Assembly: GCF_003704095.1 (NCBI RefSeq)
Contig: NW_020845300.1
Coordinates: forward strand, 248,001 to 312,000
Direction of reading: 5' to 3'
DNA length: 64,000 nt
Source: Pocillopora damicornis
Taxonomy: Eukaryota
Position 1 is the stretch's first letter. Every line of letters begins with the position of its first letter. Shown piece by piece: positions 1-64,000 of the stretch. The notes beneath the pieces were generated by a model that was given only the letters and a program-made list of their open reading frames with translations, did no database searches and was not told the DNA's origin. Both the position numbers and the translations under genes were made by a program.

Positions 1-434
1 ATGCCCCAATAGGAGGTGCATTATGCAATAATTCATTGATAAACTGAGCTGAAGTATTTGTTAATCAAATAATACTCCATCATTACTTAAACATCAGCTT
101 GACGACAAGGTGGTTCTCGCTGAACGTGCCATCAGCCACCCTCCCCTCTCGTTCCCTCTCTCTCGGTTTCTTGCGAAATTGTTTTCACACTCCTACACCC
201 CTTTTTATTTCCTCTGCCAGCTCTGGGGCAATTTAAAGCTTCATTAGAGGGTTAGGGTAAGGGAATGGATGGGAATAAGAATGGAATGATCCTTATCAAG
301 CATTCAACAATCAAAATAAATTTAAGAGAGAGATCGGGGTTTGCAATTAGTCGTAACAATGGCTGAGTTCCGGAAGTTGTAATTTTTAGTCAATTCTTTA
401 TTGTGATGTGCTCCAGCAGACATACCACTCCTAG

Positions 435-3400
435 CTAACTATACTGCTTATAGGAGTTATAGGCTCCTGAATTGTTCAGCACATCATTTGTCATAATAAG
501 AATCGCATCACATAACTTGTCATAATCACTCAGCTCATTATAAACATGAGCAGAAATCCTAGTATGTAGTTTCCCTTGGATCAGTTTGACAGGAACCTCA
601 ATATTGAATTCATAATGAAGCTTGGCTTGCACCATTTCTGCATGAGCTTTCACAGCTTCCTCCTTTCCACCCTGTGTGACACAGTTCAGCAGTACCTCGG
701 GGAGACGAATCATCACCATTGGACCAAACATGTGGGCATGAGAGAGCAAGCCTGTGCCCCATTTCTGTGCCAGCATGGTCGCAGCTTTGTGAGCTAACGT
801 GTTGTTGAATTTGCGAATTCTCTCAGGGCTCATGGCCACCCAAAAGTCTAACACTAAGGGAAAGAACAGAGGTGGGAGGTATCTTTTTCATTTCTGTTCT
901 TGGTCAAAATGTAGATTTTATAACTGATACTGCTGTTTGGACTGTAAATCAAAGGCCATTACCACCAAAACAATTTCACATATAACCACAGTGGAAGGTT
1001 TCCATCTGGGTCTGATTCTTGCATTTTTTTTTTTTGGTTCAAAGAGGCCAAACATGCAATATTTCATTACTCTAAGATACTTCACACCACATTCCCTGGA
1101 AACACCCAACATGTAGATCACCTAAAATGAACATGTAATCTACAGAAAGAAATTATGTGTTCAACAGCCAAACCCAGGAAATACATGAACAGCACGTACT
1201 TTTTGTAAGGCAAGTAGTTTAGCACTGCATGACAATTGTTCATTGAGAACAAGAGTAATACACACAAGGTAGGAGTAGGTATGTGTCATGGAAGACTCTT
1301 TTTTGTCTCTCCCACATGATTTTTCACCCTTTGTTTGCCAGTCCAAATTGTTCACATCTTGACATGTCTCAAACATTTCTCCTCAAGCCGACTATTTCAG
1401 TGCGAATGTCTTCCTTTCTAATAACCAAATCAGTGAAAGATGGCCAGAAAGGATACGTTGGAATAATTTGGAAATGTTTCATAATAACTATGTGAATCCT
1501 AAAATAATGTATAAATTAATTGCACCTAAATTGATCATTTAATACAAAAAAATAAGTTTAATTCTGAGGTAAAAAGAAGGGCTGCAGTTAAGTTTGTTTA
1601 AAGAAAACCCATAATTTACATTGAAATTGACCAGTTACACATCATTGTTGCAATACTCCAACAGATGCTAAAAAGAACTTCTCTTATTCAAAGTAAGATT
1701 TGGAAAAAATATTTTTAACAGATAAAAATTTAAATCATTACTCTCACCAGTATTTAAAGCCAAGTAGGGACTGTAATCTCTCAAACCTGTTGAAGAAAAG
1801 AAAAAATTATGGGAAAATTTTCACCACTTTTAACTCTGAGGTGGTAGAAGTTGAGGGAATGAGAAAACACTCTGATAGTTTGACTTTTTATTTTGTTTGT
1901 GATTTCTGATTGCTTCATTTTGTTGTTTTTTTTAAGTGATAAGAGATGTTCTCCTTTTCTGCCCATGTGGGAGGCAATTTCATCACAAGGTATGCATTCT
2001 CCCTCCCACCTTACCCTAACATTTTGTCTGGTTTCTCTGACAGTTAACTGGAACACATTTTCAACTATTCTTAAGGGAATGAAACACTGAATAGCCTGGA
2101 CCTATTCATCCAGAGACAATCACTTTCAATAAAGGGATGCCACATCTCTCTCTTCCAATCCACAAGTAAAAAAAATCATGATGATGATAATTTGGGGTTT
2201 TTCAACAAAAGTTATACCTGTCCATATGAACTGTGAGTTAAATCCTGCTCCAAAACCACTTGAAACCACAAGAGGTTTGATCATTGGCTGATGCTTTTTA
2301 GAAACATGCAAGAATGCACAACCCTGCAAGAGAAGAAAGTGAATTCATTTTTTTTAAAATAACAACAGTGATAAACTGTAAGGTAAGTAAGAAGAGAAAG
2401 AGAAAGAAGAGGAGGAGATGGAAAATGTCTTAGAAAAAGACCCAGTTGGAATGGAAAGCAAAAGTATAACCAGCTAACCAACAATGAATATAAAGAGGAA
2501 GGTGACTAGGGAGACAAGAACATGGACTGTTGCAACAACTATAACAATGATGATGACAACCACATCAAAAATAATGACAGAGATGATGATGGTGACAATG
2601 AAGGATCATATCACCTAAAACAGAAGAAAAGAATGAGGCTTATGTGAATTGAGCTGGCTCATATTCACTTCTGTCTCATTATTCATATGAGGAGTCTCAC
2701 TTAACTAACCACAGATCTTGTTGCTTTATATGTAAAGAAGAGATAGCAACTTTGAAGTGTTCAGCTCTCAAGAAACCGGAAACCACTTTTTTCCTATACA
2801 GGTAGGAAAAAGCACAGCATACATTTATAACAAAGCAGACAACAAAAATACCTTGGGGTATGCAAGAATACCTTGGGGCATGCAAGCCACTTGTGTGCAT
2901 TTGCCACATAATAATCAGCCTTAAGAACACTCAAGTCTAATGGCAGGGTTCCAAGAGCATGAGCACCATCAATTAAAACTGGAACACCTTTGCTATGGCA
3001 CAGTTTCACCATTTCTTCCACCGGCATAATAACAGGATAGTTACTAGGTATATGACCGAACAAAGCCAGTCTTGTACCTGCTTCCAGGGTATCCTTTATT
3101 GTTTTTAGGATTTCCTCTTTGGTGGCAGGAAATGTGATTGTAGTTTCCTTTAAAATAACACCTGAAAGTAAATCTCTGTGGTTAGTCCATGCAGTTTGAA
3201 GAGAGTTTCTCAAAGAATCCTTTTGAACTATCACCTCCCCCTTTCCCACCCAAATCCCTCTCTTTGCAGCACCATGTTATTGGGCCCCACTCTGGTCTCT
3301 ACTTTTGTGTAAGGCATGGTGATCTGTTTCAAAGCAAGGAAATTCCCAGTCTAGTAGGGTAAGCAAGACTATGGTGCAGCGATGGTATAGCATTGCAAAT

Positions 3401-4198
3401 TTTCAGAGACAATTCGCTCTGACCAAAGCTCAACATTTGAAACATCAGCCTTAAAAACTTTTTATGGAGGCCAATTAACATTACTAACCCAGTTGATAAA
3501 ACCAGCTTCTCTGGATCTCTGAGATGGCCTTTGACACAATCAAAGAATACAGGACCAGTAAGGTCCATCTTGTCAGAATTATTATGATTCAATGAGATGA
3601 AAAAAGTAGCCCTCTGTAATTTTTCAAATATCTGTGTTCACTTACCGTAGGCGCTACTAAGATGCCTGAATAATTTCTTAACAGTATAGTAACAAGTGTT
3701 CAAGTAATACACGGTATCTCCTGGACGCCATTCGATGGATCTAATCACGGTATTGATGCCAGCAGTTGCGTTCGGTACAAGAACAACATCACGTGGTTCT
3801 GCACCAACAAACTTAGCCAATCGACGGTTGACATGGGCTAACAGTGGCAACATTTCTCTATCAAAAAATCGCACTGGCTGCTGTTCCACGTAGCACTGCC
3901 ACTTATAAGCTGTTTCCAGACCCTCTTTTAAGACACATCCAAAAGCACCGTGATTCAAGAACGTCCAGTTGTCCAGATCCAACAAGAAGTGTTTTCGCAT
4001 TTCATTCCCAAATGGGGTCGATCGGTCAAACTTGGGAAGCTCAAGGGGAAACTTTGGTGGCACGTATCTATCATCAGGAGTGCTTATAAAATTTTCAACC
4101 ATATTAAACGCCATAATTCCCTGATATTTGGGTTTCTCAAGCGCCATTTGATCAAAAGTTTTACGGAAATTTTCTTTCTGGTCATTGTGTTCCTCCAT
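435..4198 (-). CDS. Class-V PLP-dependent C-S lyase (hercynylcysteine sulfoxide lyase Egt2 / L-cysteine desulfhydrase-like), 5 exons, ~468 aa
   Basis: Exons 4198-3646, 3161-2872, 2323-2218, 1786-1748, 853-435 are all GT-AG, phase-compatible and sum to 1407 nt. Motifs: FLNHGAFG, VPNATAGIN, DGAHALG, ANAHKWL (PLP lysine), WTGLRDYS, RISAHVYN. Confidence 0.88.
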
Positions 4199-6261
4199 GT
4201 TAGAGATTGGGTAAAGTCTATGTTACAGTTGTACGCCTGGTTGCCAAGCCTTTTCACAGGAGTGAGGCAAGGGGTGACCTTGTTATGATATAAACCTTGC
4301 CTTATTATTACGCGAACTAAATGCTGGTCTCTATCACAACATGGTCACCTTCAGCCTCGCTCCAAATCAAAGGCTTTGCAACTAAGTACACAACTGTGAA
4401 ATGGCCTATTTATAGCCTAGCGTCATTTCGCCTGCTTGTCAGCTACGTTTCTTAGACACTGTACCGCTGACAATTAACCCTGAACTCAACATTCGCTTTT
4501 TTTTCTTCAAGTTTTTTTTTTATCTATTTATCAACTTGGCTAAGGTTCTACTTTAATTTTTCGACGAGTATTAAGAACAATGCAGTTAAATACAGGAGAT
4601 ATCAATTTAGTCCACGGTCTGTTTGGTCCTTGTAAGCAATGGGCTGCGGCTATATCAACCAGAGAGTTTGGTGAGATTTTTCCAGCAGCTGCCTTCGGGT
4701 AAATTCAGATATGGAAAATTGTGAAAAGAAAGTAATAGAATAACAAATGAAATAAATGATGATGATAATAATAACATAAAAAGAGAGAAAAATATCAATG
4801 ATGTCTNNNNNNNNNNNNNNNNNNNNNNNNNNNNNNNNNNNNNNNNNNNNNNNNNNNNNNNNNNNNNNNNNNNNNNNNNNNNNNNNNNNNNNNNNNNNNN
4901 NNNNNNNNNNNNNNNNNNNNNNNNNNNNNNNNNNNNNNNNNNNNNNNNNNNNNNNNNNNNNNNNNNNNNNNNNNNNNNNNNNNNNNNNNNNNNNNNNNNN
5001 NNNNNNNNNNNNNNNNNNNNNNNNNNNNNNNNNNNNNNNNNNNNNNNNNNNNNNNNNNNNNNNNNNNNNNNNNNNNNNNNNNNNNNNNNNNNNNNNNNNN
5101 NNNNNNNNNNNNNNNNNNNNNNNNNNNNNNNNNNNNNNNNNNNNNNNNNNNNNNNNNNNNNNNNNNNNNNNNNNNNNNNNNNNNNNNNNNNNNNNNNNNN
5201 NNNNNNNNNNNNNNNNNNNNNNNNNNNNNNNNNNNNNNNNNNNNNNNNNNNNNNNNNNNNNNNNNNNNNNNNNNNNNNNNNNNNNNNNNNNNNNNNNNNN
5301 NNNNNNNNNNNNNNNNNNNNNNNNNNNNNNNNNNNNNNNNNNNNNNNNTGCAATCGAGCGTTTCCGTTCATTAACAAAGGAAATGAATCATACAAAGAAC
5401 TGGTGGAGGCAACATAAAAGCAAATGTCGCAATGGCGGACGACCTCATTAGCCGGGGCTCGATAAACACTACGATTCGGACATTTTTCAAAAAGCTAACA
5501 AGTGCGTGCATTAGGAAACTGATCCTCGCCGGGTATCACGCATTTTTACCTTTGTGGACGCATTTATTATATAAAAATATTTTCTGTTGCTTTATGGTCA
5601 CTTTTCACCAAACGCGGTATTCATTTGGTGGATAAATCATCAAAGGGTTGTAACGTGCGCGGCTGTCCTGATACACGAAAGGAACATTACACATTTCCCT
5701 TTCGCGTATAAAACGTACCACCCACATATGTGTATGTTTGCACCAAAATTACATGTAAATCCTTTACCAATAGGTATAGATATACGTTATAACACTGTGA
5801 GGCAAGAGGCTTTACCGAGAATGGACACAGGGCAGTGTCTTTTGTTATTCCATACAATAACTATCAAAATTCTCTCGTGCTCGTTATCCATCTTCTTTTT
5901 TTAATAATGAGACAGACATAAACAACGTCACGCAGATCTTCCCGCAAAATTTCGTCGATATCGCATGGTAGCATTGTCAAATAAAGCAGTTAGGCATGGG
6001 TTTTTACAAAACATAAGACATCAACAGTCACTTCCAATGAAGGCTGATGCATTCACGCGCGGGAAACATTTTGTGCATCATGTATGCTCATGTGAAATGT
6101 CCTGCAGTTTTCCGTAACACTTACACAAAACATTTAGCTCTAGATGCGTGTCCGCTGAATACCATAATACTCCTCCGCTAGGCTATTCATTCTAAACATT
6201 GTTGTGAAAATCTTCGATCTAAATTCTTCTCGATAAGGTGAGAGGGAATACAATATTAAGA

Positions 6262-9200
6262 ATGAAGAAGTCTGACGTCTTTGGCTTTGGACCTTGGAAA
6301 ATAACCACCACCAAAGGAGCTATTCTTAAAGCGAATGACGCAGAGAGGTAGGGTTGTAAAACTCCTAAATCGCGTGTCTACCATGAGTCAAATTAAGTTG
6401 GGTGTAGATATAATATGTATAATATGTACTACAGTACTTATTTTTTCTAGAAATTTTTCCATATGTATTTCAGCCGGTCTCTGAACAGATATGAAAGGAT
6501 CCTACTCCCTGCTGGCTTTGTTTCTTCTATCTCAGTGGAACTTTTCGGTGTTAAACAAATCTAATCTTGGGGTTGGGTGCCTTTAAATCTAGATTATTTT
6601 TATTTCTTTGTGCTGTTATATAGAATCTCTTCTGAGCTGGAGCTTCCTTCTCTTCCTGAAATGGTGTTCGGCGACAATGTTCTGCAGATTGATCATGCTG
6701 CAGGATTTGGGATTCAATTTAATGCACTGGATGCACTAAAACTGGTAGACAATAGGCACGACTTGATGAAGGTTGCTGTTGCAGAAGAATGGCAAAGCAA
6801 AAGGTGAAGCTCATAAATAAAAATTCAGATAGTAGCTCTCACAAGTGCACTACTTTAAATGGCTAAGCATGCAAAACATTCATAGCCAGAGTTCTCCTCC
6901 AATGATTAAACACTTCAATAGTGTTTGCTTATAGAATATATATCTGTAAAGGAGTTCAACTGTATCTTCACTGTTGGGTAATTTATTTAGTGTAAATTTT
7001 TAAGATCTAGTGGGGAGTGTACTTCCCACAGGGGGTTCTACGAAGTTCTACTCTATCTAAAAGAAGTGCATTTTCCATGAATAAGGTGTAGAAAGTGAGA
7101 GAAGTTCAGATTCTTAAGGTAATCAACCACATGCAATGTAAAGAAGTGTAAGGCAAACTTAATAGCTAAGAGCTGATTCATGTAACCTATTTAGAAGTTA
7201 TTTGAGAGCAAATGTAATGAACCCTTCAACTTCCAAGATCTGATTGTTAATTCTCCCCTTTTGCTACTACACATTTCCCTATTAGTGAGTTATAAGAATC
7301 TGGTGTTAGATCAAGATAACAACTTCTTCCTGATAAGTATGAGCGTATTCTAATAACCTGTTTGCTGGATAGTGAATTGGTATTGTGGAGAGGAGTTACA
7401 TGTTAATCACTTCGAGTTAAAAGGTTAATGTTACCAAGAATTAACCAAATTGCTTTTACATATTGTGTCTCTCTTTTCGTTTTTTCACCTGAACCTCATA
7501 GGCAGGATTCAGAATATATCAAAGAGGTTATAAAACCTTTTGACTGGACATTCACAACAGATTACAAGGGTACATTGACTGGAAAAGAAGAGATTGTATT
7601 TCAGGTGTGGTTTTAAAGATAAGTAAGAGAAATTTATGCATTGTAAGGTCTTTGACTCAGCAACTGAATAATTCACTTTAGTTAATAGTTTTGAGTCATA
7701 TTTAATTTAGTATAGCATGAAATTCAGCCAGTAGAGTATATCTGTCAATCACTGATTCATTCATTTTTTAAATGTAATGATATCAATTTATTCTTCCACA
7801 TCATGTGCCATTATGAACAAATATTGCTTTACTTGTTCAACCCTTAGCACTATAACATCAGCATGCGTATTCTCTTAACTGTTCTCTATACATTTCCCAA
7901 GGTACTGACAAGGAGAATTTGTTTAACAATCAAGAACTTCTTTCAAGAGTTAGTGATCATTTCCGTTATTCTCACGACTTGATTTTTGATTCAGGGGTGC
8001 TACCGTTGGGAGAAGTTATATGCTTAATGTTCTTAGGGGTTAAAGAGTTAGTAAAAATCTTATGTTGTGTTCTCCTCACTTATTCCAGGTTGAGCCCACC
8101 AAAGAGAGAATAGATCTAGAACAGCTGAAAGTTAAAGAAAAGATATATTTCTATGAAGACATTATATTGTATGAAGATGAATTAGCAGATAACGGCATAG
8201 CAAAGTTGAATGTCAAAATGGTAAGAGAAAACAGATGCAGTTATGAATGTTTATGTGACCAATTGTAAGGACAATATGATTGAATGTGTGCAAAGCTTTT
8301 TTTCTTTTTGCATTTTTGCAGCCCAAGGTTGTCAGTGTCCTGGCAAATGAAAATCAACTCAATACCCACCTATTTTTCTAAACGAGCTTGTTCAACAAAG
8401 GATTTATTTTACAGAAAAAAAAACATATCAAAGAATTTTGAAAGAAACTCACAAAAAAACCTCAAATCTTCCAGTTGGTGGAGAAATGTGTGTCCTGTAT
8501 ACAGGCCAATTCTTTCTGGCTTGAGCTGTAACTTATGCTTAAGTTTTGTCCTATAGATTTAAAACTCTCTCTCTCTGATTGAGAGAGAAATTCATATTAT
8601 GTGATTATAGAGCCATGGGCATGCAAAGACATCTTATTCATTTCATGCATTTTTTACTTTCAGCGTGTTATGCAGGGAGGTTTCTTTCTGTTGCTGAGAT
8701 TTTTTTTGAGAGTAGATGGAGTTCTTGTTAGGATCAATGATACAAGAATTCATCACAAGGTACATAGTACTTTTTAATTAGAATGAGATTTACCACTGTA
8801 AACCTTTTTAAAGAAACTGGTCCTAAAAAATTTGAAGTCTTTTTGGCAGTCTGACATGTGTTATGGCCAAGAACACTTGGGTTGGTTTTACTGCAGGGTC
8901 CAAACAGAATTACCCAAAAGACATTTGTTCTTTTCTTTAGCAGCAGTTTATCGACTGTCTTTTGTTATCCATCTTCTAATTTATGGTCCAATTACAGGCT
9001 GGCACTTCATACATGTTAAGGGAATATTCATCCAAAGAAAGAAAAGTAGCAGACCTCTTAGAATTAAAGGTTGGTCCTCTTTATGGTACTTGAATTTTCC
9101 TCAACAAATTTTAATGTAGACAGGTTCCAGTCTAGACTGGAATCTCTCCACCTAGAAGTGAAAATGCTCAACAGCAAACTGTAATGGAAAGCTATCAATA

Positions 9201-9904
9201 TGCTAGGAGATTACTTGTAATAGACTGTTTTCCCACCATGGCTGTTGCCTCTTGTTATAAAAACCACGAAAGGAAAGATTGGGCTCACTGTGTTGTTTTC
9301 TTGGTTAAGAAATGGAGAATAAATGGCAACAAGAGAATGGGGAGCCTTGAAAATATTTTTGAGTTGCACGCATTGAGCTAACTTTTCATCCAGGAGGAGT
9401 AACAGTCCTCCTGGTTGCTTTTAGCAACAGAACCAGACTTAAGTTCCAGCAGCTATGCAGAATTTACCCATCCTCCCCATTCACATAGGATACTTTTCCT
9501 ATGCTCCAATCTCTCGCCATACACCTCAGCAAGGTATTTCAATAAAAGTGGATTACGGATGGTCTACCACCTTCCTGTGAGACCTCTTACCCACCGTCTT
9601 TTTAGCTTGCAAGAAGGCTCATATGCTTGGGTTTGGCTTTTTGGCTCCTTTTCTGGGCACAGCTGCCTATTACAACGTTGGCAGCCCAGCCGCTTATGGA
9701 AACAGTTACTGACACCTCCATTTAAGTGAATTTTTTTATATTGGCTATGAATTCTAAAGGAAGTGTTTCTGGTATTTCCAGGTTCCAATTACAGATCCGA
9801 CGCAATTAGCTGAACACTTATTTCTCCGGTACGAGACATTTGAGAAACTGTCTTTTCCCGATGGCATTGATGCATTGTTTGGTGTTGAATCCTTGGTCAG
9901 TTAA
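6262..9904 (+). CDS. TIPRL: TIP41-like protein (PP2A regulator), 7 exons, ~263 aa
   Basis: Exons 6262-6347, 6624-6803, 7502-7604, 8089-8220, 8664-8759, 8998-9069, 9782-9904 (792 nt, GT-AG, in frame). Motifs: [43 protein letters not shown]. Confidence 0.95.
7218..7428. mobile_element. piggyBac-type MITE copy (TIPRL intron 2)
   Basis: AACCCTTCAACT...GAGTTAAAAGGTTAA termini; internal similarity to 43978-44187. Confidence 0.7.
7837..8051. mobile_element. piggyBac-type MITE copy (TIPRL intron 3)
   Basis: AACCCTTAGCAC...GGTTAAAGAGTTA termini; internal CTGACAAGGAGAATTTGTTTAACAATCAAGA shared with the copies at 26097 and 30651. Confidence 0.72.
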
Positions 9905-10807
9905 AAGTCAGATGTATGGCAGGGCTATCTGAAGACTTGTAGACAAATAAAAGAAATGCTGGAATGGATTCCACTACAGGGATTGAGGAAGAATAGACAA
10001 AAAAATTTTGCTTTGATCAAGAATACGGCTCAAGGTTTACTTTCAACATTATTGTCACTGGAAACCTTCGGGAGAAAGCCATTTTTGCCATCTGACCATT
10101 GAGACTGATCTGAAGGGGAGGGAATTCTCGGCCAGACAATCACAGTGTACAGTATTTGCCCTTCTCTGTCTAGGCTATTGCAGACGATGCTGGTAGTAAT
10201 CCATAAACTGTTTCATTCGAGTTTATATTTGGCATGTCGCGCCGCAGACAGTTAGACTCAAAGAGGACGTGCCGCATAATTATGAAAAGAACTCACCCTT
10301 AAAGTCACGCAGGTTGTATACAAGCTCTATGAACAAGAGGGATTTATGAACAGGAAAAAAAATGGCTGAATTCAGCACAAGTTGCTGAGAGGCACACCCA
10401 GTGTTGCCTCTTTTTGTGGAAACTGTAAAAAAAAGCTAATTGAATAGTCAGCTGTCTTTTACACTTTGTCAATGAAATGTAATTGAAACTTGTCATAGAA
10501 CACTGTGAGTAGGTACCAGTCACGGCTGATCAATGAAGGCGAACCTCCTTAATTCATGATGCAATCAGTCAACCTCTTACAAAAAACACCATTGTGTAAT
10601 TGTCGCTTTTCGCAATTACGATTTGATCTTTTTACTGAGAAGGAGCATTCATTTTTTCGTCTTGAGAACGCACTTAGTGCTTGAAGAGAGGATTGATGCG
10701 AGATGTTTTCCAAAAATTGTTCAGACACGTGCCATTGACGTGCATCAAATGTGAAGACAGAAACAGGTCATAGTTCTTGACAATGGCTCAAAATCATCCT
10801 GCAGGTC

Positions 10808-10888
10808 ATTACAGACAAAAAAAAATTACAGACAAAAAAAAAATTACAGACAAAAAAAAATTACAGACAAAAAAAATTACAGACAAAA
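10808..10888 (+). repeat. Minisatellite, 5 copies of ATTACAGAC(A)n
   Basis: Directly visible tandem array. Confidence 0.9.
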
Positions 10889-11031
10889 CCAACATCTGGC
10901 AGCTAAGTTTGCTTTTTTTGGTAGACTATTCACTAGCTAGGGAAAGGTAAGTTTGATAATTCCTTATTATCAGGCCCTTAGGGGTGTAGGGGGCAGCAGT
11001 TGTGCAAGGGGAGAGGGAAGGGAAGAGTAGC

Positions 11032-11070
<39 letters not shown>

Positions 11071-12586
11071 NNNNNNNNNNNCGAAGTTGGATACAGCTCA
11101 TTGTATGTCTTGACAGACATCTCAACGCCTACTAGTCACAAAACGCTTTGGATTAGATAAACGATGGAATATCCCACGAGTCACTTGGACATCTTTGGTG
11201 TACCCAGAAGATTTCAGTCGAGTGTGTATTATGACTATTATGACCCCCTCTAAATGACTAGAGGGACATTCCGAAGTGTGCCTCGAAAAAGTATTTCAAA
11301 ACTGTTTTATACCATTCCAAAAAAAGATGAAATAAAACAAATGCCAACACCATCAATAAGGCATACGCGTAGATTTAATTCTGAACTAGCCCCTTACTGT
11401 ATCCTGTTTAAAACACTAAAAACACTAAAACTGAATATTCATCACATAAAAAGAAAACAGAGTGCTTAGCAAATTTTTAAGTTGTCAAGGTTGAACGCCG
11501 AGAACAAACCGGAAATGACACTAGTTTCAAAATGTAAACGGTCAAAAGATAGCAGACAACGATGGGAAGGTTGGAAGATACATCGGTGTTTCTGTATTCT
11601 GACTGGCTGCATTTTGTATGGCGTAGTAAAGAAAAGACTATTGTTAAAAAACAAAACTTCATTAAGGCTGCCTGTTGGAGATTTTGCACGAAATGCTTTT
11701 AGAAAAAATTGACCATATTTTCGCGTGTCTCGATCCTGTCGATAATGGAACTGTTTCTTTTCGCAGCGAAGGCTATAGAAACTTAATGTATCTCCAACTA
11801 CAGTGCAAAAAAAATGTTTAGCAAACGGTGGACCGACAGCGCCAGGCCCATTAAAACACGGTTGATCGAATGAAACAAGTATCTCCGATTATTAATCCAC
11901 CGAGTCCTCTATTCATCCCTATATTCACTGCCGCTTTTCGAGATTGTGATGCGAGAGTTTTCACCGCAAGATAACCCTTATTTTCGACGATGTTCACAAA
12001 AAGCCGCGAAGGTTCCAAGTCGACAAACTAGCTTAGAGCCTTGCGTACTTAAATTGCATTCGCATGTCTCCCCAACCCACGACATCAATGACTTCAATAA
12101 ACAAAAAGCTTTAAAGAGCGGCACACGTCTAGGTAATTTTGTCCACAGGGGTACATGAGACCACCTTGCCTACTGGTAGGATTGAGTCATGATACTCGTA
12201 AACATCCGGTAACAATGGACCATTAAAAACAACTCTCATTCAAGTAATTTTGCCCGTAGGAAATTTGCACGGAAGGAAAATATATTTTTCGTGTCGCCCA
12301 TGGAATTGTTTATTCTCGTAGGCGAAGTTAAAGTGATTCCTTCCCCGTTTAGTTGCAATTTCATATAATCGCCAGCTATAGGTGCAGAACTGGGTATTAA
12401 CCGGCAGTGATCATGCAATGAGCGAATGTTTTCTGTCACACTCCAAGTGGCATTTTTGACAGATTGAACAGTATATAACGTTAATGTTCTTCTATATCTG
12501 GGACATGGACCTCTTCAGACTGCTGCACAGATATTTAAATTCATTCACTCCCTCGTTGGGCCGCCGTATTTCATAAAAATTTTGCT

Positions 12587-14075
12587 ATGAATCCCAAAGG
12601 CGTTATGAATACTCTCTCACAGGTACGATGTTGCATTGTGATAATCAGTTGAACTGTCCATGGTCTCTGCTGCATCCACATGAATTGCGTGGCCAGTTTC
12701 TGAAGTTTCGTAGTATTCTTAGTTATAAGGGAATTGTAAGAGCCAGTAGTAGGAACTCACTCGCCAAAAGTTCCTTTATTAAGAAATATGGTCATCGTTC
12801 GAGAGTTTCCCTACATTTTGAACCTATGGTATGAATGTCAGGCCGCTTCTGACTTATTGAAAGCTCCATTATTCTTCGCACTATCTATGTTTGTTTGTCA
12901 GGGCATGATCAATTGTAAGTTGACCGTACCATGGAACAGGCCGGAATGTTTGATCACGATGAGTGGTGATTGAGAGGACTTTTCCGAAAGTAGCAATAAC
13001 ACTTTTCATGTTCCTTTACGATCAGGTCACCTTTGCCTCAAGAAGCACGCCTTCATCACGTAATGTTGAAAAACTGATTACACAGACCATGTACTTGCAA
13101 AATCAACCTTATGACCAGATATAGCAGTAAATGATTTCCCCTCGTTTTTAGCGGACCTAAACTATATGACATATTTCAGGAACGAAATGTACAGCAAAAG
13201 AGAAAAATGAAAACAGCAACAACGATTTCGAGGCGAGGCAACGGGGTGCAGGAGAGGCATACTAAGAAAAACGAAAGTAATTCTATTGTTAATTTGTAGT
13301 ATTTTCTAGTATTTTCTTGTTCATTCTTTCAGTTTGTGAATGCTGTCGAGGAAATGGAGAAATCCATTTTAGTTCCTCAAAGTTTACATGACATGGCACT
13401 GTCAAAAAGTGGCAGTAATCCTGTTCCATCAGGCAATGGAATCGCTTTAGAGAAAAGCCTTTATGAAGCATTCAATGCGCTGAAAAATGTGAAGAACGTT
13501 GTCCTAACAGGTAGGCTACAGCTGAACCTTATATTCATTGATTTTATAACCGTAAGTTTTAAACCAAGGAAATGCATATAGTGTAGGTTTCTGGTAATGC
13601 TTAGTGTCTTTAATTCAGAGGAAAAATTATGACTTTCATTTTACGTATCCCCACCCTCCATATTCCAACAAATCAGAAAAAAAGATGATTCAATTGGAAT
13701 ACTTTACATTATGAAAAGAATATGAATTTGCTTGTATGTGGTATTTAACCAATTAATCGATAGGGTTTTAGCTGATCTCGATCTCGTCCCCTGTCGCCAT
13801 CAATCATCTTGCATTAATTGATAGCCTGATCAAGACTTTATATCGTGCACGTGCGACAATTAATTAATCGATTAAACGTTCATTTACCTGGCTACAAGAC
13901 CACGATTGACAGCAACATTTCCTTATGTCTTTCAGGTCACTCCTTGGATGATAAAAGCGACGGGCACCCGATCAGCAGTGAATTGCAATCTCTAACAAAC
14001 TCCTTGGAGGTAATGACTGACCTGGCCAACAACCTTACCGCCGAATATAAGAAAAACTTCAACCTTCTTTTCTGA
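12587..14075 (+). CDS. Spot14 (THRSP/MID1IP1-MIG12) family protein, 3 exons, ~117 aa
   Basis: Exons 12587-12622 (MNPKGVMNTLSQ), 13333-13510 (FVNAVEEMEKSILVPQSLHDM...), 13936-14075 (...LTNSLEVMTDLANNLTAEYKKNF). Both blocks resemble the Spot14 N- and C-terminal helices. The first exon is inferred from phase and similarity. Confidence 0.8.
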
Positions 14076-14625
14076 AAACAGATTATTTCTAGGATGAATG
14101 AGAACATAATGCCTTGGTGGCAAACGTTACGTAACTGAATGTGGTTCATTATCAAGAAAAAGACAAAATAGAAGCAGGAAAATGTAAATAGTCAAAAATT
14201 TTTGGACAATAATTGCTCCTTGTTTCAAATTTTTTAACACTCGTTTTATCTAAGGACTCAAGTTCTTCTTTTTCTTGAAACAAGGCGGGGCGTAGGCTGG
14301 CAGAGCGCCAGAAAATTGTACGATTTTTTTTTCTCTCTTTCCAAGGAGGAGGCTCCTTGAATGATCAGTCAACCCAAATCTGAATTGCAGCGAAGGATCT
14401 TTCTATATAAACCCTTACCACTGCCATTATTTATATTGACCGAACAACGAATACAGTAATCTAAAAATTCAAATGAATTTGGTCTCAATATGCACTTTAT
14501 TTTTAGTTTATCAATTCAACAAGAAAAGGGGAAGACGTGAATTTTTAAACAAAATTGTTAATTAAAATCTTTGCTTATCATGATTAAAAAAAGTCTAAAA
14601 CATCTCCTAAGTAACTTTATACATA

Positions 14626-17600
14626 TTAGCCAAGTCGTTCTGGTATGGGATTTGTGGGTTGTAAAACATGCTCTCGTACAGCTGTGTTAGCGTAAATTCC
14701 TGACTCATCGTGCCAAGTGTTTGTTCCGTGTCGTCTGTAGTCGTCCACGTCGGTAAACTGGGAGTGGCACTTCCGCCAAAGTGCAGACTGATCGGGCTCT
14801 GGAGGAGGAGTCTGGTGAGGAACCAGGAGATATTGAAAGACCAAACGCGAGAGAGAAATTATCACAAGTGTTGATCACTGATGATTTTTACCTGGAATTA
14901 GTTTTTTGAGTGTTTCTGTTTAGTTCTCTTGAATCGATTTCACAACAGCAGGAGTTTTCAACTCTTGCTGTAAATGAAATCATATCAGGAGAAAAACCTT
15001 TTTAAATGTTTTTCTCTTTTTTGGTTGTTGTTTTTTGGCGCTGGAACTCGAAAACTGCTTCCGTATTTTTTCGATTACTTTTGCTTGTGTTTCCACTTGG
15101 TTCGTAACAAAAATGAATCAATAGTTTAATAAATAAATAAACAAAGGCTTCGTTGAATTCCTCAATGATTATGGGATACTGTAGTGATAAAGTAATTCAT
15201 CACTTTTTCGTGGTATCAAAGTGTGTGCAGTCTTTAACGATTTAACTTGGAGGCATGCAGACATTCCATATGACACGCAAAAAAAGAAACCATTACGTGC
15301 TCTAAAGGATCATTTCAATTTAGATCTTTCCTTCTCCAAAAGAAAGACTTCAAAGACGACCTAGAAAGCGCGCAAAATTCACTTATCACTGTGCACCTTC
15401 GGCTTTGCCTCGATTTCGCCTCGCGCGTACTCGGATTTGTCGTTATACACGCGTGGTTTAATACGCGTTTGAGAATTTCAACGAGAGCAAACGTAATTCG
15501 ACAATCACAACATAGAATTAACGAAATAAAAATTATCATGTCAAGAACACAGATTTTGAACCCACTGAGTGCTTTCTGTGATGCTCATGTTCTTTAGGTC
15601 GCTGCTGACGACGGCGAAAACGAAGAAAGAGCGAAACTGGGAAGAGTTAACACGTTGTGAACTAATCAGTGCGAAGCGAACGTTATTACACGCAAAATAC
15701 TTGGGTGTTATAATGTAACATGCATGCATCTCGAACACATCATGTTTATCACATCTAGTGAAGTATGTCACCTTTTGTGTTTGATATGGGTACGGGGAGT
15801 CGTAATCCACTCTATATGTGGTGTCAAGGTACCTGTGAAGAGTTAAACATAGTCATGCATGTGCTTTTTCCGCTTTGGTATCAAAAATAAAATGGAAGTA
15901 TTTGAATCGCATTATGTTTTCTAAATTGACTCGATGCACGAGTGAAACGTTCTATCGCAACATATTTATTCAGTGGGTGGAAGGGGTGGGAAATAGTAGT
16001 GGGGGTACTCTCCTTGGACCTGCTATGCCGTTGCACAAGGTGGGGGTTTTTCAATCATTTGGTCTGAAACCGGGTACTGTTATGTTCTTTATCTTGAGCA
16101 TGGTTTTCAAAAGATCAGGAAAGCATTAACGAAGAAAGAGAAGTCATCAAAATATACCAGTTTTGAGCTTAATTTTATGGGGGAATTTTTACCAATTTTT
16201 ATACTTTGACACTAGTTAGGCAAAGCTTCATATTGCTGCAAGGGGGCATGGTGGAGAGGTGGAATTTAAGAAACAACAATTTACCTCTTTCCATGGTCAA
16301 GTGGATGTCTTGGAAGAACACTACCAAATCCTCTCTCAGGTGCCCCAGTATCTCTATATCAGAAGTAAAAATACAACCAACTAACTTAAATACACTTTTA
16401 TTCCAGATATATAAGTACCCCAACTCACTGAATATTCCTACATCATGGATCTGATGGAAGGGATTAATAACCTCTTAACCTCACAACTTAATACCCTTTG
16501 ATTCTGTTTCTATAAAATCATTTGCAAAAAGGTAAAATTTTTGTTAGTAAATATAAACAACTTTAATTGTATGATCATTCCACATTTTATGAACATCATG
16601 TCTGCAAAAAGCACTTCGAGACCCACACAATTACACTTGTATATGATAAGTTCTAGATAACTTAAATTTGCCTGTTTAATTTCTTGGATATGTAGTGATC
16701 TGCCAATAGACTATAATTTAATTTGTAATTTATATGCATGAGCATACACTGTCATATACCAAATGAATATTATTACCTGACAGGCAAAACTGATGTGTGC
16801 CAACGCACCAGAAAAAAAAGGATTACTGGTTTGCAAAGTACATTTAGGTCATCCCTTAGTCTTAAATATTGAATGATGACAGCTGAGTAATGAAGAAAAC
16901 CGTTTTTGTAAATATATATTTTTAAATTACATGATTACACACCTTTGGAAATTAACGCTTTTAAAAGTGTTCATGTCTACCATCTGCCGTCTTGTTTCTC
17001 TTGTTTCAAAGTCACTTTTAAGCTTCACTGCTTGTTCCATTTGGTCATGACTGGTTGTATCAGGTAAAGACTGTGGGAGAGAAATAGTATTTTAAAAGTA
17101 CATTGATTTTATTCTTAGATCAAAATACACACCATAAAGCAAATCCCTGCAGGCTTTACAAGTTTTCAATTAAATTCCAAGTTAGATCATGTTGTCAGGC
17201 CTTGTAACAGCTTTGGTCCAGAAAGTCTCTTAAGTTCCTTAATGAGTGAAAATTTACAACCTTACCATTTTAAAGATATAGAAAACATAGATGTTTACAG
17301 TTTAGATTAAAGAGAGTCTTAGCAAATCAAAAAAGGGGTGAGGCATGGGTTGGGGGAAGGGGAGCAGCCTAGCCCAACAGAATGGGAGGAGAAGGGTTAT
17401 GAGTTGCAGGTGAGGAAAGCAAGACTCAGGAAGGACAGGAAAAGGGAGAGAAATGTTAAAAGATACAAATTTGATAATAAGGGGCATGAAAAAATGAAAA
17501 TAAGGGATTGCAAAACCTCATGAATCTTGTATGCAAAGATGTTGATAAACCAATCGAGTGTTCTCACCCCATCTGTGACATTTCCAATGCGATGGTATGT

Positions 17601-18462
17601 GGAGTTGTGAAGGTTCCTCTTTTCGGATTGGTAATCTTTGATGTCATATTCTTTGGGCTCAGCTTCCCTTGCTTGATGCCTGTTAAGTTTAGGAAAGTTG
17701 ATTAATACCAGTAAAAGTTGAAGCCGGCTGTAAATTTTTGTTCAGATAGTAAGTACAGTGTATAAACATGCTCGGACTTAAATATTTGAAACTCGCGACA
17801 AGGAAAGTCCTAGAGTACCGCGAAATGTTGGAAAGGTTGGGATAGAAAGTATAGATCATTTCTGGGGGTCAACTAGTGACTTTAAAATCAATGGAGGTTT
17901 ACTCTTTTAAGCTTTCGGGTGCAAACGTCACAATGGATAACAAGTAGCTATGTACAACTTAACAAATAATTGACAAATCTTGATGAAAAAAAATGGATAT
18001 ATTTTCAATATTTCGAGCTGAAGCAATTTGCCAATGTATAACAGATAGAACAATTCCCCATAAAGAGTTTTCTCCAAACAAAACATGCATCGTTCACTTC
18101 GACATGCACACGAAACCAGCATCGGAACTCGCGCACTCTTCCCTGCCACGGAGCATGTTACCAATTGAAAATGCAGATCTTTTTTCAATCATATGTAGTA
18201 TTTAATAGGCCTTAAGTCAAGTAAAAAGAATTATAGGTTCCCCCTTTCTTTTGTGACAACAAAAGTAGTGTTTACATATAGTTTGGTTATAATCAAGAAA
18301 CGGACTGCACGCGACAAGTGCCGTTTGCTCGTAAGCGACTTACCAGTTGGACACAAGAGTTGGTCTGCCATAATCCATGTGATCAGACCGTAAGAAGAGA
18401 GATCCTTTTCTCTCCACATAGTCAGGAATGAAAGCAAGCGGGTTTGGATGATTCTCCGTCAT
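14626..18462 (-). CDS. CFAP95: Cilia/flagella-associated protein 95 (C9orf135 homolog), 6 exons, ~224 aa
   Basis: Exons 18462-18344, 17679-17568, 17070-16943, 16353-16285, 15832-15772, 14811-14626 (675 nt, in frame). Motifs: VERKGSLFLRS, GFGSVLPRHP, RKCHSQFTD, NTWHDESGIYAN. Confidence 0.9.
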
Positions 18463-18534
18463 GATCGTTCGCTCCGTTCAATAGTACACTGTTTACCAGC
18501 TGGAAACAACCTGAAATCGCTCAGAGTTTACATA

Positions 18535-18548
18535 ATATCCATGGCAAC
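18535..18548. promoter_or_regulatory. RFX X-box candidate in the CFAP95/PRMT9 bidirectional promoter
   Basis: ATATCCATGGCAAC fits the relaxed X-box consensus RTHNYYWTRRNRAC and lies ~75 bp upstream of the ciliary gene's ATG. A weaker site, GTTTACCAGCTGGAAAC, is at 18491-18507. Confidence 0.55.
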
Positions 18549-18740
18549 ATTAGCGCTCAGCCTCGCTTTGATAACAGCGCCCGCAGTTAAACAGCAGATT
18601 TCTGCATGATGGCGACGAGGATGACATCTTTTAGTGCTATCAATGAAGCGCCCTTTTCTGCTAAGAATTCGTGGCTTTCCTCATGAATCTCTGGATAATT
18701 GTTTCATTTTAGCTATAAAAGTTTGGAAAAGTTACCGAAA

Positions 18741-21203
18741 ATGCAAGAAAACTCTCCTTACTCCCAGCATTTTCATGCTGCAAAGAGCTGTCTTCGTCGT
18801 GAACAGTACGGCGATGCCTTGGCACATTTAGTATTTCTGGCTAATGTGGAACCGTCATTCAAAGAAACGTTGGAAGAAGAATTCGTCCTCGCTTTACGAA
18901 ATTGGTTAGAAATACTCGAGTCTCATGGCGAGCTGGATAAAATGATGATTTGTCTTCAGGAAGCATTGAAGCTGTATCCTCAAAGTGAGATCGTTCTCAT
19001 TAACACAGGAGCAAACTTGATCAAGTTGGGTTTCACTGACGAGGTTGCTTCGTGTTTTAGAAGGGCATTACATGTAAATCCAACAAGCATTAGAGCGAAA
19101 GAAAATCTTGAAAATGTTGCAAATCTTTTGGTTGAGAGGTGGCATTTTAGAATGTTAAATGACAAGAAAAGAAATTCAGCCTACAAACGAGCCATTTCCA
19201 AGGCAATAGGCCAAGGCCATGACATTGTCTTGGATATTGGAAGTGGTACTGGTATTCTAAGTATGTTTGCTGTTCAAAGCGGATCAAAAGAGGTGTATGC
19301 CTGCGAAATGTCCAAGACCATGTTCGAATTGGGCCACGATGTACTGAGGGCTAATAACATGGAAAAGTTGATTCACACCATACATAAAAAATCAACTGAG
19401 ATGACAGTAGGTAAGGATATCCCAAAGCAGGTTTCTTTGGTGGTGACAGAGACACTTGACTGTGGTCTCCTTGGAGAAGGAATTCTCACCACTGTAGAAC
19501 ATGCATGGTCTAACTTGCTAATTCACCCACCAGAGAACTCAGACTCTAATGTAAAACCCATTTCTAAGGTCATTCCTGGTGGTGCTGTTCTTTATGCTAT
19601 GGTAATTATGTGCGATGACATCAGAAATCAAACAAGGTGTAAACCATCAATGAGTGGATTAAAAATGTTTCCCAAGTGTAGCATAGGAGGAGAGGTAATG
19701 GAACGAAAGGTAGAAATACCATCTGTGAGTGTCAGTGCATTTGATCAGCTTGAACCCTACAATACAGAGAGTTTGAACCAGTTAAGAGGTGGATTTACAT
19801 CTCTCACATGCCCCTTTAAAGTGACAGAGTATGATTTTAACAATCCTAGTAGCTTGAACAAGGACAGGGACTTGAAGTTTGAAATCACTGCAACCCACTG
19901 TGGTCAAGCTGATGCAGTTGCAGTCTGGTTTGATTTGCTACTAGATGAAGATATAACTCTTTCAACTGGCCCCAAAGATGATTCCCTGTGCTGGGAGCAG
20001 GCAGTTTTCCCCATTTATGCAAATGATGCTGATTCATCTTGTAAATTTGCAGTTTCAAAGGGAGACATGCTTTCTCTCCATGGAGAGCTTTCCAAAGATT
20101 GTCTGAAGTTCAATTTTTGTGGAATTAACTCAACAAAACTAGTTTTTGAATCTAAAGTTAGTGCTGTACCATCACAAAGGGAGAGTCAAGCTGCAATAAT
20201 AATGAATCCCTCAACCAAGAGTGACCATGAAGAGGTTGTGGCAATCATTCCACCATCATACATGCGGCGTCTGAATGACACTCCCTTCAATAACCTCTAT
20301 GATGAAGTCATCTCAGGAGCTGTTAACTCCTTGAAACTGAAACAGCATTTATGCAGTGGCAATGAAAATCCATGTAAAGATGGTGTATGTAATGTTCTTG
20401 ACATCACTTATGGCCCTGCTTTGTTTTCTCATTTTGCTGCAAGAGGGAAGGCAGACCACGTCTTGATATTAAATCCTCACAACACAGATTGGATAGAACA
20501 TATTTCACATGGAAATGATTTGCCAAAAGTTATTGAGAAAGGCTCAGAAAAGCTTGAAGAAATTGCTAAAGAGGGAAGAATTTGGAATTTACTTGTCAGT
20601 GACATTGTAGAGCCATCAGGCATCATTCGTCAGCAAGTTATTGAAGACATTGTCTTTTCAAGAGGATGTCTGCTCAGACCACAAAATTTTCAAACTATTC
20701 CTATGGGATTCACTGTGTACTGCATGTGCATTGAATCTTCTTTCCTGTTTGCCAATTGTCGTGTACTTGACCAGGACAGAACACTTGGGCTTGAGATTGG
20801 CCAGTTTCTGAATGATTTTCAAGTAACCACTCAGATAGATATTGACCTTACAACTCTTCCTTTCTCAAGCATCACCAACCATATTGAACTTTTTAGCATA
20901 AATTTCATGGAGCAGTTTGATGAGGAAAATAAGGTACTTTCTTTACTTGAAACTCACTCTGAGAAAAAAGTAAAAGTTTCCAAGTCAGGGAGGATTCAAG
21001 CCATTCCCTACTGGTTTGCTCTGCACATTGGCAATCAACACTCACTTTCAACATATAGTGGAGATTATGCTGAATCACATTGGAGGCAAGCGGCTATTGT
21101 TTTGAAAGAGGAAGTAGCTGTGGAAGTTGGACAAGAAATTCTAATTTCAGCATCTTGTGTAAATAGTAGCATTACTCTTGATGTGAATGTTATCAAAGAT
21201 TGA
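18741..21203 (+). CDS. PRMT9: Protein arginine N-methyltransferase 9, single coding exon, ~820 aa
   Basis: Uninterrupted ORF with first in-frame ATG at 18741. N-terminal TPR-like region, VERWHFRMLND, SAM motif VLDIGSGTG, double-E loop ETLDCGLLGE, CWEQ, and a second degenerate methyltransferase module ending SHWRQ. Confidence 0.95.
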   Translation: MQENSPYSQHFHAAKSCLRREQYGDALAHLVFLANVEPSFKETLEEEFVLALRNWLEILESHGELDKMMICLQEALKLYPQSEIVLINTGANLIKLGFTDEVASCFRRALHVNPTSIRAKENLENVANLLVERWHFRMLNDKKRNSAYKRAISKAIGQGHDIVLDIGSGTGILSMFAVQSGSKEVYACEMSKTMFELGHDVLRANNMEKLIHTIHKKSTEMTVGKDIPKQVSLVVTETLDCGLLGEGILTTVEHAWSNLLIHPPENSDSNVKPISKVIPGGAVLYAMVIMCDDIRNQTRCKPSMSGLKMFPKCSIGGEVMERKVEIPSVSVSAFDQLEPYNTESLNQLRGGFTSLTCPFKVTEYDFNNPSSLNKDRDLKFEITATHCGQADAVAVWFDLLLDEDITLSTGPKDDSLCWEQAVFPIYANDADSSCKFAVSKGDMLSLHGELSKDCLKFNFCGINSTKLVFESKVSAVPSQRESQAAIIMNPSTKSDHEEVVAIIPPSYMRRLNDTPFNNLYDEVISGAVNSLKLKQHLCSGNENPCKDGVCNVLDITYGPALFSHFAARGKADHVLILNPHNTDWIEHISHGNDLPKVIEKGSEKLEEIAKEGRIWNLLVSDIVEPSGIIRQQVIEDIVFSRGCLLRPQNFQTIPMGFTVYCMCIESSFLFANCRVLDQDRTLGLEIGQFLNDFQVTTQIDIDLTTLPFSSITNHIELFSINFMEQFDEENKVLSLLETHSEKKVKVSKSGRIQAIPYWFALHIGNQHSLSTYSGDYAESHWRQAAIVLKEEVAVEVGQEILISASCVNSSITLDVNVIKD

Positions 21204-23114
21204 ACATCTAAGATGGCAAGGAACTGAAGCAAAACAAATGAACAGGTACATGACTTATATTGAATAGCAATCATTAGCATGGAGCTCAGCATAGATGCAA
21301 CTACATGTCAACAAAATTTTGTTTGTAGCAAAACACAATTAGATTAAGTATTTTGCACAAGCAGACCATGAAAAAGAACAAATGCTGCATTGAATAATCT
21401 ACTTGTTCATTTTAGCATTAAAATAGTCTTTAGCTATGTCAGTAAAACCATTTTGCAAAAAATGTATCTTTTAACTGTAATTGTGTGGAACTCAAATATT
21501 GTTGTATAAATGTTGCATTGTTGTATAAGTTGTGCCTCGTAGGGAGCTAATACCAAAACTTAGTGCCATTAGAGCCAAAATGACAGCAGCTGCCTTTGTA
21601 GTGCAAAAACCTTTCTTAAAACGGTAGAGTTAATGTTTCTGGGCATAGATATGTTTTAAGCCCAACTCACTGTCATTTCAGCACAACCATTTGGTGTGGG
21701 TTAAAATGGACTCTTCATACTCAAGAACATAAACTCTATTGTTTTATTATAGTATTCACATAACTAAGGCCATTGCTGTCATTTGTCAATTTAGGAGGGC
21801 ATTGAGAAAATAAGAGCTGAAAAAGGTGATCACGAAACAGTCTGAACAATCACGCAAACAGGTTAATATACATTTTATCCTATCAAAATCTCCAGTTTAG
21901 CTTGCCTACATTTCCACTTAAGCCTGTAATAGGTGCCACAACACCCAACAAAGTGATAAAAATTTCTGAATTATTCACTTGAAAGTGGCCATCTGGAAAT
22001 TTGGTGTTTTACTCTTGGGGTAACTCTTGGCTTTAAGATAATTATCATTCCTGGCGATTAATTAAGGATCCGTTTGCTGCTTCTTTTTCACCTTACTTTT
22101 TCCAAAATATCCTTATGACAAACATTGTATTGTCCAGACAGACCTTGGCAAACGGTTGACACTATCTCTAGAAACCCAAGTCGAGCTAAACCATTTTCTA
22201 GACACACTGGGCAATTATCGTGTTATTTTGAAATGTGAGAAACCGCTAATGGTCCATGTTAAAAATTGAAATGAAATGGGAAGCTGTAACATATCATTCT
22301 GATTTGAACCCGGTGTTTGTCGCAAAACAAAATTCTTCCGAGCCAAAATGTGCGAAAAAAGAGATGAAGAATTTTGAAGGCTCGCTAGAATAAGAACAAA
22401 CGTGGCTCTTATCCAAATCACAAAGGTTCAAGGCTTAACACAGGAAGTGACGCAGCAACATTTGCGGGAAATGCGTAATTGAATGCTCGCGCACAGATAT
22501 TTGCCTCTCCGAGCTTAATATGACTGTAAACTCGCGTGACAAATCGTGAATTGTTTTGAAATGAAATATTTCTTATTCCTTTTTTAACATTACTTTCTTC
22601 CAATAAAGAATGGTGATTTTAATATCTAGTAATTTCAATCGCTTCCCCACAAAGAAATTCAAAATATTGTTTACCCGAAGAGTTTATTCGTGCATAAGTA
22701 CACACCTCCAACACGCCCACGTCGGCTTCTGTGATGTCATTTGAACATGTTTTTTTAATTCCTTTTTCTTTTTTGTGAGAACACAAAATTAGTTTCGACG
22801 GCAAAGTTCATGGCCCTTGAATAACGGGGAAGTTTCATAGAAATCGTATATGTAATCCTACTTGTGTAATTATTATCTTAACAATCTATGTTTGGTGCGG
22901 AAATGAAAATATTTTTTTTCAATTTACGTGACGAGCTGCCGTGTGTGAAAAAGTAAAACTTGCTCGTCTGGTTTTCTATGATGCAAACGAGCATTTGTCG
23001 CCTTTTTGATCACGTGTCACTCTGTTTATAAACAATCCAACCGGTATTACTACTACAATTTACATAGCACACGTACTACAGAGCGGCTACACATTTCCTG
23101 GGGAAGGAAAAAAT

Positions 23115-29037
<5,923 letters not shown>

Positions 29038-29160
29038 TGAAAACTGGTTACTGGAAATTGAACGTGCAAGAAGACGGGCCCAAACTCCCGTCGAATTTGC
29101 AACAAAGCTATAAAGAACAATCAAGAAATGAAGTTGAGATGAGGAAAAATATTTATTTAT

Positions 29161-29253
29161 AATTCGCCAAAGGCGAAGTGAATATTATTGAATAATCCCC
29201 GAGACGAAGTCGAGGAAATTATTCAACAGTGTTCACTGAACCTGAGGCGAATT
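29161..29253. repeat. Palindromic hairpin repeat, probably the end of a non-autonomous element extending to ~29660
   Basis: AATTCGCC..AGTGAATATTATTGAATAAT [loop] ATTATTCAACAGTGTTCACTG..GGCGAATT. Confidence 0.6.
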
Positions 29254-30650
29254 TTCTTTTTAGTATTTTCAGTAATTACTCAGGTGCTTTCGAATTCTGT
29301 TGTATTTTCTGTAGATAAAGTAAGCATTACGCATATTTTATTACAATTGTGGTGAATAGTTGTATCAAGATAAGCAAGGAGTTTTAGCAGGTTTATTTTA
29401 TTCAGTCACCAAAAAAATTCATACATTTCTTTTGAAAAGGGTACGGCCAAACTTAATAGTATAATTTGTGCTCTTCGCAATAGATTTTGTTCCATTGCGT
29501 TTATCACCTTCTCAGAAACATTGACAAAACGCGAGGCAGACATCATGAAACTTAGCGCCCTTTTTATAATCACTTCGGGCGGGGTGATTATGGCGAGATA
29601 TTACACTATCCTCGACTAATCAGAGCGCGCGCATCTCAATACTCACCTGAGCAATAGTAATAAACTAAAGTAATCAGTTAAAGTGTAGAACTGAAAATCT
29701 TATTGATCAAATTAGAGATAGATCCACGTCTACGGAATTAACCAATGATAATTCAAAAGATTATTTTTAGAATATTGTTCGATGTGAAATGTCCTGTCTC
29801 ATCCGATTAATTAACGTATGCAACCGAACGTAAAGTATTTCGGAAAAGTTGGTGTAAATGTGTATTTGTGATCATGAGTGGCGAGTGTATATTTAAATGT
29901 ATTTTCAACGTAATATAAAGCCTATTGATATATATTTTCAATGCGGGAGGAATGTTAAGCAAGGGATTTCAATTTTACAGTGGGTAATAATAATGTATAT
30001 TTATGCCTTTTTCATCCTGATAAGGCTGGGATTTAGTTACACCCTAGAAATCCCCTTCCTTAATATTAACAACCTTGTATTAAATATTATTCAAGGACTT
30101 AGTAATATAAAATTTCGTTAGTTTTTCTCTTGAGGGTTTACCATTCTGAAACAAAAACTTCTGGAAGCAATTCTAGGTAGATAGTGTCTTCGCTCGCTTG
30201 ACTAGAGGTTTACAGGGGGTCTAATTATTATTAGTGCCAGACCCCCCGCAAATGTCTCCTCGACTCAGCTTGTCTCAGATATTCCCGCGGGTGAAGACAG
30301 CGCATCCTGCTCGCGTCCTGCTATATTCGTTGTGAGAGGTTAAGCCAAGGAAATTAGTGCTTTGCCTTTAAACCATCCCTCTTTATCTAACAGTAGAGCT
30401 CGCTTAATTGAAAACTAAGTTATAAGTATCTACACAATTCTTGATTGTGAAATGGAACGTTTCACGCCGTATTCACTCTGACTTGGCCGACCCTGGGTGG
30501 GTATCTTTTGTACTGCTCTATTCGGGAAGTTTCGATAATAAAGGTTTCACGTTTGCTGTATTTTTTAGCTTTGATCTTCTTTTGATTTTGCGGCCCTCTT
30601 TTGAAGTATCCTAACGAAAATGTTTTTGAGGGGCTTGTGAAGTTTGGCTT

Positions 30651-30863
30651 TTCACCCTTTACACCCCAACATCAGTCTCTGTATTCTCCATACTGTTCTC
30701 TATACATTTCCTAAAGTGCTGACAAAGAGAATTTGTTCAACAATCAAGAGCCTCTTAAGCTGGTGGTCATTTCCTTATTTTCTCGTGACCTTAATGTGTA
30801 ATTTAGGAGTGTTATTATAGGGAGAAATAAGATGTTAGTCACTCTTAGCGGCCAAAGGGTTAG
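30651..30863. mobile_element. piggyBac-type MITE copy
   Basis: TTCACCCTTTACAC...CAAAGGGTTAG termini, same internal core as the 7837 copy. Confidence 0.72.
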
Positions 30864-32501
30864 GAGAAAAACGACATCAACAACGGCAGCAGGGGAATTC
30901 TCATCCATCGACACACATGCCTTCATCGGGCCTCCAAAGGACATATATTGTGAAGCAAATTAACTCTGCTATATTTTTTGTGATAGAATTCTCGGTTAGT
31001 AGCTTACCTTGATGAGTTCTGAGTATTAATACCAGAAAATCACAAATGTTTCGCGTGGGTAGAGGAAAAGAGTAATTAAAAAAATATTGATAATAACAAA
31101 AAGGAAGGGAGACTTCTGAGAAGAGATAAGACAAGGGATTACTAAACCTTCAAAGCGCAATTGTGTGGAGTTTCTCCTAAAGTACCTTTTCTCTTGCGTT
31201 TTTCAAGTCCTTGCCCCTCGAGGCTCCTCGATCGACGCTCCTCCAGGCCCACCTCAGGCTGTTCTAGGTACCTTGTGCTTGTTGAAACAACTGATTTACA
31301 TAGGCTTCCTTTTTCTAACATTTTTTTCCTTTTTTTCCCTTTTATCATTACCCTTGAATTGTATACCACCTAGGTAATGTGTTTTGCCTCACAGTTTTAA
31401 TCCCAGGTATCACAAACGATGCAAATATGAGGAAGACTTGTGAATAAAACTGATGATCATAAGAATGTCACGTAGTGGCGGTTTTACAATTATAACATGT
31501 CACGATGGGTATAATTAGCTGTCTATCTTAGAGCTATATTTCCTATCTCTCGATTCATTGAGAGACCTTCATGATATTCTTTCTCCACGTTCATCATCAT
31601 CATTATTATTATTATTGTCATTATTATTATTTTGGTGGTATTATCATTATTATTACCGCTATTCTGTTTTTTCGTCAATCCTAATTAATATGAGTGTTTT
31701 GACTTTCACAGAACCATTAAATTTGAATTAATACTTTTAATCATCGATGATTCGTGTTGATCGCCACGTTTTGTTAATCACGAATTTAACTGTGATTGTA
31801 GCTTTTTTTTGCACTGGCTTTTTTAGTCAGTTATATAAGAGAAAGAAACGACATGGCACAGCAGCTGGAGATTGTAAATTAATCATTTCCACTCTATGAT
31901 AACTAGTACTGCGTATTCAGAAGCAAATGGATGACTGAAGAAGAGGTTTCATATATTCTGGCGAATTCTGGTGAATTTAAAAGCGATAACATGCGTGAAA
32001 AGTGAGATACTGCAGTTTTCAGCACTAATTGCTCTTGCCAAATAGTGTAAAAAGAAGACCAAAATTGACATGTATCCAGACTTGAAGTCACGCACATGCT
32101 TTTAAGCAATCGATTTTTATTTGAATTATTGGATGAGATGCTATCAAATATTTCAAAATGGAATTTTGATGAAGTCTCTGTGCTTTACTCGATGCAAAAT
32201 TAAAAACCGACCACGAATTAAGAATTAATTAAAATAAATAAACAAAACAAGAGGCAAAGTAGGGCAAAAAGCGCCATGATGTCGAGGGGCGGTAAGGACT
32301 GAAAAAAGTTGAAAGGATTGTCTATACCATAATTGTTTCACTAATAGTTAACGCTGATATCTCTGTGGTTTGTCGGTTAGATAAGGAATACTGTGAAGCC
32401 AATTTTAACTCGGTAATGTATGGGTAACCGCGTAAAGCTACGCTGTCGCGAAATCAAGAAAAATCATTTGTAGCAATACACAGAGGCGTAGTTTTTAGAA
32501 T

Positions 32502-33050
32502 ATGGACCCAGACGAGGACTCTCGTCGAGAGGAACAAAATTATGAAACATCAATGTTTGGAACTTGTTCAGGCGAGAGCGAAGATATTGAGAAAGAGACG
32601 GCGTTTCCACATACAAAGGTTAACAATGAAAGATCGAGCAATCAGAGCAATTCCGCGAACCAAAAAAGACGATTATTTAAAGGAAGTCTGAAGCTTTCTA
32701 AACAAAGATGGATAAGCATGAACCACGACACACCGACGAGGAAAAACAGAGTTCTAAAGTCTGAGAGATCAATGGATGACGCGGTGCTGCAAGGAAGCCG
32801 GCAAAGCGATTCGCCTTGCAGCCAAAGTTCCGAATCCCAAGAGAAGAACGATAGAACAGAGCTTGACTGTGGAAGGAGTTTGGATAGCGTGCCCGAAGGT
32901 TATCGAAATTCTTTTAGTGATGTTCTATCAAGAAGAGGAAGTATTTGTGAGGAGATAGAAAAGGAGATCGTCCAGGGTGGAATTAGTTTGCACAAGATGC
33001 GTAAGTCACTAGTGATTGAACAAACCCTCAAGGATCGATTTCTTATGTGA
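32502..33050 (+). CDS. Uncharacterised 182-aa protein with polar N-terminus and conserved C-terminal RRGSIC module (paralog of 41632-42012)
   Basis: ATG-initiated ORF. Its last 39 aa align without gaps to the last 39 aa of the ORF at 41632 (17 identities), and both stop at the same position. Confidence 0.75.
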   Translation: MDPDEDSRREEQNYETSMFGTCSGESEDIEKETAFPHTKVNNERSSNQSNSANQKRRLFKGSLKLSKQRWISMNHDTPTRKNRVLKSERSMDDAVLQGSRQSDSPCSQSSESQEKNDRTELDCGRSLDSVPEGYRNSFSDVLSRRGSICEEIEKEIVQGGISLHKMRKSLVIEQTLKDRFLM

Positions 33051-34678
33051 TAATGTGATATGTAACTTGACTGCGTAAAATCATGCAGAAAAGCTATGGT
33101 TACAGTCTGCATTTTTTTGTTTAATTTTTTTCACTGAGTGTCTTTTAATCATTTTTTCTCTCTTTAGCATGGACAAAGGGGAATCCTGTGTGCTTCGTAA
33201 AACTTCCCCCGAAACCCATTGTATATTCACTTTAAGGTTTTGAATAAGTCGCGATAAGCTGCTCTCATTTCATCAATTTTGATTCATATACATTTTTAGA
33301 ACTTTTAATAAGAATCTCCAATGGGGTTTCTTACCTTTCAGATGTTATTGGCCCCTTGCAGATGGGAAGTGACAAGGCGATAATATTTCACTGTGTTATC
33401 TATTCTTGACGTTTCTAATCTGATAACGGTGTCAGAAGTCTGAAGGAGTAGTGCAATAAACGAGACAGTTTTGAAATATATGCCCCCGCTTATCTTGCCA
33501 ATTTCGGCTTCCCACGCACCTCAAAAACAAAAACAAAGCTGGTTGAAGGTAATTGATCATAAAAACAGAACGATCAGGCATCTTTTGCAAAAACAGAGCC
33601 TTAAATTTCAGTTCCCAGGAAAAGATTCGGTTACAAGTAACATTATGGCCTTCAAGGTTAAAAATGAATTTTTGAAGAACGTAATAAACAAGACTGTGAA
33701 GCCGGCCAAGGTATTCTCAAATTGAAATACACTTGATTGTTAATGTTTTGAGGCCTTGAGCCGAAGCAATTCATTTGTTTAATCTAAATGGTAATATTGA
33801 AAAACAAAAGTCCTCCCGTCTGAGTTTGTATTGATACGTCCAATCCGAAAGTCTAATCAAAATTAGTCGCAATTCAAAGCCTTTGAGCGCGTTTCAGAAA
33901 AGTCTTAACAAAAATAGTAAAAAAATGCCCTTGATTGACAGATAAATGATACAGGGAACCGGGACGAATGGGGAAACATTTAGAAAACATAGTAATAATA
34001 TGTAATAATTTGAAATCATTTCGATTGAGCGTCATAAAATAAGAGCAAAATAATCACGACAGTTAGACAGAGAAACAAATCTGCTATCAACTGCTATTTA
34101 CTTGAACGAGGAAACAGAACAATTTTTTTTCGGCAAATATCTCTCAACCAACCCACGTTCCCCCGTCCCACCTTCCTCCGCCTCCTCTTCATTTGAGGTT
34201 ACAGTAAAGTGATCGTGAAGTCATATACGTGATCTTATCGTTGCAAGAATTTTGGTGATAGGCAAATGGTAAATCACCAACAAGTCTGATCGGAATGGGT
34301 CTAGACCCCCCAGACCTTTACACTGGATCCGAACAGTACGTTTTTCTTTCTAAAGTATAAGGAAGACTTAACTTGCGTTTTTAAGCATGTTCAGCCCAGT
34401 CTAGATGGGGTCTTACATATTAGCTTCCATTCTGCAAAGATGGCATTTCGCTAAGGCTCTGACTAGACGCAGTAATGTATTAACGAGAGACCAAATGAGC
34501 TCAAGTACAGAGTTTAATAAATGCTTTTACACTTTTCTAACCTAGAGACTCTTTTCATGTGACAGTTGATAAATAGCTATAAAATTCCCATTTCAAAACA
34601 TTTCAATTCTGCCTTGACTATTTTTCCCGGCATTTATAGCCACACCGGCTAAAATTCTTTGCTTCGCAAATATCTTTT

Positions 34679-40671
<5,993 letters not shown>

Positions 40672-41631
40672 AATCTAGACAATATTTCCTTTGTTTACCG
40701 TACGAACTTCCTTTAGGCTCGTACAGAACCCTTTCCCAAGATGGGGTCAATTCAGGAGGTCAAGTTGATGATTTGAAAAAGTGGATCACTCATCGTGATC
40801 ACATGTAACAAGACTACCTTTACTTTCTTTGCATCCTGCTGCTCACGTGATATTCATGAACCACATGACTTTCCAAAGCAGCCAAGAAGCTAGGCCATTC
40901 ATGACGCCTGCCCAAGAAGAACCGATATACTTCAAAGAAATCAATTCTATGCTGGCTGTTTCTGTTATTATGTTTGAAAAGTCCATTGAGGAAAAAGAGT
41001 GAAAGCAGAACAAACGAAACAAAACAACTCGAGTTTGCATCACTTGGCATATTGCCGAGTCGCCTCAGTCTCCTAACAGAACTCTGTTACTACGGTTGAA
41101 TGAGATGCCTGCTTAGTTTTAACGCAAAAAAATCGAGAAAACAAAAAAAAAAAGGAATGGAAAGAAAAAAAGGAAAAAAAATAAAAAGGGAAATGGAAAT
41201 CTGAACGTGTTCCAACCCTAAGTTGTAATTAAATTATCGACACGTTCACAAGGGCTCGCTCTACTTCTCTTAAAGACAGTACAGTACAGAGAGCTCGAAA
41301 CAACAATGGTGAAACAGGCATGCTTCAGATTTAGCCTCACCATTTTATTCTCCTTTTCCTTTTATATTACTTTTCTTTCGGATTTTCATAACTTTTGTAC
41401 ACTTTGACCAAATTATTTCAAACGCAGCCCGTCATCGTAGGAGGGTCGGTTTGCTCCTTTAAATTTATGATGGTCTTGAAAACGTGTGTTATCTACAAAA
41501 AATTTATTCACAAAAGAGAAATAACGATCTTGGTCATTATTACTTTTAGAACTAGGGCTTTTAAACTTGCATTATTGCAATATCACATTTGTGTCGGAGA
41601 GAGAGCCATTCGTTTGCAAGTACTTCTCTCT

Positions 41632-42012
41632 CTAGATGAGATTCCAGTTCGATAGATTAACGTCAACAATGAGATCTCCCCTCATAGATCTTAGCTTCCC
41701 GCCAGTTTGCACGATACACTTATCTATCTCATCACAAATTGCGTTTCTTCGCGTTTTTAAAGCGCCTGTTCTGTACGTATACGCATTAGCATTTGATCTG
41801 GCTACAGTAAGGCTATCCTCTTCGAAGATTTCCTCCCTCGATTTCCCATTTAGATGGCTTATGGACTTCACTACAGTTCTTTGTTTGAAGGTTTCTGACA
41901 AAGAGCAATGGATTTCTTGTGCTTTGGACGCAATTTTCATCATGTAGGAGAACATAGAGGCATTATTTTTTTTGTTTACTGCGTTCTTAGCCTTGTAGTG
42001 GTCACCTTCCAT
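41632..42012 (-). CDS. Uncharacterised ~126-aa protein with C-terminal RRNAIC module (paralog of 32502-33050)
   Basis: First ATG at 42012; the tracked start at 42108 is a TTG inside a probable intron (42130-42058). Shares the 39-aa C-terminal module with the ORF at 32502. Confidence 0.72.
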   Translation of the reverse strand: MEGDHYKAKNAVNKKNNASMFSYMMKIASKAQEIHCSLSETFKQRTVVKSISHLNGKSREEIFEEDSLTVARSNANAYTYRTGALKTRRNAICDEIDKCIVQTGGKLRSMRGDLIVDVNLSNWNLI

Positions 42013-43602
42013 GCAGTTGACATCGTATTGATTGAGGTCAAAAATGTATTGCGATTTCTTTGGACAAAGTTTAAGGTAGCAAAAGGGTTGAATTAGTTTT
42101 GAAGTCAACGTTATTACAGGATTTTCTTACCTAGTCTTTCAAAAAGCATTCTTTGGCTTTCGAAATTGCCTTTTGAAAAAGTTTATCTCCTTTCATGTTG
42201 TGCGCTCGATTGAAAGTCACATTTGTTGGTTGCTTTCAGAATCATCATTGCATGGCATCTGTGCCAATGATGACTTTAAAGGTGACTAAAACTTTTGATA
42301 ATAAATATATTGAATGCATTTGTCTAAGGAAGTGATAATATATTTTTTTCGCATATATGGAGTTTATTTCAATTAGCATCTAACAAATGATAGTTCTAAT
42401 AGAGATCATCATCTTTGGAATAGAGACTTCTAGGGTTTGGAATACTAACTAGCATAGCTTTCTACGCGTCTTGATGAAACCAGCTTAAGGCCTAGGATGA
42501 AACTATGATCTCCGCTGTTTCAAAAAAGCTACGTTGAAATTTTATGCCGCTCTTTAAAAAGTAAAAAACAAACAAACAAAAAAAAAACAGAGAAGTACAT
42601 ACATGTAACAACACTGTCGTCCACAAATAAAAAATATAAAAAAAACTTTGCGGTCGATATTTCTCCTTCAATATATTATTTTTGCCGGATGCATGCAGGA
42701 ATAGCCTCTGGCTTGAATAGCACAATCTGACGCGGTTTATACAATTATATTGTAACCAATCACAGTTGAGCGAATAATCCAGAATTCTTGATGCGGAAGT
42801 TTGAATTTTTACCATAATCGATTTTTTTGAGGATGTTGTGGCTTCACACACATCAGCACTAAAAAAACACCACTATAGTATTTGTCGCGTTTGTTTGAAT
42901 CAATTAGCAGCGTAAACTAATGTTAAAACGAAATCATACTTTCACGTGGCATTATCCTTCTGCTTGCAGGTAATTTACCTCAGTGAACCCGTTTGCTTAC
43001 TAGAGGTGATTAAGTTCATTGAAAATAGACATAAAAGCCGATCTAACTTTTCAGCTCAGTTGTCGAACAGAATAGAGAAAGTTGTACAGCATTTGGAATG
43101 AGAGTGAAAAAAGAGAAAAATCTCGGTCCCTTGTGAAGTATTGAAACTCAGACCTTCGCGTTTGGCTGTCCAAGGCTACACTATTACCCTACTACTACTC
43201 CCTCGATCCGAGTATTTCTAGCCCAAGCCGAGCCATGACAGTACTGCAAAAAAAGATCACTCTGTGACTCCGAGGTCTGCGTGCTTCTCTTTGTGAATAG
43301 TGCTTGATCTTGTTTGCATCGCCTACAAAACACAAACTCCTGAGGATAAGGATATAATGCATGTCATTACAAGGGCAAGCCAGATTTTCCTTAAATATTT
43401 TCGAGTCCTAAGTGTTAGTTCTGTATGGGGCACAAACCCTTGACCTTCTTCAAGATGGTAGCTCGCACTCTCCTACAATAATAGTGGATATCCATTCGGC
43501 TGTACGACTTCAATGCCATACAAACCAGCAATCTTAAAAAAAGTGCTCGATTTAAATGCAAGAATATGCAAAAACTTATGATGATGTTAAGAAACCGAGA
43601 GT

Positions 43603-43919
43603 TCAAGTGCATTCAACGCTTGGGCCCTTACTATGAGAGCAGCCACAATCTCCCTGTCTCCACCCATTGTGTGAACATTGACTTAAATCTAGCTCTCCTC
43701 CCTGGCATCTGACTTCATCCGTCCAGACACCACCAGACCCTTGACGGTACGCATTTCGCTCTGGGATGAGCAGAAGCAGTTGCACGGGAGAAACCCAAAT
43801 CACGACGTACTACATTGGCGTCGGTGATATCCCGGTTATCGTCGTACACCGTTCCCCACCGCCCGCTGTAAAAAATATCTCCACCCACCAATAGGCTGCT
43901 CCGTTATTCACCAAACGAA
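43603..43919 (-). pseudogene. Decayed scavenger receptor cysteine-rich (SRCR) domain exon
   Basis: Reads [30 protein letters not shown]../..[35 protein letters not shown] with two frameshifts. The conserved Cys of WGTVC and VVCR are replaced. No partner exons found. Confidence 0.8.
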
Positions 43920-43977
43920 CTGAGACGGACATGAATTTTTGAAATGTGAAAATAGAGCAAGAGCACGGCTGGTTACT

Positions 43978-44187
43978 TTAACCCTTTAACTCTCAAGATC
44001 TCATTAGTAATTCTTCTTACTGTCTGCCATACTGTTCTTGTGATGTTATTTTGGAGAATTTGGTACTGAATCAACTTGTTCCCCTAATTGATATTTTTCG
44101 TTATTCTCATTACTTGAATGCTTGGTATTGTATTTATATTGTTAAGAGAAATTCTGTCTTGGTCACTCATGAGACTTAGAGGGTTAA
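43978..44187. mobile_element. piggyBac-type MITE (best preserved copy)
   Basis: TTAA-CCCTTTAACTCTCA ... TGAGACTTAGAGGG-TTAA, ~200 bp, non-coding. Confidence 0.8.
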
Positions 44188-45579
44188 AGCGTAAAATGGC
44201 AGCACCGATTAGAGTGCTTGCTATATGGACATTACTTGTCAGCGGGCGGCTTGCTAAAAGTGCTGAAGCATGAGATATATCCAGTTGATTGATTGAGTAC
44301 AAAGCGTTCCCAAAGCAAATGCAACTGCCCTCTTGCCCTTCGTTTCTCCCTAAAAGGTCTGTGCTTTTAAAGTTTTCTGATGCATGGCTCATCACCTTGG
44401 TAATTTTTGGACGCTCAAGGAAAAAAAATTGAGAGCAAATCCAACCGACCTGAAAGATGGAAAGATTTCGTCACACTGACTTTTTGCAAGCACCGTAACT
44501 GAATGCTTCTGAAGGATATTTTGTTTAGTACAGGATAAAATTGTTTTGAAGTTGGTCCCGGCCAATGTCAGGACGTTTGAGGAATTTTGTAATTAAAAAA
44601 GAAGTTGAACAGCAGGGGTAGCTAATTTGATATTCCCTCGGTCCGTATGGTATTCACGCACTTTTGGTTTGTATAAGAAATCACACTCGTTCGCATTACA
44701 CATTCGTTCGATTTGTGATACCTGCCAACTCGTACTGATAAATACCAAACGGACACATTTTCCATAAAATTCGTATCGCCCCTTGTTGTATATTCATTTT
44801 ATTCACCAAAACAAGCAACTCCAAATAAAAACTTAAACATTAAAATGGTACGTTTAATCATTTGATACTTAAAAATCGGCATACAGTTTACAAAAGTACT
44901 ACAAAACTGAAACACAACTATAACATAACATTAAAAAAATAACTACTAGATAGACAAAGCACTTTACTAGGCTATCATGGTTAGCATTAGATTACAGTAG
45001 CTTACCAGAGAATATCGTTCTTTGAGGGGATTTTATACTCTTACTAGGAAGTTTTTTTTTTCTCACCTTTGAAATATGGTGCATTTAATTTGAGTGAATA
45101 TTTAAGTCTAAAAGATGAGTATTTCGGTTTTAAGCACACCAAAATTAAAGGCCTCAAAGGATTCAAAACATTCGACGCATTTAAATGGACACTCGTATCT
45201 GGGGAACTTTTTTATATATTAACGCAATAAGTAGGCTATGATACCATGGAAACGACGAGTCCATGATCTAATTTTAAAGAGATCGCAAACTCTTGAACCT
45301 GTCGCGTCAATACAGTCTCAGTTCCTGATAACAAGAAGAGCATTTTTTATTTTTTTCCTTAAAGAGGTTTTTGATTTAAAAAAAAAGTGAATAAATAAAT
45401 AAACAAATGACGCAGGCTTTGCAACAACGATAAAGTAATAAAACTTTTCTGCTGGAGGGTATCTAAGTGATTTAGTGAAGTTTGTAAAAATCTGTCCGAA
45501 CCGTGTCAAAATACACACGCAAGGTGATTGATTAACATACGAAGCTAAATAGCGGCCATTTATTTTAAAAGTAAGAACC

Positions 45580-47784
45580 ATGAAGCCACTGTGTAAATTC
45601 TTTATGTTTCTCTTTCGCAGAAAGCGACTCACCAAGAGCATTACTCTAGCATTTGCAGCCTTTGTCATTTGTGGGACGTTTTTAGTAACAATAAGGCACC
45701 GGATATCAGTTGAATTTAATGTTTCTTTTGACAATGAAAGTTATAAATTGAACTCGAATTACCGGAAAAGGTTCACAGTCGCCAATCAAGCAGCCAAAAT
45801 GGAGTTATTGGGAGCGAAAACCCATATCTGGAACGACTTCTGCCAATCTTCAATTCAACTTCTTTGTTATCACCCGTTGTTTCCAAAGGCACCAGACGTG
45901 AAAACCGTTGTAAACTCATTGGATATTTCAAGATATGAAAGTGATTATGCTCAGAGAATTTTTGGGTTTCTACACCCGCCGAAAACAGGATATTATAAAT
46001 TTGCTTTAGCTTCCGATGACTTCTCTGAACTGTGGCTCAGCTCAAACGAATACCCAGAAAATGCTGTTTTGATTTGTAGCCTGAGTGAATGGACCACCAG
46101 AAACAATTTTCAGCTTTCGCCCACACAAGTTTCCATCGAAATAAAGTTGTTAATGGGTCACAAATATTTCATAGAAATTCTTCATCTTCAAATGGGAGGA
46201 GATGATTTTGTTCGAGTCGCATGGAGCCTGCCTGGAATGAAAAGAGATAAATTTGAGACGATTCCCGCCGATAACCTTTCTCTATTCATTGACAACAGTG
46301 TAACGGAAAATAACTACAACTCTGTTCCAGAAAGTCCCGCTTGTAAATCAAGGCACAGTCATTTTCAAAGCTTAGAAACGAACACCAAATCCAGACCTGT
46401 GTACCTTTTTCACGACGAAGTTGCCAACGTATTGCCTCATTGCGCTTATGAACCAAGTTATCTAACCATGAAAGAAGCACCCAGAGGCCCGAAAAGGGGT
46501 TACGACTTCCTAAACGGTTACTTTATTCCCATAGAGAGTTACCCAGATGTTGAGTATAAAAGCGTGGTGGAATATTATCCAGAATTAGCGAATCATAGTT
46601 TGGATATGATGATCGCAAAAAAAGCTGCAAAGAAGTATGTGGATGCTCTACATGAACACCACCCAGGGTGAGTAGATACACGCTTGGCTCGGTTTTTTTA
46701 AAAAAATTTTTTATATTACTATTATTATTTATTTTTTTTATAAAAGTAGACTCTATGGTCGTGGGCATTGATATGTCTTAGGCCCGAATCAAAGCCTTTT
46801 AGGCCGGGCCAGTAAACGAGGGTTAAAATGAGCTCTTGGAGGGGCCAAATGTATTTTTGCCCGATAACATAAACTTTATTACTATTATCATCGCAGTGGA
46901 CGGCTTTGAGAAAATAAGAACCAAAAAAAAAAAAGGTAACCTTACAGTCTGAATAATCACGCAAGCGTGCAAGAAGGCCAAATACATTCAAGCCGCAAAA
47001 ATCTTCATATTTTCCATTTTTTCTTTGGCTTGCAGCTTCTTAGGCTACGTTAGCACCTGAAAAGGGTTTGTTTGGCCAGCTGTAGGCTGTTTTGGCAACC
47101 AACTGATTGGCGAATTTGCCTTATTCTAAAATCTTGTGGCTTTCAACGTTGTAATGAACCAGTTAAAACAGAACTGACTCAGTCGATTATATTATCATTA
47201 TTGTTATTATTTTTATTAACCATTAAAATTTGAGTGTTCCAGAATATTCAATCAATATACAAAGCGTGTGAAGTTGACATGATAACCCTATACAGCGGAT
47301 ATTACACTAAGCCCCTCGTCCGTATAGTGTTCTCAACCTTTGCAAACTCAGAGAGAGCGTCTTCTTTCGCTGATTATTGCACATTATTATTAAAAATGTA
47401 TAATAAAGCAATTATTAGATTCGCTTTTCGCATGATATCAAAAATTATTAAATCTCGCAACTGTGTTGTCTGCCGAAGCCGAAGGATGAGGCAATGCAAA
47501 TACCTATTATTGGATGAAGTTGAGCATGATACAGCATGAATTGTCAATGCCGAGGTATGAGTTATCATTTGAAAAACGAATTAAATAATTGTTCCATAAC
47601 ACATTTTTTTTAAACAATCTGCGAAAGAAGGCACTTCTTTCTGAGTCTGCAGATGTTTGAGAACACTACATGGACAAGGGGCTTAAGGCAGGCAGACTTT
47701 GAACTCGACATGATAACCCAATATCTCCTACAGATACTGGCCCGGGTTATCATATCAATATTAATTAATATTAGTAGAGGTAAA

Positions 47785-47820
<36 letters not shown>

Positions 47821-50800
47821 AAGTGATATTTCAAAATTGTTCAAAATGCCACGTGCCGCGAAGGGTGAGTGGTATTTTGGACAATTTTGAAATATTACAA
47901 GTCGTAATACCACGCACTGGTTATACCATTATTTGTTTATAAGAGAAGCCGAGAAATTTTCGGTAACGCACAGGAAACCTTTATTTCGTGACAGTTAAAA
48001 AAGAAAAACAAACAAACAAAAAGAATACGCAGGCGTCTGTATTGGTAACAATCTCTTTACCTCAAAGAAGAAAAATGGCGGTTGACGGTTTTTTGTGAAA
48101 CCAGTACAAACTATCGAAGGCAAAAAACATGAATTAGTTCAATGGAAGAAATTCTAAAATCACGGTTTTTGCTGTCACGGCAGCGGTGAAGCGAAACCAC
48201 AATTAAGTTAAGGTACGGGCAAGTTTCTCCTAGTATTTAACTACTGCTTTGTTGAAAAACACCAACGCCAGCTCCGTAATTTATCGTCACCTGGCAGCCA
48301 TGAAAGTGGTGGACTATTGTTTGGCAGGCTGGAGTCGCTGTATGATTGTACTGAATGGGGAAACAGGAAAGAACTGGAAGGGAATTCTAAACGTTTTGGC
48401 AGACAGGAAGGTTGATAATAGATGAGATCTGTCGCTGTTTTGCTTCGTGACCTTCCTCGTAGTTTGTGTGGCCTGTTACACCGATGATAGCAGTTCTTGG
48501 CTGCATGATTCGAGGCCTTCAGCTTCTTCATAAGCGTTTTTCTTACCAAATGGTTGGGTAACTTTCTTCCCTCAGGTCAAGGCCATACTTTTTTATGAAG
48601 GAGTCGACCATATTGAAACCCATCCTTTGATTCTTGTATCACACTTCGTATTTCGGTTTTTCTATAATGGCGAGATAATATGGGTCACTGTTTCGCATTT
48701 CTTCAGGTCTGTGGGAAAGACATGTTTGAAGAATTGGAGTAAAAAGGGGGACCTCCAGTGGCAAAGATGTTTGACTGGGTGGCTCTTCGTTTCTTTCTTA
48801 GACAGTTTTCCTGGGTCTTTATTGGGTTTCTTCGAATTTTACGCACTCTGTACCTTGATCGTCCTTGTTTAAACTGAAATCTTCGACAAAAATTTCATGG
48901 TGCTCCTGGCAATCCCAAAGATTAAAATGAAAGTATGGGGGAGTGAATTTGGGTTTTGTTCGCCAAGTACACGATTTTTCCACAGCTTCTCGAGGACGGT
49001 AGGGGCTTTTGTTGCATTTAGCCATTTTGCGTGGCCTTTTTCGCGAAGAGCTCTTTTTTTTTTCTTCCGGGAACATTCTGCACTTAACAAATTCTTGGTC
49101 GTTTGTTATGGATGTTTTGTTGTAATTTTTTTGAGGTGCATGGCGAAGGCAGCTAACGTAGCCCTTAGGCTGTCCCGTAGTTAGTCGGAGCCATCGCTTT
49201 TGCGAATTTCGGCAAAGAATCGCGAGAGGCATTCGTCATGTTCCTTACCTTCGTATTCGACAACATCATCGTTAAGACCCTTGCTTTCTACCCACGACTT
49301 CCAAACGTTCATCCACGTCTCTAGTTTTGACTGTACTTTTGTTTTACTGTTTTTCCGGCGAGCTTTTGTATTTCCTCACCGGAAATTTCCCGAAATCTTG
49401 CCGCCATTGTTTTGAAACTGACAAAAGCAAATCGTTGTTGTGTCAGTGTTGTCATGGTAACCTTGTTATATCGTCTATTTTTGCTGTTATATATACCACT
49501 TTTACACTGAAATAGTGATACTGTCAATCATTTAAATCTCGGAAATTTCTCGGCTCAAATTATAATTATTATTGTTGTTGTTGTGGTTGTAGTTATTGTT
49601 ATCATTTAGCGACAATTTTACTTTATCATGCAGAAAGTTCAAGGTCGTGAAACTCGTTAACGTGGAAAGAAAAGTCGATCCGAAGTTGGGAAGTCGATTC
49701 TTTCTTGAGTTCCTAATAAATGTCACGGGAAAAAACGAACTGGTCATGCTTTCAGAATCTGTCTTTTTGCCCAAAGGCTCCGACAACTTGTGTTATCCCA
49801 AGGGATTCCAGTGGAATAGAAATGCAAAAATCGCCTTAATTATCACCCTCAAAAACCAGGGACGGTGGATGGTGCACTTCCTAAACAACTTAGAAGAAAT
49901 ATACAGTGCTTCAAAGGACAACAAAGTGAGTCTAGTGATATACGATTATAAAAGCTCCGACATGAATCTGGAACAGGAGCTTGCGAAAAGGAAACTTCCT
50001 CCCACTAAAGTCATCGTTCACGAAGCAAAGCACTATTCTCGTACCAAATCCTTCAACAGGGCTGTGGAACAAGTTCAGGATCCGAAAACCATCGTGTTCA
50101 CTCTTGATCTTCACTTGGACTTACCTTCCACAATCTTTGACGACATCCGTAAAGTGAGCATAGATAACATTTTCATAAGATTTCCGTTAAACTGACGACT
50201 GACATGTAAAGTAAAGGAATTAGTAATTTTGGTATAGAAATGAACCACATTTCTACCCATTCCAAAACTTACTTACTGATCTTATGTAGGCCTGCACCCA
50301 CAACTCCTACATTCGTATGTTCCATGTTAGCTCGATTCCCAAGGAAAAATCAGGCTTGTATTTGACATAGGGATAAGTACTTTTTCCGGTTTACTCAAAG
50401 ACTGTTGAAGTTGTACATCGCATGAAAAACGGGAACAAACGAGGCCTGTTATCAGATTAAAAAGCAGACGGGTAATATCGATAGGTTTCATCGCACTTGT
50501 ATCCTTATGGAGGTATTTACCAAAACTAGGTGGCACAAATACGACGGGACCATAAAATAACGTTATTTTAGTGGTAAGTTAGAAAACAACCACTTATTAG
50601 TCAACGACGGCAATTATAGACGGTTGTAGTTTACCGTCGAAGATGCCTTTTTCGTTTTAAAAACCCTACTTTAAAAAATGAAGTTATTTCTAAATCTGTT
50701 CCACAGCATTGCTTTGAAGGTCGTTCTGTCTACACTCCCGTTATTATCCGCTTGGGTTGTGGGAAAACTCCAGAAACCCCAGAAGGAAAATGGGAACCAT

Positions 50801-64000: not shown

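What the first reader, a model, noticed from the sequence alone, without database searches (positions are those of the whole stretch)
32502..42012. Orphan small-protein pair carrying a PKA pseudosubstrate/substrate module: candidate new family of PKA inhibitors
Seen: ORFs 32502-33050 (+) and 42012-41632 (-) show no obvious similarity except a gapless terminal 39-aa block, RRGSICEEIEKEIVQGGISLHKMRKSLVIEQTLKDRFLM* versus RRNAICDEIDKCIVQTGGKLRSMRGDLIVDVNLSNWNLI* (17/39 identical, stops in register; coordinates 32931-33050 and 41751-41632). Established: RRNAI is the inhibitory pseudosubstrate of PKI (GRRNAIHD), and R-R-x-S-hydrophobic-C is the pattern of the PKA RII inhibitory site (RRVSVC), whose P+2 Cys can cross-link to the catalytic subunit. 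The RRNAI paralog also has Tyr at P-11, where PKI has its high-affinity Phe, but lacks the P-6 Arg. Inference: a lineage-specific family of mostly disordered PKA (or PKG) regulators, one non-phosphorylatable and one phospho-switchable, possibly redox-sensitive, with a helical tail for dimerisation or anchoring.
Basis: partly seen in the sequence, partly recalled or inferred. Interest (0 to 1): 0.85.

Follow-up and report, generated by a model that had tools for sequence, protein, structure and literature searches.

The report
Coral gene family with PKA-like decoy motif
The two small coral genes are real members of an unannotated sea-anemone/coral gene family (at least 14 copies in this genome) whose conserved 40-residue tail begins with a sequence that looks exactly like the site by which known inhibitors plug protein kinase A, but whether they actually bind that kinase could not be tested here.

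Summary
Both ORFs exist at the stated coordinates, and their last 39-40 residues align without gaps (17 identities, E 2e-8). The assembly gaps lie more than 3 kb from either ORF.

The pair is not an orphan pair. This genome holds at least 14 paralogs. A profile search finds 90 clusters of small proteins that carry the block at their extreme C-terminus. Every named member is a hexacoral or a sea anemone. No Pfam family, PDB sequence or known fold matches.

In 115 distinct blocks:
- RR is invariant.
- The next-but-one residue is Ala, Ser or Gly in 114.
- The following residue is Ile, Val or Thr in all.
- Cys, Glu+6, Gly, Leu and Arg are near-invariant.

AlphaFold2 folds the block as a confident helical hairpin behind a disordered N-terminus.

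The motif fits the published PKA substrate/inhibitor consensus and resembles the inhibitor sites of the PKA regulatory subunits. It is not a PKI homolog: the coral has a separate canonical PKI gene.

Kinase binding was not testable, so the pseudosubstrate reading stays a hypothesis (about 0.4).

ORF2's ancestral 5' end is broken in this genome.

Another first-stage note in this genome (s1-763598) had probably flagged a paralog.

The parts
32502..33050 (+). ORF1 (subfamily F1), 182 aa plus stop, single coding exon. It is the form with Ser at the P0 position.
   Evidence: Translation. There are 35 homologs, including NCBI models from Stylophora and Oculina. Ka/Ks against the ortholog in L034 is 0.27.
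32931..33047 (+). ORF1 C-terminal block of 39 aa. RR is at 32931-32936, Ser147 at 32940-32942 and Cys149 at 32946-32948.
   Evidence: The block is invariant in 22 orthologs. Block Ka/Ks is 0.05-0.11. AlphaFold2 gives a helical hairpin with pLDDT above 90 for the last 30 residues.
32739..32780 (+). ORF1 mid-protein conserved basic/acidic motif, residues 80-93.
   Evidence: K81, N82, V84, L85 and K86 are invariant in the F1 alignment. A similar stretch occurs in ORF2 orthologs.
41632..42012 (-). ORF2 (subfamily F2) as read from its internal Met: 126 aa plus stop. It is the form with Ala at the P0 position.
   Evidence: Translation. Orthologs of 182-186 aa are listed. Ka/Ks against L034 is 0.225.
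41635..41751 (-). ORF2 C-terminal block of 39 aa. RR is at 41751-41746, Ala91 at 41742-40 and Cys93 at 41736-34.
   Evidence: Block Ka/Ks is 0.086.
42074..42196 (-). Remnant of the ancestral F2 N-terminus. It lies in another frame, carries an in-frame TAG at 42133-42131, and is followed by a frameshift.
   Evidence: tblastn of ortholog P0039 residues 1-38 gives 58% identity here. RNA contigs over 42034-42200 show no change at the TAG.
41384..42200 (-). Stretch covered by low-depth contigs from RNA libraries. It is the candidate ORF2 transcript. No splice joint was seen.
   Evidence: Contigs in 4 of 4 RNA runs from 2 studies lie here, at depth 2-5, while 40936-41380 (three of the four runs) and 42272-42900 (all four) are empty. 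An AATAAA signal lies at 41349 on the minus strand.

Best explanation
ORF1 and ORF2 are ancient neighbouring paralogs of an unannotated anthozoan multigene family. Each member has a variable, disordered N-terminal body and an approximately 40-residue domain at the extreme C-terminus.

The domain reads R-R-x-[A/S/G]-[I/V/T]-C-[E/D]-E-hydrophobic-E-[K/R], then a Gly turn, then a basic amphipathic helix with invariant Leu, Arg and Leu. This much is shown.

The rest is inferred. The N-terminal edge of the domain would dock in the active-site cleft of a cyclic-nucleotide-dependent AGC kinase, most likely the PKA catalytic subunit. The Ala and Gly forms (ORF2 and most paralogs) would act as non-phosphorylatable decoys. 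The Ser forms (ORF1 and its orthologs) would be substrates released on phosphorylation. The hairpin would supply extra contacts, localisation or export. The invariant P+2 Cys would lie close to the kinase's activation-loop Cys199.
For: The family is real.
- Orthologs occur in many anthozoans.
- The profile search finds 90 clusters.
- This genome holds at least 14 paralogs.
- Purifying selection is strongest on the block.
- F1 and F2 are adjacent in three other assemblies.

The motif fits a kinase site.
- RR is present in 115 of 115 blocks. P0 is A, S or G in 114. P+1 is I or V in 106 and T in 9, never L, M or F.
- This fits the published PKA-C consensus R-R-X-S/(A/G)-hydrophobic (PMC5059767).
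- It also fits the features used to define the Smoothened PKI motif.
- 81 of 115 blocks fit RR.[ASG][IV][CS].E. This is the pattern of the RII inhibitor sites bound in PKA-C crystal structures and of the RI-alpha site.
- PKA-C Cys199 contacts the substrate P+1 residue (PMC8146537).
- No other known domain explains the block.
Against: - No binding test was possible. PKA-C is split into small exons here.
- AlphaFold2 places RR and P0 to P+10 inside helix 1 of a hairpin. P+1, P+5 and P+9 form its hydrophobic stripe, helix 1 is acidic (mean charge -2.0) and helix 2 is basic (+2.4). Packing alone could therefore explain the small P0, the beta-branched P+1 and the invariant Glu/Arg.
- The fixed 39-41-residue distance from RR to the C-terminus suggests a self-contained fold.
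- P0 switches among A, G, S and C repeatedly, even within subfamilies.
- The PKI high-affinity determinants (P-6 Arg, P-11 aromatic) are not family features.
- The coral already has a canonical PKI.
- A short motif picked out by a large scan carries a strong look-elsewhere risk.
Confidence: 0.4

Rival explanations
1. The block is a kinase-independent helical-hairpin interaction or sensor domain. It would be a small folded module that binds some other partner, or uses the invariant Cys-Glu-Arg set for redox or metal chemistry. RR would serve that partner or pair with the C-terminal end. The resemblance to PKA sites would be coincidental.
For: - AlphaFold2 gives a confident hairpin (mean pLDDT 84, above 90 for residues 21-51) with RR inside helix 1.
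- The hydrophobic stripe lies at P+1, P+5 and P+9, and the two helices carry complementary charges.
- S, T or N at the N-cap of helix 2, an invariant Gly turn and a fixed distance to the C-terminus are all typical of a fold.
- P0 behaves as a generic small residue with repeated switches.
- About five chance hits of the 8-residue pattern are expected per proteome (my estimate from residue frequencies).
Against: - It gives no reason why an absolutely invariant RR should sit exactly three and two residues before the small residue.
- It does not explain why P+1 excludes Leu, Met and Phe when P+5 and P+9 accept them.
- No partner or fold relative was found.
- The homodimer test gave no verdict.
Confidence: 0.4
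2. The family consists of highly diverged true homologs of PKI (PF02827). They would have kept the pseudosubstrate and the downstream leucine-rich export signal.
For: - ORF2 carries RRNAI, and its subfamily has Tyr at P-11.
- A pattern of the form hydrophobic-xx-hydrophobic-xxx-hydrophobic-x-hydrophobic starts 19-20 residues after the first Arg in 71 of 115 blocks. The coral PKI has hydrophobic residues at about the same offsets (read by eye).
Against: - Pfam PKI does not hit any member.
- The PKI model searched over the whole genome finds only two other loci.
- hhalign gives probability 2% and does not even align the RR motifs.
- The GRTG core, the P-6 Arg and the N-terminal helix are absent.
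- The invariant Arg inside the putative export helix is not a known feature of export signals.
Confidence: 0.04
3. The proteins are shuttling or adaptor proteins whose conserved tail is chiefly a CRM1 nuclear export signal or a sorting signal. RR would be part of a basic localisation patch.
For: - The export-signal-like spacing occurs in 71 of 115 blocks.
- Basic stretches occur in the bodies of the proteins.
- The proteins end in LL, LI or LM.
Against: - Export-signal patterns are very degenerate, and 44 of 115 blocks do not fit.
- This reading does not explain the invariant Cys, Glu or Gly, or the small P0.
Confidence: 0.08
4. One or both ORFs are not functional genes. For ORF2 this would mean a decaying pseudogene in this genus.
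For: - ORF2's ancestral 5' part has a stop and a frameshift.
- RNA depth is only 2-5.
- One low-depth RNA contig carries a change that would turn the P0 Ala into Val.
Against: - The frame stays open for 164 codons.
- Block Ka/Ks is 0.086.
- All family invariants are kept.
- A near-identical ORF recurs in 116 member sequences.
- ORF1 is clearly under purifying selection and is annotated in two other corals.
Confidence: 0.15

Closest known systems
Inhibitor (autoinhibitory) sites of the PKA regulatory subunits RI and RII
   Same: They share the 8-residue pattern R-R-x-[S/A]-[I/V]-[C/S]-x-E, and both include Ser (substrate) and Ala/Gly (pseudosubstrate) forms. RII has Cys at P+2, like this family.
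   Different: The family has no cyclic-nucleotide-binding domain and no docking/dimerisation domain (Pfam finds nothing). P+3 is acidic instead of Ala. The site is followed directly by a helical hairpin that ends the protein.
PKI, the heat-stable protein kinase inhibitor (PF02827)
   Same: Both are small and mostly disordered. Both carry RRxA followed by a beta-branched residue. ORF2 even has RRNAI. A leucine-rich helix lies about 19-20 residues downstream.
   Different: There is no detectable homology. The GRTG core, the P-6 Arg and the N-terminal Phe helix are missing. The family has its own invariant Cys, Glu, Gly and Arg. The coral encodes a separate canonical PKI at G000:C2336.
Non-homologous PKA-C pseudosubstrates found by motif: ARHGAP36 (RRGAV) and the Smoothened PKI motif
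   Same: These are precedents for unrelated proteins that use R-R-x-A-[I/V] to block PKA-C. In both, conservation of the motif among orthologs was the first clue.
   Different: Those cases were proven by peptide arrays, calorimetry or surface plasmon resonance, and kinase assays. Nothing of that kind exists for this family. Those motifs also sit in loops of large proteins, not in a terminal hairpin domain.

Membership tests
PKI (Pfam PF02827) | Significant match to the family profile | tested here: not met
   No PKI hit for ORF1, ORF2 or 29 other members even at E up to 1-10. The PKI model run over the whole genome finds only C2336 (49 bits) and C1122 (18 bits), and none of the family loci. 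hhalign against the coral PKIs gives probability 2%.
PKI (Pfam PF02827) | Arg at P-6 and an aromatic residue at P-11 in an N-terminal helix (the high-affinity determinants) | tested here: not met
   P-6 is Arg in 14 of 120 blocks. P-11 is Tyr in 15 of 120, essentially the ORF2 subfamily only. The coral's own PKI has both.
PKA-C substrate/pseudosubstrate motif class (R-R-X-S/(A/G)-hydrophobic; PMC5059767) | Arg at P-3 and P-2 | tested here: met
   115 of 115 distinct blocks. Invariant in the 14 paralogs of this genome.
PKA-C substrate/pseudosubstrate motif class (R-R-X-S/(A/G)-hydrophobic; PMC5059767) | Ser (substrate) or Ala/Gly (pseudosubstrate) at P0, and a hydrophobic residue at P+1 | tested here: met
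   P0 is A 78, S 23, G 13, C 1. P+1 is I 81, V 25, T 9.
PKA-C substrate/pseudosubstrate motif class (R-R-X-S/(A/G)-hydrophobic; PMC5059767) | ATP-dependent, RR-dependent binding to PKA-C and inhibition of it, or phosphorylation of the Ser form | not testable with these tools
   AGC kinase genes in this genome are split into exons of 38-174 codons. The searches that could have fetched a full-length PKA-C had already been used. No complex with PKA-C could be predicted.
PKA regulatory subunit family | Cyclic-nucleotide-binding domains and an RIIa docking/dimerisation domain | tested here: not met
   No Pfam domain in any of 41 members scanned.
Leucine-rich (CRM1) nuclear export signal | The spacing hydrophobic-xx-hydrophobic-xxx-hydrophobic-x-hydrophobic in an accessible helix | tested here: inconclusive
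   The pattern is present at a fixed offset in 71 of 115 blocks.
Polycystin-2 C-terminal EF-hand region | Sequence similarity to the helix-loop-helix of PDB entry 2KLD | tested here: not met
   A 3-sequence profile gave E 0.2. A 14-paralog profile gives no PDB hit at E up to 10.

The most novel reading that the evidence does not exclude
Anthozoans carry an expanded class of PKA (or PKG) catalytic-subunit decoys that is not homologous to PKI, with at least 14 genes per coral genome. Their docking site is built into a terminal helical hairpin. Paralogs toggle between pseudosubstrate (Ala or Gly) and phospho-releasable (Ser) forms. The invariant P+2 Cys can form a redox-dependent disulfide latch with the kinase's Cys199, and the second helix acts as an export or targeting signal. 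This would be a new layer of cAMP-signal control in animals in which cAMP/PKA is tied to symbiosis, calcification and stress responses.
Probability: 0.15. Interest if true: 0.85.

Novelty: new variant of a known kind. Interest (0 to 1): 0.58.

Why it matters
If the tails do bind PKA-C, this would be a fourth independent invention of a PKA pseudosubstrate, after the R subunits, PKI, and ARHGAP36/Smoothened. It would be the first to exist as a diversified multigene family with matched substrate and pseudosubstrate paralogs. It would give coral and sea-anemone biologists a set of candidate local regulators of cAMP signalling, and biochemists a compact new inhibitor scaffold with a possibly redox-active Cys.

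Even if the kinase idea fails, the work defines a previously unannotated, strongly conserved 40-residue domain. At present its members are labelled only 'uncharacterized protein' in cnidarian genomes.

Tried and rejected
- **Polycystin-2 EF-hand similarity.** The hit (E 0.2) disappeared with a richer profile.
- **PKI homology.** Rejected by Pfam, the whole-genome PKI search and hhalign.
- **Fold searches of the hairpin model.** Foldseek found nothing. VIA-align gave only generic hairpins with Z at or below 4.7.
- **Homodimer prediction of the block** (complex prediction, two copies). The result was 'no answer', score 0.01, with an uncertain fold and controls not run. It is not evidence either way.
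- **ESM Atlas.** No usable hit for the ORF1 tail. Only sub-threshold rows (0.78) for P0096.
- **Getting PKA-C in one piece.** AGC-kinase C-terminal exons lie in open frames of 38-174 codons.
- **Domain fusions in the longer paralogs.** None found.
- **Prohormone reading** (RR as a dibasic cleavage site). Rejected by reading the sequences: the N-termini are hydrophilic with no signal peptide, and there is only one Cys.
- **Taxon of the unnamed distant subfamilies.** Three cluster look-ups and several contig look-ups gave no names beyond Nematostella, Actinostola, Stylophora and Oculina.
- **Literature search** for the NCBI locus names and for cnidarian pseudosubstrates. Nothing found.
- **ORF1 transcription.** Not checked.
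Full report
**Observation.**
ORF1 (32502-33050, +) encodes 182 residues, and ORF2 (42012-41632, -) encodes 126 residues, exactly as quoted. BLASTP finds a single gapless alignment of the last 40 residues: 17 identities, E 2e-8 for the pair, running to both stop codons. The window's N runs are at 4807-5348, 11071-11081, 36266-36365 and 38278-38534. None lies within 3 kb of either ORF, so continuity and frame inside each ORF are not in question. Only the spacing between the ORFs is uncertain.

**Both are real genes of a coral.**
The assembly has 234 Mb in 4393 contigs.
- ORF1 has 35 homologs. They include NCBI models from Stylophora pistillata (78% identity) and Oculina patagonica, both named 'uncharacterized protein'.
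- In 22 aligned orthologs, with overall identity as low as 37%, the tail is almost invariant. It includes RRGSICEE.
- ORF2 has full-length orthologs of 182-186 residues that keep RR[N/K]AICDE and the rest of the tail.
- Ka/Ks against a coral of another genus is 0.27 for ORF1 (0.11 in the block) and 0.225 for ORF2 (0.086 in the block).
- In three other anthozoan assemblies the two genes lie 2-5 kb apart. They are therefore old tandem duplicates. In this window a copy of an AGXT-like gene sits between them.

**ORF2 is damaged at its 5' end.**
The segment homologous to the orthologs' first 38 residues lies at 42196-42074 in a different frame. It contains an in-frame TAG at 42133-42131 and needs a frameshift to join the rest. 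Contigs from four RNA libraries of two studies cover 41384-42200 at depth 2-5. The flank 42272-42900 is empty in all four runs and 40936-41380 in three of the four. The contigs show no change at the TAG and no splice joint. ORF1 transcription was not checked.

**It is a family, not a pair.**
- A third paralog of about 400 residues lies on contig C2304 and has its own orthologs, which carry RR[S/T]AVCD.
- A profile of the block finds 14 loci in this genome. In each, the block ends an open frame of 95-412 codons. Clusters lie on C2304 (three loci), C2122 (two) and C33 (two).
- A profile search of 1.84 billion representative proteins gives 90 hits at E up to 0.001. Almost all are 70-250 residues long with the block at the very end.
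- The only named members are from Nematostella, Actinostola, Stylophora and Oculina.
- Two distant subfamilies have only block-level similarity in this genome, so they come from other, unidentified taxa.

**Anatomy of the block.**
In 115 distinct blocks:

| Position | Residues |
|---|---|
| P-3, P-2 | R, R in 115 |
| P0 | A 78, S 23, G 13, C 1 |
| P+1 | I 81, V 25, T 9; never L, M or F |
| P+2 | C 114 |
| P+3 | E or D 106 |
| P+4 | E 89 |
| P+5 | I, L or M |
| P+6 | E 114 |
| P+7 | K or R 111 |
| Turn | G 109 |
| Helix 2 N-cap | S, T or N |
| Helix 2 | L 114, R 115, L 111 |

In most blocks, RR lies 39-41 residues from the C-terminus. Upstream positions, including P-6 and P-11, are not conserved across the family.

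AlphaFold2 on the full ORF1 gives no structure for residues 1-146 and two C-terminal helices. On the block alone, with 14 paralogs as the alignment, it gives a confident helical hairpin: mean pLDDT 84, above 90 for residues 21-51, with helix 3-24, a tight turn, and helix 32-47. Helix 1 is acidic (mean charge -2.0) and the start of helix 2 is basic (+2.4).

**Comparison with known families.**
- No Pfam family matches any of 41 members scanned.
- A weak PDB sequence hit to the polycystin-2 EF-hand region (E 0.2 with three sequences) vanished with the 14-paralog profile.
- Foldseek finds nothing, and VIA-align finds only generic hairpins with Z at or below 4.7.
- The coral has a canonical PKI gene at G000:C2336:248721-248921. 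It scores 49 bits against PF02827, has the GRTGRRNA core with Phe at P-11 and Arg at P-6, and matches PKI-alpha chain 3WYG_D. A weaker second PKI-like ORF lies on C1122.
- The PKI model does not hit the new family, and hhalign gives probability 2%. The family is therefore not PKI.

**Mechanism.**
The invariant edge of the block fits the published PKA-C substrate/inhibitor consensus R-R-X-S/(A/G)-hydrophobic (PMC5059767). It also has the features used to recognise the Smoothened PKI motif.

81 of 115 blocks fit RR.[ASG][IV][CS].E. This is the pattern of the RII-alpha and RII-beta segments seen in PKA-C crystal structures and of the RI-alpha site. Every natural PKA pseudosubstrate known to me has Ile or Val at P+1 (own knowledge). 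The family's exclusion of Leu, Met and Phe at that one hydrophobic position fits this. PKA-C Cys199 contacts the P+1 residue of substrates (PMC8146537), so a P+2 Cys would lie near it. The old RII Cys97-Cys199 cross-link is cited from memory only.

Against this stands the hairpin model. It puts RR and P0 to P+10 in a helix, and P+1, P+5 and P+9 form its hydrophobic stripe. The small P0, the Glu/Arg invariants and the fixed distance to the C-terminus can all be read as packing constraints.

P0 also switches repeatedly among A, G, S and C, even between tandem paralogs. Either reading allows this.

A homodimer job gave no verdict.

I put the kinase-docking reading at about 0.4. A kinase-independent hairpin domain is also at about 0.4, and the remainder goes to minor rivals.

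**Verdict.**
The interpretation passes its own conservation, no-known-domain and transcription tests. It remains untested at its core, and some PKI-specific details do not generalise.

The solid result is a new, unannotated anthozoan domain family. The PKA-decoy idea is a well-motivated hypothesis that can be tested directly.

A separate first-stage note in this genome (s1-763598, a 156-aa 'PKI analogue') has the same length as paralog L014, so the scan has probably met this family before.

Noticed in passing
window 43978-44187: An interspersed repeat of about 210 bp. The whole-genome first look found about 3900 candidate copies at 86-90% identity. It piles up to depths of 80,000-120,000 in RNA-library contigs. 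There is no Rfam match. It looks like a SINE or MITE.
   Followed up: partly
G000:C2336:248721-248921 (-) = L032:1495-1728; G000:C1122:168137-168289 (+) = L033:1459-1662: A canonical 77-aa PKI gene (PF02827, 49 bits; Phe at P-11, Arg at P-6, GRTGRRNA core) and a weaker second PKI-like 67-aa ORF with GRTGRRGA. This coral therefore has bona fide PKI.
   Followed up: partly
G000:C2304:52830-62898; C2122:6139-11842; C33:153196-155665: Tandem clusters of paralogs of the same family: three, two and two genes. The sister genes on C33 differ at P0 (Ala against Gly).
   Followed up: partly
window 41741 (ORF2 codon 91, the P0 Ala): One low-depth RNA contig (run X2) reads G>A on the + strand, which would change the P0 Ala to Val. 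A second contig (X3) has several changes and indels here. These may be errors, another species, or relaxed constraint on this truncated gene.
   Followed up: no
proteins P0017, P0021, P0023, P0025, P0027 (ORF1 orthologs from other samples): In one lineage the stop after the terminal Met is replaced by Trp, and the frame runs on for 8 to about 130 unconserved residues. In that lineage the block is not at the extreme C-terminus.
   Followed up: no
window 40120-40671 (-) and 43603-43891 (-): The first coding exon of an AGXT-like aminotransferase, heavily covered in RNA libraries (depth about 460-580), and an SRCR-domain exon. SRCR followed by the F2 gene is conserved in two other corals, but the AGXT copy between F2 and F1 is not.
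   Followed up: partly
window 32871-33047 / 41635-41811 compared with PDB 2KLD: By eye there is a similarity between the ORF2 tail and the first helix-loop-helix of the polycystin-2 C-terminal EF-hand region (E 0.2). It is not supported by the richer family profile.
   Followed up: yes
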